The translations under genes and the position numbers were made by a program. DNA of 64,000 nt from an uncultured Rivularia sp. (GTDB lineage: Bacteria > Cyanobacteriota > Cyanobacteriia > Cyanobacteriales > Nostocaceae), in the NCBI GenBank assembly GCA_963665115.1, contig OY762007.1, positions 2,336,001 through 2,400,000 of the forward strand. Direction: 5' to 3'. The notes under the pieces are model-generated. The model searched no databases. It was not told the origin of the DNA and was given only the letters and a program-made list of their open reading frames with translations. Positions 1-64,000 of this stretch are shown in pieces. The number at the start of each line of letters is the position of its first letter. Within the stretch, counting starts at the first letter, position 1.

Positions 1-196
1 TGTAGCTACAGCAGATAGTTCTATGCAGCAAGCTCAAAACTGTGAATTTTAAAGAAAGTGCTGGCGTTAAATCAACAACACCTGTTCGCAAAATCTCCGA
101 ATCGAAACTTCCAAAAAATAATTTATCCTGCCGTAGAAAGTATCTTGCTCCCTGGATGCCTCAAGCTAGCTTTCCGCGCTCGCACTATCCAATCTG

Positions 197-323
197 CGAC
201 TTCACCACATAAGTTATGCGGGGGATAAGTAGTGGGAGCCGGAAAACTCGCTCGTCATCTCCAGGGAGCGAGACGCTCCCACTACAAATGTATTACCCAG
301 CCTTCATTAATGTGGTGAAGTAC
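197..323. mobile_element. MITE with the terminal inverted repeats of the IS630 at 35371-36680, carrying a GTAG-type REP doublet
   Basis: Left end (cg)acttcaccacataagttatgcgggg and right end attaatgtggtgaagtac|TA match the IS630 TIR gtacttcaccacattaattttgcgggg. The interior has gtagtgggagcc...gggagcgagacgctcccactac. Confidence 0.75.
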
Positions 324-325
324 TA

Positions 326-430
326 GTACCGCTTCGCGGAAGTAAGAAGTAAGAAGTAAGAAGTAATAAGTTTGATTTTCTAGTCTTTTCAGCCATTTTT
401 AATGGTTGCCTTATTTACGCCGATTTGTAC
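326..430. mobile_element. Second TA-flanked MITE-like element abutting the first at a shared CTAG
   Basis: TA|gtaccgcttcgcggaagtaag ... cttatttacgccgatttgtac|TA: imperfect inverted ends beginning GTAC, with internal aagtaag 7-mer repeats. Confidence 0.55.
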
Positions 431-462
431 TAGATTGAATATTTTGTAATTTGGAAGTCTCT

Positions 463-921
463 TCATGCTTGCGATTTGTTTTGATTTCTGGTGGAAAGCC
501 CCATCGACTTAAGCAAACGAGTAATGTGGTAGTTACTAAAACTGATGCCTAATTCTTTTGCAAGATGTTTGTTTAACCATTGTGCCGTCCAACGTTCAAA
601 CGCATAACCGTACTCTCGCGGACTATTAGTTACAAGTTCTTTCAAACGTTGAGTATACTGTTCGTTGACGACTTTTGGTCTTCCAATCGGGGAATCATTC
701 CACTTATAAAACTGACCTGTTTTTACGATACAAATCCAGCATCGTGCAGCTTCTTGAGAGCAGCCTAATTTTTTGCATATTTGTGCCTGTGATTCACCAG
801 CGTCTGCAAGTAACATGATGTGAATACGACGACGAAATTCTGGACGTAAATCATGCTCAAGATTTTTTTGCAATAACTGACGTTGGCAAGATGTTAAGAA
901 TAAACTTTGAGCGACTTTCAT
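463..921 (-). CDS. Helix-turn-helix protein related to the IS630 transposase N-terminal (winged HTH) region, no DDE domain
   Basis: RRRIHIMLLADAG..QAQICKKLGCS..ARCW, GRP, and P..YGY...RWTAQWLNKHL...GIS motifs. 152 aa, and no catalytic ORF follows. Confidence 0.75.
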   Translation of the reverse strand: MKVAQSLFLTSCQRQLLQKNLEHDLRPEFRRRIHIMLLADAGESQAQICKKLGCSQEAARCWICIVKTGQFYKWNDSPIGRPKVVNEQYTQRLKELVTNSPREYGYAFERWTAQWLNKHLAKELGISFSNYHITRLLKSMGLSTRNQNKSQA

Positions 922-1197
922 TGTTTCTCCCTGGAATACTTCGATCCAATAACTGATTTAGGACTTTTGTTTATATAAAAAGGTAATTAATGTTGAATAC
1001 AGATATGTACCCAACCTTAAGTAATACGAAAGTTCTATTCTCGTTATCAGATGTGATTACTTAGTTACTGCGTCGCTCAAACAAGTTTTTCGCTAATTAC
1101 AGCCTAAAAATCTTTTTCTCTTTAAAAGGAGAGGCTTGTATCCTTGGCTAAGGTTCGCAGTAAGCGATACATCATCTACTACGAACCTGTTAATTTT

Positions 1198-2127
1198 TTA
1201 AATCACAAAATATTCGCTGAGGCTTGCTTCTCCTAAAGCTATTTTGAGACTAAACCGCTCTCCAGGTTCGCCACTTAAATCTAACTTAATATGCTGATTC
1301 GATTGTTCTGTAGTTGTATTTATTATTGCTTGTTCGTACTCGTCAAACAGGATTATTTGCAAGTTTGCAGGTAAATAGTTTTGACTTAAGCTAGGTTTGA
1401 GTTCTATAAGAATATTAGTATTTGACTTTGATTCTGTGGTGATGGTAACAATCAAAGCTATTAATTCTTTGTGAGTTCCCAATTCTAAAAGTTTGCAGCG
1501 CTTCAAATTAGCTGCTTTAGATTTGCCTCTGAAAGCTAAAGCTGGCTGAGCGGCTCGTTCACCCAAAATTTCTACAGACTCCCAACCTGTTTCAAAAATA
1601 TTATTAAACCATTGACTGAGGTTCGCTAATGGTCTAAGTTTATGCAAATATGAGGGTAAAGCAAAAAGTGATTCTAGATCGTTTAGACTTAAATCGACTA
1701 TTGCTGCTGTATTTGGCTTAAATCCTCGTAATATAGCTTCTTTTTGCTTCTCATCAATTTCTACAACTACATAGCCAATCCTTTCCAGACCAACTGAAGG
1801 CGGAATCTCACAACTTAAAGCTCCCTTTTTAACAGGACGACATTCTAAAATACCTTTACCAGTAATCCATAAATCGGCTACGTCTTCAGTTAATCGTATC
1901 GAAGAGTTCCAACTATCTCCGGCTGTAATATTAGTGGAAATACCGATAATACGCAAATAATTATTAACAGCGCATACAGCAAGGGTATTTAGATAAACTT
2001 GTTGTGCCTTATTCGAGATTGGGTTAGGTTGCTCGTTAGCAAATTGCCGCGCGATGTGTAATATTTCTGTTGTTAAGGGTATCGGAATCGACCAATCCTC
2101 ATTTGAAAATTGGTTATTTGTATTCAT
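1198..2127 (-). CDS. DUF1822 family protein (putative anti-sigma partner)
   Basis: ARQFA..Q...KAQQVYLNTLAV.AV..YL, ADL...GKG.LECRPV, RIGYVVV, NLSQWF..IFE.GW, C-terminal GEPGERFSLKIALG..S..EYFVI. Confidence 0.85.
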   Translation of the reverse strand: MNTNNQFSNEDWSIPIPLTTEILHIARQFANEQPNPISNKAQQVYLNTLAVCAVNNYLRIIGISTNITAGDSWNSSIRLTEDVADLWITGKGILECRPVKKGALSCEIPPSVGLERIGYVVVEIDEKQKEAILRGFKPNTAAIVDLSLNDLESLFALPSYLHKLRPLANLSQWFNNIFETGWESVEILGERAAQPALAFRGKSKAANLKRCKLLELGTHKELIALIVTITTESKSNTNILIELKPSLSQNYLPANLQIILFDEYEQAIINTTTEQSNQHIKLDLSGEPGERFSLKIALGEASLSEYFVI

Positions 2128-2139
2128 GGTGCTTGTTTT

Positions 2140-2820
2140 TTAAGTATGTTTAGCGCTGCTAGGAAGAGTAGTTGAACCTTCAATATAACCTTGGGAAAAA
2201 CCGAATTCCCGCAGCAAAGGCAAGCATCTACGGTTGTAAAATTTGGGTAAATCTTTTGCTTCCTGTGGATTTAGGTTAAATTCTGCCGCAATAGTTTTCC
2301 AGGAAAGCGTATCTGGAGGAAGCCGCCTTAGAATTAAAGCTTGAGCGTTAATTTCCGGGCGTTTTCGGAAGCAAATACTGCTTAGTCGGTTGTCTGAATC
2401 TTTTTGCACCCATAGGATAGTTTTTTCCCAGATTTCCATAGCTGGTTGAATATCTGGAGAGGCAACTATATCATCTATCGGGTTATTTACTCCTTGTTCT
2501 GTTTGTTTTGCGATAAGAAATCGTCGTTGTTGTCTATATTTACCATCTCGCATTCTCCTCAATCGCTTTTTAAGTTCATCATCAAGCCAAACAATCGGAC
2601 CTTTGATATCCGGATTGTATTCTTCTAGATGTTCGCAACAATACTCCCACATTTCTTGGAGAGCATCATTATAGTACGATGTATGTTCTTTCCAAAGCTT
2701 GCCAGATTTCATTACTAACAGATGCACCTTAGCCAACACTTGCTGACGCTCCAAGCTTTGGGGTGGATATTCACAGGCAGTAGTAATAAGTTGGCGGAGT
2801 TTTAAATCTAGCTCGTTCAT
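2140..2820 (-). CDS. Divergent sigma-70-like factor of the type found next to DUF1822
   Basis: LRQL...AC..PPQSLERQ..L, SGKLW, YNDALQE.W.Y.C...EEY.P (region-2-like) and a C-terminal HTH SWKTIAAEF...FYNRRCLP.LREFG. Lies 12 bp upstream of the DUF1822 gene. Confidence 0.7.
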   Translation of the reverse strand: MNELDLKLRQLITTACEYPPQSLERQQVLAKVHLLVMKSGKLWKEHTSYYNDALQEMWEYCCEHLEEYNPDIKGPIVWLDDELKKRLRRMRDGKYRQQRRFLIAKQTEQGVNNPIDDIVASPDIQPAMEIWEKTILWVQKDSDNRLSSICFRKRPEINAQALILRRLPPDTLSWKTIAAEFNLNPQEAKDLPKFYNRRCLPLLREFGFSQGYIEGSTTLPSSAKHT

Positions 2821-3242
2821 AGAATTATATACGAAAATGTTTTACATTACCCTTAAAAAGTGACGTATTAAAAAATACAGAAACTGCCAATTCAGAGTTT
2901 GTAATGACACTTATTGAAAATACACTTTCGTATATTATTATTCCGCGCTAGCTTAAAGAACGATATCTATAATGGACTCTTTTTTATCCTCACTACTACC
3001 TTTGTTTAGTTACTACGATTAACATAGAGGTTTTTCGCAGATTTTTGTTAATTATTTTTTAATTGGGGATTGGTGTTTGGATAATTATTTCAGTGGTAAG
3101 TATGCTCAAGTCTCGATAAAAATCACTGAAATAGTTAGCATATAGGGATTTCTACACTCAATGGTTAAGATTATTAATTACTTCCTTCCCGCTCTATAAT
3201 TACCTATCTCTCTTGTCTTGAAAAGTTGTTCTCGAAGAGATT

Positions 3243-3422
3243 GCCTCCGGCTCACATGGGGGAAACCACGCCACTTCTCTCAACGCGCTTATCCCGCGCA
3301 CGAGAGTGGCTCCCCAAAACGGACACCTTATGTCCAATAGCCCTATGTCCTCCGGACAGGCTAAGCTAACAGGCATAGCCTTCGGCAACGGACACGCACC
3401 GCTAACGCTGCGCTCTCTGCGT
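3243..3422. repeat. GC-rich nest of very small dispersed repeats (SDR-like elements)
   Basis: acgccacttctctcaacgcgcttatcccgcgcacgagagtggct hairpin inside gggggaaacc..cccc, plus nested tgtcc..ggaca(g/c)gc..gctaac units, in an otherwise AT-rich intergenic region. Confidence 0.6.
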
Positions 3423-3636
3423 CTAGTAAAGTTTTATTATACGTAATCATAAAGCCCGGAAAGGAGTAGTATCAATATTAAAGAAAGTTTCAAAGTCGAA
3501 AATAGACGTTGTTTGATGGATAAGATGTAGTAGTGTTTATGCGTTCACCGCAAGCTGTTCTGCAAGGCAATGTGGGGCAGGGATTATATTTACCAGATTC
3601 TTTATAATTCATGCTGTAAAATATTTTTTTAAGATA

Positions 3637-4845
3637 ATGAGACTTAAAGCATTTAATCATATAACAGGCTTTTTTCAGGAGAAAACTGTTGACTTTGAAG
3701 AAGAAAATCTATCTAAATGTCTTATTGGGAGACATCCAAATTGTGATTTTATTATTAATAGTCCTGAAGTAAGTCGGGTACATGGTATTATTTTGTATCA
3801 ACATGAAAATTATTATTATATTGACCTTGCCAGTACCGATGCCTCTCGCATTAATAATCAAACTATTTTCGTAAATCAAAGTTCTCTTTTGCAATTAGAT
3901 GACGTAATTCGGATTGGGAATTTTGTTGTTTTCCTGGAATTTGATAACACAAATTTGGATTTCGACAGCGATATTTTTTTCAATTCAGAAACACCGATCG
4001 CTCAAACTCCAATTCAACAGCAGCCTCAGCAGGGAGAATTTATAGTTAGATGCTCTAATATTATTCAAGAAACAGATAATGTCAAAACATTTTGTTTGAT
4101 TGCAGAACCGCCTATTTTATTTAACGGTATATCATTTAACTATAAACCGGGGCAGTTTACGATGTTAGACTTAGAAATTGGGGATAAACGAATAAAACGT
4201 CCTTACTTTATTTCTTCAAGTCCTTCACGGCCTTATAACTTAGAAATAACTGTTAAGCGCTTTTCTCCATCAACTTTTCAACCAGATTTAACTTTAGGCT
4301 TAGTTGCTAATTGGTTGTACGATTATTTAAAAGTTGGAGATAAGCTTAAAATAAGTCCGCCAATGGGCGATTTCAATTATTTTGAAAATTCTTATAAGAA
4401 ACTTTTATTTATCTGTTCTGATATCGGGATTACACCTTTGATGTCTATGTCTCGTTGGCTTTGCGATACTAATACCGATTTTTCGGTAATTCTTATATAC
4501 AGTGCCCGCACGCAAAAAGACATTATCTTCCGAGAAGAGTTAGAATTGATGGCTTTAAGATATCCTAATTTCAAGTTAGCGATTAATTTAACTAGTCAAG
4601 ACTTTGATTTAAGTTGGTCTGGATATAGGGGCAGATTGAATGAGACAATGCTATCAGAAATCGCTCCCGACTTGAAAGAACGTGTTGCCTATGTTTGCGG
4701 ATCTGAAAGTTTTATTGAAAGCGTTAAAATGACGTTAGAAGAGCTACAATTCCCAATGCATAATTATTATCCAGAAAGTTTTATATCGAAAGGTACTAAA
4801 CCCGCTTTAACAATAAAGGTAAAGGGTAATAAGTTTATATTTTGA
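3637..4845 (+). CDS. FHA domain fused to an FAD/NAD(P)-binding ferredoxin-reductase-type oxidoreductase (no C-terminal 2Fe-2S domain)
   Basis: FHA: IGRHPNCD..SPEVSRVHG..DLAS..SRIN. FNR-type: YKPGQF, RPYFISSSP, ITVKR, GITPLMSM, YSART, YVCG. Confidence 0.85.
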   Translation: MRLKAFNHITGFFQEKTVDFEEENLSKCLIGRHPNCDFIINSPEVSRVHGIILYQHENYYYIDLASTDASRINNQTIFVNQSSLLQLDDVIRIGNFVVFLEFDNTNLDFDSDIFFNSETPIAQTPIQQQPQQGEFIVRCSNIIQETDNVKTFCLIAEPPILFNGISFNYKPGQFTMLDLEIGDKRIKRPYFISSSPSRPYNLEITVKRFSPSTFQPDLTLGLVANWLYDYLKVGDKLKISPPMGDFNYFENSYKKLLFICSDIGITPLMSMSRWLCDTNTDFSVILIYSARTQKDIIFREELELMALRYPNFKLAINLTSQDFDLSWSGYRGRLNETMLSEIAPDLKERVAYVCGSESFIESVKMTLEELQFPMHNYYPESFISKGTKPALTIKVKGNKFIF

Positions 4846-5046
4846 AGGTAATAAATGAACATATATTGAATTCAAAATAAAAAATGCAAAATAAAAAATC
4901 AATTATATCTCAATTTTTAATTGTTCAATTAAGGATACAAGTTTCTTCTTTTAAGGAGAAAAAGATAAAAACGTATTATGACGCTTCAAGCCTCAGACTT
5001 TAGGTAATGGTAATTTCTAATTCTAAAATCCAAAATTGAATGGCTG

Positions 5047-7350
5047 ATGAGAAAATTAGTAGTGTTGAAACTTGATGGTGATTTGCGATCGCAAGTGCGA
5101 GTCACGTTAGAAATTGGTTACGAAGGGGCACGTCCAATTACGGAGGTTGCTTGTACCTTACCTGCCATGCCGCAGATGGTAAAAGCAATTGATGAATGGT
5201 ACTCGCTAAGCGGTAGTTTAAGTCAATTTACCCGTATTAAGGTTAATAAAATCGTTTATGGCTCTCTGTCCGAAAATAGGCGAGATTGCTATAAAAAAGC
5301 CTGCGAGTTACGTAATTATCTGAATGAATGGCTGATGTGCGATTCGTTTCGTCCGATTCGTGAAAAGTGGCTGAAATATTTGATGCCATCGGATGAAATA
5401 CGAGTATTAATTAGCACGAATAATCTACAGCTTAAAAAACTTCCCTGGCATTTATGGGATTTGGTCGATCGCGATTATCCCAAAGCTGAAATTACTTTGA
5501 GTGCTTATAATTCAGATCGAATACAGGTGCCGCAGACATCTATCTATGGAAAGAAAATTAAGATTTTAGCTATTTTAGGTAACAGCGATGGAATTGATGT
5601 CAGACAAGATAGAGAGTTGTTAGAAAATTTAAAAAATGCGGAAACAACTTTTTTAGTACAACCTCAACGACAAGAAATAAACGAACAGCTATGGAATCAA
5701 AATTGGAATATTTTATTTTTTGCCGGTCATAGTCAGACTGAAGACAATACGGGTAGAATCTATATTAATCAAGAAGATAGCCTGACAATTGCAGAACTTA
5801 GGTATGCTTTAAAAAATGCTGTTAATAACGGTTTGCAGTTAGCAATTTTTAATTCTTGCGATGGATTGGGATTGGTGAGCGAGCTACAAGATTTGTGTAT
5901 TGGGCAAATTATTGTCATGAAGGAACCAGTACCGGATTTTGTTGCTCAACAATTCTTAAAGTATTTTCTGACAACTTTTTCTGCTGGAGAGTCTATATAT
6001 ATTGCGGCTCGTAAAGCTAGAGAAAAATTACAAGGTTTAGAAGCAGAATATCCTGGTGCTAGCTGGCTGCCGATAATATGCGAACATTCCACAATTAAAC
6101 CGATGCAGTGGAAGCTAAGGGTTAATTCTCTAAAGAATTGCTTTAAAACATTGGTTTTAGCCAGTTTGTTAATGACAAGTTTAGTCGTGGGAGTACGGCG
6201 ACTGGGATTTCTGGAAAAATGGGAGCTACAGAATTACGATTTATTAATGCGATCGCGTCCCGATGAAGGACCTTCGGAAAGGTTATTGGTGGTGGGAATT
6301 AGAGAAACAGATTTTCAGCTACCCGAACAAAAAGATAGAAAAGGGTCTTTAGCTGATGGTGCATTACACAAGTTGTTACAAAAGCTTGAACCTCATCAAC
6401 CCAGAGCGATCGGGTTGGATATCTTTCGCGATTTTCCGGTAGACTCCGAACAACAACAATTAAAAACTCAATTAATAAAGAGCGATCGTTTTTTTGCAAT
6501 ATGTCATGTAGGGGAACCGAACGGAGAATCTCAGGGAATAGCACCTCCTCCAGAAATACCGGAACAGCGTCTTGGTTTCAGTAACGTTCTGCTTGATGAT
6601 GATGGTATTTTACGTCGTTACATTCTATCAATGGATGTAAGGAGTAGCTCGAATTGTCCTACTACCTGGTCTTTTGGTTTTCAATTGGCACTACATTATT
6701 TAAAAGATGAAGGAATTGCACCAAAATTTAACCAGGGAAATTGGCAATTAGGTGATGTTGTTTTTACACGTTTAAAACAACTTAATGGTGGCTATCAAAC
6801 AGCAGATACTTGGGGAAATCAGATATTACTTAATTATCGTTCCTATCGTTCTCCCAACCAAATTACCGATATAGTCTCTCTCGAAGATGTCTTAGCGGGT
6901 AGGCTGGCACCGGAACAAATCAAAGATAAGATTATTATTATTGGTGTAATGACTTCAACTTCCAGCGACCATTTTCGCACTCCTTACAGCGAGAAATTAC
7001 CACCATCTCAACAATACACTCCAGGAGCAATAGTACACGCTCAAATAGCTAGCCAGATACTGAATTCAGTGTTAGATAAACGTCCTTTGTTATCGGCAAT
7101 ATCACTTTGGGGAGAAATATTGTGGATTGGGACTTGGAGTTTTATTGGAGGAATTTTAGCTTTGCGGATTCGTTCGTTACGTTTATTAGTAGGTGCTAAT
7201 TTAATTGCTATTATAATTATATACGGAGCCTGCCTTGTTCTATTTATCAAAGGTGTTTGGTTGCCACTAATTCCGTCAAAATTAACACTGTTGTCAACTA
7301 CAGGATGTTTGGTAATTGTTTATAAATATAAACCACAACTGCGACTTTAA
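5047..7350 (+). CDS. CHAT (caspase-like) protease - TM - CHASE2 sensor - 3 TM membrane protein
   Basis: LPWHLW, FFAGHS (His codon 5728-5730), AIFNSCDG (Cys codon 5857-5859), VMKEPVPD..AQQFL. Hydrophobic segment, then CHASE2 motifs RAIGLDIFRD, GFSNV..D.DG.LRR, PGAIVHAQ, then C-terminal TMs. Confidence 0.88.
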   Translation: MRKLVVLKLDGDLRSQVRVTLEIGYEGARPITEVACTLPAMPQMVKAIDEWYSLSGSLSQFTRIKVNKIVYGSLSENRRDCYKKACELRNYLNEWLMCDSFRPIREKWLKYLMPSDEIRVLISTNNLQLKKLPWHLWDLVDRDYPKAEITLSAYNSDRIQVPQTSIYGKKIKILAILGNSDGIDVRQDRELLENLKNAETTFLVQPQRQEINEQLWNQNWNILFFAGHSQTEDNTGRIYINQEDSLTIAELRYALKNAVNNGLQLAIFNSCDGLGLVSELQDLCIGQIIVMKEPVPDFVAQQFLKYFLTTFSAGESIYIAARKAREKLQGLEAEYPGASWLPIICEHSTIKPMQWKLRVNSLKNCFKTLVLASLLMTSLVVGVRRLGFLEKWELQNYDLLMRSRPDEGPSERLLVVGIRETDFQLPEQKDRKGSLADGALHKLLQKLEPHQPRAIGLDIFRDFPVDSEQQQLKTQLIKSDRFFAICHVGEPNGESQGIAPPPEIPEQRLGFSNVLLDDDGILRRYILSMDVRSSSNCPTTWSFGFQLALHYLKDEGIAPKFNQGNWQLGDVVFTRLKQLNGGYQTADTWGNQILLNYRSYRSPNQITDIVSLEDVLAGRLAPEQIKDKIIIIGVMTSTSSDHFRTPYSEKLPPSQQYTPGAIVHAQIASQILNSVLDKRPLLSAISLWGEILWIGTWSFIGGILALRIRSLRLLVGANLIAIIIIYGACLVLFIKGVWLPLIPSKLTLLSTTGCLVIVYKYKPQLRL

Positions 7351-7494
7351 GATAGTTCCAACTTACGGTTGATATCGCTCGGAGTAAAATTTTTATACAA
7401 TGTGCAGGGAATAGAGATGTACGCTTATTTTTTTGAAGCGTAGAACGCATACTATACCTTTCAGAATATGCACAATAGCCCTATGTAATTGATT

Positions 7495-8361
7495 ATGCTT
7501 AAAAACCAATACTATCAGCAATTATTAAAGTTTTTATTTGTAACAAATTTAATATTTATAAATTCCATACCCGTTACTGCTCAAAAAACAAATCCATCTA
7601 CAAATAGAAAAACAAATAATACATCCCAACCAAATAAAAAGAAACCAGAAAATAGAAATAACTTTAATCGAAAGCGTCATCAAGAAACACCCCCACGCAG
7701 TAGAGTCCGTGGGAACTCTGTATACTTTAGACAACCCCAAAGGCAAGGAACACCACAAGGTACGAGAGCAGCAGGAAGTCGTAATAGTTGTCCAATAGCA
7801 GAAGAAATGCCACTGAGCGCTTTAGTACCGATTACGAAAAAAGCAGATGGAAGAGAATTACGTTGGGGGTTAACAACGAAAGAAAATCCAACATTTTGGT
7901 TTTACGTTCCCCATAAATTAAAATCTATAAAAAATGCTAAATTTTCTTTACGAAATCGGCGAAACAACACGATTTACGAAAAAGAATTACAGCTGGCTGA
8001 TACACCGGGATTAATTAGCGTTTCCCTTCCAGCTAATGCACTATCTTTAAAAGTTGGTGAATGGTATCAATATTATTTATTTATGGATATTGACTGTAAT
8101 TTAAACAGATCTCGTAAAGAATTCGCTCAAGCATGGGTGAAAAGAGAAGCAATTGCTTCTGGTTTTGAATCTAAATTGGAAAGAATATCTCCACGTCAGC
8201 GAGGATTATTCTACGCAAAAAATGGTATTTGGTATGATGCGATGGTATCTTTTGCCAAACTTAAATATGCATCTGGAACAAACTCAGAGTGGATGCAAAT
8301 GTTAGACTCGATCGGTTTAAGTGAATTTTCTCAGATACCAGTAATTGATTGCTGTAAGTAA
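7495..8361 (+). CDS. Secreted DUF928 domain protein
   Basis: Signal-peptide-like N-terminus; G...AAGSR..C, L.ALVP, WGLTT.ENPTFWFYVP, YAKNGIWYDA, W..ML.SIGL, C-terminal CC. Confidence 0.88.
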   Translation: MLKNQYYQQLLKFLFVTNLIFINSIPVTAQKTNPSTNRKTNNTSQPNKKKPENRNNFNRKRHQETPPRSRVRGNSVYFRQPQRQGTPQGTRAAGSRNSCPIAEEMPLSALVPITKKADGRELRWGLTTKENPTFWFYVPHKLKSIKNAKFSLRNRRNNTIYEKELQLADTPGLISVSLPANALSLKVGEWYQYYLFMDIDCNLNRSRKEFAQAWVKREAIASGFESKLERISPRQRGLFYAKNGIWYDAMVSFAKLKYASGTNSEWMQMLDSIGLSEFSQIPVIDCCK

Positions 8362-8983
8362 GTCGGCGTGAATCGAGGTATTCGGTTGCATGAGGGCGTT
8401 CACCGGAGGTGCTGCTCAGAGAAAGGCTCATCGCAACCGTTTCAAGCTTTTTACATTTCGTAATATAGTTAGTTTATGTTAGGTACGGCAACTAATGTTT
8501 TACCCGAAGAAGCAGGAATTCCTTTTGCTGTTGAAGATAATTTACTGATAGTTATTGATGATAATTATTTAAAACTTTCGCAGCCGTAAAATTCCCCCAA
8601 CTCCTTTATAAAAGCTATTTATTACCCGAATTTTTCTCAACAAAACTATAAATGATATTAAATCCGGTTACGCCGGAATGATAAAAAGCCTTATTATATG
8701 CAGAGAGCGCAGAAGAAGAAAAAAGAGAGGAATTTTAAATAATTCCTTAAATAATTGCGATACAAACGGAAAAGAAGTTACTTAAAACAATAGCGAAACT
8801 CTTGATAGAGATAGAAGATTTTAGATTAGTAGGTTACACAATTTTAATCCTTCTCTTAAAAAATAATTTAATTATCTAAGCCGAATTACTAGATTCGTGT
8901 TTTAATAACAACATTCGCGGAACCTCGGTAACGCTAAAACACTCATAAAGTACACATAAAATAAAAGAATTACCGCTACTCGA

Positions 8984-10519
8984 ATGTCTAAAAAGTCTTC
9001 TCTAAGTCTACTATTACTATTCTTCGGCGTTCAAATTGGCGTTAACCAGCAAGCAGCTATAGCACAAACAAATCCGGGGATTGTAATACCAACAACTCCA
9101 AAAAATATTCCCACTACTCCCAGGAATATACCTAAAACTCCCGCAAACACTCCCGCACCTTCAGGAAATAGATTTTGCGCTTCTCGATTAAATTCTGCGG
9201 TAGGTACAGTAACAAATCGCGCCCAGTTTAACAGAACTCATTGGGGTATTTTGGTTCAAAATCTGGGTTCGCCACAAACGCTTTACAGCCAGAATGCAGC
9301 TAAATACTTCACTCCCGCATCCGTCACCAAATTAATGACAACGGCGGCAGCATTACAGGCACTTAGTCCTAATTATCGCATTCGCACTTCTGTATACGGT
9401 GGCAGTAATGGTGTGGTACAAGTTGTAGGTAGAGGAGATCCGAGTTTAAAAAACGAACAGCTTGAAGTCTTAGCAAAACAGTTACGTCAAAAAGGTATTC
9501 GTCGAGTTAATAAATTAATTGCCAATGACGGTTACTTTAAAGGTGAAGCTGTCGAACCAAGTTGGATGTGGGAAGACGTACAGTTTTATTACGGCGCACC
9601 AGTCAACAGTTTAATGTTAAATGAAAACGCTGCTGTATTTAGATTATTTCCTCAAAGAGTTGGTACACCTTTATTATTAAAGTGGGATAATCCTTTAGAT
9701 GCATCTGGGTGGAAAGTTGTTAACCAAACAGTAACAGCCCGTAAAGGAACAAAAGGTTATATTGGAATTCAGCGCGATTTAAAAGGACAAATCTTATATT
9801 TAAAAGGACAACTAGCTGAAGATTCTCGTCCAGATGTAACCGCGATCGCAGTATTCAACCCCATACAAAATTTCTTGACGCATTTCCGTCAAAGTCTGGG
9901 AAAACAAGGTATTTCGGTTGCCGGAGCTTACCGTGGAACAAGCAAAACCAGCGGCAGGGAATTAGCAGCAGTACAATCTCCACCGCTATCGGAATTAATT
10001 GCAGAGACAAATATTAATAGTAATAACTTGTATGCAGAAGCTTTATTGAAAGCATTAGCGACTAAAAAACCGTTGGAAAGAAACGAAACTACCGTTAATG
10101 CCGGTTTAGAAGTAATGAAATCAACTTTAACAGGGATAGGAGTTGACTCCAGCACTTATAGACTAGTAGATGGTTCAGGTTTATCTCGCAAAGATTTAGT
10201 TAGTCCCCAAGCGTTAGTGCAGACATTACAGGGAATGGCGAAATCTCCTTATGCTTCTGTTTTCCGTGCTTCTCTACCAGTTGCGGGTAAAAATGGGACT
10301 TTAAAAAATCGTTTTAAAGATATAGCTCCCGAAGGTTTAGTGCAAGCAAAAACTGGAACAATGACTGGTGTGATAACCCTTGCAGGATATGTTAACGCAC
10401 CTAATTATGGCCCCGTAGTATTTAGTATTATGGTGAATCAAACCGAACAACCAATTAGAACCGTTAGAAATGCAATTGATGAAATTGTGGTGCATTTGAG
10501 TAAGATGCAAAGGTGTTGA
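8984..10519 (+). CDS. dacB: D-alanyl-D-alanine carboxypeptidase/endopeptidase (PBP4, peptidase S13)
   Basis: PASVTK (SxxK), SNN (SxN), KTG, GRGDPSL, DGSGLSR motifs; signal peptide. Confidence 0.93.
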   Translation: MSKKSSLSLLLLFFGVQIGVNQQAAIAQTNPGIVIPTTPKNIPTTPRNIPKTPANTPAPSGNRFCASRLNSAVGTVTNRAQFNRTHWGILVQNLGSPQTLYSQNAAKYFTPASVTKLMTTAAALQALSPNYRIRTSVYGGSNGVVQVVGRGDPSLKNEQLEVLAKQLRQKGIRRVNKLIANDGYFKGEAVEPSWMWEDVQFYYGAPVNSLMLNENAAVFRLFPQRVGTPLLLKWDNPLDASGWKVVNQTVTARKGTKGYIGIQRDLKGQILYLKGQLAEDSRPDVTAIAVFNPIQNFLTHFRQSLGKQGISVAGAYRGTSKTSGRELAAVQSPPLSELIAETNINSNNLYAEALLKALATKKPLERNETTVNAGLEVMKSTLTGIGVDSSTYRLVDGSGLSRKDLVSPQALVQTLQGMAKSPYASVFRASLPVAGKNGTLKNRFKDIAPEGLVQAKTGTMTGVITLAGYVNAPNYGPVVFSIMVNQTEQPIRTVRNAIDEIVVHLSKMQRC

Positions 10520-10625
10520 GGATTGGGAATGGGGGATAGGGGATTGGGCATAGGATTAATTTGTTAATTGGACTGTCTTTCTTCATTCCTATATGGCAAC
10601 TCAAACTACCTAGATAAAAAAGAAT

Positions 10626-10660
10626 AAGCCCGGTTTTTGTTTATATAAACCGGGTTTTTC
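10626..10660. terminator. Hairpin between convergent genes, likely bidirectional terminator
   Basis: aagcccggttt-N-aaaccgggtttttc; a similar hairpin follows the RTX-like gene at about 17411-17440. Confidence 0.5.
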
Positions 10661-10690
10661 AACATATTTAGTTATTACAGCTTTGATTGC

Positions 10691-11293
10691 TTATATATAT
10701 AGAAATACTTTCAGCTTTATCTTTTGTAAAGACTCATCAAACTCTATCGCTTCGATCGCATAGCTGCGATCTAACATAAGTTGTTGGGAATTAGTAAGTA
10801 TAGAGTTAGTGAGTTTCAGTTTAGCCTGATCGACTCGATCTTTTCGCAACTGAAAATCTTTTGTAGGAACTCCTACCCAAGTTTCTTGCTTGGCTTCAGA
10901 TAATTCTTTTTCGTTCCTCACTAAAATGTTAGGGGAAGAGTATGGTGCTTTCTCTATAGCAAACTTTAGCTTTTTTATGTCCTTGAAATTTATTACCTGA
11001 GAATTACCATTCAAAGTAATTTGGATTTCTTTTTTCGCAGAATTAAATTTGGTTAACCATCCAAACTTTGGCTTTCCTTCTTTTAACTCTACAATTGCCT
11101 GCGGTAACAAAAGTGTTATTGACTCATCAACGGGCACTTTTTCGATGATCGGAGATAAATTTGAAGGTTTTGTATCTTCATTAGATAACAAAATTTGATT
11201 GTATCCTACTATCCCAACAACCGAAGCTACTAGTGTAATTAGGAACACTTTGGGTAATACTTTCATGTATCCTAATAAAGTGTTAATTTCCAC
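10691..11293 (-). CDS. Hypothetical protein with N-terminal membrane anchor
   Basis: 200-aa ORF with one hydrophobic segment; no recognised motif. Confidence 0.6.
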   Translation of the reverse strand: MEINTLLGYMKVLPKVFLITLVASVVGIVGYNQILLSNEDTKPSNLSPIIEKVPVDESITLLLPQAIVELKEGKPKFGWLTKFNSAKKEIQITLNGNSQVINFKDIKKLKFAIEKAPYSSPNILVRNEKELSEAKQETWVGVPTKDFQLRKDRVDQAKLKLTNSILTNSQQLMLDRSYAIEAIEFDESLQKIKLKVFLYI

Positions 11294-11397
11294 TAATAAT
11301 ACTTGGTTGTTTTTTGAGAATAAAGTATAAATAATACTATTGTTTATAATTCCAGATGATTTTTTTATTCAAAACACTTATAAAACAAATCCGGAAC

Positions 11398-11811
11398 TTA
11401 ATTGATAAAAGGATTGTTTTCTTCTTCTTGGATACATTTCCAAGCAATATACAAAGCAATCGCAATATCATAACCAATACAAACTGTTGGATACCATTGA
11501 GGAACAAAAATGGTTAAGCTATGGTTATCAATAAGTAAATCCCAAACTGGATGAATTAGCCATCCCATCGCTAAAAACCAAGGTGAAAGTTTTATTCCCA
11601 TAAAAGCAATTATGCTGAATAAAATTATTCCAATAATTTCAGTTAATATCCATATAGTATTTTGACTAACAAAAGAAAAGCCGACATATATTGAAGCAGC
11701 GATAATTAAAGCAACAGCGTAAATTTTATAATGGATGTTGGAAGGAAAAGCTTGAATTACTAAAATAGTTAATCCAGCACAAGTAATTCCAACGGCTAAT
11801 TCTAGCAACAT
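11398..11811 (-). CDS. Small integral membrane protein (DUF6010-like)
   Basis: Four hydrophobic helices; IYVGF, GWLIHPVWDLL, P.WYP..C.GYD motifs. Confidence 0.7.
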   Translation of the reverse strand: MLLELAVGITCAGLTILVIQAFPSNIHYKIYAVALIIAASIYVGFSFVSQNTIWILTEIIGIILFSIIAFMGIKLSPWFLAMGWLIHPVWDLLIDNHSLTIFVPQWYPTVCIGYDIAIALYIAWKCIQEEENNPFIN

Positions 11812-11915
11812 ATAGATATAAGAATATAATTACTTATTTAAATTTGTAGCTCCCTCGGACTAGGGAGCAAGATGCTCCCACTACAGAAATTAATTGGAAT
11901 CCCTATAGTCTATTT

Positions 11916-12332
11916 TTACTTGTTAAATAGCTGTTTCCATTCTTGTAAAAATAATCCAGACCAAATTGTGAAACTAAGCATCAAAGTTCCGATAATAAAA
12001 TCCAACCAGATAAAAATATGCATCTTAAAAGAAAAGCTTTCGGTTGTCTGAAAAAGGTAATGTCCCGGACTTAACATACCAGTTAATGAATAAATACTCA
12101 GACATATATAGGCAAGCCATATAACATTTTTGAGATAAAAAATATAGCCAACGATTCCAATACCAGTTAGTATAAACCAAGATTGATAAACGCTTTGGGG
12201 AGTCATCCATTCGGGACTGGGATAGCTGAGAAAGTTGATAAAATTATCTGTGTAGTGAAAAGCTGTAATTAATACACTAACAATTAATAGTGCTAGAAGT
12301 AATATCTTATGGGATTTTTTTGTATTCATCAT
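11916..12332 (-). CDS. Hypothetical integral membrane protein
   Basis: Hydrophobic helices with HYTDNF...YP.P.W and GHY motifs. Start moved to the ATG-ATG at 12332/12329 because the upstream extension overlaps a direct-repeat promoter element. Confidence 0.7.
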   Translation of the reverse strand: MMNTKKSHKILLLALLIVSVLITAFHYTDNFINFLSYPSPEWMTPQSVYQSWFILTGIGIVGYIFYLKNVIWLAYICLSIYSLTGMLSPGHYLFQTTESFSFKMHIFIWLDFIIGTLMLSFTIWSGLFLQEWKQLFNK

Positions 12333-12380
12333 GTTTCTGTAATTACGAACATAATTAGAATACAAAGCTTTCTTTAACAA

Positions 12381-12412
12381 AATATTGGCAATAATAATCA
12401 AATATTGTCAAT
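12381..12412 (-). promoter_or_regulatory. Putative AraC-type tandem half-sites
   Basis: aatattggcaat / aatattgtcaat direct repeat with 20-bp period, between an AraC gene and its downstream neighbour. Confidence 0.45.
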
Positions 12413-12423
12413 TATTATCAAAA

Positions 12424-13317
12424 TTACAAACTATTCCGATATCTTTTAGGTGTGATTCCCATACGTTTGCGAAATGTGTTGGTAAAACGGCTTTGATCGT
12501 AAAATCCTAATTGCTGAGATATTTCTGCTAAAGTCAATTTATGGTCTTTTAATAATTCTTTTGCTTTATTAATTCGGCAATTAAGCACATATTGATAAGG
12601 TGTTACTCCGGTGGATTGCTTGAATAAACGAACGAAGTAATTTGGACTCATCTGCACTAATTCAGCAAGTTGAATCAAGCTCAAGTTACGATCTAAATTT
12701 TCTTTAATATATTCAATGACAAATTTTAATTGACAGCGAGGTATTCCACCTGCAAAATTTTTAATTATCGGTTTTTGTATGGCATAATTTCGCAAAATGT
12801 GAACCGCTAACATAGTTGCTGCGGATTCAGCATACAGAAGACTATTATTATCTGATTCAACTTCTTTTTTTAATGCTAACCCGAGACTATAAATTACCGG
12901 ATCTTCAATGGCAAACTGAGGCAAGATTTCAATTTTATTGCTATCAATGGATCGATCGACACAATTTACTAAAAATTTGGGTTCTAGAGAAAGATTAATA
13001 AACTCTATTTCCTTATCCCAGTTCATGCTCTGAGTCATATATGCGGGATAAATTGCAATCTTACCATTCGTATAAGTTTCCTTAACTACACGCCCTTCAA
13101 TTAATCTTTCTCCTTTAATCGAGTATTTATCAACATGAACCGCAATAATATGTTGTAAAAAACTGATTTCCGGAGTTTCATTTGCAGGTAAGGAATAATA
13201 CCCAATGCCAATATTATCCCATCCTTTACCAGCACTAGAAATTATCGGGGAAAGGGTAATTGGCGAGCTAATTTCTTGGGAATTAAAATTAATAGCTTTG
13301 CTTTTATCTACTGACAT
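12424..13317 (-). CDS. AraC family transcriptional regulator
   Basis: C-terminal double HTH: LSL.QLA...MSPNYFVRLFKQSTG.TP.QY...RI..AKELL, GFYDQSRFT..FRKRMG.TP..YR. Confidence 0.95.
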   Translation of the reverse strand: MSVDKSKAINFNSQEISSPITLSPIISSAGKGWDNIGIGYYSLPANETPEISFLQHIIAVHVDKYSIKGERLIEGRVVKETYTNGKIAIYPAYMTQSMNWDKEIEFINLSLEPKFLVNCVDRSIDSNKIEILPQFAIEDPVIYSLGLALKKEVESDNNSLLYAESAATMLAVHILRNYAIQKPIIKNFAGGIPRCQLKFVIEYIKENLDRNLSLIQLAELVQMSPNYFVRLFKQSTGVTPYQYVLNCRINKAKELLKDHKLTLAEISQQLGFYDQSRFTNTFRKRMGITPKRYRNSL

Positions 13318-13407
13318 TGCAGTTACTAATCAACAGTTATATATAACTCTTAACTCCCAACTCCCAACTCCCAACTCCCAACTCCCTACTCCCTACTCCT
13401 AACTTTT

Positions 13408-13842
13408 TTACCCTTTCCTACGACTTAACCAACTATCAACAGAAATCAAATTAAAACTACAGCCAGCTAGCAAGATAAACAAAACGAGATTATAAATTAA
13501 CTGCGAACCTGCTGTATCCCATTTTTGTAACAAACAAACGCCAAACATTAAAGTCATCATTAGCAGAAAATTAGCTATCAATGCTTTGCGGGTTTGTAGC
13601 CCTAAAATTAATAGCAAACCTACAGCAAATTCTACAATGGGAATTAGATAAGCGGGGCCAGCGATTAATAATGGAGGAATGGCAATCTCTTTGTAAAGTC
13701 CTACTTGAGAATCGACAAAACCAGATATATTAGGAAGTCTAACTAAGCCATGCACAAACATATTGATACCGAAAACTAGCCGTAAAAACGTGTAAGCTAA
13801 AACGATATCTATATTACGCAATTGGACTTTAGAATTAAACAT
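13408..13842 (-). CDS. DoxX family membrane protein
   Basis: LRLVFGINMFVHG, EFAVGLLLILGLQTR, ISVD. The ATG at 13842 overlaps the stop of the upstream DoxX gene. Confidence 0.85.
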   Translation of the reverse strand: MFNSKVQLRNIDIVLAYTFLRLVFGINMFVHGLVRLPNISGFVDSQVGLYKEIAIPPLLIAGPAYLIPIVEFAVGLLLILGLQTRKALIANFLLMMTLMFGVCLLQKWDTAGSQLIYNLVLFILLAGCSFNLISVDSWLSRRKG

Positions 13843-14272
13843 TTGTTCTATTAGACTCCGTGATGTAGGTGTCATCATAGTCGTTAGTTGATGATGCTGC
13901 ATCCAAGCTAACTGGACCAGTTCCGTAGTAATATATCAGCAACATTGCACCCACTAAACCAAAGTTTTTCAGAAAAGCATTTAATTCGTCGGGGTTAGTA
14001 AAAGCATTGTGAAAAACGAATGTTGTCGGAACTAAAAAGATAATTAATAAAATTGCTCCGATACGTGCTTTAAAACCGAACAGAATCGAAAGTCCACCGA
14101 CTAAAGTACAGAAAATATTACCTGCAAGTAATAAAGGTGGAAAAGGTAAACCTCTGTTAGTCATCATTTCTACAATTCCTGGAAAACCAAGAGTATTTGC
14201 AACCGCAGCCTTAAGAAAAATCGCTGCAAGAAAAGCTCTACCAATTAACGGAATATATTTTTTGAAGCCCAT
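13835..14272 (-). CDS. DoxX family membrane protein
   Basis: LIGRAFLAAIF, GG..IL.GFKAR.GA, FH, FLKN.GL.G.ML....GTG.VSLD. Confidence 0.9.
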   Translation of the reverse strand: MGFKKYIPLIGRAFLAAIFLKAAVANTLGFPGIVEMMTNRGLPFPPLLLAGNIFCTLVGGLSILFGFKARIGAILLIIFLVPTTFVFHNAFTNPDELNAFLKNFGLVGAMLLIYYYGTGPVSLDAASSTNDYDDTYITESNRTNV

Positions 14273-14395
14273 GATTAATTTTAGATTTTGGATTTAATTT
14301 AGTTATGAATTAAGAATTGAGAGTTAGAGGTTAGGAGTTAAGAGTTAGGAATTATATTCCTCATCCCCTTGTCCCCTCATCTCCCCATCTCCCCA

Positions 14396-15649
14396 TCACT
14401 TGTTGCCTGTAGATATAATAATCCTCGATGCACCTTCACCGAATAAATAGTATTTTAGCCAGTTGAAAAGTACTCCTAAACGATTGCGAATTCCGGGGAG
14501 GTATAGCAAATGAACTTCTAACCACAGAAACCAAGCAATAAATCCTTTGATTGGGAATTTACCAATTTTCCCGATTCCTGCGTGTTTTCCAATTATTGCT
14601 AAACGTCCTTTGTTGAAGTAATCGAAGGGTTGGAGCGATCGCCCTTTCATTTGTCGGAGAATGTTATCTGCTGCTGTTTTTCCTTGTTGAATTGCTTCTT
14701 GTGCTACTCCATTGAATTTTTCTTCGGAATCGACGTAAGAAACGTCTCCTATACCATATACATTTTTATGTCCGCAAAGTTGTAAGGTTTGCTCAACTAT
14801 AACTTGATCTTTTGCAGCGGTTTTTACCGATCGATTTGTTTTAGGTGTCGCGGCTAATACTCCCGCAGTCCAAATTACTGTATCTGTAAATATAGCTGTA
14901 TTATCTTCTAAATAAACGGCTTCTGAAGTGACTTTACTTACTTTGGAATTGAGATGTACCTTGACTCCCTGACGACGCAGGTATTTTTCGGTATAGTTTC
15001 CTAATTGTTGGGAATAGCTGGGAAATAATTGTTCTCCCGATTGTAAAAGTATGACTCGCGCTAGTTCGGAATTTAAGCTGGGAAAATCTTTTTTAAAAGC
15101 CTTATGAATCAATTCGTTTAAACTACCGGCTAACTCTACACCAGTTGCACCACCACCAACTATGACGAAGGTTAACAACCGTATTCTTTCTTGCTCGTCG
15201 GTAACTTTGGCAGCCTTCTCAAAATTACTTAAAACTTGATTGCGGATGGCGATCGCATCTGTCAGAGTCCTCATTGGCAAACTGTTTTCTGGCGCTCCGG
15301 TGACTCCAAGGAATTGCGATTGGCTACCCGTAGCAATTACTAAATAATCGTAATTAATTGCTACATCGGCGCTATAAATTATTTGATTATCAAAATCAAC
15401 TTTGTCAACGTTTGCTTGCAAAAAATTTACTGTCGGAAAACCCCTGAATAAACTACGCAAAGGATAAATGACTTGATGCGGATAAAGTACAGCAGTGGCT
15501 ACTTGGTAGAGCATCGGGATAAAAGTGTGATAATTATGACGGTCAATTAATAAAACATTGACTCCATGCTTACCCAGTTTTTTGGCAGCTTCTACACCCG
15601 CGAAACCAGCACCGATGATTACGACTTTTGGCTTATGAGAGGGCTTCAT
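14396..15649 (-). CDS. ndb: Type II NADH dehydrogenase (NDH-2, NAD(P)/FAD-dependent oxidoreductase)
   Basis: VVIIGAGFAG, PMLYQVAT, YDYLVIATG, IVGGGATGVELAG, WTAGV, AQEAIQQG, W..VHL. Confidence 0.9.
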   Translation of the reverse strand: MKPSHKPKVVIIGAGFAGVEAAKKLGKHGVNVLLIDRHNYHTFIPMLYQVATAVLYPHQVIYPLRSLFRGFPTVNFLQANVDKVDFDNQIIYSADVAINYDYLVIATGSQSQFLGVTGAPENSLPMRTLTDAIAIRNQVLSNFEKAAKVTDEQERIRLLTFVIVGGGATGVELAGSLNELIHKAFKKDFPSLNSELARVILLQSGEQLFPSYSQQLGNYTEKYLRRQGVKVHLNSKVSKVTSEAVYLEDNTAIFTDTVIWTAGVLAATPKTNRSVKTAAKDQVIVEQTLQLCGHKNVYGIGDVSYVDSEEKFNGVAQEAIQQGKTAADNILRQMKGRSLQPFDYFNKGRLAIIGKHAGIGKIGKFPIKGFIAWFLWLEVHLLYLPGIRNRLGVLFNWLKYYLFGEGASRIIISTGNK

Positions 15650-16233
15650 CTCTCTTTCCTCAAGTGGTTTGATATAGCTTGCATTTTTTGCAGTATACTG
15701 ATATGCGATTTATCTTGAACAGATATCTATTTTAAAGAATATATTAACTAGGTTTTTGAGTAAACTTAAAGACAATTCTCAAAATATAACTTTAGACCTA
15801 CTTCTTCAGGACTAATTCCTTAATCGTAGTATCTTGAGAAGATTTAGAAAATTAGATTTTCTCCTATAAAATACTGTGATGATTGTGATAGCGCTAACTT
15901 CTCTTCGATTTGCATACGGTTTACCTAGTAGATATTGGTAATTATGTGCATAAAGTTTGTGTAAAGACTGCAATATTATTCATAAAAGTGGTCTGACTAG
16001 CGAGAGAATAATGCAGGGATTATCTTCTACACAGATTTTTTGTGCTGATAGCGAAGTTTAAAAATATACAGTATTACTCAGCAAAATGTTTTGATGTTTT
16101 TGCCGGTATTTTCATGCTGTAATCGTACAAATAACAGGACTTCGCTTTCTTAATAATCAGCAAGAAATAAAGTTTAAAAATCTAGAAACAATAATATCCC
16201 TTTCAAAGCATCAATAAACCAGGGAGAGTTACT

Positions 16234-17397
16234 ATGGCTGAACAAGAAATGACTACAATACCCGTTAATCGGATAGATGAACCAATAAAACAACCGATTC
16301 CTGTCGAATCTGATTTTCCCATTGGAGGACCTTCTCCTGAAGCAACAATTATAGTAGGAGACGGCATACAAGCAGGTGAATCACAATTAAGCACTGACTC
16401 CATACTTCCTGCACCAAACCGTATTGAAGGAACCGATCGACCAGAGATACTTTACAGTACACCTGGAGACGATCTTGTTTTAGCGAAGGGTGGTGACGAT
16501 ACTATCTTTGGTAGTTTAGGAGATGATTTCTATAACGGTGGTAAAGGATTTGATACTTTAGACTACACTCTTTTAGGACAAAAGATTACCCTACTTCCGC
16601 GAGGTTTTATTGGTAATGGAAGTAGTCAAGGAAGTAATATTCAAGAAATAGAGAGAATTGTCGGCGCAGCTGGGAAAGATAATACTATCGACGGTTCCGG
16701 TGGTGGTAAAACTCCTGTATTTTTCACTATCGATTTATCCAAAAATAAATTAATAGTAGAAAATACTCCCACCTTTGGTTCTGTTGAATTTGTAGTTGAA
16801 AACTTTGTCAACGTTGAAGGAACAGAAAATTCCGATTTTATTGTCGGCGATAATAAAAACAATAAATTATCAGGAAATGGTGGAAATGATACTTTAATTG
16901 GTCTTTTCGGTAATGACACCTTGAGTGGTGGTTCTGGGAATGATACTTTAACAGGTGCAGATCCAGATGTAGAAAATACTGTAAAAAGAGAAAAAGATGT
17001 CTTAACAGGTGGAACGGGAACAGATACATATATTTTAGGTAATGAATTTGGTTCCTTCTATGATGATTTCGGCAATAAAGATTTTGCTAAAATTACCGAT
17101 TTTTCATTTGGAGAAATAATTCAATTAGGTGATGGGGAAACCTATAACGTCGAGCAAAAAAATAATGGGTTTAATATATTCGTAGTTGAAGATTTTGGTA
17201 GAGATTTGATTGGTAAAGTAAGGCTTTCCTCTGGAATTACCAGTGCAAAGAGTACAAATAGTTCATTTATGGCAGCATCATCAACATTAGATGCTAGTGC
17301 ATTAACGGGAACTAATTCTGATTCTTTAACAAGTGAAGTCACTGGAATGTTTACGAGTATAACTTTGAACGAACAAGGAAATATTTCCTTCGCGTAA
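16234..17397 (+). CDS. RTX/hemolysin-type calcium-binding repeat protein
   Basis: Glycine-rich nonapeptides GNGGNDTLI, GGSGNDTLT, GGTGTDTYI, GGKGFDTLD. Confidence 0.85.
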   Translation: MAEQEMTTIPVNRIDEPIKQPIPVESDFPIGGPSPEATIIVGDGIQAGESQLSTDSILPAPNRIEGTDRPEILYSTPGDDLVLAKGGDDTIFGSLGDDFYNGGKGFDTLDYTLLGQKITLLPRGFIGNGSSQGSNIQEIERIVGAAGKDNTIDGSGGGKTPVFFTIDLSKNKLIVENTPTFGSVEFVVENFVNVEGTENSDFIVGDNKNNKLSGNGGNDTLIGLFGNDTLSGGSGNDTLTGADPDVENTVKREKDVLTGGTGTDTYILGNEFGSFYDDFGNKDFAKITDFSFGEIIQLGDGETYNVEQKNNGFNIFVVEDFGRDLIGKVRLSSGITSAKSTNSSFMAASSTLDASALTGTNSDSLTSEVTGMFTSITLNEQGNISFA

Positions 17398-17559
17398 TTG
17401 TTAGAAACAAAAACCCGGCTTAAAAAAAACCGGGTTCTTTAATTATTAGTTTCTTAATTACGATCAATGATTTAGAAGTTTTAGATCTCAACGGCTTTAA
17501 TTACGGATGCTGAGGAGATTAAGGGGATGGGAGATGGGGAGTTATAGATTTGATAATTG

Positions 17560-18141
17560 TTAATTGTTAATTGATTCAAACACGATTCCTTCATACAGCA
17601 ACTCGATGGGAAACTCAAATTCAATGCTTGATAAAGTAACAATATCTCCTGCTGTATAGGGATAATAAAGCCACATTCTTCCTTCTCCTCTACAGTAACG
17701 CTCGACGGAGATTTTTTCCGAATCAATCAAGATATATTCTTGCAAAGAAGGCATTTTTAAATAATAAGTGAATTTTTCGCCCCTATCTTTAGAACTTGTA
17801 CCGGGAGAAAGCACTTCAGCAATTAACTTGGGATTTTTATAAAATTTACGAGCATTCAAATCTTCAGAATCACAACTGACGATAACATCAGGATAGTAAT
17901 AAGGACTTTGAGGTGTTACCTGCACTTTCACATCCGACACGTTAGCCTTACAACCTCTAGAACGTAAATGTGGGTACAAGTTTCTGTAAAAGTTCAGAGC
18001 AATATCATTATGAGGGATTGTACTACCCGTCATTGCAAAAACTTCGCCGTTAAGATACTCATAGCGAATTTCTTGCTGGGGTTCCCATTCAAGATATTCC
18101 TCGATTGTCATTTTTTGCGGTTGTTCGGGTATAGCTACCAT
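17560..18141 (-). CDS. Uma2 (DUF820) family endonuclease-like protein
   Basis: MT.EEYL.WE, RYEY.NG.V.AM.G...HN.I, YYYPDV.V.C, EVLSPGT...DRGEKF..Y...SLQEYILI. Confidence 0.93.
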   Translation of the reverse strand: MVAIPEQPQKMTIEEYLEWEPQQEIRYEYLNGEVFAMTGSTIPHNDIALNFYRNLYPHLRSRGCKANVSDVKVQVTPQSPYYYPDVIVSCDSEDLNARKFYKNPKLIAEVLSPGTSSKDRGEKFTYYLKMPSLQEYILIDSEKISVERYCRGEGRMWLYYPYTAGDIVTLSSIEFEFPIELLYEGIVFESINN

Positions 18142-18351
18142 ATCAAGATTTTTGTTAAAGAGCTTTATTAGATTTTAGCTATTTGGAGAAGGGGGAGACA
18201 TTATTAAAGTAGTAAGTAGTGAGTAGTGAGTAGTGAGTAATAAGTAAAAATAGACGTAATACGGCAGCAACATTTATGACAATAAGAATAAAAAGTGATT
18301 TACTTGCTACTTTCTACTTGCTACTTGTTACTCGCTACTCCTAACTGTTCC

Positions 18352-19146
18352 CTATTCCCTATTCCCTATTCCCTCTTTTATTGAATTCAAACCATAACCA
18401 AAAACTTTCCCATTTCTAAATAGTTGGTATCCAACAAATATCAAGCTAGCTGATATAAGGAGAGCTAAAAAGTTAAATGAGGTAAATAGTCTACCGGAAA
18501 ACAAAAGTAACGCAGTTCCAACTCCGATCAAACCCCATCCCCAACTACGGTTGATTTCCCTTTTAACAAGAATAAAGACTCCCCCAATCCATAATAAAAC
18601 GGTTGGAAAACCAACACTCAAGCCAATTCGAGTATTTGCTGCGAAAATTAATATTCCTGCAACCATTGATGCTAAACCAACGAACTTACTTTTACGGTCT
18701 ACAACTTGTACTTGTTGCTCGTTATTGATAGCTTGAGGTTGGATAGTGGTGGTTTGATTTGTTGCGATCGCAGTTTGCTGACTTTGCTGTTTGTATTGAA
18801 ATATAAAAGTCACTTTATTTTCGTTCCCGAGGTCAATTCTATCCCCTAAATTAAGTAGATAGCGTGTATGATTTTCTAACTTATTTCCGTTTAAATAAGT
18901 ACCGTTAGAACTACCGATATCTATTAAATAGTAAGTATTATGTTCTACAATAATTTCTGCGTGGACTCGCGAAACAATGTCGGCAGAAGGTAAATCTAAA
19001 ACATTAATATCTATAGGAACTTGTTCGTTAGGTTTCCCGATACGAATAATAGGATAATTTGGCAGAATTTCAAACGAAGTATTGGTTTGAGTATGGAGCA
19101 GTTCTAAACCCAGCCCTGTTGTTTGTAAAGTGCCTAAGTTTTGCAT
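18352..19146 (-). CDS. FHA domain membrane protein
   Basis: IRIGK..., VSRVHAEI, DIGSSNGTYLN; C-terminal transmembrane helices. Confidence 0.88.
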   Translation of the reverse strand: MQNLGTLQTTGLGLELLHTQTNTSFEILPNYPIIRIGKPNEQVPIDINVLDLPSADIVSRVHAEIIVEHNTYYLIDIGSSNGTYLNGNKLENHTRYLLNLGDRIDLGNENKVTFIFQYKQQSQQTAIATNQTTTIQPQAINNEQQVQVVDRKSKFVGLASMVAGILIFAANTRIGLSVGFPTVLLWIGGVFILVKREINRSWGWGLIGVGTALLLFSGRLFTSFNFLALLISASLIFVGYQLFRNGKVFGYGLNSIKEGIGNRE

Positions 19147-19194
19147 TTTCAGGGATGATACTTGTATTTATTAATCTTGATTGTAGCGAGAAAA

Positions 19195-19388
19195 TAGGGA
19201 GTAGGGAGTTGGGAGTAGGGAGTAGAGAGTAGGGAGTTGGGAGTAGGGAGTTGGGAGTAGGGAGTTGGGAGTAGGGAGTTGGGAGTAGGGAGTTGGGAGT
19301 TGGGAGTTGGGAGTAGGGAGTTGGGAGTTGGGAGTTGGGAGTAGGGAGTTGGGAGTTGGGAGTAGGGAGTTGGGAGTTGGGAGTAGAG
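19195..19388. repeat. Long STRR tract (GGGAGTA/GGGAGTT heptamers)
   Basis: About 27 tandem 7-mers. Related STRR tracts occur at about 13351-13403, 18210-18370, 23400-23605, 28570-28648, 30495-30691, 36790-36835, 40190-40240, 41575-41625, 50710-50780, 62335-62435 and 63108-63220. Confidence 0.95.
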
Positions 19389-19446
19389 AACAGTTATGAT
19401 TATCAACTAGAATTTTTTTTAACTCCTAATTCCTAACTCATAACTC

Positions 19447-21204
19447 CTAATTCCTAACTCCTAACTCTACTTTTTCTCCTTGTCCCCCTATCTCCCTATT
19501 TCCCACTCTCTTCTGATGTAGGGGAATTTCAATGATAAATTCGGTTCCTTTACCGGGTTCTGATTGGCAACTTAGTTTACCTTGATGTTTTTCAACGATT
19601 ATTTGATAGGTAATTGATAAACCCAATCCGGTTCCTTTTCCTACAGGTTTTGTAGTGAAAAACGGATCGAATAGTTTGTTTTTCACTTTTTCTGTCATTC
19701 CCATTCCGTTATCTGCTATTCGGACTGCTATAGTTTTATTATTGATTAGTTCCGTATGAATGATGATTTGGGGATTTTGCATATCGAGTTTATCTCTTCC
19801 CTCTTCCAATACATCTATTGCATTGTTAATAATGTTCATAAATGTTTGATTTAATTGTCCGGGATAGCACTCGACTTTAGGGAGTTGATGATAATTTTTA
19901 ATAATTTCAATTCCGGTTCGATTCGGTTTAGATTTAAGACGATTTTGTAAGATTAATAAAGTACTTTCTATCCCTTCGTGGATATCAACTTCTTTCATGT
20001 CAGCTTCATCAAGACGAGAAAAGTTACGTAAAGATAAAACTATTTCACGAATGCGAGTTGCTCCTATTTTCATTGAAGCTAATATCTTGGGTAAATCTTC
20101 TTTTACAAAGTCCAATTCCATATCTTCACGTTTTTCTTCTATATCGTCTCCGGGATTGGGAAATTCTTGTTGATAAAGTACTAGTAATTCTAAAATATCT
20201 TCTATATATTGATTTACATGGTTGATATTACCGTAAACGAAACTAACAGGATTATTGATTTCGTGGGCAACTCCAGCTACCATTTGCCCTAAGCTAGACA
20301 TTTTTTCGGTTTGAATAAGTTGGGCTTGGGTGCTTTTGAGTTCATCTAGGGTTTGTTCTAATTCAGCTTGTGCTTGAGTGCGATCGCCAATTTCATGTTT
20401 GAGATTTTGGTTGAGTTTGATTAATGCTTGACTGCCTTCGATAATTTCGGTGTATGATTCGGTTAATTTTTCCGTCATCCGGTTGAATTCGTTAGCAAGT
20501 TGCTCTAATTCATCTTTTGTCCGAATATTAAAGCGATAATCAAGTTTACCCGCAGCAATTGCAGATGCTCCCTTTTGTAATTTGTCTAATGAATTAATAA
20601 GTGGAAGCATAATTAAGAAGAATTGACTGATAAAAACCAGCAGGATGGTAATTATAATTGCATAGGTTACTCGTTCTGAAATGCGCTGCATTTGTTCAAG
20701 TTCATCTTCAACAGTAATAATATTTTCGCGAGCGCTATCTATCAAATCGTTTAGAAATAATTCAATATCTTTAGCAAAAGAGTTGATTGCTCTAAAATCT
20801 TGTTGAGAATCAGCTAAATATGCATCGGATGAAGTTTTATCGTTTTTTTTGACTTCCTCACTCAAGCGTACTAAAAAAGTGTGGCGACGACGAATATCAT
20901 TTATTTGTTTAGCATCTGGTCTTAAAGTTTCTAGTCTGAGGAGCTTAGCTTTAAACTTATTTTGATATTTTTCTACATCTGACTTTTTATTGTTAAGTAA
21001 TACATCATCTTTAAGGGCATCGATTTCATTTTTTAAATCAACTTCTAATTGTAAAGCTATTTCAATTTCTTTACTGTATTTTTCAAATTTGCGGCTAATA
21101 TTTGCTAAAGCTCGATTTTTCCATAAAGAATTCCCAGTTAAAACAACAGCTATCAATCCTGCGAAGCAAGCAGAAGAAAGGGTAAATTTTGTGAAAATTT
21201 TCAT
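19447..21204 (-). CDS. Membrane sensor histidine kinase (periplasmic domain, HAMP, HisKA, HATPase)
   Basis: Two TMs, HAMP (DELEQLA.EFN.M), H-box VAHEINNP, NQ.FMNII.NAID, DNG.G, FFTTK..GKGTGLGL. Confidence 0.95.
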   Translation of the reverse strand: MKIFTKFTLSSACFAGLIAVVLTGNSLWKNRALANISRKFEKYSKEIEIALQLEVDLKNEIDALKDDVLLNNKKSDVEKYQNKFKAKLLRLETLRPDAKQINDIRRRHTFLVRLSEEVKKNDKTSSDAYLADSQQDFRAINSFAKDIELFLNDLIDSARENIITVEDELEQMQRISERVTYAIIITILLVFISQFFLIMLPLINSLDKLQKGASAIAAGKLDYRFNIRTKDELEQLANEFNRMTEKLTESYTEIIEGSQALIKLNQNLKHEIGDRTQAQAELEQTLDELKSTQAQLIQTEKMSSLGQMVAGVAHEINNPVSFVYGNINHVNQYIEDILELLVLYQQEFPNPGDDIEEKREDMELDFVKEDLPKILASMKIGATRIREIVLSLRNFSRLDEADMKEVDIHEGIESTLLILQNRLKSKPNRTGIEIIKNYHQLPKVECYPGQLNQTFMNIINNAIDVLEEGRDKLDMQNPQIIIHTELINNKTIAVRIADNGMGMTEKVKNKLFDPFFTTKPVGKGTGLGLSITYQIIVEKHQGKLSCQSEPGKGTEFIIEIPLHQKRVGNREIGGQGEKVELGVRN

Positions 21205-21554
21205 TGCACCCTCTCCGATTTCAAGCTTAACTTGGCTTGAAGTTTACGAGTTGGTGTATAGTCAGCATCTTGAACAGAAGTATAACCGGCTGATTGTGTT
21301 TTTAAAGATTCTTCTAAATACCTCTCCAAACGATCAACCATCCGCTGTTGCTCTTCAAGGCTTTTAGTCGGTAGCACCCCAATTATTAAAGGCTGAATAT
21401 TGTCATTGCTGCTCGGAGCCACTGGAGGTATTAACAAATTACCCGTAATAGAAATTTTGCTCGAACAGCTTGCATTAAGAAACGCAAGTATAGCAACTAA
21501 TAAAAAAGCTGCCGATTTACTCAGAGAACGATTATTTTTTTGCATGGCACCCAA
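21201..21554 (-). pseudogene. Internally deleted PhnD-like (phosphate/phosphonate) substrate-binding lipoprotein
   Basis: Lipobox LNASC and a PhnD-type N-terminus (IGVLP...EEQ......L..YLE.SL) joined directly to a PhnD-type C-terminus (GY..V.D.DY...R.L). Only 117 aa; 4-bp overlap with the kinase start. Confidence 0.6.
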
Positions 21555-21752
21555 ACATGATTAAAATCTTTTGCCAACCCTAGATGCATAACTAGAAGAA
21601 TTATTTAGCCCAGTCTATGCCTAAGCTTAGTTTTCCCAAAAGGGTGACGAAGATAACAAATTTTGCTAAAAATCATGTTTGGGGATTGGGGATTGGGGAT
21701 TGGAAGTTAGGAGTTGAAACATTAAACCGTAGTGGGAGCGTCTCGCTCCCTC

Positions 21753-21992
21753 GTGGAATTATCGCGCAGCATCTCGTCACGTCTCGTTGCTACTTGGTGG
21801 AATTATCGCGCAGCATCTCGTCACGTCCCCCGTTGCTACTTGGTGGAATCATCGCGCAGCGTCTCGTCTCGTCGCTCCCTCGTGGAATCATCGCGCAGCG
21901 TGCCGTCGCGTCGCTACTTGGTGGAATCATCGCGCAGCATCTCGTCGCGTCGCTACTTGGTGGAATCATCGCGCAGCGTGCCGTCGCGTCGC
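21753..21992. repeat. GC-rich tandem array, six units with constant core GTGGAATYATCGCGCAGC
   Basis: Units start at 21753, 21797, 21843, 21882, 21921 and 21960 (44, 46, 39, 39, 39 bp, last partial). Flanked by inverted GTAG REPs at 21729-21750 and 22035-22056. Confidence 0.9.
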
Positions 21993-22136
21993 AAATCATC
22001 GCCCTTTGTCTTGCTTCCTATTCGCAAGCAGCTAGCGAGCAAGATGCTCGCACTACTAAAGGGCGTATTATTCCTAACTAATAACTCTTAGCTCCTAAAT
22101 ACTCCCAATGCCCAATGCCCAATGCCCAATCCCCAT

Positions 22137-23399
22137 TCATGCAATACTTCCTCTCTTACGTGCTTCTTTGTAAGAAGTTCCCACATTTTTTAAGCCAGCT
22201 TTAATCATTTGTCGCTCTAATAAACCGAAGAAACGAGAGCGATCGCCACCTCTAACAACTGCTTGGTTGTGGGATTCTGCTAATGCTACTGGATAACCAT
22301 ATCCTTTATGAACTTGTGCCAGCATTAACCCCAAGGATTCTTCAAACATTTCAGTATCTTCTACTACCCATTGTGGAAATTCTACCCGTGCTATTTCTGT
22401 ACCCACATGAACGTAACAAAAGTAAATTTGCTGATCTTCATATAAATCTAAAATTCGTGAATTACTCTTCCATAAAGGACTCCGCTGTCCCGGTTTGAGT
22501 TGAGTACTCCACAAAGTACTATCTCGCAATCCCTCAAACAGTTTGCAAGGAATCTTCTCCATTTGATTGGGACAAAAACTCATACAGTCAGGTGCTTTAT
22601 GCGGACAAGCTGACAACCGGAAAAAGTTCATCCCTTCAATACTCCGAGAAGCACTCAAATAACCCATTACAGGAATACCTGCTTCCCGTAAATCCTTCCA
22701 AGATTCTAAAATCGGCGGTAAAATATGTTCTCTCGCATCGTAAGGTAATTGTTCCAAGAACCAGTAGATTAGCGAACCATCTACCATTGCTAATCTAGGT
22801 ATTCTTTCTGAGGTGGTGGTAGAGGGGGTAGAATTTTCTTCTGCTTTATCCCCTTGTTCCCTTGTCTCCTTGTCTCCTTGTCCCCCCATCCCCGCCGTGG
22901 CAGCAATAGCCAATTCTGACAACACTACTGCTTCACTCGCGGTGCGTCGGTAGCTCATCCATTCTTCGGTTCTAATGCCCCACTGACGAGACATATATAA
23001 ATCTTCGGGACGATAGAATATCTCCGGTAAACTATCTAGGATAGGGTGTTTATTTTGTCCATAATGTAATACTACTCTACCGATATTGAGTAGATAACAA
23101 TAAGCAATTTCGTGGTGATTGGGAGCAATTTGAGAACCGTCTGTGGCGATGACAGTATGAGTTTTGGGAGGAACCATGATATCAATACAGGTGTGTAATG
23201 GTTCCACCGGAGTTGCATTCGCAAACAAAATGCGATCGCGCCATTTTTGTTGGGTTTGAACTAGCTCATTTTGGTTATCAAAAGCATATTCAAGATGTTT
23301 CATCCCCAATTGCAAACGTTGACGATTCGCTTCAGCTTCAGTCGTCAAATGTTGACTCAAACCACGCATTTGTCCGGCAAGTTTACTAAGATCCAGCAT
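22137..23399 (-). CDS. nurA: NurA family nuclease domain protein
   Basis: ATDGSQI, MVDGSL, ARVEFP.W, GYGYP.AL.E.H..AVV motifs. Confidence 0.88.
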   Translation of the reverse strand: MLDLSKLAGQMRGLSQHLTTEAEANRQRLQLGMKHLEYAFDNQNELVQTQQKWRDRILFANATPVEPLHTCIDIMVPPKTHTVIATDGSQIAPNHHEIAYCYLLNIGRVVLHYGQNKHPILDSLPEIFYRPEDLYMSRQWGIRTEEWMSYRRTASEAVVLSELAIAATAGMGGQGDKETREQGDKAEENSTPSTTTSERIPRLAMVDGSLIYWFLEQLPYDAREHILPPILESWKDLREAGIPVMGYLSASRSIEGMNFFRLSACPHKAPDCMSFCPNQMEKIPCKLFEGLRDSTLWSTQLKPGQRSPLWKSNSRILDLYEDQQIYFCYVHVGTEIARVEFPQWVVEDTEMFEESLGLMLAQVHKGYGYPVALAESHNQAVVRGGDRSRFFGLLERQMIKAGLKNVGTSYKEARKRGSIA

Positions 23400-23605
23400 A
23401 ATCAGTTATCAGTGAACAGTGAACAGTTATAAGTTTTAGATTTTAGATTTTAGATTTTAGATTTTGGATTTTAGATTGAAGATAAGGAGTTATCAGTTAA
23501 GAATGAATTAGTAATTAATTTTTTATTTCTACCCCCTCTTCCCCCTCTACCCTCTCTACCCCCTTTCTGTTTTCCAATCCCCAATCCCCAATTCCCAATG
23601 CCCAA

Positions 23606-24394
23606 TTATTGTTGCCATTCACCGAAGTCTTGAGTAAATTGAGCCAGCGATATTAAGCTGATTCGCATATCTTTTTGGGCATTTTCTCTTTCTGTGGGTG
23701 TATTATAACCCCAGTCGCAGAGAAACAATTCTACGTCTTCTAAATCTTCTTGTTGTTTAACTTTTTGTAATGTTTTGATTCTATCTTCTACAAACCATAG
23801 ACTAACTGATAAGTCGTTCGATTCTTGCTTTAATTCTCGCAATATTTCGTATTTAGGACGCTTTTCTTCTTTACCAAAAATTGCTTCTCTAGGTAAATCA
23901 AAGCCTGCTTTTTGTAATAGCTCTTTGACAAAACGCCCTTCTTTAGTTGTAACTATATATAGTGCAGTTTGAGTATTATAGATATTTTGAATTCTTTCAA
24001 CTACTCCTGGATAAAATTTATGCATATTTAGCCAACCATCCAAATCATTGGCAATCCATTCATCGCGCTGTTTATCTAAGGTATCAGCAATTTCCTGGGA
24101 TGAAAAATCATTTTGACGAAGAATTTTTTGAGAAATATCGCTCCATTCTTGCAATATTTTATCTTCTTCAAATCCTTCTAATAATGCTTTAACTAAAACG
24201 GGCATTTCCCAGCCAGTTTCAATTACTGGACGAAGGCGATAAAATTTATTAGCTAATTCTTCTGATTGATTTTGGTTAGCACAAGGCCAAAATTTGCAGT
24301 GAGTACGCCAAGCTACCTGAAAGTATTCTATCAAGCCGTTACAGATTACACCATCGAAGTCAAGAGCTAAAATTGTGGGGCTAATTGCTGTCAT
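23606..24394 (-). CDS. HAD-like hydrolase
   Basis: ALDFDGVI, IVTTK, FVEDR, DWGYN motifs. Confidence 0.9.
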   Translation of the reverse strand: MTAISPTILALDFDGVICNGLIEYFQVAWRTHCKFWPCANQNQSEELANKFYRLRPVIETGWEMPVLVKALLEGFEEDKILQEWSDISQKILRQNDFSSQEIADTLDKQRDEWIANDLDGWLNMHKFYPGVVERIQNIYNTQTALYIVTTKEGRFVKELLQKAGFDLPREAIFGKEEKRPKYEILRELKQESNDLSVSLWFVEDRIKTLQKVKQQEDLEDVELFLCDWGYNTPTERENAQKDMRISLISLAQFTQDFGEWQQ

Positions 24395-24524
24395 TTTCTG
24401 AGTGCGCGAAACTGCTTTTGTTAGCTTATCTAATTTGCGGGGATTCTGTACCTTTTTTCTTTAAATATTACTATCAGGAAAGTAGTTAGAATTAAGATAA
24501 ATTCGTCTGATATAACAACAAGTT

Positions 24525-25383
24525 ATGAATAACCCCTTTCCAGGAATTAACCCATATTTGGAACAGCCAGAATTATGGCATCAAGTTCATAACCGCTTGA
24601 TTGTAGCAATTGCCGATCAAATAACTCCACAAGTAGTTCCTCAATATCACGTTGCTATCGAAGAACGAGTTTATAGCAGTATTTCAGATAATTTGCTGGT
24701 AGGAATTGCAGATGTAGCGGTTTCCCGAGGTAATGATTCTAGTAAGGCTGTAGCTGTGATGACACAGGAACTAGTTCAACCTAAAAAAGTATCGGTACCC
24801 GTACCTGAAGAAACAACAGAAAGATTTTTAGAAGTTCGTTCGACGCAATCTGGAGAAGTAATTTCAGTAATTGAGATACTTTCACCTAAAAATATAGCGC
24901 TTCCCGGTCTATCAAGGTACATATCAAAACCTCACCCCTAACCCCTCTCCTTATTAAGGAGAGGGGGAGATAAAGAAAGCTGTACTTCACCAGATTGAGA
25001 AACGCTATAAACGTTCTAAACAAGGTAGAGAAGCTTACGAAAATAAACGCAATAAAATATTAGCATCACAAACCAGCTTCATTGAAATTGATTTATTACG
25101 CGCTGGCGAACCAATGCTTATCTTAGGAGCATCTATTACAGATTATTATATTTTAGTTAGTAGAGGATACCAAAGACCGGAAGCAGATTTATATGGGTTT
25201 AATTTAAAAGAATCTATTCCTATTTTTCCCGTTCCTTTAAAACAATCCGAGAAAGAACCTTTAATAGATTTACAAGAGTTATTGAATGAAGTTTATCAAA
25301 AAGCTAGGTTTGATTTAGTGATTGATTATTCACAATCGGTAAAACCTGCTTTGTCTGTAGAAGATAAAAGTTGGGTGGAATAA
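24525..25383 (+). pseudogene. DUF4058 family gene disrupted by a MITE
   Basis: PFPG.NPYLE.P..W..VH.RLI N-terminus. Removing 24895-25009 restores one frame: IEILSPKN-KRSKQGREAYENKR.KIL.S....EIDLLRAG... Confidence 0.9.
24895..25007. mobile_element. 113-bp MITE with TA target duplication
   Basis: TA|tagcgcttccc ... gagaaacgcta|TA, with internal hairpin cccctctccttattaaggagagggg. A second copy lies inverted at about 31994-32130. Confidence 0.9.
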
Positions 25384-25492
25384 ATTTTGAAGTAATAAAT
25401 CCAAATTTTGGAGAAGCGATAAATCGCTTACTACGAACCAGGAATAAGTTATTTGTTTAGCCCCCTCCAACAAGGGGGGTTGGGGGGATATT

Positions 25493-27301
25493 CTACAACT
25501 CTTCAGAAATTGTCACCTCTTTAGAAAGATGTTTAAACCAGGTAAAGTACAAGGCTATTGAAAGCACAATAAATACTGCTAAGAGAGTACCAAAAATATC
25601 CCAGCGCTTCATCATGAAGGTAATTCCTAACATAAACAAAGTCAATTGCCAGGGAATTGCAATCAATGTAGAAAGAATATCGCGACGGTTTTCGTTTTGA
25701 ATTTTCTGCTGAATATTCGCTGGAAGGTTTTTCCGCACGATTCCCCAAAAACCAAATGGTCTGGTAACTTTATAGAAGTTATCTATTACCTGTAAATCGG
25801 TTGCTTCTGTTGTAAATGTGCCGATGATGCAGCCTAATAATGAGGAAATACTAGGAATGAGAAACGAAGCATATTCTTGAAACTGTGAATCTATATTTTT
25901 GACGATCAATGCTTTAGTAACTATTGCTGCTAACATTCCTGCTGCGGTACCAACAGCAAATCCATAACCGTTAAATCGCCACCAATACCACCTTAAGACT
26001 AAAGGAATTGACAATCCCGCACCCAATCCCAAAGTAAGCCATCCCCAAATTTCGTTTATATTTTTAATTTGGTAGCTAAACAGCATTCCTACAACTACAA
26101 TTACCACCGATGCTAAACGACTTTGGGTAATTAATTGTTGGTTCGATGCTTGAGGTTTTAGATATGCTTGATAAATATCTTTCACCCAGTAAGCAGCGCT
26201 GGAATTAATTATAGAATCAAAAGTAGACATCGCCGCCGCAATAAAACAAGCTATCAACAATCCTTTAATTCCTACCGGCACGTATTCCCCAATTACCGTG
26301 GGTAAAATCAATTCTGGATCTGCTATAACTTCTTGAGTTGCGCCGTAATGAATCCCCAACATAGCAAAAGCAGTAACAAGTGGCCATCGAAATGAAAGTA
26401 AAAGAATCCAAAACAAGGAAAGTAAACCCGCTTCTCTATCGCTTTTCGCAGCAAAGTAACGTTGAATCATATAGCCACCACCACCCCCAATACCTGCCAT
26501 ACATTCTTTTAAGAAATAAAAGAAAATTACCCCACCAAATAAGTTAAATGCAGAATAGTCCCCAGGTAAATCTAACGTTAAAGATGGTGAAATACTGCTC
26601 CAGTCAAGAAAATTCCACTGCTGTAATTCAAAACCATCGCCAGAAGGAATCGAAACTGAAAATGTTTCGGGGATAGTTGCAGTTTGCAGGGCTAATATAC
26701 AAACGTAAATTATCGCGACAAAAATCAAAATGCCTTGAAAAACATCAGTCCAAACGACACCGTAAAAACCACTAGCAGCCGTATATACCAAAGCCAGAGA
26801 AACTAGGGCAATAGAAGCAAGTTCATCGTTAATACCAAGGAATTGACCTAAAAATTTACCACCCGCAAGAGTAAAATAGCTCATCGCACCCACCGCAAAC
26901 ATTAGATTTGCGATCGCGCTAATAATCCGAGCCGTATTTCCTTCCTTTCCTTCCCCAAAACGCAACCGCATCCACTCAGCTAACGTCATCACCTGAGCGC
27001 GACGATTCCATTTACCCATGAAAATCATCAAAATCGCCATGATTAACACTACACCACCGCGAATTTCGATAAAAAATCCTTTGGCTCCCACCGCGTAAAT
27101 CAAAGCGCTGATAATCATCGTACCCGCCAAATCGGTATTCGATGCCATTCCCGAAGCACCCAAAACCCACCAAGGCATACTGCGGTTTCCTAAGAAATAG
27201 GAATCAATACCCAAGCGAGCTTTGCGCTCCAGATAAATCCCAAAGATTACTATAGAAATTAAGTAAACAGCAATAATAAGATAGTCAACTAGCTGTAGCA
27301 T
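25493..27301 (-). CDS. Sodium:solute symporter family transporter
   Basis: YFLGNRS.PWW, G..GVVWTD.FQ, QRYFAAK, AAAMSTFDS..N; many TMs. Confidence 0.92.
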   Translation of the reverse strand: MLQLVDYLIIAVYLISIVIFGIYLERKARLGIDSYFLGNRSMPWWVLGASGMASNTDLAGTMIISALIYAVGAKGFFIEIRGGVVLIMAILMIFMGKWNRRAQVMTLAEWMRLRFGEGKEGNTARIISAIANLMFAVGAMSYFTLAGGKFLGQFLGINDELASIALVSLALVYTAASGFYGVVWTDVFQGILIFVAIIYVCILALQTATIPETFSVSIPSGDGFELQQWNFLDWSSISPSLTLDLPGDYSAFNLFGGVIFFYFLKECMAGIGGGGGYMIQRYFAAKSDREAGLLSLFWILLLSFRWPLVTAFAMLGIHYGATQEVIADPELILPTVIGEYVPVGIKGLLIACFIAAAMSTFDSIINSSAAYWVKDIYQAYLKPQASNQQLITQSRLASVVIVVVGMLFSYQIKNINEIWGWLTLGLGAGLSIPLVLRWYWWRFNGYGFAVGTAAGMLAAIVTKALIVKNIDSQFQEYASFLIPSISSLLGCIIGTFTTEATDLQVIDNFYKVTRPFGFWGIVRKNLPANIQQKIQNENRRDILSTLIAIPWQLTLFMLGITFMMKRWDIFGTLLAVFIVLSIALYFTWFKHLSKEVTISEEL

Positions 27302-27417
27302 GAATTTTTTAGCCGTAAGTAATAACAGGGAAGATACAGCAAACCCCTGTTTGCATCAAGTCTGTTATTTGACGGTTTGGGTTTCCGTGGTTAATTCATG
27401 CTTCTGTTTTAAAAGAT

Positions 27418-27528
27418 GGGGGATAAGAAGAGAGGGAGTGCGAGCCGGAAAGCTCGCTGGTTGTAACGAGGGAGCGAGACGCTCCCACTACAAATGCATT
27501 ACCCCGCAAAATTAATGTGGTGAAGTAA
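27418..27528. mobile_element. Partial copy of the IS630-ended, REP-carrying MITE (right end intact)
   Basis: gggagcgagacgctcccactacaaatgcattaccccgcaaaattaatgtggtgaagta; aligns with 220-323 and with the IS630 TIR. Confidence 0.8.
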
Positions 27529-27534
27529 TAGTTA

Positions 27535-27707
27535 GTAGGTTGGGTTAGGTGCATGGAAAATTGTAATATCTCAACAAAAAATTAATTTCAGCACCGTAAC
27601 CCAAGATTAAATTGCGGACAGTTCAAAATGGTGATGTTGGGTTACGACAAGATAATCATATTTTGCATCAAAAACGAAATTCCCGAATCGTGTCTAACCC
27701 AACCTAC
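27535..27707. repeat. GTAG-type REP doublet (GTAGGTTGGGTT...AACCCAA) with AT-rich loops
   Basis: gtaggttgggttagg...ccgtaacccaa and tgttgggttacg...ctaacccaacctac in inverted orientation. A single related unit lies at 61023-61092. Confidence 0.7.
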
Positions 27708-27724
27708 GAGGTGAATAATTTTAT

Positions 27725-28567
27725 CTAATTCTTCTTTATATTTGTCAAAACACCATGAGCGGGACTAAATAACAATGACAGTACAAACAATCCCGATACA
27801 ACTAGCACAATAGCAGGGCCGGAAGGTAAATTATAAAAGTAGCTCAAATACATCCCGCTGATACTGGAAATTACTCCAATTATTGCGCCCAATATCATCA
27901 CTTCATGCAGGCGTTTTACTAATAAATAAGCCGTTGCTCCCGGCGTTATCAATAATGATAAAACTAATATTACGCCAACGGCTTTGAGACTAGCAACAAT
28001 TGTCAAAGCTATAATTACCATCAACCCAAAATTAAGCCGATTTACTGGCAAACCAGCAGCTTGCGCTCCTAATGGATCGAAAGTGTAAAATAATAATTCT
28101 TTGTATAGTAGAAATACTACTATTAGTACAACAGCCGCAATTACAGCAATATCTCGCATATCTGAAACGGTAACGCCGAGAATATTACCAAAAAGAAAGT
28201 GATTTAAATCGATTTTATTATCCTTCTGAACAATAGTAATTAACGTCACCCCCAACGCAAAAAACGCCGAGAATACAATTCCCATCGCTGCATCTTCCTT
28301 AATCGGCGATCGCGTTCTAATCCAGGTAATCACCATCGTGCTGAGAACCCCCGCAATAAAGGCTCCTACAAAAATATTCATCCCCAAAATAAAGGCGATC
28401 GCCAACCCCGGCAGCACCGAATGACTAATCGCATCACCCAGCAAAGCCAACCGCTGCACCATCAAATAACTACCAACAACCGCACACAGCAAACCCACCA
28501 AAACAGCAACAATCAGCGAACGTTGCATAAAGCTGTATTTTAACGGTTCAATTAACGATTCAAACAT
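27725..28567 (-). CDS. mntB: Manganese ABC transporter permease
   Basis: GDAISHSVLPG, KEDAAMGI, HFLFGNILG, FDPLGA; ManR boxes upstream of the operon. Confidence 0.88.
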   Translation of the reverse strand: MFESLIEPLKYSFMQRSLIVAVLVGLLCAVVGSYLMVQRLALLGDAISHSVLPGLAIAFILGMNIFVGAFIAGVLSTMVITWIRTRSPIKEDAAMGIVFSAFFALGVTLITIVQKDNKIDLNHFLFGNILGVTVSDMRDIAVIAAVVLIVVFLLYKELLFYTFDPLGAQAAGLPVNRLNFGLMVIIALTIVASLKAVGVILVLSLLITPGATAYLLVKRLHEVMILGAIIGVISSISGMYLSYFYNLPSGPAIVLVVSGLFVLSLLFSPAHGVLTNIKKN

Positions 28568-28648
28568 TTTCAGTTATCAATTATCAATTATCAGTTATCA
28601 GTTATCAGCTACCAATTGTTCATTGTTCATTGATAATTGTTCATTGAC

Positions 28649-29458
28649 TCACGCTGCATCTGAAAAGTACATCACTTTTCCACCGTAGGCGCGGTATAAA
28701 TTGTCTTCTGTCAAAACTTGTCTTCTGGAACCCGTACTTACTATTTCGCGATTCAATAAAATTATGTCGTGGAAGTGGGTGGTTGTTTCGCCTAAGTCGT
28801 GGTTAACTACTAATACGGTTTTTCCGGCGGTTGCTAGTTCTTGAAAGACTTCAAACAATACCGTTTGAGTTTTTTGATCGATTCCTACGAAGGGTTCGTC
28901 AAAACAAAATATTTCTGCTTCTTGGGCTAATGCTCTGGCTAAAAATACTCGTTGCTGCTGTCCCCCGGAAAGTTGTCCGATGGCTCTGCTGCGGTATTCA
29001 CTCATGCCGACTCTTTCTAAGGCACTTTTTGCTACCCGACGACTCACCCCCGAAAAACTCCGCAGCCATCCGGTTTTCTTGACTCTTCCCATCATCACCA
29101 CATCCCATACGGTGGCGGGATATGTCCAGTCTATTTGACTGCGTTGGGGTACGTAAGCGACTTTTTCTAACTGTTGCGTTAAGGGTTTACCTTGATATAA
29201 AACTGTTCCGCTACTGTCAACTAATCCCAACATCGCTTTCATCAAAGTACTTTTGCCAGCACCGTTAGGACCATAAATACCCGTCAATCGTCCCGGTTTG
29301 ATAACACAATTAACGTCTCTGAGGGCTTCAAGACTGCGATAGCGTACTCCTACATGGGCAATGTTAATACTTGCCTTATGTAGCTTTGTCGCATCTTGGA
29401 TGTTGTAGACGCGCTTTTTAATTGGGTTATCGTCTGGCGAAAAGTTTACACTTTGCAT
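28649..29458 (-). CDS. mntA: Manganese ABC transporter ATP-binding protein
   Basis: GPNGAGKST, YVPQR, LSGGQQQRVFLARAL, DEP. Confidence 0.88.
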   Translation of the reverse strand: MQSVNFSPDDNPIKKRVYNIQDATKLHKASINIAHVGVRYRSLEALRDVNCVIKPGRLTGIYGPNGAGKSTLMKAMLGLVDSSGTVLYQGKPLTQQLEKVAYVPQRSQIDWTYPATVWDVVMMGRVKKTGWLRSFSGVSRRVAKSALERVGMSEYRSRAIGQLSGGQQQRVFLARALAQEAEIFCFDEPFVGIDQKTQTVLFEVFQELATAGKTVLVVNHDLGETTTHFHDIILLNREIVSTGSRRQVLTEDNLYRAYGGKVMYFSDAA

Positions 29459-29484
29459 GAGATTATTAACCGAAGCAAATGAAA

Positions 29485-29537
29485 AATGAAAAGATTATGA
29501 GAATACTGTAACTTAAAAAATGAAAGAATTATGAGAA
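29485..29537. promoter_or_regulatory. Two ManR-type operator boxes
   Basis: AATGAAAAGATTATGAGAA (29485-29503) and AATGAAAGAATTATGAGAA (29519-29537) match the 19-bp direct-repeat ManR box (TATGAAAAGAATATGAGAA type) in the divergent mnt promoter. Confidence 0.75.
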
Positions 29538-29552
29538 CCTTTGATATATATT

Positions 29553-30494
29553 ATGCGAGCGTTTACTCATTCCCAGGGCAGATATTTTTTAGGTACGTTA
29601 TTAGGGATACTTTTAGGATTATCAGTAAATGCGTGCAGTCAAGTCAATTCTGATTCGGCAGATGATGGAAAACCCGATGTGGTTGCAACCAGTACGATAA
29701 TCGCCGATTTAGCCAAAAATATAGGTGGAGACGAGATTGATTTAACCAGTATTTTAACGCCGGGAACCGATCCTCACGTATACGAACCGGTACCTAGAGA
29801 TACGATTTATTTGGAAGAAGCAGAACTAATTTTATACAACGGTTTTAATCTCGAACCGGGGCTAATTAAATTGATCGAAGCAGCAGGTGTGAAAGCCGAT
29901 AAATTAGCCGTCGGGGAAGTAGTCGAACCCTTACAACTAGATAAAGGAGGAAAAGCTACAGTACCCGATCCTCATATTTGGGGTGATGTAGAAAACGCGA
30001 TTAAAATGTCAACTGCCATTCGCGATGCTTTAATTAAATTGTCGCCAGAAGACAAAGAGAAATTTACCGATAATGCAGAAGAATTAGTTAAGCAATTGAA
30101 GCAGTTAGATGATTCGATAACTCAACAAATTGCAACCATTCCCAAAGAAAAGCGAAAATTAATTACAACCCACGATGCATTTCAATATTACGGACGCGCT
30201 TATGATATACCAGTTGCAGGTACATTGATTGGTATCAGCACCGAAGAACAACCAAGCGCCCAAACCGTGAAAAAATTAGTGGAAGAAGTCAAAAGAACGG
30301 GTGTTAAAGCAATATTTGCCGAAACAACAATCAATCCAGCTTTAATCAAAACAGTTGCTCAAGAAGCAAACATCAAACTAGCACCCAACGAATTATATTC
30401 AGATTCCATCGGCGCACCCGGCAGTAAAGGGGATTCTTATATTAAAATGATGAGAGCGAACACTAGTACTATTGTGGAAGCCTTGCGGGAATGA
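29553..30494 (+). CDS. mntC: Manganese ABC transporter substrate-binding lipoprotein
   Basis: Lipobox VNAC, DPHVYEP, DPHIW, HDAFQY, LYSDS. Confidence 0.88.
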   Translation: MRAFTHSQGRYFLGTLLGILLGLSVNACSQVNSDSADDGKPDVVATSTIIADLAKNIGGDEIDLTSILTPGTDPHVYEPVPRDTIYLEEAELILYNGFNLEPGLIKLIEAAGVKADKLAVGEVVEPLQLDKGGKATVPDPHIWGDVENAIKMSTAIRDALIKLSPEDKEKFTDNAEELVKQLKQLDDSITQQIATIPKEKRKLITTHDAFQYYGRAYDIPVAGTLIGISTEEQPSAQTVKKLVEEVKRTGVKAIFAETTINPALIKTVAQEANIKLAPNELYSDSIGAPGSKGDSYIKMMRANTSTIVEALRE

Positions 30495-30602
30495 TGGGAG
30501 AGGGGGAGACAAGGGGACAAGGAGAGGGGGAGAGGGGGAGATGGGGTAGAGGGGGTAGAGGGGGTAGAGGGGGAGATAATTTCTAACTCCTGACTCCTAA
30601 CT

Positions 30603-30631
30603 GTACAGACGTAGCACTGCTACGTCTCTAC
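30603..30631. repeat. REP palindrome GTAGAGACGTAGCACTGCTACGTCTCTAC family
   Basis: Copies at 30603-30631, about 43735-43761 and about 54013-54037. Confidence 0.75.
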
Positions 30632-30694
30632 ACTCCTAACTCCTAACTCCTAACTCCTAACTGTTCACTGTTTACTGTTCACTGTTCACTGAAA

Positions 30695-31990
30695 ATGCGT
30701 CCTATTGCTGTAGATTTGTTTGCGGGTGCGGGGGGAATGACTTTGGGTTTTGAACAAGCTGGTTTTGATGTGCTTGCTGCTGTAGAATTAGATCCGATTC
30801 ACTGTGCTATTCATGAATTTAATTTTCCGTTTTGGTCTACTTTGTGTGCGAGTGTAGATAAGATTTCGGGTAAGAAAATTAGAAGACTTTCAAAAATTAA
30901 AAAGAAAGAAATTGATGTTGTATTTGGTGGTTCTCCTTGTCAGGGTTTTTCGATGATGGGAAAACGGGCTTTAGATGACCCCAGAAACGCTTTGGTATTT
31001 CATTTTTTGCGATTAATTTTAGAGCTACAGCCAAAATATTTTGTATTTGAGAATGTACCGGGTTTAACTGTCGGAGAACATCGAAAGTTTTTATTAGAAG
31101 TAATTGAAGAGTTTGAAAAAAACGGTTATCGAGTAGAAGCTAATTACCAAGTTCTCAACGCCGCAAATTACGGAGTTCCTCAAGATAGAGCAAGATTATT
31201 TATTTTAGGATGCCGTCAAAATTTAAAGTTACCAAAATATCCCCAGCCACTGACAACACCTAAAATATCTAAGAAATCAAAATATATTGTAAATAAACCA
31301 GATTTACCAGCAACACCTACAGTGTGGGATGCTATTGCCGATTTACCAGAAGTTGAAAATTACGCCGAATTGATGGAGCGAGATTGGGCGATCGCTAAAT
31401 ATGGAAAACCTAGCGATTACAGCAGTAAGTTGCGCGGTATTTCATCAATTGAAAATGATTATTCTTACGAACGATTATTTGATAATTATTTTCTAACTTG
31501 CAGTACTCGTACAAAACATAGCTCGCAATCTATCGAAAGATTTAAAAAAACCGAACCAGGAAAAACCGAACCTGTAAGCCACTTTCATAAATTAGCAGCA
31601 AACGGCATTTGCAAAACCTTAAGGGCTGGAACACCGAGAAATCGTGGTGCTTTCACCTCTCCTCGTCCAATTCATCCCAAAACACCAAGATGTATTACCG
31701 TTAGAGAAGCAGCACGTTTGCATTCCTACCCCGACTGGTTTCGCTTTCACCTGACAAAATGGCATGGATTCCGACAAATAGGAAACTCAGTTCCACCTTT
31801 ATTAGCAAAGGCGATCGCTACAGAAATTATTCACGCTTTAGAAATAATTCCAGTTAAACCAGAGCAGAGACAGCCATTGGGTGATGATAGTTTATTGCAA
31901 TTAAATATGTCTCAAGCTGCTGAAAAATTCGGTGTTAATGAAAATATTATTGAGCGGAGGAAAAGGAAGAAGGTTAGTAAAGAAGTTTGA
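30695..31990 (+). CDS. DNA (cytosine-5) methyltransferase, no adjacent endonuclease
   Basis: Motif I DLFAGAGG, IV GGSPCQGFS, VI FENVPG, VIII PQDRAR, IX/X REAARLHSYP..QIGNSVPP. Confidence 0.95.
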   Translation: MRPIAVDLFAGAGGMTLGFEQAGFDVLAAVELDPIHCAIHEFNFPFWSTLCASVDKISGKKIRRLSKIKKKEIDVVFGGSPCQGFSMMGKRALDDPRNALVFHFLRLILELQPKYFVFENVPGLTVGEHRKFLLEVIEEFEKNGYRVEANYQVLNAANYGVPQDRARLFILGCRQNLKLPKYPQPLTTPKISKKSKYIVNKPDLPATPTVWDAIADLPEVENYAELMERDWAIAKYGKPSDYSSKLRGISSIENDYSYERLFDNYFLTCSTRTKHSSQSIERFKKTEPGKTEPVSHFHKLAANGICKTLRAGTPRNRGAFTSPRPIHPKTPRCITVREAARLHSYPDWFRFHLTKWHGFRQIGNSVPPLLAKAIATEIIHALEIIPVKPEQRQPLGDDSLLQLNMSQAAEKFGVNENIIERRKRKKVSKEV

Positions 31991-31993
31991 TTA

Positions 31994-32130
31994 TCGCGTT
32001 TATCAAGCAACTGAGGTACAGCAATTACCTCACCCCCGATAAAGCTGCGCTTTATCTCCCCTCTCCTTGTTAAGGAGAGGGGTTGGGGGTGAGGTTTTGA
32101 GATATACCTCACGCTTATTGGGAAACGCTA
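31994..32130. mobile_element. Second copy of the TAGCG-ended MITE (inverted, left end degenerate)
   Basis: TA|tcgcgtttatc...ctcccctctccttgttaaggagaggggttgggggtgaggttttgagatatacct...gggaaacgcta|TA; reverse-complement match to 24895-25007. Confidence 0.75.
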
Positions 32131-32147
32131 TAATGTGAATTTGATTT

Positions 32148-35100
32148 TTAATTTCTCCATTGTAAACGCTCTAACCATCGCTCTGCTGTGCTTCGCACAT
32201 CAGAATCATCATCAGTTGTGGCTTGTTTAAGGATATTTAAAGTCTCGGGGTTATCCTTGAAGCCATCGGCTAATTCTCCTACTGCTATACGTCGCACAAT
32301 ACAATCATCATCAGTTGTGGCTTGTTTAAGAATAGTCAAAGTATCGGGGTCATTCTTGAAGCCACTAGCTAATTCTTCTAACGCTGTGATTCGTAAATTA
32401 TAATCATCATCAATGGTAGCTTGTTTGAGAATAGTCAAAGCATCGGGGTTGTCTTTGAAGACACGGGCTAATTCTTGTAATGCTGTACATCGCACATACT
32501 CATACTCATCATCATCAGTAGTTGCTTGTTGAAGAATATTTAAGGTATCGGGGTCATCTTTGAAATTACGGGCTAATTCTTGTACTGCTATGCGTCGCAC
32601 AATAAAATCATCATCAGTGGTAGCTTGTTTGAGAATAGTTAAAGTATCGGGGTTATCTTTGAAGCCATAGGCTAGTTCGTGTACTGCTGCACTTCGTACA
32701 TCAGAATTATTATCATTTGTAGCTTGTTTAAGCCAATTTAAGGTATCAGGGTCATCTTTGAAGTTAACAGCTAATTCGTGTACTGCTGCATTTCGCACAT
32801 GCTCATCCTTATCAGTGGTAGCGCATTGTTTAAGGATAATTGAGGTATTAGAGTCATCTTTAAAACCACGGGCTAATTCTTCTATTGCTGACCATCGCAC
32901 AATAAAATCATTATCAGTAGTAGCGTATTGTTTAAGGATATTTAAAGCATCGCGGTCATCCTTCCAAGCATTAGCAACTGCTTTAACAGTTCGAGTACGA
33001 ATGTTGGTAATTCTACCGTTATCTTCCAAGAATATTGATGTTCTGCAAATACCATAATTAACTAACTCCTTAAGCTCAACTAATAGCTGCTTGTCGGTAG
33101 ATAAAATTACTTTTCTATTCCTCACCTCTGCCAAACAATCAGTTGCTAAAAACAAATTAACAAATTTCTCTTCTTCCCCATCTATACTGATTAAATGCTG
33201 AATTATATTTTCCACAAATTTAGCATCAATCATCCCGGCAATTAATCGCAAAACTTCATGCCAAGATTCATCCATCCAATGCTTGTCAACAACTTCTGCA
33301 ATCAATTGTTTAATTGTCAAAGTTTGGGTTTCTTTAAACTGCCAAACAAACTCCCAAGCACAGAAATATTCTAAAAACGTGCGATGTACAAACGCATAAT
33401 AATCTGCACCCAAATAACACAACATAAAGTTGCGCGTCCTGAGTTGATTTATGATTAATTTAGCAGCATCTCTTGGCTTATCAAATTCTATGGTTTTTAA
33501 ATAATCTTGAAGAATTTTTTGTAAATCGCTTTCTTTAATCAAATTACCAGCTAAACCTTTATCTTCAGTTTGCATAGAATAGGCAACTTGACGCAACATT
33601 GCCTGTTTATCTTTATAATCAATGCTTGCCAAATCTAATCTTTTATCTTGAATTAAAGTGCGTTCAACATCCCATTGATGCAGCAATACTTTAGAAGCTT
33701 GATTGTAAAGCTCGGCTCTATCTCTTGGTAATTCTTGGTTGCGGTTAAGAATTGCCATCATTGTTAATAGTAAGGGATTTCCGGCTAAGTCCTGAATTGC
33801 TGGTAAATCATCAATTGCTTTTTGCAGTCTTTCTTTTTTTCTAATTTTATCTGCTTCGTCACCGGAACTAAAAGTTTTATTGTGCCATTTGTGAATAAAT
33901 ATTCTAATTTGTTCTGCATCTAAATCTTGCAACATGAAGTGAGTAAATTCGGCATCGCGCAGTCTTTGGGGTTTATAACCAACTATGCGAGAAGTGACGA
34001 TTACCTGTACCCGAGGATAATTATTCGTGAAGCGATGAATAGCGGTAATTACTTCTTCTCGTTGTGCTGAATCGAATACTTCATCTAAACCATCAAACAT
34101 TACTAAAGCATTTCCAGCTTTTAATTGTTCTTCTAGTTTGTGTTGGTTGAGATGACAAATACAATTCGGGCTTTTGTGGAAAAACTCCAGAAAATCTTGA
34201 CAACTTCCAGCAGTGCGATCGCGTGCGTAAGTGCGTAGTTCAATTAATAAAGGAATTGGTTGAGATAATGGTTCTTTATCAAGAGTATTTTCGACCCAAT
34301 TTAATGCAAAATATTGTAATAAAGTTGATTTACCAGAACCGGGGTCCCCTAAAATAACTATATAATTTTTCCTGCTATATTGTGATTCATCTTGAATAAT
34401 TTCTATCACCGAACGATTTGCTTGTTCGATGTAGCTGCTTTTATACCTTTCTAATTCTTCTTCTATTCTTTCTAAATTAATTCCTGCATCTAATTGGTTA
34501 CTTTCTTGCAGTCTCTTGAGATATTCCCTGGGTAATTCCGGTAAAACCCGATCTATTTGCCGCGCATTTTGAGGAATAAATATATCCCATAACCCCAAAC
34601 GATTGTAAGCGCTAGCATCAGCATCTAAACTATCCAGCTTTAAATTGACATAACGTTCCCGAATTGCTTCTTGGTATTTCCTCAAATCAAAGTCTTTGGA
34701 TAAACCAGCAATTTCTTTGGTGTTTTCAGCAATACTAGTAAGCTTTTGTAATTCGAGAATGTGTCGTAACTCTTCTAACTCGGAAATATTTTCCTGGACT
34801 TTTAATAAATATTGCTCGATAACGCTTTGCCAATTAAACTTTGGCGGTAACAATTTGAGGTGCAAATCTCGCCAACGTTGCTTAAAAATTTCAGCGTCTA
34901 AATCCTCACAATCAATATTAAAAGCCTTTCCAAGATTTTCTTTTACCGTTTTATCCCCAATAAACTTCTTTATATCTTGGCTATATGCTTTAATCTCCTC
35001 ATCATTTAACTTGCAACGAATTTTTAATTGCTGCTGTACAAGCTTTAAAAACTCAATTAGCGCCATTGCTACAGTTTTTTGAAAAGGTTCTTGTTGAAAT

Positions 35101-35258
35101 GGTTTGATTGCCAGATTTCCCAACTTACCAGGAAGGTACTTGCAAAAATCTTTACCGTATTCCTTAATTAAATCCTTAACAAAATCTTCGCTAAAAATCG
35201 TCTTAAAAACCAAGCCAGCAGCTTTTGTAGTTACCCAACCAAGAAGCAATTCCACCAT
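32148..35258 (-). CDS. NACHT (STAND) NTPase with C-terminal HEAT repeats
   Basis: Walker A GDPGSGKST, Walker B LVMFDGLDE, VTSR, GNPLLL, FVHRTFLEYF; about eight ~37-aa HEAT-like repeats. Confidence 0.93.
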   Translation of the reverse strand: MVELLLGWVTTKAAGLVFKTIFSEDFVKDLIKEYGKDFCKYLPGKLGNLAIKPFQQEPFQKTVAMALIEFLKLVQQQLKIRCKLNDEEIKAYSQDIKKFIGDKTVKENLGKAFNIDCEDLDAEIFKQRWRDLHLKLLPPKFNWQSVIEQYLLKVQENISELEELRHILELQKLTSIAENTKEIAGLSKDFDLRKYQEAIRERYVNLKLDSLDADASAYNRLGLWDIFIPQNARQIDRVLPELPREYLKRLQESNQLDAGINLERIEEELERYKSSYIEQANRSVIEIIQDESQYSRKNYIVILGDPGSGKSTLLQYFALNWVENTLDKEPLSQPIPLLIELRTYARDRTAGSCQDFLEFFHKSPNCICHLNQHKLEEQLKAGNALVMFDGLDEVFDSAQREEVITAIHRFTNNYPRVQVIVTSRIVGYKPQRLRDAEFTHFMLQDLDAEQIRIFIHKWHNKTFSSGDEADKIRKKERLQKAIDDLPAIQDLAGNPLLLTMMAILNRNQELPRDRAELYNQASKVLLHQWDVERTLIQDKRLDLASIDYKDKQAMLRQVAYSMQTEDKGLAGNLIKESDLQKILQDYLKTIEFDKPRDAAKLIINQLRTRNFMLCYLGADYYAFVHRTFLEYFCAWEFVWQFKETQTLTIKQLIAEVVDKHWMDESWHEVLRLIAGMIDAKFVENIIQHLISIDGEEEKFVNLFLATDCLAEVRNRKVILSTDKQLLVELKELVNYGICRTSIFLEDNGRITNIRTRTVKAVANAWKDDRDALNILKQYATTDNDFIVRWSAIEELARGFKDDSNTSIILKQCATTDKDEHVRNAAVHELAVNFKDDPDTLNWLKQATNDNNSDVRSAAVHELAYGFKDNPDTLTILKQATTDDDFIVRRIAVQELARNFKDDPDTLNILQQATTDDDEYEYVRCTALQELARVFKDNPDALTILKQATIDDDYNLRITALEELASGFKNDPDTLTILKQATTDDDCIVRRIAVGELADGFKDNPETLNILKQATTDDDSDVRSTAERWLERLQWRN

Positions 35259-35370
35259 AATCTAAAATTACTTTGCCGTTTTGCTACGAGTATAGCGAAT
35301 TGGCTGTTGAATCTACGGAAGTAGGTTTAAAACCTGTCTTGAAATTAATTTCTAAGCTAATAAATAACTA

Positions 35371-36680
35371 GTACTTCACCACATTAATTTTGCGGGGTAC
35401 ACGGCTGTGCAATCGCCCTAAAAGTAGTAAGCTATATTTTAAAGCATCTATAGCGAAATTGTCTGCATCTACTCGTTATGTCCAAGAAGTACATCATTAA
35501 CTTAAATATCTCAGAAAGAGAGCAATTAGAGCAACAGAGTAAGAAAGGAAAAATTTCGGCAAGAAAATACAAACGTATACAGGTTCTATTGATGTCAGAA
35601 AGTGGGTATTCTGATGTTGAAATAGCAACAGCGTTAAAAATAAGCGTAGATACAATAGAACGAACTCGTAAAAAATTTGTGCAATCAGGGTTGGCAGAGG
35701 CACTGAACGAGAAACCACGACCAGGTAAACCAAAAAAACTAATTGGTTCACATGAAGCATTTTTAATTGCAACCGCTTGTAGTAACCCACCTGAAGGACG
35801 AAGTAATTGGACAATGCAATTACTAGCTAACAAGTTGGTACAACTATCAGTTGTCGATAATATTAGTGATGAAACTGTACGTCGAACTCTAAAAAAAACG
35901 ACTTAAAACCGTGGTTAGTCGAACAATGGTGTATTCCCACAGTTAGTGCAGAATATGTGTGGCGGATGGAAGATGTTTTAGATGTATACGCTCGAAGTTC
36001 AAACCCAAAACGCCCAATCATATGTTTTGACGAGCGCCCAACACAATTACTCAGTAATACTAAAGTCCCGATACCAGTTAAACCAAAGCAAAAAAGACGT
36101 GTCGATTATGAATACGAACGTATGGGAAATTGTAATTTATTCGTATTTTTAGAACCTCGCATCGGTTGGCGACACGTTGAAGTCACAGACCGCAGAACAG
36201 CTATAGATTTTGCTCACTGCATGAAGGATTTAGTTGACATTTATTATTCAAATTCTGAGTTAATAACAGTTGTTATGGACAACTTAAATACTCATAGCCC
36301 AGCATCTTTATATAAAGCATTTGCCCCCGAAGAAGCAAAAAGAATTCTAAATAAATTGGAATTTCACTATACACCGAAGCATGGCAGTTGGTTAAATATG
36401 GCAGAAATTGAATTATCAATTCTTTCACGTCAATGCTTAAATCGTCGCATTCCAAATCAAGAAATTATCTTTGAAGAAATTGCTGCTTGGGAAGAAGTAA
36501 GAAATCAAGAAAAAGCAACTGTAGAGTGGCAGTTTACAACTGATAATGCCCGCGTTAAATTGAATAAACTATATCCAAAAATTGAAATTGTAGATGATAG
36601 CTGTGAAAATAATTCACAGTCAATAAATAGTGAGGCGATCGCACAGTCGTGTACCCCGCAAAATTAATGTGGTGGAATAC
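35371..36680 (+). mobile_element. IS630 family insertion sequence, apparently intact
   Basis: About 47-bp imperfect TIRs (gtacttcaccacattaattttgcggggtacacggctgtgcaatcgcc vs gtattccaccacattaattttgcggggtacacgactgtgcgatcgcc), TA duplications at 35369-70 and 36681-82, two-ORF transposase. Confidence 0.95.
35478..36667 (+). CDS. IS630 transposase expressed via -1 frameshift at A8 (35891-35898)
   Basis: OrfA HTH ends ...RRTLKK; the -1 frame continues NDLKPWLVEQWCIP. DDE motifs CFDE, VMDN, NMAE. Confidence 0.92.
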
Positions 36681-36682
36681 TA

Positions 36683-36774
36683 GTACTTTACCACATTAAT
36701 TCTGAGGGGTTCGTAGTAGCGCTTCAGCGCCTCATGATTCGGAATTCGGAGGCGCTGAAGCGCTACTACGAACC
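36683..36774. mobile_element. Extra IS630-type terminal repeat followed by a perfect REP doublet (MITE remnant)
   Basis: TA|gtactttaccacattaattctgagggg, then ggttcgtagtagcgcttcagcgcctc...gaggcgctgaagcgctactacgaacc (26-bp perfect inverted repeat). Related REP traces at about 1152-1187 and 25412-25439. Confidence 0.75.
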
Positions 36775-36826
36775 TTGTTTCTCCTTCTACCCCATGCCCT
36801 ATGCCCCATGCCCCATGCCCTATGCC

Positions 36827-37354
36827 CTATGCCCCATCTCCATCATTAAACAACCGCGATAATTGACTTAAAATTCTAGCCCTAGCATCTGTTGAGGTAT
36901 TTTTCAAACCGTATAAATTGAGTTTAGGTAAAACAACCTCGATAATATTATCTTCCAAAAGATGATCTAACAAATCGCCAACAATATCTTCGTTATTTTC
37001 CTTATTTGTAAGATCGAAAACATCTGTCAAATAATAAATCTGTTCTATTCCTTTTGATTCAAAGTACTGTACGAGCCGCCATGCATCAAATGCTTGTGGA
37101 TAATCTACAAAACCAGCATGAATATCAACTATAATGTAGGATTTTTCCGATTGAAAATAAACGCCAACTCCATGTTTATCAAACGTCCATTTTTCCTGTT
37201 GTAGCGATAACAAACCTTGACGGGGACAATTCGCGGAGAAAGATTTACTTACATTAGGATATATCTGGCGAAATGCTAAATTGAGATTGTTTTGCAACTC
37301 TACAAATTCTGAAATGACTTGAATTGCCTCAGCGCTTTTGATTGACGACTTCAT
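36827..37354 (-). CDS. Hypothetical protein (DUF6896-like W.F..HG.G..F motif)
   Basis: WTFDKHGVGVYF and FDAWRL..Y.ES motifs; family call tentative. Confidence 0.6.
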   Translation of the reverse strand: MKSSIKSAEAIQVISEFVELQNNLNLAFRQIYPNVSKSFSANCPRQGLLSLQQEKWTFDKHGVGVYFQSEKSYIIVDIHAGFVDYPQAFDAWRLVQYFESKGIEQIYYLTDVFDLTNKENNEDIVGDLLDHLLEDNIIEVVLPKLNLYGLKNTSTDARARILSQLSRLFNDGDGA

Positions 37355-37880
37355 TTACCGTACTCCTAGCCTTGGTTTTGCCTATCTATAGCCTAATGGA
37401 ACTATTTTCAATAATAATAATATTTTTGTCTTTTAGCTGCATTTTTAATCATAATCAAATAATCGTGGGTTATACAAGCTAACGTAACTTTTTAGAAAAA
37501 TCAAACAGGTGATCCATACCTTATGCTCTGCAAGGTCTCTACAATACTTATATATACCATATGTCTTTGCAAAACCGACGGAATACTTATTCTATGTAAT
37601 TTTACTAAGAATAACTTATCCTAAAATATTTTATATTATTGTTAGTTGATAAAGCATTTGTCAATATTTTTATTAAGTCTAAGATTATGTCAGAATAATT
37701 TCGTAATTTTAGAGCGATAGCTCATTCGAGTCGGTACAAACAACCTTAAAAATACTTAACTATAAGTCGATCTATTTGGACAAGAGATCTAAAAATCTTC
37801 ATCTTCCATATTTAATAATTTCTTCTGCGAATGGGAACTATAAATCTAGTTTAGAGTTGCCTATTTTTTTTATTACTGCA

Positions 37881-40076
37881 ATGTTATCAGAACATCTAAT
37901 TACGATTTCCAAAGCTGAATACGAATCGATGCAGCAAAAAACCGAGCAATTGCAATCTACAGTAGATTTTTTACAAAAAAGATTGCATGGTTTAGCTGAC
38001 AATGTACCGGGGATGATTTATCAATTTTGCCTCAATCCTGATGGTACCACGTCTATACCTTATGTATCTTCAGGTTGTCAACAAATTTATGAGGTAGAAG
38101 CGCCAAAAATACAGCAACAGCCAGAAGTAATCTTCTCAATGCTGCATCCAGATGATGAAGCCCAATTTCAACAAACAATTTCAGAATCAGCCCAAACTTT
38201 ACAAAAATGGGAACAGCAATGGCGCATCACTACTCCTTCAGGTAAACAAAAATGGCTGCAAGGATTTTCTCAACCTGAATTACAAGCAGATAATTCTGTA
38301 CTTTGGTACGGTTGCGTAATTGATATTACTCAACGAAAACAAGTTGAAATTGAATTAGCCCAAATCAACGAGAAATTACAAGCAAATATACAAGAAAAAA
38401 CCTCACAATTACAAGCTTATCAACAAAGATTGCAGCGATTGGCTGATAAAGTACCGGGAATGCTTTACGAATATCGGCTTGATACAGATGGAGTCACTTC
38501 AGTACCTTATGTATCTTCCGGAAGTCGTTTGATTTATGAATTGGAGCCGCAGCAAATTCAACAAGATATAGAAATTATTGAAAAACAAATTCATCCTGAA
38601 GATTTGCTCAAAATAAAAGAAGCCATTTTGAAATCAGCCCAAACTCTTGAGCAATGGGAATATTCGTGGCGAATTACTACACCTTCTGGTAAACAAAAAT
38701 GGATACAGGGTATTTCTAAACCGACTTTAGACGAAGATGGTTCGATACTTTGGTACGGTTGTTTTATTGATATTACCAAGCGTCAGCAAATAGAAACAGA
38801 ATTGCTGGAAAAAGAAGCTGAGTATCGTCATATTTTTGAAGCAGTTACCGATGGTTTAATTATTAGCAATTTAGAAACTGGAAAAGTAGTCGCTGCAAAT
38901 TCTACAGCTTGTGAAATGCACGGTTATTCCAAAGCAGAATTTATCGGAATTCATCCTACAGTTTTCATTCATCCTCGTCACCATTATCTGTTCGTAAATT
39001 TTCTCGAAACCATATCTTCTGGGGCATCTTTTCAGGCTCAAGCAATTGATATATGTAAAGATGGTTCTGCGTTACACGTTGATGTTAAAGGAGTTAAGTG
39101 TATTTACAATGGAAAACCTCATGCTCTATCAATCGTGCGGGATATCACTCAGCGACAGCTAGCAGAAGAAAAAATTCACGAACAAACTAAAACCCTTCAA
39201 GAAGCATTAAACAAACTAAAAAATACCCAAGCCAAACTCGTACAGTCGGAGAAAATGTCATCTTTAGGGCAAATGGTAGCTGGAGTAGCTCACGAAATCA
39301 ATAACCCAGTTAACTTTATTCACGGTAATCTTAAACCTGCTTGCGAATACGTCAAAGATTTATTAGGATTGCTTGCACTTTATCAGCAACATTATCCCCA
39401 ACCACATACCGAAATTCAAACCGAAATTCAAACAATCGAACTCGATTTTATCCAAGAAGACTTAACCAAAATACTCAACTCGATGCAACAAGGTACCACC
39501 CGTATTCGAGAAATTGTTTTATCGCTGCGGAATTTTTCCCGATTGGATGAAGCCGATTTTAAGAAAGTGAATATCCATGAAGGTATCGATTCTACCTTGA
39601 TGATTTTAAATAACCGTCTTAAGTCAAAACCAGGTAATCCCGAAATACAGATTATTAGACAATACGAGACTTCATTACCTTTGATAGAATGTTACCCAGG
39701 GCAACTAAATCAAGTATTCATGAATATTTTAGTTAACTCCATTGATGCATTAGAAGATAGGATAAAAAATAATAATTCCTTCAATTCTCAAATTACTATT
39801 AAGACCAAATTAATTAAATCAAATTTTATTAGAATTAGTATTGCCGATAACGGTGGTGGAATTCCTAGCAGCATTCAAAATAAACTATTCGATCCCTTTT
39901 TTACCACCAAAGAAGTCGGAAAAGGTACCGGATTAGGATTATCTATCAGCTATCAAATCGTAGTTGAAAAACACCGTGGAAAACTTTGTTGCAACTCTAA
40001 ACTAAACAAAGGAACCAAATTTATCATTGAAATACCAGTTTTTCAGGTTGAAGGTCAAAGGTCAAAGGTATTATAG
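37881..40076 (+). CDS. Cytoplasmic PAS-PAS-PAS sensor histidine kinase
   Basis: Two near-duplicate PAS_3 domains (VPGM.Y, HP.D, WRITTPSGKQKW), a third PAS, H-box VAHEINNP and HATPase motifs. ATG at 37881 preferred over the upstream TTG. Confidence 0.93.
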   Translation: MLSEHLITISKAEYESMQQKTEQLQSTVDFLQKRLHGLADNVPGMIYQFCLNPDGTTSIPYVSSGCQQIYEVEAPKIQQQPEVIFSMLHPDDEAQFQQTISESAQTLQKWEQQWRITTPSGKQKWLQGFSQPELQADNSVLWYGCVIDITQRKQVEIELAQINEKLQANIQEKTSQLQAYQQRLQRLADKVPGMLYEYRLDTDGVTSVPYVSSGSRLIYELEPQQIQQDIEIIEKQIHPEDLLKIKEAILKSAQTLEQWEYSWRITTPSGKQKWIQGISKPTLDEDGSILWYGCFIDITKRQQIETELLEKEAEYRHIFEAVTDGLIISNLETGKVVAANSTACEMHGYSKAEFIGIHPTVFIHPRHHYLFVNFLETISSGASFQAQAIDICKDGSALHVDVKGVKCIYNGKPHALSIVRDITQRQLAEEKIHEQTKTLQEALNKLKNTQAKLVQSEKMSSLGQMVAGVAHEINNPVNFIHGNLKPACEYVKDLLGLLALYQQHYPQPHTEIQTEIQTIELDFIQEDLTKILNSMQQGTTRIREIVLSLRNFSRLDEADFKKVNIHEGIDSTLMILNNRLKSKPGNPEIQIIRQYETSLPLIECYPGQLNQVFMNILVNSIDALEDRIKNNNSFNSQITIKTKLIKSNFIRISIADNGGGIPSSIQNKLFDPFFTTKEVGKGTGLGLSISYQIVVEKHRGKLCCNSKLNKGTKFIIEIPVFQVEGQRSKVL

Positions 40077-40250
40077 ATGATAATTACTGTTTTTCAGGTT
40101 AGAGGTTAAAGGTCAAAGGTCGAAGGTATTATAGATGATAATTACTAACTCCTAACTTATAATCTTTAAATCGCGCCTACTCCATACTCAATTACCAATT
40201 ACCAATTACCAATTACCCATTCGCAATGCCCAATCCCCAAATCTTGAATC

Positions 40251-41582
40251 ATGACTAATCAGCAAGAAACCCATTTAAACCGCGCTCGTGCTAGCCTCAG
40301 ACAGGCTTTGTCATGGTATGGTAATTTGCGTAAACCGGGATTTGATTCGGAGTTAGCGGGTTTGGTGAAGCCGGAAATACAGCTTTTAACGGCTAATTTG
40401 AATAAGCTCGATTACAACGTGATTCGTATCGCTGCTTTTGGATTGGTGAGTCGGGGGAAGTCTGCGGTTTTGAATGCGTTGATGGGACAAAAAGTGTTGG
40501 AAACGGGGCCACTTAATGGTGTTACTCAATACCCCCGCTCTATCCGCTGGAATCCCGGTGGCAAGGTAGAAGTCGAATTAATTGATACTCCTGGACTAGA
40601 TGAAATTGCTGGAGAAGCACGGGGACAAATGGCGCGGGAAGTTACCCGTCAAGCCGATTTAATTTTGTTTGTTGTTTCCGGTGATATTACTCGCACTGAA
40701 TATGAGGCACTGTTGGATTTACGGCAGGCGCAAAAACCGCTAATTTTGGTATTTAATAAAATAGATTTATATCCCGATACCGATAAAACAGCGATTTACA
40801 GCAATTTACAACAATTAGCTGCGGGAACTTCGGCTAAACCTCTAAAACCCGACGAAATAGTCATGGTAGCTGCCGAACCCGCACCGATGGAAGTTAGAGT
40901 GGAATATGCGGATGGTACGGAGGATTATGAATGGGAAACTTTACCACCGCAAATAGAAGAGCTTCAACAAACAATTTTGAAAATTCTTAACCGTGAAGGG
41001 CGATCGCTGTTATCGTTGAATGCTTTGGTACAAGCAAGAGATGCTGAAGAATCCATTGCATATAAAACAATAGAATTACGAGAAAAAGAAGCAGAAGATT
41101 TGATTTGGCAGTATACCAAATATAAAGCATTGACAGTAGGTTTAAATCCTATCGCTTTCTTAGATATATGTGGCGGAATCGTGGCTGATTTGGCGTTAAT
41201 TCGTTCCTTATCTAAGCTTTATGGTTTACCGATGACGGGTTATAAAGCCGGAAAGCTATTGAAAAGCATCTTGTTTAGCTCCGGTGGTTTACTGTTAGGA
41301 GAATTGGGAAGCAGCTTTCTTTTAGGATTTGGAAAAAGCGCGATCGCAATTTCTTCCGGTGAAAATCCTCTTAATATTACCGGATTTGCAGCAACCGCCG
41401 CCACGCAAGCAGGTATCGCCGGTTACGGTGCTTATTCCGTAGGTAAAGCTGCTCAAGCTTATTTAGAAAAAGGCTGCTCTTGGGGTGAATTAGGGGTTAG
41501 CAATGTGATAGAAGAAATATTGCGCGAAGTGGAACCGGATACTATTTTGTATCGTTTGCAGCAGGAATTAGGGAATTGGTAA
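40251..41582 (+). CDS. Era-like GTPase with DUF697 domain
   Basis: FGLVSRGKS, DTPGLDE, NKID; C-terminal NPI...D..GG and hydrophobic Gly-rich region. Confidence 0.9.
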   Translation: MTNQQETHLNRARASLRQALSWYGNLRKPGFDSELAGLVKPEIQLLTANLNKLDYNVIRIAAFGLVSRGKSAVLNALMGQKVLETGPLNGVTQYPRSIRWNPGGKVEVELIDTPGLDEIAGEARGQMAREVTRQADLILFVVSGDITRTEYEALLDLRQAQKPLILVFNKIDLYPDTDKTAIYSNLQQLAAGTSAKPLKPDEIVMVAAEPAPMEVRVEYADGTEDYEWETLPPQIEELQQTILKILNREGRSLLSLNALVQARDAEESIAYKTIELREKEAEDLIWQYTKYKALTVGLNPIAFLDICGGIVADLALIRSLSKLYGLPMTGYKAGKLLKSILFSSGGLLLGELGSSFLLGFGKSAIAISSGENPLNITGFAATAATQAGIAGYGAYSVGKAAQAYLEKGCSWGELGVSNVIEEILREVEPDTILYRLQQELGNW

Positions 41583-41671
41583 TGGGTAATTGGTAATTGG
41601 TAATTGGTAATTGATAATTGATAATCGATGATCCACACCCTCCGGGTGAAAATTAATAATTCTCAAAACAT

Positions 41672-42425
41672 TTACTGAACCGTAAAACCACCATCAACTA
41701 TCAGATTTTGTCCGGTAATATAAGAAGCACCATCCGAGCATAGCCACACAACTGCATTGGCTATTTCTTCTGCTGTACCCGCTCGTTTGAGTGGAATAGT
41801 ATCAATCATTTCTTGGAGAACTTCTTCTGAAACATTTGAAAGAATATCGGTATCAATTAATCCAGGACTAATGGCATTTATACGAATTCCCTGCTCTGCA
41901 AATTCCAAAGATGCCGATTTAGTTAACCCAAAAACCCCAGCCTTTGCAGCGTTGTAGCTAGAAAGTCCGGGAACGCCAACTACAGCACCACCCATTGATG
42001 CCGTGTTAACTATTGCACCTCCCCCGGTTTGTAGCATTGCCGGAATCTGATATTTAAGACACAGCCATACAGCTTTGAGATTAACATCGGTTTCGGCATC
42101 CCATTCGGATTCTGAGCGTTCGAGTAAAGGTATTGATTTACCAAAACCTGCATTGTTGCAAGCGTAATCAAGACGGTTGTATGTCTCTAAAGTTTTATTT
42201 ACCAAGTTTTCGATTTGCTCGGTAACAGTTACGTCTGTTTTAACAAATATACCTTGACTACCAGCAGCCTCAATCTCACGAAACTGTTTCCTCACCTTCG
42301 GCTTCTCGTCTAGCGGCTACAACCACCTTGGCACCAGAAGAAGCAAAGGCGATCGCACAAGCTCTACCAATTCCAGAACTACCACCAGTTACAATTGCAA
42401 CTTTTCCGTTCAGATCTTGTGACAT
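41672..42425 (-). pseudogene. SDR family oxidoreductase with a one-base frameshift (pseudogene or assembly error)
   Basis: The ATG at 42425 gives MSQDLNGKVAIVTGGSSGIG...EETV. One extra T at 42281-42283 separates it from REIEAAG...NNAG...YNAAK...VDGG. Confidence 0.88.
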
Positions 42426-42459
42426 ATTGTATAGACTCTCTACTTCAGCTTTTAAATCG

Positions 42460-43182
42460 TTATAATTCTTGATCGGATGGACGTACTACAATCTCGTTAA
42501 CAGCTACCTCCGGAGGTTGCTCGATCGCATAACGTACTGCTCGACTAATGGCAGATGCTGGAATATGGCTAAAACTTTCACTAATTTGGCTGGATGTTTT
42601 CTCGTCATTACTTACCTCGGCTAATTCGCTTTCAACTGCACCAGGATAAATAATAGTCACTCTTACTTTTCCTAACGTCTCTTTACGCAAGCTCTCGCTA
42701 ATAGCTTTGACGGCAAACTTAGTACCGCAATAGACGGCGAAATTGGGCATGGCTTGAAGTGAAGCAATTGAACCGATGTTAATAATATGACCGCTACCGC
42801 TATCGAGCATATGAGGAAGCACCGCAGCAATTCCGTGTAAAACACCACGAATGTTAATATCAATCGCTTTATTCCAGTCATCAACCTTCAGATCGATTAA
42901 TGGACTAACTGGCATGACTCCAGCGTTATTAATCAAAACATCGACTTTACCAAAGCGCTCTAAAGCAGCCTTTGCCATTGCTTGCATCTGTTGGACATCG
43001 GTAACGTCGGTAACGTGATAAGCAACGCCATCTCCCAACTCTTGCGCTAGAGATTTAAGTCGTTCTTCCCGACGTGCTGCTAACATTACTTTGCAACCAC
43101 TCGATCGCAATTCTCTAGCAATTGCTTCCCCAATACCACTGCTCGCACCCGTAACAATTACAACTTTGTTTTCCAAACTCAT
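42460..43182 (-). CDS. SDR family oxidoreductase (NADP-dependent, YdfG-like)
   Basis: TGASSGIG, NNAG, YCGTK, EIVVRP. Confidence 0.93.
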   Translation of the reverse strand: MSLENKVVIVTGASSGIGEAIARELRSSGCKVMLAARREERLKSLAQELGDGVAYHVTDVTDVQQMQAMAKAALERFGKVDVLINNAGVMPVSPLIDLKVDDWNKAIDINIRGVLHGIAAVLPHMLDSGSGHIINIGSIASLQAMPNFAVYCGTKFAVKAISESLRKETLGKVRVTIIYPGAVESELAEVSNDEKTSSQISESFSHIPASAISRAVRYAIEQPPEVAVNEIVVRPSDQEL

Positions 43183-43212
43183 GATATTTTCTTCCTAAAT
43201 AATGTATCTTTT

Positions 43213-43395
43213 CTACTGTGCTAAATAACCGCCATCTACTGCTAATGTTGTACCCGTCACAAAAGACGCAGCATCCGAGCAAAGCCAAATAACTGCTTCT
43301 GCAACCTCTCGCGACGTTCCCATTCTGTTCATTGGTACGAAAGTAGAAATGTAATTCTCTAATACTTCTTTGCTAGAAGTGCCTCTATCTGGCAT
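43213..43395 (-). pseudogene. C-terminal remnant of a third SDR oxidoreductase
   Basis: PMNRMG...[25 protein letters not shown]; the Rossmann and catalytic regions are absent. Confidence 0.8.
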
Positions 43396-43401
43396 CCCGA
43401 T

Positions 43402-43695
43402 TTATGACTTAGCAAACAACGATTCCAACCCCGTATATGGTTTAAGCGGTAAAACTTCTATTTTTAATACTCCAGCTTTCACCATTGGAAATTCTTCTAC
43501 TATTTTCTGCATCGCTGATAAACTTTCGGCTTCGCACATCAACACTGCACCACTCATATCTGCTATGTAGTGAATCGAACGGACAACATCAGCAGAATAT
43601 TTTTCCCATACTTTTTGTGCTTCTGCTTGCACGTGAGGTTTAGCTTGCTTTGCTGTGATATCTTTCGGGATTCTTCCAATTAATAGAAATTGCAT
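43402..43695 (-). CDS. Small dimeric alpha/beta-barrel protein (muconolactone isomerase/YciI-like)
   Basis: EA..VWE.Y....VRSI.Y..D..GAVL..EAES........FP.VKAG.L..EV.PL.PY. ATG at 43695. Confidence 0.7.
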   Translation of the reverse strand: MQFLLIGRIPKDITAKQAKPHVQAEAQKVWEKYSADVVRSIHYIADMSGAVLMCEAESLSAMQKIVEEFPMVKAGVLKIEVLPLKPYTGLESLFAKS

Positions 43696-43860
43696 GATGC
43701 TTCTAAAATAATGGTGTTGGTTAATCAAAATACTGGAGACGTAGCACTGCTACGTCTCTACATCGATTTCGTGTTTGATACAGATTAAAAAATAAGTAAA
43801 ATAACTGCCTCGTTACTATCTATGTAATTCAGCTTAAACTAATTCAGCTTATTAAATCTT

Positions 43861-43893
43861 GCACGTTATTGCTTTAATTAGCACATTATTGCT
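43861..43893 (-). promoter_or_regulatory. Putative AraC-type tandem half-sites upstream of the SDR operon
   Basis: gcacgttattgct / gcacattattgct direct repeat with 20-bp period; AraC gene nearby. Confidence 0.55.
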
Positions 43894-43944
43894 GTGAGGA
43901 AGGATATTGTTTTAAAATGAAAATAAAGTAAAGGGAAAAGACTC

Positions 43945-44553
43945 TTGAATCAGACATTAATACTAAAAGAAAAGTTACAGACTCTCTTAGAGGAAATTAC
44001 TTCTGAAGATGATTCACCCGTAACCAATTTGACTTTGGATAAAACCTTAGTTGAAGAAATTGAGCAGTTAACTACAAAAGTAGAAGAAGTTAACCCCAAT
44101 CCCCAACCGTTACTTAATGCAATTGATTTATTAAATGGAAAGTGGTTATTACAATACTCTACAGCAAGAGAAATTCGTTCTTTATCTTCTCTGCCATTGG
44201 GTTTAAAAATCGGGAAAGTTTATCAAGAAATTGATGTTGCAAATAAATCGTTTTCTAATCTAGCTTTTGTTAAACATCCTTGGGGATTAGTATCCGGAAG
44301 CGTTAAAGTTACAGCAACTTTTGAGCCAGCAGAAGATGAAACCAACAAACGCATCAACGTAAACTTTAATAAAAGATTCCTTTCAATTGAGAAACTTATC
44401 GGTATTCAAACTCCAAAACTGAATCCATTTAAAGTTGTTCAAGCTAAAAATCCTCAAGGTAGAATTCCTACTCTTGACGTTACATACTTAGATGAAACAT
44501 TAAGAATCGGCAGAGGAGGAGATGGAAGTTTATTTATTTTGAAGCGTGCTTAA
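43945..44553 (+). CDS. PAP/fibrillin family protein
   Basis: LL.GKW.L.YST, GKVYQEID, LDVTYLDETLRIGRG..GSLFIL. Confidence 0.9.
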   Translation: MNQTLILKEKLQTLLEEITSEDDSPVTNLTLDKTLVEEIEQLTTKVEEVNPNPQPLLNAIDLLNGKWLLQYSTAREIRSLSSLPLGLKIGKVYQEIDVANKSFSNLAFVKHPWGLVSGSVKVTATFEPAEDETNKRINVNFNKRFLSIEKLIGIQTPKLNPFKVVQAKNPQGRIPTLDVTYLDETLRIGRGGDGSLFILKRA

Positions 44554-45434
44554 TTATTTTGTTCGACAAATACTTTGGGAGTAATTCCTAACCAACGTTT
44601 AAAATGGCGATTGAGATGGCTTTGATGAGAAAATCCCACAATATAAGCAACTTGAGCAATTGTTAAATCACCTTGCAATAGCAATTGTTTAGCACGCTCT
44701 ACCCTAGTACAAATAATATATTGACGAGGAGGTAAACCAGTAGATTTTTTAAATTGACGAGCAAAATGATACGGACTAATTTCTACTAACGATGCTAATT
44801 CCTGCAAACTCAAATCTTTGTTTAAATCATCATTAATATACTCAACTATTTTATTTAGCTTGCGTTTTCCCAACCCACCTTGAAATTCTTTTAAAGGTTT
44901 TTCTTGAGTAGAATAATTTTTTATTAAATGTACCGACAAAAAATTTATTAATGACTCTAGATATAATTTGTCAGAATTGCCTGCTTGCAATTCAGAGCGC
45001 AAAGTCAAACCTAACTGTCGAATTAATCCATCTTCTGCCGTCCAATTTTCAAGAATTTCTAAATTACTACCGCGATATTCATCAGTAGCATTAGTAATAA
45101 TTTTTGTATCTAAGTAAATTGCTAGCAACTCTGATTCTTTTTCCCAAAAAACCTCTCGTTCTAAATCGGGTGGAACAATTGATACCTGTTCTTTGCCGAT
45201 AGATAAAGTTTGTTTATTTCCAATTGTACTTTGAGGACGTACTTTAATTAAAGAATCCCCAATAGGTACAGCTATTTTTATTTGTGATGTACTGTGTTCC
45301 GAGAAATACCTTTTAGGAATATAAGAATTGCTAATTTTTACGCCATCAATATGTAGCGTTTTATCCCATATATGTTGTGAGGTATTGGCTTCTTTCTCTA
45401 AAGTCGTCACGGCAGCGAATGTTGATAGCAGCAA
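44550..45434 (-). CDS. AraC family transcriptional regulator
   Basis: LSL.ELA...ISPYHFARQFKKSTG.PP.QY, GFSHQSHLNRHFKR..G.TP; start uncertain. Confidence 0.93.
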   Translation of the reverse strand: MLLSTFAAVTTLEKEANTSQHIWDKTLHIDGVKISNSYIPKRYFSEHSTSQIKIAVPIGDSLIKVRPQSTIGNKQTLSIGKEQVSIVPPDLEREVFWEKESELLAIYLDTKIITNATDEYRGSNLEILENWTAEDGLIRQLGLTLRSELQAGNSDKLYLESLINFLSVHLIKNYSTQEKPLKEFQGGLGKRKLNKIVEYINDDLNKDLSLQELASLVEISPYHFARQFKKSTGLPPRQYIICTRVERAKQLLLQGDLTIAQVAYIVGFSHQSHLNRHFKRWLGITPKVFVEQNN

Positions 45435-45590
45435 TAATAAAATTAGAATAACTTTTTATTGCCGTTATGGATAGTAGGAGAGGTGGGGAGATGGAGAGAT
45501 AGGGAGAATAATTAATAATTCCTAACTCCTTACTTGCTACTCGCTACTTGCTACTCATAACTCATAACTCCTAACTCCTAACTAATAATT

Positions 45591-46031
45591 ATGAATACCA
45601 ATCAACGACAGCGCTATCAACAAATAATTTTATCCCACGCCAGAAAACCACAGCATAAAGGTAAAACTAATCCCATACATCGCCAAAATCAAGGTGAAAA
45701 TCCCTATTGCGGCGATAAAGTTGAATTAACCTTAATGCTAGATGAAACAGAAACAAAAATCGAAGATATCAAATTTGAAGGTGCCGGATGTGCTTTATGT
45801 TTGGCTTCTGCCGATTTAATGGCTGGTGCCGTTAAGAGTAAAGATGTATCGAAAGCGCTATTAATGGTAGAAGATTTTCGCAAGATGGTAATGGGAGAAA
45901 CTGAATTTAAACCACCTTTAGAAAAACTCAATATTATGCAAAGCGTTTCTCAATTTCCCATGCGGGTTAAATGCGTTACCTTGGCTTGGCATACTTTAAA
46001 AGGAGCTTTGGCTGGGGTAGAGAAAATATAA
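45591..46031 (+). CDS. sufU: SufU/IscU-like Fe-S assembly protein
   Basis: YQQIIL.H...P, NPYCGD, GCALCLASA, RVKC.TLAWH. Confidence 0.85.
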   Translation: MNTNQRQRYQQIILSHARKPQHKGKTNPIHRQNQGENPYCGDKVELTLMLDETETKIEDIKFEGAGCALCLASADLMAGAVKSKDVSKALLMVEDFRKMVMGETEFKPPLEKLNIMQSVSQFPMRVKCVTLAWHTLKGALAGVEKI

Positions 46032-46091
46032 ATGCTACAAGTTAAGTATTTTTTCGCTACCATCTAAATAATTTTTACGACAAAGCGAGCC

Positions 46092-48825
46092 ATGACAGGA
46101 AAGGTGAGGAAATTTCTTGCTAGAGACATTTGGGAAGTATTTAAAAAGCCAACCAGTACCATAGAAACAGGTGCAGAAGTAGGTAAAACTGGCTTGGAAT
46201 TAGCTCTAGCTATCGGTTTGCTGGGTTCTCCAATTGCACCTGCTGGAATTGCGATCGCAGGACTTTCTTGTGTGGGTTTGACAAATAAAGGGATTAAGTT
46301 TTATCTAGATAAGACAAAAGAGCAGCCAACTTTAGAGGAATGTGTAGTGTTGACATCTCGGTTGGCTTATTTGGAAAGTTTAGATAATATAATTCGCACT
46401 ATAAAAGACGAAAATTTAATAAATAAAATTCGGAATATACAGGCTTCCGAGGAATTACAGCAACGTACAGACGATTTACAGCTTACCGATACCGAAGCCA
46501 GAAAAGCGATTACCTGTTTCCGAGAAACGAAATTAGCAGAGGATTCAAATAGGCATTTATCATTTTTATTGAAAAAAGCAGGAATAACCAAACACGAAGC
46601 TGATATTATCACCCAGCGAGTTGCTTGCAATACTCAGCGATATATGAATCAAGCTTTAGCTGAGGTGGGAGATACAGTTAAATCTTTGTCAGGGATATTT
46701 AGCGATGGTTATCGTCAGGAATTGGAAAAATATCACAGCATTGACGATTATTTAGAAAATCATATTGCAACAAAACCTAAAGAAAAAGTCTTTGCAGAAA
46801 ATTTCGCGTTCCAAGATATTTACGTTCCTTTAAAAGCACAACCTTTAGATAAAAACGGTGACGAAGAGGAAAAACAGCAACCTGTTGATTTAGAGACTTG
46901 GGTAAAAGAATTACTGCAAAACCCAGATAAACAAGACAAAGTAATATTTATTCAAGGTAGCCCCGGACGTGGTAAAAGTGTATCATGTCGGATGATAGCC
47001 GATTTGGTAAGGCAGAATTTTTACCCGATTTGGATTCCCATTTTAATTCGCTTGCGGGATATTAGAACATTAGAGAAAAATTTTGAAAATACCTTAAAAG
47101 CCGCAGTTGATAGAGATTTTGCTGCCAATGATGATGGTTGGTTAACCGATAAGAATATCCGCTATTTGTTTTTACTTGATGGTTTTGACGAATTATTAAT
47201 GCAAGGAAGAACCACAGGTGGTTTAGAAGAATTTCTCAAACAGGTAGGAAGTTTTCAAGAAAGCTGTAACAGAAACCCCGAAAAAGCTCATCGAGTATTA
47301 ATTACAGGACGAACTTTGGCATTGCAAAGCATCGAAAGGAATATGCCAGCGAACTTGGAAAGAGTCAAAATACTTCCGATGGATGGGGAAGTTCAGCAGC
47401 AATGGTTTCGCAAATGGGAAGCACAAGTTGGTACAGATGAAATCATGGCTTTCCAGCAGTTTTTGCACGATGATAACTGTCCCGAAAGAGTAAGGGAACT
47501 AGCACAAGAACCATTATTGCTTTATTTACTCGCAGCAATGCACCGCGATGGTGAATTAACACCACAAACATTTGCTCAGAGTAGCGGAACCCAAGCCAAA
47601 ATTTTGATTTATCAGAAGTCTTTAGATTGGGTATTAACAAAACAACGTCCGGAAGGGTTACAGCGAGACATAACAGAACAAGATGCCGAAGATTTACGTC
47701 GCATTCTTACTGAAGCTGGTTTATGCGTCATGCAATCTGGTGGCGAATGTGCGCTGATGTCAATGATCGAACAGCGTCTTAAAGGAGATGAGACAGCAAA
47801 ACAGTTTTTAGAACAGGCAAGGGGACGTATCGGTGAAAATCCCCTTCGGAATGCACTAGCAGCTTTTTATCTCCAACCGGGAAGAAAAACGGGTTCGGTA
47901 GAATTTGCACATAAAAGTTTTAGTGAATTTTTATTTGCCGAACGTTTAAAGGAAAGTTTGGAAAGTTGGACGGAAACCGGGAAGGAAGGGAAGAGGTTTT
48001 CTCATCCAAGAAGAACAGATGCATTGGGAAATTTATGATTTGTTGGGTTACGGTGGTTTGACACCTGAAGTTGTGGAATATTTGATGAGTTTGGTTACGG
48101 AAAGTGATGAAATTCCTCTCGTTAAACTTTTTCAACGTTTAGATGACTTTTATCAACGCTGGTGTGATGGAGAATTTATTGATGCTTATACAGAAACTCT
48201 TCCCCAGAAGAAATCACGACAGTTGCACGAACAAGGTATTGAATTAGGACAGCGACAAGTTGATATTTATGCTGGTTTGAATGCGATGATTTTGCTGTTG
48301 GAGTTGAATCGGTATGCACGGGGAAGGGATGATTTGTGGAAAATTGCTTTTTATCCTTCGGGGCAATCGGAAGATAGATATACTTTGCAAATGTATAGAA
48401 TAATTTCTTACTGTAAAGCAGTTCAGGCAGAAATTTTTCATAAATTAATTAAACGATATCTCACGGATGTAGACCTCAGCCATGTATACCTTAGACGCAT
48501 AGACCTAAGCTTCGCAAATCTAAGTTATGCAAGCCTAAATCAAGCATATCTTAATGGTATAGACCTTAGCAACGCAGACCTTAGTAGAGCCGATTTAAGC
48601 AGTGCATATCTTGGCGATGCATACCTTAGCGGAGCATATTTAAGAGGTGCAGACTTCAGTAATGCATACCTGAATGGCGTAGATTTTAGTCACGCAAATT
48701 TAAGTGATGATATTTATGGTGATATTTGTTGGGATGAAAATACCAAATGGGAAGGTGTACAGGGATTGGAAACAGCAATTAATGTACCCGAAGCACTAAA
48801 GAAACAGTTGGGACTCTCAGAATAA
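46092..48825 (+). pseudogene. NACHT NTPase with C-terminal pentapeptide repeats, split by a one-base frameshift near 47974-48000
   Basis: GSPGRGKS, LFLLDGFDE, EPLLL, FAHKSF.EF. Deleting one base gives ...WTEPGRKGRGFLIQEEQMHWEIYDLLGYG, joining to the A(D/N)LS pentapeptide repeats. Confidence 0.85.
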
Positions 48826-48848
48826 TTTGTAATTTTCTTAATTAATTA

Positions 48849-48921
48849 GTCATTGCGAGCGAAGCGAAGCAATCGCAGTTATTGGGATTGCTTCGGTTCA
48901 CTTTGTTCCGCTCGCAATGAC
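48849..48921. repeat. Palindromic REP-like element GTCATTGCGAGCGAAGCGAAGCAATC...GATTGCTTCG...CGCTCGCAATGAC
   Basis: Long imperfect inverted repeat between convergent genes. Confidence 0.7.
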
Positions 48922-49083
48922 ATATTATTTCTCTCACATTCCAAAACGACCATTCCTCCTAACCTCTTCCCTCAGCGCTCTCCGCGCTCTCTGCGGTTTT
49001 TTTCTCCATAATCCTGTGTCCACCACAAAAACCTCACCCCGCCCTACGGGCACCCCTCTCCTTGTCAAGGAGAAGGGAAAAGA

Positions 49084-50628
49084 CTAAGAAAACTTATTCA
49101 AAAATCCCAAAAGCTTCCTCGTACCATCCGTCAACTTAGTCCGCTTATAAGCATCAGCAGCTTTTTTAATTCCCTCAGCTTGCGTAGGATAAGGATGAAT
49201 TACACCGCTTAATTTATTCATCCCAATTCCATTTACAATTGCCGTAGTCACCTCAGAAATACTTTCACCAGCGTGTGAAGAAACAATAGTTGCACCAACA
49301 ATTTGATCGGTACCTTGTTTGAGGTGAACTTTGATAAAACCTTCGGTTTCCCCATCGGTAATTGCTCTATCTACATCTTCGTAATCTATCTTAATTGTAT
49401 TTACTTCCAAACCCTTTTCCCGCGCTTCATGTTCGTACATCCCTACATGAGCAATTTCTGGATCAGTAAATGTTACCCAAGGTACAACTAAATCGCTAAG
49501 TTTTTTACGTCCCAAACCAAAGGGAGCAAATAAAGCATTTTGAATTACAATTCTTGCTGTAGCATCTGCCATGTGAGTAAATTTTTCACTCAAGCAAATA
49601 TCTCCTGCTGCAAAAATCTTCGGATTTGTGGTTACTAAATTATCGTTTACTTTCACCCCTTTGCTATCATATTCAACACCAACAGTTTCTAAATTTAAAC
49701 CGTTGACATTTGGGGTTCTTCCCGCACCAACTAAAATTTCATCTACTATAATAGAGCCTTTTCTACCATTACTTGTATAATAGATTTTCTTACCTTCCGA
49801 AGTACTTTCTACCCGCTCTATTTGAGAACTTAAAATCAAATCAACTTTTTCTTTTTGAAATACCTTTTGCACAATTTCCGCAGCGTCGCTATCTTCTTTA
49901 TTTAATAAGTGCAAGCCGCGATGTAAAATTGTTACTTGAGAGCCAAAACGGTTAAAAGTTTGAGCTAATTCACAACCGATAGCACCACCGCCAATTATTG
50001 CCAAACGTCGCGGTAATTGAGTTAGATTAAATACAGTTTCATTAGTCAGATATCCGGCTTCTTTCATACCAGGAATATCCGGTTGTGTAGCTCTCGCTCC
50101 CGTAGCAATTACTGCTTTTTTAAACTTAAGTTTTTTACCAGCAACTTCAATAGTATCTCCACTAGTGAAACTTGCCGCACCCAAAAACACGTCCATACCA
50201 ATGTTGGTAAAGCGCTCAACCGAATCAACTGGGCTGATATCTGCTCTGATTCTCCGCATTCGTTCCATAACTGCGGGAAAATCAACTTCTACCTGTTGAG
50301 GAGCCACAACTCCATACTCCTTCGCCTTCCACATTTCACCAACAACGCGAGCAGAGCGAATCAAACTTTTAGAAGGTACGCAACCAACATTAGTACAATC
50401 GCCACCCATCAAATGTTTTTCAATCAAAGCCACCTTCAAGCCTACATTTAAACCCGCAGCCCCCGCAGAAGTTACCAAACCCGCAGCACCCGCACCAATT
50501 ACAACCAAATCGTAACAATCGGCAGGCTCCGGATTTTTCCAATCGTTGGGATGCAAATTCGCAATCAATCTTTGATTGTGTTCATCCATCGGGGGAACAA
50601 TTACTCTTTCAAATGCTGTATTAGTCAT
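49084..50628 (-). CDS. Flavoprotein disulfide reductase (mercuric-reductase-like, lacking MerA C-terminal cysteine pair)
   Basis: GAGAAG, GGDCTNVGCVPSK, GGGAIGCE, HPYPTQAE; ends LNKFS without CC. Confidence 0.88.
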   Translation of the reverse strand: MTNTAFERVIVPPMDEHNQRLIANLHPNDWKNPEPADCYDLVVIGAGAAGLVTSAGAAGLNVGLKVALIEKHLMGGDCTNVGCVPSKSLIRSARVVGEMWKAKEYGVVAPQQVEVDFPAVMERMRRIRADISPVDSVERFTNIGMDVFLGAASFTSGDTIEVAGKKLKFKKAVIATGARATQPDIPGMKEAGYLTNETVFNLTQLPRRLAIIGGGAIGCELAQTFNRFGSQVTILHRGLHLLNKEDSDAAEIVQKVFQKEKVDLILSSQIERVESTSEGKKIYYTSNGRKGSIIVDEILVGAGRTPNVNGLNLETVGVEYDSKGVKVNDNLVTTNPKIFAAGDICLSEKFTHMADATARIVIQNALFAPFGLGRKKLSDLVVPWVTFTDPEIAHVGMYEHEAREKGLEVNTIKIDYEDVDRAITDGETEGFIKVHLKQGTDQIVGATIVSSHAGESISEVTTAIVNGIGMNKLSGVIHPYPTQAEGIKKAADAYKRTKLTDGTRKLLGFLNKFS

Positions 50629-50640
50629 AATTGGTTGTTA

Positions 50641-50696
50641 GTAGTACGAGCATCTTGCTCGCTAATGTATAAACGTAGTGGGAGCATCTTGCTCCC
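50641..50696. repeat. GTAG REP family GTAGTG(G/C)GAGCRTCTYGCTC(C/G)C, tandem pair
   Basis: Copies at 50641-50662 and 50675-50696; also 229-283, 11863-11884, 21729-21750, 22035-22056, 27437-27491 and an interrupted copy at 61318-61365. Confidence 0.85.
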
Positions 50697-50761
50697 TGTA
50701 TTCAAAAATTGATAATTGATAATTATTAACTGGTTACTGTTAACTGTTCACTGTTCACTGT

Positions 50762-51505
50762 TCACTGCTCACTGTTCACTGCATTTGTTGATTCATCTAA
50801 AGCTTTTCTCGCAACTTTTGTAACATATAAAGTAACTGCAACTGTCGCGATAAAACCGATAATACGAATTGCCCAAACAACGGTAGGATTACTTGGTTGA
50901 TCTCCGGTTCCAATAGTGGCGATATTACCAGCTAAAGAACCCAAATAAACATACATAATGGTTCCGGGAAGAATGCCGATAGTTCCTAAAACATAGTCTT
51001 TTAAAGAAACTCCGGTAACACCATAGGCGTAGTTTAATAAGTTAAAGGGAAATACTGGAGAAAGTCTAGTTAATAAGACAATTTTTAAACCTTCCCTACC
51101 TACAGCTTTATCAACTGCGGCAAACTTTTCATTACCTGCAATTTTATTTGCAACCCAACCCCTGGCTATATATCGTCCAACAAGAAAAGCTGCGATCGCG
51201 CCAATTGTTGCACCGATAAAAACGTATACCGAACCTAAAAACACATCAAAAACTACCCCCGCACCCAAAGTTAAAATCGAGCCTGGTAGAAAAGCAACGG
51301 TAGCGACAATATAAAGTAAAATGAACGCAATCCCACCTACCGCACCTTGTTCATTAATCCATTCCAAAGCATTTTTTAGCCATATCTGAGGACTAAAACC
51401 TTGTGCATTTGCGCTTTCTTGAGCCAGAGCCGGATTTGCATTTAATAGAATTATTACGCTAAATGCAACCACTGCAAATAGACTAAACCGAGAAAATTTA
51501 TTCAT
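50762..51505 (-). CDS. TVP38/TMEM64 (DedA/SNARE-associated) membrane protein
   Basis: LPGSILTLGAG, AFLVGRY..R, LTRLSPVFPFNLLNYAYG.T.VS. Confidence 0.92.
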   Translation of the reverse strand: MNKFSRFSLFAVVAFSVIILLNANPALAQESANAQGFSPQIWLKNALEWINEQGAVGGIAFILLYIVATVAFLPGSILTLGAGVVFDVFLGSVYVFIGATIGAIAAFLVGRYIARGWVANKIAGNEKFAAVDKAVGREGLKIVLLTRLSPVFPFNLLNYAYGVTGVSLKDYVLGTIGILPGTIMYVYLGSLAGNIATIGTGDQPSNPTVVWAIRIIGFIATVAVTLYVTKVARKALDESTNAVNSEQ

Positions 51506-51606
51506 TTTTTTAGTTATTACTTATTAGCTATTAGTTGTTGATTGTCAGAACTTATGCGTTAGGAATTAAGGTTTATTTAACCTTTGACCTTTGACCTTTA
51601 ACCCGA

Positions 51607-52314
51607 TCAATTTGTACTTTCTTTCAAAGCTTTTTTCGCTACTTTAGAAATATAAAAAGTAACAAAAACTGTAGCTATTAATCCAACTCCTTGTAACAAC
51701 AACTGAAGAAATTGTGTTTCCGGATTTTTGGGAATAGATGGGTTTTTGATCGCGATATCACCTATCAAAGAACCCATGTAAACATACATAGCAGTTCCTG
51801 GAATCATACCGATGGAGCCTAAAATATAATCTTTTAGAGAGACTTGGGTAACTCCGAAAGCATAATTTAATAAATTGAACGGAAAGATGGGAGATAATCG
51901 AGTTAGAAAAACTATTTTTAATCCATTTTTTGCAACTGCTTTATCTATCGCTTTAAAATTGGGTTTATTACCTATTTGCTGACATACCCAATCGCGAGAT
52001 ATGTAACGCCCAACCAAAAATGCAAAAGTTGCTCCTATAGTTGCAGCAATCAATACATATATTGAACCCCATAGAAAACCAAACAAACAACCTCCTTTTA
52101 AAGTTAACAAGGAACCTGGAATAAACAGTAATGTTGCAATGTTGTAGATAACAATAAATGCAACTGGTGCTAACCAACCGAGACTGTCTACCCACAATAA
52201 AGATTTACTGAAAAGCTCTTGTAAATCAAAATAATTGCCAATAATAATAATTAGAATCGCAGTGAAGCAACCTACTAATATTGGTTTAAGAAAGTGTTTG
52301 TACTGGTTTTTCAT
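51607..52314 (-). CDS. TVP38/TMEM64 (DedA/SNARE-associated) membrane protein, paralog
   Basis: IPGSLLTLKGG, AFLVGRY..R, LTRLSPIFPFNLLNYAFG.T.VS. Confidence 0.92.
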   Translation of the reverse strand: MKNQYKHFLKPILVGCFTAILIIIIGNYFDLQELFSKSLLWVDSLGWLAPVAFIVIYNIATLLFIPGSLLTLKGGCLFGFLWGSIYVLIAATIGATFAFLVGRYISRDWVCQQIGNKPNFKAIDKAVAKNGLKIVFLTRLSPIFPFNLLNYAFGVTQVSLKDYILGSIGMIPGTAMYVYMGSLIGDIAIKNPSIPKNPETQFLQLLLQGVGLIATVFVTFYISKVAKKALKESTN

Positions 52315-52344
52315 GTAAATGCAATCATTGGTTGTTTAAAAATC

Positions 52345-52455
52345 CGGCGGTTGAAACCGCGACTACACAGTCAAAGTCCCACCTGCGTGGACTAATTATC
52401 CTATAACCCACGCAGGTGGGTTTCGCTTGTGTAGCCGCGACTTCTAGTCGCCAGG
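52345..52455. repeat. Dispersed palindromic element (CCGGCGGTTGAAACCGC...CCCACGCAGGTGGG...)
   Basis: Nested hairpins gcggttgaaaccgc, ccacctgcgtgg/ccacgcaggtgg and gcgacttctagtcgc. Confidence 0.65.
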
Positions 52456-52508
52456 TGAACTCAAATATCAACTAACAATTACTCTAAATCACTAACCTGA
52501 GAATCAGC

Positions 52509-53291
52509 TTAATGCTTAATTAGTTTTTCCCCACGGTACCAGCTGCGAATTCTTTCAGGTGAAATTCCTAGAAAATAAGCAATTATTACAAATTGATTTA
52601 TTAAAGTTGTTTGCAAAATCCCTTTTTTTAGCCAGCGACGCGGTGAAGTAACGACTGGTACCGGAATAAAAGTAATTTTGCCCAAGTCTTTTAAATTGCG
52701 TATAAGCTCAAAGTCTTCCATAATAGCTAATTCGGGAAAACCACCAATATTATTAAATTTATCTTTAGTTATAAAAATAGCTTGATCCCCGTAAGGCATT
52801 TTAAACAATTTTGAACGGTATTTTACCCCCCATTCAACTAATCGCAAACCTATATCTGGTGCATTAATTCGCAGAGCGAAGGCACCTGCGACAGTTGACG
52901 GTTGTTGTAATGCTGTACGAATCATCGCATCAAAATTAGCTGGTAAAAGTGTATCGGCATGGAGAAATAGCAAAATATCACCCGTGGCATTTCTTGCACC
53001 TGCATTCATCTGACGAGCGCGATTTTTATAACCTGAGATAACTTTTACGCTAAAAGATGCTGCAATATCAACTGTATTATCTTCAGAGCCACCATCAACT
53101 ACAATTACTTCAATATTCGTACTAGTTTGAGTACTAACTAAAGTAGCTTTGATATTTTCCGATTCATTAAGAGTAGGAATAATAATCGAAATTTTTGCCG
53201 TGGCGATGCTTCTATTGCCATTTTTTAAGAACGGATCTTTTTCTTTTTTCAGAGTTGTTTGTTTGTACATATTGCGATAAATATACGACAA
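52509..53291 (-). CDS. Family 2 glycosyltransferase, TIGR04283-like
   Basis: SIIIPTLNE, VVDGGSED, RARQMNAGA, LFLHADT, PYGDQAIF, GGFP...IMED, TSPRRW. Confidence 0.88.
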   Translation of the reverse strand: MSYIYRNMYKQTTLKKEKDPFLKNGNRSIATAKISIIIPTLNESENIKATLVSTQTSTNIEVIVVDGGSEDNTVDIAASFSVKVISGYKNRARQMNAGARNATGDILLFLHADTLLPANFDAMIRTALQQPSTVAGAFALRINAPDIGLRLVEWGVKYRSKLFKMPYGDQAIFITKDKFNNIGGFPELAIMEDFELIRNLKDLGKITFIPVPVVTSPRRWLKKGILQTTLINQFVIIAYFLGISPERIRSWYRGEKLIKH

Positions 53292-53342
53292 AATTATGAA
53301 TAAAATGTCAATATAAGACTATAGGTTGCTAACGTCAAAGAT

Positions 53343-53792
53343 TTACTTGCTGATTTTTAGCCAGAATGCTGCTGTTATTCCCCAAACACAGTTGAACAAT
53401 ATTACAAATATCGGCGTAAGGCTTCCTAATTCAACACCCATCATTCCTTTATTAGCTTTCAAAGGAAATACAACAAAAAGTTGAATTAGAGTAGGTAATA
53501 AACTTAATAAAATACCTTTATACAGATATTTTCTGGGGAAGAAAGGTAAAAGAAACAAAAAACTCCAAATTCCACCCCAAACAATCCGGGGGTATAGCCA
53601 AGCTGCGGTTAAGGTAGGCGCAATTTGAACGTTAAATAACGCTGTTATACCAGCAATACCAAACAGCCAAACCGTAATCGAATTTAAAAATCCGCCAAGA
53701 CATCCAGCAGCAAAGACAAGGCTTAGATTTTTGGCAATAATTTTAGTAATATCTTTTTTTTGCTTGGGAGGTGATACTGTACTGCTTTTCAT
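53343..53792 (-). CDS. Hypothetical membrane protein
   Basis: Hydrophobic; WLYPRIVWGG.W..LF.LP and QLF.VFP motifs. Confidence 0.75.
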   Translation of the reverse strand: MKSSTVSPPKQKKDITKIIAKNLSLVFAAGCLGGFLNSITVWLFGIAGITALFNVQIAPTLTAAWLYPRIVWGGIWSFLFLLPFFPRKYLYKGILLSLLPTLIQLFVVFPLKANKGMMGVELGSLTPIFVILFNCVWGITAAFWLKISK

Positions 53793-54090
53793 TATTTGTA
53801 ATCAGATGCACAATGGATCTATGATTCATTATGAATTACAATTCTGAAAATTTGATGAGTCTGCTATTAGAATTTGATTAATTGACGAAAAGTATGATAC
53901 AAAGCTTGCTATAGTAGTTCACATTTCAATATTTGTATCTGTTAACTAACAAATAAATAATTTTTTATATCAATACTATATAAAGCGTTATTTTGACGGT
54001 ACGCAATTAGGTGTAGAGACGTAGCAGTGCTACGTCTTCATAAATCATGGTTGTTGTTAGATGAAAGCTATAATTTATTTTGTCAAAAAT

Positions 54091-55038
54091 TTAAGGATTA
54101 TAAACAAAATCACTTTCAATATGCATTCCAACCCAGTCAGAAGATTTTGTTTCACCGACGATGTATATATTTTCTAACGTCCAGAAGCTAAATCTATACA
54201 TCATTGTGTTAGGAAAAGTTTGATGCAAAAATTGATTAAATTTACTATATCTTTGAAAGAGAGAATCCCGCTTTTCAAACTTGGAGTCAAAATATTTTTC
54301 GTCGAAATAAAGTTTATCAGAATACAATCCATTGAATTTACTAAGTTCTAGAATTCCCGAACCTTGTAAAACCTTTTCAACTGCTAATTCTTTAGTTTTA
54401 CCTACAGCATAAACAATACGATTGTCATAATTATAATTATAACCTCCACCTAAATCACCAGATAAATGAATTGTTTCAATTTCAGAAATAATTTCTTCAA
54501 CATCTGAAATTAAAGTTTTTGTATTTTCTCCCATCTCTTCAAGATTCAATTCTCGGCTTTGTTGGGTACGAAAAATTTGCTCTTGTGGAATAGTTGTTTC
54601 CGTGTAGACAGTAGGACAAACGCTAATCCAATCTCCATCTATTGTTTTACCAATTACTATACTAATGGAACCACGAGCATAATAATGGGCTTGAATATCA
54701 AATGTTTCTAATACTTGCAGATTATTATCTAGGAGCGTGAATAGGGATATAATTTTTTCCAACCTCTGCTTTTCTTCGTCTTTCTTTAGGGAAAAGCTGT
54801 TAAAAGATTTAGCATATTCTATTGTTTGCGAACTTGTACGTATAACATCATTATCTGTTAATTTTAACCATGCTCTTGAAATACTTAAATTTAATGCATT
54901 GAAATCTTCTTGCTTCGATGCTTCCCAGATAAATGGATAAATATATTTACCAGTTATATGTCCAGGTAAACCTATATAAGGAAGTGATTCAAGTAAAACT
55001 TCTAAGGTACCTAACAGCTTGATTGTTTTTGTATTCAT
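54091..55038 (-). CDS. Protein with two NuiA (nuclease A inhibitor)-like segments
   Basis: YPFIWE; IVIGKT.DGDWISV and YRF....NIYIVGETKSSDWVG resemble the NuiA C-terminal strand motif. ATG at 55038. Confidence 0.5.
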   Translation of the reverse strand: MNTKTIKLLGTLEVLLESLPYIGLPGHITGKYIYPFIWEASKQEDFNALNLSISRAWLKLTDNDVIRTSSQTIEYAKSFNSFSLKKDEEKQRLEKIISLFTLLDNNLQVLETFDIQAHYYARGSISIVIGKTIDGDWISVCPTVYTETTIPQEQIFRTQQSRELNLEEMGENTKTLISDVEEIISEIETIHLSGDLGGGYNYNYDNRIVYAVGKTKELAVEKVLQGSGILELSKFNGLYSDKLYFDEKYFDSKFEKRDSLFQRYSKFNQFLHQTFPNTMMYRFSFWTLENIYIVGETKSSDWVGMHIESDFVYNP

Positions 55039-55048
55039 GATTTTATAA

Positions 55049-56872
55049 TTACTTGGTTGATATACTGTGATTCGCTGCTGCTCTGACAATCCAATTTCCA
55101 TCACGAGTAAGTGTTTCGAGCAGTTCTAAAGATGTTGCTTCATTCTGAGTTACAGCATATCTTTCCAACCAAAAAACAGAATTTGCTCCTTGGGTTAATA
55201 TTCCTCTGGGTGTGATGGGATGGAGTAGAGTTACAAATCTGACGAAAGTGTTATCTGATTCAGCATATTCTGTAAGTACCGTTGCTAAATCGTCATTATT
55301 GGAATCGTAAATTCGGGGAAGCTCGCTTAAAGTTATACTGGTTTGTTTTGGTAGTGGTTCAAAAATATCATCTTCCGAACTTTCACTAGTATTTTCGGGA
55401 TTATTGGGATTTTCATTAACCGCTCGACGTACTTCGATTTTTTCGTCGTTTGCTAGCTGTTCGAGTATTGTTATTGAAATGTTGGGATTAGAAGCTACTG
55501 CTGTACGAACTTGAGAATTTTCATCACCAGCTAATTTTTCTAATATATTTAACTGTGTAATAGAATTGGTTGCTACTTTAATTCTGACTTCAACTTCTTC
55601 ATCTAATGCTAGTAATTCCAAAATGTCTGCTGGTGTTTGATTGGAATAAGCAACTGTTCCCCTTACCGATACAGTTTCATCTTCAGCTAACTTCAGCCAT
55701 AATTCTTCAGTTAACTTGGGATGACGTACTAAAATTTTCCTGACTTCAACGGATGAATCTTGGGTCAAAGTGTTTAGTATATTTAGAGTTAAGCTGGGAT
55801 TGTAAGCCAAAGTTTGAACTATAGAATCATTAGTTGTCGGTGGAAGAATTGAATTTGCATCAGGTGTCGGACTAATAAATTCTCTTCGAGCTAAAATTTT
55901 TAATGCTTCTGTTGGTGTACGTGGATTGCTCGCAATTGTCCGCAATAAATCATTATTATCTCCGGGAAATGCACTTTTGAGCATATCAACGGTTCGATTT
56001 GGTTCGTTTCCAGAAATACAGCAACTCATTACTATTTGAGCAAGTACCTGTGGTGATACGTTGGCATTGCGAGCTACATCAAGACGAGTGGTAAAGTCAG
56101 AATGGGTAGCTAATATTTCTAAAGTTTCGGGAGAGGTATTACGATTACTCGCTACTGCTCGAACTGTCGGAACATAAGAATTTCTTGCTAACTGTTGTAA
56201 TGCTGTAGCTGGTGTATTGCGATGATAAGCAACAAGATAACGAACCGAATTGTTACTATTAGTCGCTAATTGAGCTAAAGTTTCCGATGGCATTTGCGAA
56301 CCTTGAACCGGATGCTTGATAAAATCAGCTATGTCTTTATCATTCATATTTCTTACTGCATGAGCAAGAACAATTCCTGGTGTGTTGGGATTGCGCTGAT
56401 TTACTAAGTTATCTTCCAATCCCAAACTAGTTAAAACTTCAACTGGTGTATTTAAATTTGCTATTAGTTTAGATTTGACTTCCCTACTCGAATCATTTGC
56501 TAACCGAACTAGAATTTCAACTGGAGTATGGGAATATCCTGCAACTGCTGCTCTTACTCGTTCGGATTCATCTTGAGACAATATTTCTAATAATTGTGGG
56601 GGTGTTGGTGGTGTGTTTCTAAAATTGGTTTGTCTAAAAAGACTTAATTTTATTCCCACACTTGAATTCCGAGCTAATTCCAGTGCAGTGTTAAAAGGTA
56701 AATTTGGATTCTCAACCGCTAATTTAGATATCCCCTCATCATCATCCCTTACTAACCGTTCGATAATAGAAGCAGGAGTTTTGGAATTCCTTGCTAAAGT
56801 TATTTTAGATTTGCGATCGCCTTTTTCTAAAACTTGAGCTAAAGCAAAAGGACTATCTAAACGACGAGCCAT
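55049..56872 (-). CDS. Leucine-rich variant (LRV)/HEAT-like repeat protein, C-terminal part of a split gene
   Basis: Repeated VR..VA.N..TP...L..LA.D units. The frame stays open upstream of the ATG (ERYRLLLENEN...) to about 56935. Confidence 0.85.
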   Translation of the reverse strand: MARRLDSPFALAQVLEKGDRKSKITLARNSKTPASIIERLVRDDDEGISKLAVENPNLPFNTALELARNSSVGIKLSLFRQTNFRNTPPTPPQLLEILSQDESERVRAAVAGYSHTPVEILVRLANDSSREVKSKLIANLNTPVEVLTSLGLEDNLVNQRNPNTPGIVLAHAVRNMNDKDIADFIKHPVQGSQMPSETLAQLATNSNNSVRYLVAYHRNTPATALQQLARNSYVPTVRAVASNRNTSPETLEILATHSDFTTRLDVARNANVSPQVLAQIVMSCCISGNEPNRTVDMLKSAFPGDNNDLLRTIASNPRTPTEALKILARREFISPTPDANSILPPTTNDSIVQTLAYNPSLTLNILNTLTQDSSVEVRKILVRHPKLTEELWLKLAEDETVSVRGTVAYSNQTPADILELLALDEEVEVRIKVATNSITQLNILEKLAGDENSQVRTAVASNPNISITILEQLANDEKIEVRRAVNENPNNPENTSESSEDDIFEPLPKQTSITLSELPRIYDSNNDDLATVLTEYAESDNTFVRFVTLLHPITPRGILTQGANSVFWLERYAVTQNEATSLELLETLTRDGNWIVRAAANHSISTK

Positions 56873-56880
56873 AAATTCAT

Positions 56881-57255
56881 TTACTTGAGCAATATTTTCA
56901 CAATTTTCGTTCTCAAGTAATAAGCGATAGCGCTCAAAAAATCGGGAGGTACGGGAGCAAATTTCATCAACTCCACCGCTAACCTATCATTTTCCCCCAA
57001 ATCCTTATTTCGTAAGATTTCCGAAACAACTTCCCGATAATTTTCTGTTACTTCACCCACCCAATTAACGTGCAATCTCGCAACTTCCGCAACCGAGGAA
57101 GAATTGCTGTTAACTAAAACCTCTAAAAGACTACGGGGAGTCTCGGAAAAAGAAGCAACAGCAATCTGAATTCCCCTTGATTCTCCCAATAACTCTTCAG
57201 GAGCATCTAAAAATCTTTGTAAATCCCCCGCATTAACCCTGTGAAGTGACTGCAT
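56881..57255 (-). pseudogene. N-terminal part of the LRV-repeat gene, out of frame with the rest
   Basis: AVAS..ETP..LLE.L...VAE.ARLHVNW.GE resembles an LRV protein N-terminus; the frame switches near 56930-56940. Confidence 0.6.
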
Positions 57256-57463
57256 AATTTTAAATGATTATTTGATAGTACTAAAATACTATCATGGATG
57301 AATTGTCAAAAGTTTGATTCACGAGTTTATAGTTCCCCAGATGAAGAGAAATATTTCCTAGAGGAAACTATTTTTTGAGATGAATACAATCAAAGCTGTG
57401 TTTCAGTTCTATTTATCTGACTTCTTGCACCATTATAAATATCACCTTGGTTGGGATAAAATA

Positions 57464-57979
57464 TCAATCCTTCTCATTCCAAGCTGCTAATCTTTGCTGA
57501 CAAACTGGTAGCGGACATTCACTCATATCACAAAAACGACAAATAAATTCTTCTAAAACTTCAGTGTTACTATATTGTCCTGCCATTTTAGACAATGTAC
57601 TTAGCAGTTGTTGCCGCTCCTGTTGCGTTAATGGTTGAAGTAAATTTGATACCGCTTCAGCTTTAGCCTGCTGAATCTTCTCAACCATCCCTTTCCCATC
57701 AGATGTAAGTTGCAGATGAACGCAACGACGGTCATTTCCTTGATGGCGCTCTACCAAATTTTGATTTACCAGACGCTCAACCAGCCTAGCTGCACCTGAT
57801 TGAGAAAGCTGTAAATATTGTGCGAGTAAGTCCACTGTAATCGTAGGATAGCGTTCCACAATCACCAGTGCAGCCGGGAAAGAAGCCGTATTCCCCGTGG
57901 CTTCTTTTGCTGCATTTTGGATGCTGTCGGAAATGGCGATCGCAGCTGCTCCGACTAAATTTATCAGTTGTGAATTCAT
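57464..57979 (-). CDS. MarR family regulator with cysteine-rich C-terminus
   Basis: LSQSGAARLVERL...LVER..G.DRR...LT..G wHTH; tail ICRFCDMSECPLPVC. Confidence 0.9.
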   Translation of the reverse strand: MNSQLINLVGAAAIAISDSIQNAAKEATGNTASFPAALVIVERYPTITVDLLAQYLQLSQSGAARLVERLVNQNLVERHQGNDRRCVHLQLTSDGKGMVEKIQQAKAEAVSNLLQPLTQQERQQLLSTLSKMAGQYSNTEVLEEFICRFCDMSECPLPVCQQRLAAWNEKD

Positions 57980-57988
57980 TACTAATTT

Positions 57989-58017
57989 ATGACTAGATTA
58001 TTATATGATTGACTCAT
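57989..58017. promoter_or_regulatory. Putative MarR operator(s) in divergent promoter
   Basis: Imperfect palindrome ATGATTGACTCAT (58005-58017) and related ATGACTAGATTAT (57989-58001). Confidence 0.4.
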
Positions 58018-58117
58018 GCATTTATTTTATTAAATATAAATTTACCTTACAGCTTTCCCTTCTCCTTGATAAGGAGAGGAGTAGCGGTGGGGTGAGGTTT
58101 TTTAAGAGGTAGTTATT

Positions 58118-59608
58118 GTGAGTAAAAACATCATTGTCGTAGGTGCGGGACCGGGTGGATTAGCTACAGCTTTACGGCTAAAAGGTCAGGGTTATAACGT
58201 AGAAATATATGAATCAAGCAATCGCGTTGGTGGAAGAATGCGCGGTTTTCAAGATGGTGATTATGCTTTCGATACTGGCCCAACTATCCTGCAATTACCA
58301 AATCTTTACGACGATTTATTTGCTAGTGCTGGACTCAAACGAGAAGATTATATAACTTTTACTCGTTTAGAACCCTACACCAAATTACGCTTTTGGGACG
58401 ATTCGACACTAGAACTCACTACCGATTTTGATAAATTAAAGCATCAATTAGCCGCATTTCGTGAAGATTTACCCGCAGCTTTTGACCGTTGGTATGCTGA
58501 GGAAACGAAGAAATATGACGCTGGTTACGAACCTTACCTCAGTCAACCCGCTCGTTCGATTCTGGGGTATATGCGACCTGACGAACTGGGTACGGGTTTA
58601 AAATTTAAACCTTGGGAAACCCTTTATCAACACTTTTGGAATGCTTTTCGAGATGAGCGATTGGTTTATGCTCTCTCCTATCCAGCCAAATATTTGGGAA
58701 TGCATCCAACCCTTAGCGCTAGTGTATTTAGTTTGATTCCCTATATTGAAATGGCTTTTGGAGTTTGGCATCCTCAAGGAGGATTTCGCGCTTTGGCTCA
58801 AGCTATAGCCAAAGGATTCCAGGATTTAGGGGGAAAAATTCATTTGAATACACCAGTAAAACAAGTATGGCTGGAAAATCGTCAAGTGCAAGGAGTAGAA
58901 CTCGAAAATGGAGAACGAATAAAAGCAGATACTGTTGTAGTAAACGCCGACTTTGCTAGTGCGGTACAAACTTTGATTCCCCAAACAGCACAAGGGAAAT
59001 ACACCGAAAAATTCTTTGCTAAAAAACAGTTTTCCTGTTCTACATTTATGCTGTATTTGGGAGTTAATAAACGTTATGATAATTTACCCCATCACCAACT
59101 CTATTTATCCGAACATATTCGTAAACGAGAAAAACCTTTTGTCAATGACTCAGCATTAGATGAAATTAACCCACCATTTTACGTATGTAATCCGACTCCG
59201 GTAGATTCGAGCAACGCACCGGAAGGACATTCAACCCTTTATGTTTTAGTACCAATTCCTCACACCGGATATGGTGTTGATTGGCAGAAAAAAGCAAGAA
59301 GCTATCGAGATTTAGTTATTAAAAGATTGCCGTTGTTGGGATTTGATGGAGTAGAAAAACATATTGTTAGCGAGACTTGCTACACTGCCGATAATTGGCA
59401 GAATGATTATTCAGTTTACTTAGGTGCAGTTTTTAATCTTAGTCATAACTGGCTGCAACTTGGTCCATTTCGTCCCCCGATTCGTTCGGAATATATCGAT
59501 AAACTTTATTGGGTTGGTGGAGCGGTTCATCCCGGTAGCGGATTGATGACAATTTTGGAGTCAGCTAAGAATACCGCTGGGTTTGTTGGGGAAGATTTGG
59601 TTAAATGA
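58118..59608 (+). CDS. Phytoene desaturase (CrtI/CrtN) family FAD oxidoreductase
   Basis: VVGAGPGGL, GGR....DG.Y.FDTGPT, WHPQGG, FMLYLG, APEGH..LYVLVP.P, VHPGSG. Confidence 0.9.
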   Translation: MSKNIIVVGAGPGGLATALRLKGQGYNVEIYESSNRVGGRMRGFQDGDYAFDTGPTILQLPNLYDDLFASAGLKREDYITFTRLEPYTKLRFWDDSTLELTTDFDKLKHQLAAFREDLPAAFDRWYAEETKKYDAGYEPYLSQPARSILGYMRPDELGTGLKFKPWETLYQHFWNAFRDERLVYALSYPAKYLGMHPTLSASVFSLIPYIEMAFGVWHPQGGFRALAQAIAKGFQDLGGKIHLNTPVKQVWLENRQVQGVELENGERIKADTVVVNADFASAVQTLIPQTAQGKYTEKFFAKKQFSCSTFMLYLGVNKRYDNLPHHQLYLSEHIRKREKPFVNDSALDEINPPFYVCNPTPVDSSNAPEGHSTLYVLVPIPHTGYGVDWQKKARSYRDLVIKRLPLLGFDGVEKHIVSETCYTADNWQNDYSVYLGAVFNLSHNWLQLGPFRPPIRSEYIDKLYWVGGAVHPGSGLMTILESAKNTAGFVGEDLVK

Positions 59609-59723
59609 GACTCTTTTATTTGAGGTTAAAAAATTAAAAAACCGCACAGACGCAGAGACTTTCTTATATAAATAAACCCCACCTGGGTTTTATAATTACC
59701 TCAATAACTTGATATAAACCCCA

Positions 59724-60990
59724 ATGACGACACAAGTTAATTCGCTCTGGCTTCCGTATGCACAAATGAAGACCGTTCCAGCCCCGTATCGAGTAGTTCG
59801 GGCAGAGGGGGTCAAGCTTTACCTTGATGATGGTACGGCGCTTATTGACGGTATCTCTTCGTGGTGGTGTGTTATTCACGGGTACAATCATCCCGTCCTC
59901 AATAAGGCAGCTCGGGAACAGCTTGCAAAATTCGCTCATGTTATGCTTGGGGGTCTTGTTAACGATGCAGCAATTAATCTAGCCGAGACCTTAGTCAGGA
60001 TTACTCCACCTGGTCTCAATCACGTGTTCTTTGGTGATAGCGGCTCAGTGGGAGTAGAAATTGCGCTAAAAATGGCAATTCAGTTCTGGCGCAACAAAGG
60101 GGTTTCCCAGAAAAGCCGTTTCGTAGCGCTACGTCGGGGATATCACGGCGATACAACAGGTGCAATGTCGGTAAGTGACGACGATGAAGGGATGCACCGA
60201 TTGTTTAAAGGGGGTCATGCTCCCCCAGTATTTTGTTGATGCACCGAGCGGGGATAACATAGAGTCTGACCAATGCCAAGCATCGCTTTCTCAACTCGCG
60301 GAGCTTTTAAAATCGAACAATAGCGAGATTGCTGCTGTCATTCTCGAACCGATATTTCAAGGGGCTGGTGGCTTTCGCTTCTATCCCCCAGAGTATTTAT
60401 TCCAGACCCGAAAACTTTGTGATGAATACGGAGTCCTACTCATCTTCGACGAGATAGCCACGGGTTTCGGACGAACAGGAGCCTTATTCGCAGCAGAACT
60501 TGCCAATGTCACCCCGGACATCATGGTGCTTAGTAAAGCGCTCACAGGGGGATACTTCGGACTATCGGCGACTATCGCTACCAGCCAAGTCTACGATTCC
60601 TTTCTCAGCGACGACCCGGAATTAGCCTTCATGCACGGACCTACTTTCATGGGAAATGCAGTAGCCTGTGCTGTGGCTTTGGCAAGTATCAACCTTATTG
60701 AAACAGAAAACTACCTCAGTAAAATCAAAGCGATTGAGCAAGTGCTTAAAGAAGAAATTCTGGGATTAGAAGGACCATCGCTTTGCGACGCACGAGTACT
60801 TGGAGCCATCGGAGTCCTAGAGTTTGAATCTCCGTCAAATCTCATCGGATTCAGGGAGTTTGCACTAAAACGGGGAGTTTGGCTGCGTCCGTATAGCAAG
60901 TGGCTGTACGCGATGCCCCCATACGTTATTAGTGAAGACGACTTGCGACAACTTACCGCAGTCATGAAAGAGTGGGTATCGCACTCGTAA
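59724..60990 (+). pseudogene. bioA: Adenosylmethionine-8-amino-7-oxononanoate aminotransferase with a one-base frameshift at G5 (60210-60214)
   Basis: LWLPYAQM, DGISSWWCVIHG, HVMLGG, SGSVGVEIALKMA, GYHGDT, DEIATGFGRTG, SKALTGG (PLP Lys), HGPTFMGN. Removing one G joins HRLFKG to VMLPQYF. Confidence 0.9.
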
Positions 60991-61271
60991 AGGAAGCACT
61001 AAAAATACTTAATAAATAGTTTGTAGATTGGGTTAGGTTCACCAAAATTATAATTTTGAACGAATAATTTATATTTGAACCGTAACCCAACATTAATGCT
61101 GGGAGTATTTCATCATGTTTATCTGCAATTCTGATGTTGAGTGACGGCACGAAAAAATAAATAAGTAAGTAAACAAAAATATTTACCGTCATTGCGTAAT
61201 TAATTATGTTTAACTACTTATTTTAATTAGAAGCGAAATTGTGTATTCGTATCTAACCCAACTAACAACTA

Positions 61272-61395
61272 AGCTGATGTGCAGCTAAATTGAATAATGC
61301 GAAAATTTAACAAGGTTGTAGTGCGTTAGCGGAGCGTGTCCGCAAGGACATACATCTTGCTCGCTAGTACTATACAAATTAAATGCGTAGCAGCT
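61272..61395. mobile_element. TA-flanked MITE (AGCTG ends) containing a REP that is itself interrupted by a small element
   Basis: TA|agctgatgtgcagctaaattgaata ... tatacaaattaaatgcgtagcagct|TA; internal gtagtgcg[ttagcggagcgtgtccgcaaggacata]catcttgctcgc. Confidence 0.65.
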
Positions 61396-61405
61396 TAACA
61401 ACTAA

Positions 61406-62299
61406 CTAAAGTCCTTTAACCTGACGAAACTCGGTAACAACTTCGCTAATTTTGCGTAACTCACCTTCAACTTGATAATTAAGCTGCTGCATTTCATCAG
61501 CAGTAAGAATTCCAGCTATCTGAGATAGAGGTTTTTGCAACTGCGGATATTTTTTCAAAGTTTCCTTGCGGACAATCGGTGCAGCTTCATAAGGTGGAAA
61601 ATATTTCTTATCATCTTTTAATATCACCAAACCCAAACGAGCAATTTGTCCGTCGGTAGAGTTATTAACTACTACATCCACCAAGTCTTGAGTTAATGCT
61701 CGATATATCAAACCCAAATCCATACTCTTAGGTCTTCCTTCAAACTGCAAATTATAAGCTTTAATTAATCCCGGCAAACCATCTTCTCTTTCAGCAAACT
61801 CATAGCCGATGCCAATATCCCACTTTGGTACATACTTAGCAGCTTCAGAAATAGTTTTAATATTGTATTTCTTGGCCGTTTCACCGCGAACTATCACCGC
61901 ATAAGTATTTTCAAAACCCAAAGGTTGCGTCACTTCTAAATTAAACTGTTTCTCATAAGCTTGTTTGACCGCATCGTAAACCTTTCTCGGATCGTCAATC
62001 ACACTTTTTTTCAAAATCGTCGTTAAAGCCGTCCCCGTATATTCTATATAAGCATCAATGTTGCCAGTACGAAGAGCCTCATGGCAGAGTATAGTACCAT
62101 TTAACCTTGTACGGTCAACTTTTAGATCGGTGGTAGCCTCAATTTGCTGCGCTAAAAGTTCTACTAAAATATCTTGTTCGGTAAAGGCTTTTGATGCTAT
62201 TACGATATCCCCACCATTACTATTCGAGCTAATACCACATCCAGCAAACGCCAAACTCAAACAGAAACAAACAACTAATAGCGTAAAAAATTTCTTCAT
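61406..62299 (-). CDS. Osmoprotectant (glycine betaine/choline) ABC transporter substrate-binding lipoprotein
   Basis: Lipobox FAGC, SKAFTEQ, YIEYTGT, GFENTYA, EF.ER.DG, DDK.YFPPY. Confidence 0.92.
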   Translation of the reverse strand: MKKFFTLLVVCFCLSLAFAGCGISSNSNGGDIVIASKAFTEQDILVELLAQQIEATTDLKVDRTRLNGTILCHEALRTGNIDAYIEYTGTALTTILKKSVIDDPRKVYDAVKQAYEKQFNLEVTQPLGFENTYAVIVRGETAKKYNIKTISEAAKYVPKWDIGIGYEFAEREDGLPGLIKAYNLQFEGRPKSMDLGLIYRALTQDLVDVVVNNSTDGQIARLGLVILKDDKKYFPPYEAAPIVRKETLKKYPQLQKPLSQIAGILTADEMQQLNYQVEGELRKISEVVTEFRQVKGL

Positions 62300-62458
62300 T
62301 TTTTATTCAATTATTTCAATAACAATATTTAGGAGTTAGTAGTGAGTAGTGAGTAGTGAGTAGCAACCAATTCGTTTTTATTATTGGCTCCTCAACTATC
62401 TATTCTAATTTCTTTACTCTTTACTCTTTACTCGCTACTTAAACAATCTCTCTCTCAA

Positions 62459-63094
62459 CTAACCCTTCCCTTTAGTCAAGCTGCGTTCCAAGGCTCCAAT
62501 CCCTAAATCTGCAATCAGCGCAATGAATGCAGCAGGAACCGCACCAGCTAGAATCAACTGATTGTTTACCAAAGAAATGCCGCGAAAAATAAATACTCCT
62601 AAACCACCAGCACCAATCGCTGCTGCAATAGTTGCAATGCCGATACCAATTACCATTGCAACTCGTACACCCGCCAAAATGACTCCTAACGCCAAAGGAA
62701 TTTCTACTTGAAACAATAATTCCCTATCCGTCATTCCCATCCCGCGCCCAGCTTCGCGAATCGCCGGGTTTACATTCATGATACCAGTGTAAGTATTTCT
62801 AATTATGGGCAAAAAAGAATACAAAGTAAGTGCGAAAATTGCCGGAACCGGACCAATCCCACCAATAATAGGAACTGGAATCAGCAAACCCAACAGAGCC
62901 AAACTAGGAATCGTTTGGAAAATATTCGCAACACCTAGAATAGGCTGACGAAGAGCTTTATTACGAGTAATTAAAATCCCTAAAGGAATACCTATAATTG
63001 TTGCAATACTAATCGCAATAATCACTAACACCAAATGTTCAATACTGCGTTCAATAATTTCCGAACCGTATTTAATTAGAAAGAAATCACTCAT
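62459..63094 (-). CDS. Osmoprotectant ABC transporter permease
   Basis: QTIPSLAL, LPIIRNTY.G, EAGRGMGM, IGAGGLG..IF.G. ATG at 63094 preferred (the upstream ATG lies in an STRR). Confidence 0.92.
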   Translation of the reverse strand: MSDFFLIKYGSEIIERSIEHLVLVIIAISIATIIGIPLGILITRNKALRQPILGVANIFQTIPSLALLGLLIPVPIIGGIGPVPAIFALTLYSFLPIIRNTYTGIMNVNPAIREAGRGMGMTDRELLFQVEIPLALGVILAGVRVAMVIGIGIATIAAAIGAGGLGVFIFRGISLVNNQLILAGAVPAAFIALIADLGIGALERSLTKGKG

Positions 63095-63223
63095 ATTTAT
63101 AAAATAATATTGGGCATTGGGCATTGGGCATTGGTAATTGGTAATTGGTAATTGGTAATTGGTAATTGGCTAAATATTAATTAACTCCCAACCTTTAACC
63201 TTTAACCTTTAACCTTTGACTTT

Positions 63224-63973
63224 TTAAACCGCTGTTTCCAAACATTTGAGAAAAGCAACTGCTTCCGGATGCGAAGTAGTCTTGAATTCTTCTGGAGTTC
63301 CCAAGAATACCAGTTCTCCCCCGTACATTAAACCAATTCTCGTCCCTAAAACAAAGGCTTCTTGAATATCGTGAGTTACAAACACAACGGTTTTACCTAA
63401 ATCCTGCTGCAACCGTTTAAATTCTTGCTGAAGTTCCAATCTTGTAATTGGATCTAATGCCCCAAAAGGTTCATCCATCAATAATACTGGAGGATCGGCA
63501 GCCAATGCTCTGGCTACACCTACACGCTGTCTTTGTCCACCGGAAAGTTCGTGGGGATATCTAGAAGCAAATTGCTCGGGTTCTAAACCTACGAGCTTCA
63601 ATAATTCAAAGGCTCGCGATTTTATTTGTTTGGAGTTCCAACCTTCTAATGAAGGAACTAAACCTACATTACGTTCGATTGTAAAATGAGGGAATAATCC
63701 TGTCTCTTGAATTACATAACCAATTTTGCGTCTGAGCTTGATTTCATCCCATTCAGTTGTTGACTTACCATCAAATACTACTTGACCTTCCGTAGGACGA
63801 TACAAACGGTTAATTAGCTTCATTGTAGTACTTTTACCGCTACCGCTACGTCCTAAAAGTATTAACGCTTCTCCTTTACGAATTTGAAAGTTAAGATTTG
63901 ATACTAATTGATTGTGATTGATACTGAGAGTAACATTACGGAACTCTACAGCGTATTCATTTTTCTGTGACAT
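63224..63973 (-). CDS. Osmoprotectant ABC transporter ATP-binding protein
   Basis: GRSGSGKST, LRRKIGYVIQ..GLFPH, YPHELSGGQRQRVG, MDEPFGALDP. Confidence 0.93.
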   Translation of the reverse strand: MSQKNEYAVEFRNVTLSINHNQLVSNLNFQIRKGEALILLGRSGSGKSTTMKLINRLYRPTEGQVVFDGKSTTEWDEIKLRRKIGYVIQETGLFPHFTIERNVGLVPSLEGWNSKQIKSRAFELLKLVGLEPEQFASRYPHELSGGQRQRVGVARALAADPPVLLMDEPFGALDPITRLELQQEFKRLQQDLGKTVVFVTHDIQEAFVLGTRIGLMYGGELVFLGTPEEFKTTSHPEAVAFLKCLETAV

Positions 63974-64000
63974 GGATAATTTAACTCTTTCGGCTTATTT

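Follow-up and report, generated by a model that had tools for sequence, protein, structure and literature searches.

To our knowledge, none of the many caspase-like CHAT proteins of filamentous cyanobacteria has a known substrate. The locus described here, in a 64-kb window (the whole stretch of DNA that we analysed), encodes a membrane-bound CHAT protein close to a sigma-like protein and a DUF1822 protein, and raises the question whether the protease could act on this pair in response to an outside signal. The reading that we favour, giving it somewhat better than even chances, is that a sensor-gated protease cuts an anti-sigma factor, DUF1822, in a manner that resembles Craspase and CalpLTS, although the locus is a member of neither system.

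The gene set and its conservation

Profile searches of the window placed all the genes named in the first-pass annotation where it had reported them (Table 1). Coordinates and strands also agreed with its description of a sigma-like/DUF1822 gene pair that is divergent from the genes for a membrane protein and DUF928; the sigma and protease genes are 2.2 kb apart. Two further genes within this span, for the FHA-oxidoreductase and the HTH protein, were absent from that annotation. The flanking genes encode a TPS protein, a TPR-CHAT protein and a peptidase.

Table 1. Features of the locus, with positions in the 64-kb window
Feature	Position	Strand	Remarks
TPS-domain (filamentous-haemagglutinin-type) secreted protein gene, 1162 aa, 3' end	1..52	+	G000:C1:2332564-2336052; PF05860 E 1.2e-53
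Stand-alone HTH protein, 152 aa, like IS630 N-terminus	463..921	-	HTH_23/28/33; NF033545 partial, below cut-off
Bipartite promoter-like motif GCGAAA-N20-TAAC	1064..1093	-	~142 nt before HTH start
DUF1822 protein, 309 aa	1198..2127	-	PF08852 E 3.6e-58
Arg200 codon, A-L-A-F-R|G, candidate P1 residue	1528..1530	-	Within DUF1822 loop 190-206
D85...E95-C96-R97 nuclease-like active-site signature (DUF1822), Arg replaces usual Lys	1837..1875	-	
Divergent ECF-type sigma-like protein (predicted), 226 aa	2140..2820	-	12-bp gap to DUF1822
Bipartite promoter-like motif GCGAAA-N20-TAAC	3009..3038	-	~188 nt before sigma start
FHA + FAD/NAD-binding oxidoreductase, 402 aa	3637..4845	+	Between sigma and protease genes
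Receptor protease, 767 aa, CHAT (E 1.4e-11) + CHASE2 (E 8.5e-58)	5047..7350	+	PF12770 = CHAT
DUF928 protein, 290 aa, predicted secreted	7489..8361	+	E 1.8e-46; hydrophobic 12-30

The catalytic residues of the CHAT domain are kept, as had been claimed: His228 (codon at 5728) and Cys271 (codon at 5857) are shared by all 52 aligned relatives. The receptor protease comprises an EACC2-like N-terminal domain, CHAT, a transmembrane (TM) segment, CHASE2 and C-terminal TM segments, with no C-terminal output domain and no TPR. Its hydropathy profile has no N-terminal signal, one TM segment at residues ~365–387 and a hydrophobic C-terminus; CHAT is therefore predicted to be cytoplasmic and CHASE2 extracytoplasmic, in agreement with the earlier assignment. 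Conservation of residues 1–150 extends to 10 paralogous loci in this genome, and the region matches only unnamed Atlas clusters (at 0.95); judging from the architecture, we take it to be a probable EACC2 domain. The C-terminal sensor is variable; in paralogues of the receptor, its place is taken by a periplasmic binding domain or by nSTAND1/WD40. Sequence searches of solved structures returned nothing useful for EACC2-CHAT, CHASE2, DUF928, DUF1822 or the sigma-like protein; integrase and designed-protein rows in these searches were chance matches.

In a comparison of 80 loci, which come from related genomes and are not independent trials, the linkage of the four genes proved to be conserved in cyanobacteria, a point named in advance as a test of the idea, and to go far beyond chance. 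The DUF1822 gene directly follows the sigma gene in all 78 loci with room for it, and the EACC2-CHAT gene comes next in 52 of the 69 loci with room, in co-directional order and in many genera; it is found elsewhere in the locus in nine cases and was not seen in eight. The divergent layout is a rearrangement of the Rivularia clade, in which the linkage was kept through an inversion in eight loci. The FHA-oxidoreductase insertion (8/80 loci, all from this clade) lies outside the conserved core. The linkage is also kept where other sensor domains replace CHASE2.

Of 201 genomes sampled across the phylum, 139 have DUF1822 matches. This genome has 12 DUF1822 genes, each directly behind a same-strand gene for a sigma-like or large HTH-type protein; eight of these upstream partners have sigma-profile support, direct or via the family, and four are unclassified. 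For six of the 12, no EACC2-CHAT gene follows directly. Together with the divergence of the two pairs in the window, their 2.2-kb separation and the occurrence of DUF928 beside CHASE2 proteins without CHAT, this could mean that sigma–DUF1822 and CHAT-CHASE2–DUF928 are separate modules merely clustering in secretion-gene islands. We regard that as very improbable, given the co-directional order in 52 of 69 loci and a linkage that outlives both the inversion in the eight Rivularia-clade loci and the swap of CHASE2 for other sensors.

DUF928 follows the CHASE2 form of the receptor in 31 of 43 loci, and 9 of the 13 DUF928 ORFs of this genome lie ≤3 kb from a CHASE2 gene; it pairs also with CHASE2 proteins that lack CHAT. 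DUF928 goes with CHASE2 sensors in general and not with the protease. The proposal that it is a fourth member of the module stands as far as it tracks CHASE2, but DUF928 is not protease-specific and does not follow the receptor in 12 of the 43 loci. The family has a conserved motif, G-x-P-x-x-R-x-x-G-G-S-R98-x-x-C101 (R98 in 27/31 sequences, C101 in 29/31), and its matches in the Atlas were to unnamed clusters only.

The sigma-like protein and a candidate promoter

Neither Pfam nor NCBIfam gave a sigma match for the 226-aa protein itself. Its orthologues match TIGR02937 at E 8.6e-9, below the curated cut-off, and Sigma70_r2 is matched by 20 of 81 alignment members, with E-values up to 0.1. The presence of sigma2 and sigma4 folds, likewise set beforehand as a test, was borne out by the structure model: residues 1–96 match sigma2 of Escherichia coli sigmaE (1or7; Z 11.6, rmsd 1.6 Å over 87 aa) and residues 122–214 match sigma4 of SigL (3hug; Z 6.5), in a comparison restricted to Foldseek's own matches, which were individually modest (E ~0.1). 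From this model, we predict a divergent ECF-type (group 4) sigma-like factor with sigma2 and sigma4 in ~200 aa.

A bipartite motif, GCGAAA-N19/20-TAAC, was found de novo upstream of the sigma genes. Its strict form precedes 47 of 78 sigma genes and is lacking before 31; the 80 loci contain 103 strict hits vs. 9–18 expected, and 10 sites lie upstream of HTH genes. Among 30 loci from other branches of sigma paralogues, only two have the motif, and this mixed set yielded no clear motif of its own. The window holds two sites vs. 0.35 expected (3 of 100 shuffles reach two). This genome has only two perfect sites, with none before its protease, DUF928, TPS or TPR-CHAT genes. A genome-wide weight-matrix scan gave 132 hits vs. 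a background of 53–85, only ~2-fold, and we therefore claim no wider regulon; a sigma-70 consensus scan (21 sites vs. 28 expected) was uninformative. The motif before the sigma gene points to autoregulation, and the HTH protein is a predicted target of the sigma. The HTH gene is syntenic in eight Rivularia-clade loci. A live IS630 element at 463–921 was ruled out, as there is no transposase ORF behind the HTH gene and the gene is syntenic in relatives.

DUF1822 as a candidate anti-sigma factor

The AF2 model of DUF1822 (pLDDT 91, pTM 0.81) combines an N-terminal PD-(D/E)XK restriction-endonuclease fold with a C-terminal Ig-like sandwich. The N-terminal assignment came via modest Z scores of 8.8 (I-Ssp6803I, 2ost; rmsd 3.0, 112 aligned), 8.7 (1ob8) and 8.0 (Hjc, 1gef); the C-terminal domain matched a DUF3244 Ig-like fold with Z 7.8. 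Profile, solved-structure and fold searches gave no match to Csx30, to which DUF1822 may yet be remotely related. HEAT repeats were seen in only 6 of 150 family members. The label of TPR protein in section 9 of an earlier survey (PMC8195603) does not fit the model, which is alpha/beta plus beta-sandwich without tandem helical hairpins.

Arg200 lies in a loop (residues 190–206) that is disordered in the model, with pLDDT <50 at 192–197. It is Arg in 141 of 150 members, with an entropy of 0.4 bit vs. 2.1–3.8 across residues 189–208, and is our candidate for the P1 residue of a cut; some paralogues, such as the one at 2878543 in this genome, have Lys or no clear basic residue at this site. Putative R|G cleavage sites have been described for a bacterial caspase-like protease (10.1101/2025.11.14.688446, in its accessible part).

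According to the anti-sigma reading, DUF1822 would keep the ECF-type sigma-like factor inactive at rest, with its nuclease-fold domain binding the sigma and its Ig-like domain docking on the protease. DUF928, probably secreted, may set the state of CHASE2, and an outside signal would switch on the membrane protease, CHASE2 activating CHAT by dimerisation or conformational change. CHAT would then cut DUF1822, probably after Arg200, the sigma-bound piece might be degraded, as shown for CalpT, and the freed sigma would transcribe genes with the GCGAAA-N19/20-TAAC motif, giving positive feedback via its own promoter and, through the HTH protein, a possible second-tier output. Binding and cleavage are what we infer here, the former from gene context and the latter from Arg200 and the gene linkage. 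Counting against this scheme, a cut after Arg200 would leave ...LAFR and not the ...AA degron of CalpT, EACC2-CHAT was not seen in 8 of 69 loci, the strict motif is absent in 31 of 78, and D85, E95 and R97 are conserved to the degree of a catalytic site, for which a role as mere inhibitor gives no reason.

These residues bear on what DUF1822 does. D85 is conserved in 148 of 150 members, E95 in 149, C96 in all 150 and R97 in 140. We take D85 and E95, which are on the expected strands, to be the acidic positions of PD-(D/E)XK motifs II and III; the catalytic Lys of motif III is absent, with Arg there in 140 of 150. N47 and V51 presumably occupy the acidic motif position of the first helix, where no acidic residue is conserved. 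The D...D-x-R site is kept in all five distant homologues and lost in all three large-type paralogues that were aligned. The near-invariance of D85 and E95 and the top three fold matches, all to PD-(D/E)XK nucleases (Z 8.0–8.8), would suit a latent nuclease in a defence or cell-death module, an effector that the protease activates and the sigma holds or induces. Protease-activated death effectors, one of them a nuclease, are reported to be widespread (10.1101/2025.11.14.688446), and the survey places the family among conflict systems (PMC8195603). We nevertheless consider an effector role improbable, as Arg replaces the catalytic Lys, the first helix lacks its acidic residue, the D85/E95/R97 triad is lost in the large-type paralogues, the fold Z scores are only just over background level and PADLOC gave no match for the five locus proteins scanned.

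DUF1822 might instead be a co-factor or tether that remains bound to the sigma and without which the sigma would not use its promoters, so that cleavage would free a complex of sigma and N-terminal domain from the membrane protease. Consistent with this, the N-terminal domain shares the fold of DNA-binding nucleases, even distant membrane-bound homologues retain the D-(D/E)-x-R site, the sigma has diverged strongly and no known degron follows Arg200. Sigma/anti-sigma pairs are typically co-transcribed from an autoregulated promoter. The sigma–DUF1822 arrangement is predicted to be of that kind, which, with the loss of the site in large-type paralogues, makes the co-factor role seem unlikely to us. 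Autoregulation has been described for the CASP sigma system (PMC10028731, accessible part).

Gene context also bears on the target of the protease. Usually, a membrane anti-sigma factor is a single-TM protein whose gene adjoins that of a sigma. In all three distant genomes whose neighbourhoods were read, the DUF1822 N-terminal domain, without the Ig domain, heads single-TM proteins encoded directly before a Sigma70_r4 gene. Such homologues adjoin a sigma in loci with no apparent CHAT gene, and the link of DUF1822 to the sigma (78/78) is tighter than that to the protease (61/69); both observations speak against a protease that cuts itself or the sigma directly, with DUF1822 as an uncut adaptor or protease inhibitor. 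That scheme, which we think quite unlikely, has precedents in the autopeptidase activation proposed in the survey (PMC8195603) and in PCaspase, which cleaves PCc-sigma and is inhibited by PCi (10.1101/2023.06.23.546230, accessible part), and Arg200 could serve as the bait residue of an inhibitor.

The anti-sigma reading can be extended at its sensory end. Of the 80 loci, 29 have a TPR-CHAT gene, and most of the encoded proteins have N-termini that resemble signal peptides. One such gene, with its dyad motifs present, lies ~9 kb before the window. Because of these genes and the conserved R98, a membrane cascade of two caspases is conceivable, albeit with a low probability: the secreted TPR-CHAT would cut DUF928 at G-S-R98 to yield a CHASE2 ligand, and the receptor CHAT would cut DUF1822 at Arg200, releasing the sigma. 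Were it true, signalling would be CRISPR-independent, with proteolysis at both ends and many paralogous copies per cyanobacterial genome.

Relation to known systems and significance

The co-occurrence of these families is indeed on record, as the first-pass annotation had supposed, and the set is not undescribed: EACC2-caspase, ECF sigma and DUF1822 were catalogued in silico in 2021 (eLife; PMC8195603), where section 9 names the set and couples the ECF sigma to the proposed autopeptidase activation. The architecture there (EACC2, caspase, CHASE2 and TM) and the ECF sigma and DUF1822 neighbours are the same as here, provided that residues 1–150 are indeed EACC2, and our locus probably belongs to that neighbourhood, with a His-Cys dyad in CHAT, a variable sensor with TM and both neighbours. 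Downstream genes in the source table are labelled 'TM+beta_rich+TPRs' and 'TPRs+CASPASE' and probably correspond to DUF928 and TPR-CHAT. Section 9 mentions no DUF928, anti-sigma role, cut site, promoter or experiment on the set. To this description we add the sigma2/sigma4 folds, the two-domain model of DUF1822, Arg200, the bipartite motif and the tracking of CHASE2 by DUF928. A literature search, with most subscription journals outside its reach, found no paper joining cyanobacteria, CHAT domain and CHASE2.

The 'Craspase-like' label holds as an analogy and not as membership. According to the accessible text on type III-E CASP/Craspase (Csx29, Csx30, CASP-sigma; PMC10028731), that system shares the CHAT protease, a two-domain partner (the N-terminal domain of Csx30 binds the sigma, the C-terminal domain binds CHAT and has the cleavage site in a small loop) and sigma sites within its own locus; Csx29, however, is an RNA-activated soluble TPR-CHAT protein, whereas the protease here is a membrane receptor without TPR. 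As claimed, the locus is CRISPR-free: the window has no array, the nearest array-like repeat is ~144 kb away and there is neither Cas7-11 nor a Csx29-type protease at the locus. No protein of the genome reached the cut-off of NF041236 (CASP-sigma), and the best of the weak matches was not to this sigma. CalpL-CalpT-CalpS (10.1101/2024.05.08.593097, accessible part) has an ECF sigma output and a soluble anti-sigma factor, with a toxin/nuclease-derived (MazF-like) N-terminal domain and a small C-terminal domain, cut in a poorly structured region, as we propose for DUF1822. CalpL is a Lon protease activated by cA4 via SAVED, whereas no protein of this locus has a SAVED or Lon domain; the fold differs, and the LAA degron exposed in CalpT has no counterpart after Arg200. 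DdvA-DdvS of Myxococcus xanthus (PMC11506125, accessible part) also couples a membrane CHAT protein to an ECF sigma without CRISPR activation but with inverse topology: its TPR-CHAT is periplasmic and fused via a TM segment to a zinc anti-sigma domain, with release by RseP, whereas at this locus CHAT is predicted to lie in the cytoplasm, CHASE2 serves as the sensor and the putative anti-sigma factor is soluble and unfused.

The locus offers DUF1822 as a candidate substrate, Arg200 as a candidate residue, C271A as a catalytic mutant and the putative GCGAAA-N19/20-TAAC promoter as a reporter, and the question of CHAT substrates is therefore open to a direct bench test. If the anti-sigma reading is true, an ordinary receptor pathway would use the same protease/anti-sigma/sigma logic as CRISPR systems, two domains of unknown function would gain roles and a nuclease fold would have been reused as an anti-sigma domain.

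Conservation of the cassette and the proposed relay

The cassette is real, conserved and already catalogued computationally. Beyond its anatomy and conservation, we infer a relay to which we give slightly better than an even chance: an outside signal would reach CHASE2, with secreted DUF928 as modulator, CHASE2 would switch on cytoplasmic CHAT, and CHAT would cleave DUF1822 after R200. The freed sigma would then boost expression of its own operon and turn on that of the HTH protein.

All genes of the first-pass annotation were found at the locus (see the table). Its claim of an intact catalytic dyad also held: the codon for His228 is at 5728 and that for Cys271 at 5857, and neither residue varies in 52 of 52 aligned relatives, picked by profile match and de-duplicated. 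Hydropathy likewise predicts the topology that it proposed, with CHAT inside and CHASE2 outside; we saw no C-terminal output domain in the receptor protease. Close homologues are from Rivularia and Calothrix. About 9 kb before the window lies an 851-aa TPR-CHAT gene product with the dyad motifs and a hydrophobic, signal-peptide-like N-terminus, followed by a TPS-like gene broken into two ORFs (306 and 579 aa), a candidate transposase-like ORF (562 aa) and the intact TPS gene (1162 aa).

Features of the window and of the region just 5' of it
Feature	Position	Strand	Remark
HTH gene	463-921		stand-alone, IS630-like; absent from first-pass annotation
Motif sites	3009-3038, 1064-1093	-	2 seen vs 0.35 expected
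DUF1822 gene	1198-2127	-	profile annotation
226-aa sigma-like ORF	2140-2820	-	12 bp upstream of DUF1822
FHA-oxidoreductase gene	3637-4845		absent from first-pass annotation
CHAT-CHASE2 protein	5047-7350	+	767 aa
DUF928 gene	7489-8361	+	
TPS gene	end at 52		absent from first-pass annotation
Repeat array	21743-21990		39-46-nt unit, six copies; overlaps doubtful ORF
Converging ORFs	30695-35258		putative cytosine methyltransferase-like start; 1036-aa protein with 33-aa repeats
IS630-like element	35478-36667		putative, two ORFs, behind 1036-aa repeat protein
Gene group (L132, L001)	G000:C1:2324447-2336052		source-genome contig; converges on HTH gene

Of 558 loci that encode a relative, the best 80 served to assess linkage, and profiles made from the sequences of this analysis were used to annotate them; because these genomes are kin, the counts give a picture of conservation, not a test of significance. 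The proposed four-gene linkage proved conserved in these 80 loci. DUF1822 directly follows sigma in 78 of the 78 with room, EACC2-CHAT is the following gene in 52 of 69 (it lies at another place in the locus in 9 and was not seen in 8), and DUF928 follows 31 of 47 full CHASE2 forms; it is absent behind 12 (Moorena, the Lyngbya group and one Symploca), and 4 loci end too early. TPR-CHAT genes occur in 29 and TPS genes in 22 of the 80. The commonest order is one co-directional run of sigma, DUF1822, protease and DUF928, ending in TPR-CHAT or TPS. Only Rivularia-clade loci of this sample show the divergent layout with the oxidoreductase; that layout is therefore likely a derived rearrangement. 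The 8 loci without a protease count against the relay. Mere loose clustering of the genes is very improbable. One locus (L050), from a record titled Candidatus Gracilibacteria, has a typical cyanobacterial cassette and is likely a binning contaminant.

In the source genome, each of the 12 DUF1822 genes is directly preceded on the same strand by a sigma-like or a large HTH-type gene; of these preceding genes, 5 are small and ECF-like, 3 are larger and match TIGR02937, and 4 are unclassified. Five of the DUF1822 genes are directly followed by EACC2-CHAT with varying C-terminal sensors. Four genes of 439-523 aa directly ahead of DUF1822 paralogues, lacking a clear family match (G000:C1:1513203-1514636, 1275703-1277175, 1244925-1246496 and 1607579-1608898), may represent another class of hidden sigma-like genes. 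Frameshifts or insertions split several paralogous cassettes, within EACC2-CHAT in L003, L004, L011 and L014 and within DUF928 in L006, which suggests turnover or assembly errors. A CHASE2 gene lies within 3 kb of 9 of the 13 DUF928 ORFs, against a random mean of 0.2. Of these 9 CHASE2 genes, just 3 carry CHAT; DUF928 goes with CHASE2, not with the protease. In proteobacteria, CHASE2 kinases likewise lie beside the gene of a secreted protein, one of LysM-FecR type (PMC5192318).

The sigma-like protein and DUF1822

Profile searches gave no sigma match for the 226-aa protein itself; 4 of 4 orthologues tested matched TIGR02937 below the cut-off (best E 8.6e-9), and its family aligns full length (97%) with a paralogue matching at 1.6e-9. 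The matches of its model (81 sequences, pLDDT 85) were nearly all sigma factors, though weak (E about 0.1). Re-alignment placed residues 1-96 on region 2 of E. coli sigmaE (87 aa, Z 11.6, rmsd 1.6 A) and residues 122-214 on region 4 of SigL (Z 6.5), so the predicted structure contains both folds expected of a sigma factor.

The DUF1822 model (150 sequences, pLDDT 91) combines an N-terminal alpha/beta domain with a C-terminal beta-sandwich. Its top three fold matches, of modest Z, were PD-(D/E)XK nucleases (I-Ssp6803I 8.8, Holliday-junction resolvase 8.7, Hjc 8.0). Ig-like folds were what the C-domain matched, also modestly (Z up to 7.8). D85, E95, C96 and R97, found in 148, 149, 150 and 140 of the 150 sequences, form the nuclease signature with Arg in place of Lys; it is gone in large-type paralogues, and D...D-x-R is retained in distant homologues. 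R200, in a disordered loop (190-206), is kept in 141 of 150 sequences, with an entropy of 0.4 bit where the surrounding positions have 2.1-3.8, and in 70 of 76 from the best 80 of 558 loci; this pattern makes it the likely P1 cleavage residue.

Weak DUF1822 matches occur in 71 of 82 small genomes from one family of the same phylum. In all 3 neighbourhoods read there, the N-domain opens a protein of ~1000-1130 aa with one strong TM segment, and a Sigma70_r4 gene lies directly downstream, which ties the domain to sigma factors and not to the protease. These fusions (L134:3949-7994, L135:4120-7936, L136:3710-7378) have a long acidic linker before the TM segment, with the sigma-like gene next, and 2 of the 3 have a TonB-C domain.

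Against cleavage-driven release counts that a cut after R200 would expose no known degron. DUF1822 might instead be a co-factor or tether; we consider this unlikely, if the foremost of the alternatives. Second among them, and improbable, is that the protease cleaves itself, in line with the autopeptidase activation proposed in the accessible text of PMC8195603, or cleaves sigma directly. The catalytic-looking triad also counts against the relay and would suit a latent nuclease effector, which, with the signature lost in large-type paralogues, we place third and doubt.

A candidate promoter and its predicted regulon

A de novo motif search in 44 non-redundant upstream regions found GCGA-N21-TAAC and overlapping words far over background. 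Strict RCGAAA-N19/20-TAAC has 103 matches in 1.25 Mb of loci, whereas simulated sequence gave 9-18; of the 103, 45 lie ahead of a sigma gene and 10 ahead of an HTH gene. Of the 78 sigma genes in the best 80 of 558 loci, 47 have it no more than 400 nt away. Among 30 loci chosen through another sigma paralogue, just 2 have it, both in or beside the focal branch of a sketch tree that lacks support values. Besides the two in the window, the genome has no perfect intergenic site of the clade-type pattern close to a gene start. The simplest reading of these patterns is a promoter read by sigma; possibly another clade-linked regulator reads it. Two points weigh against the relay: 31 of those 78 sigma genes lack the strict motif, and we found none ahead of protease or secretion genes in the source genome.

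In Rivularia-clade loci the motif also accompanies the IS630-like HTH gene, and in two Nostoc loci (L084, L092) it does so in divergent orientation; the window's HTH gene is possibly a domesticated transposase domain acting as a second-tier regulator. In other genera (L026-L030, L034, L039-L041, L050, L052) the motif precedes genes for a LuxR-like regulator, RTX-repeat proteins, exosortase O, and phosphoglycerate-mutase-like and unclassified proteins; the predicted regulon thus varies between lineages.

Relation to described systems

The focal locus, with a putative EACC2 domain, belongs to the EACC2-caspase set of PMC8195603, the accessible text of which describes EACC2-caspase-CHASE2 proteins neighbouring ECF sigma and DUF1822 and labels DUF1822 a TPR protein. 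Judging from the available parts of their descriptions, Csx29/Csx30/CASP-sigma (PMC10028731) and CalpL/T/S (10.1101/2024.05.08.593097) work as we propose for this locus, but defining features of theirs are missing here, and DdvA/DdvS (PMC11506125) is the topological inverse. The label 'Craspase-like' in the first-pass annotation stands as an analogy of proposed logic, not as a description of the locus. In the openly accessible articles searched (PMC5587647 and PMC9679502 among them), we found no experimental study of DUF1822, DUF928, EACC2 or cyanobacterial CHAT with CHASE2. To the catalogued cassette we add a corrected DUF1822 fold, a candidate cut site, a predicted promoter and a predicted two-gene local regulon, which together make the system directly testable.
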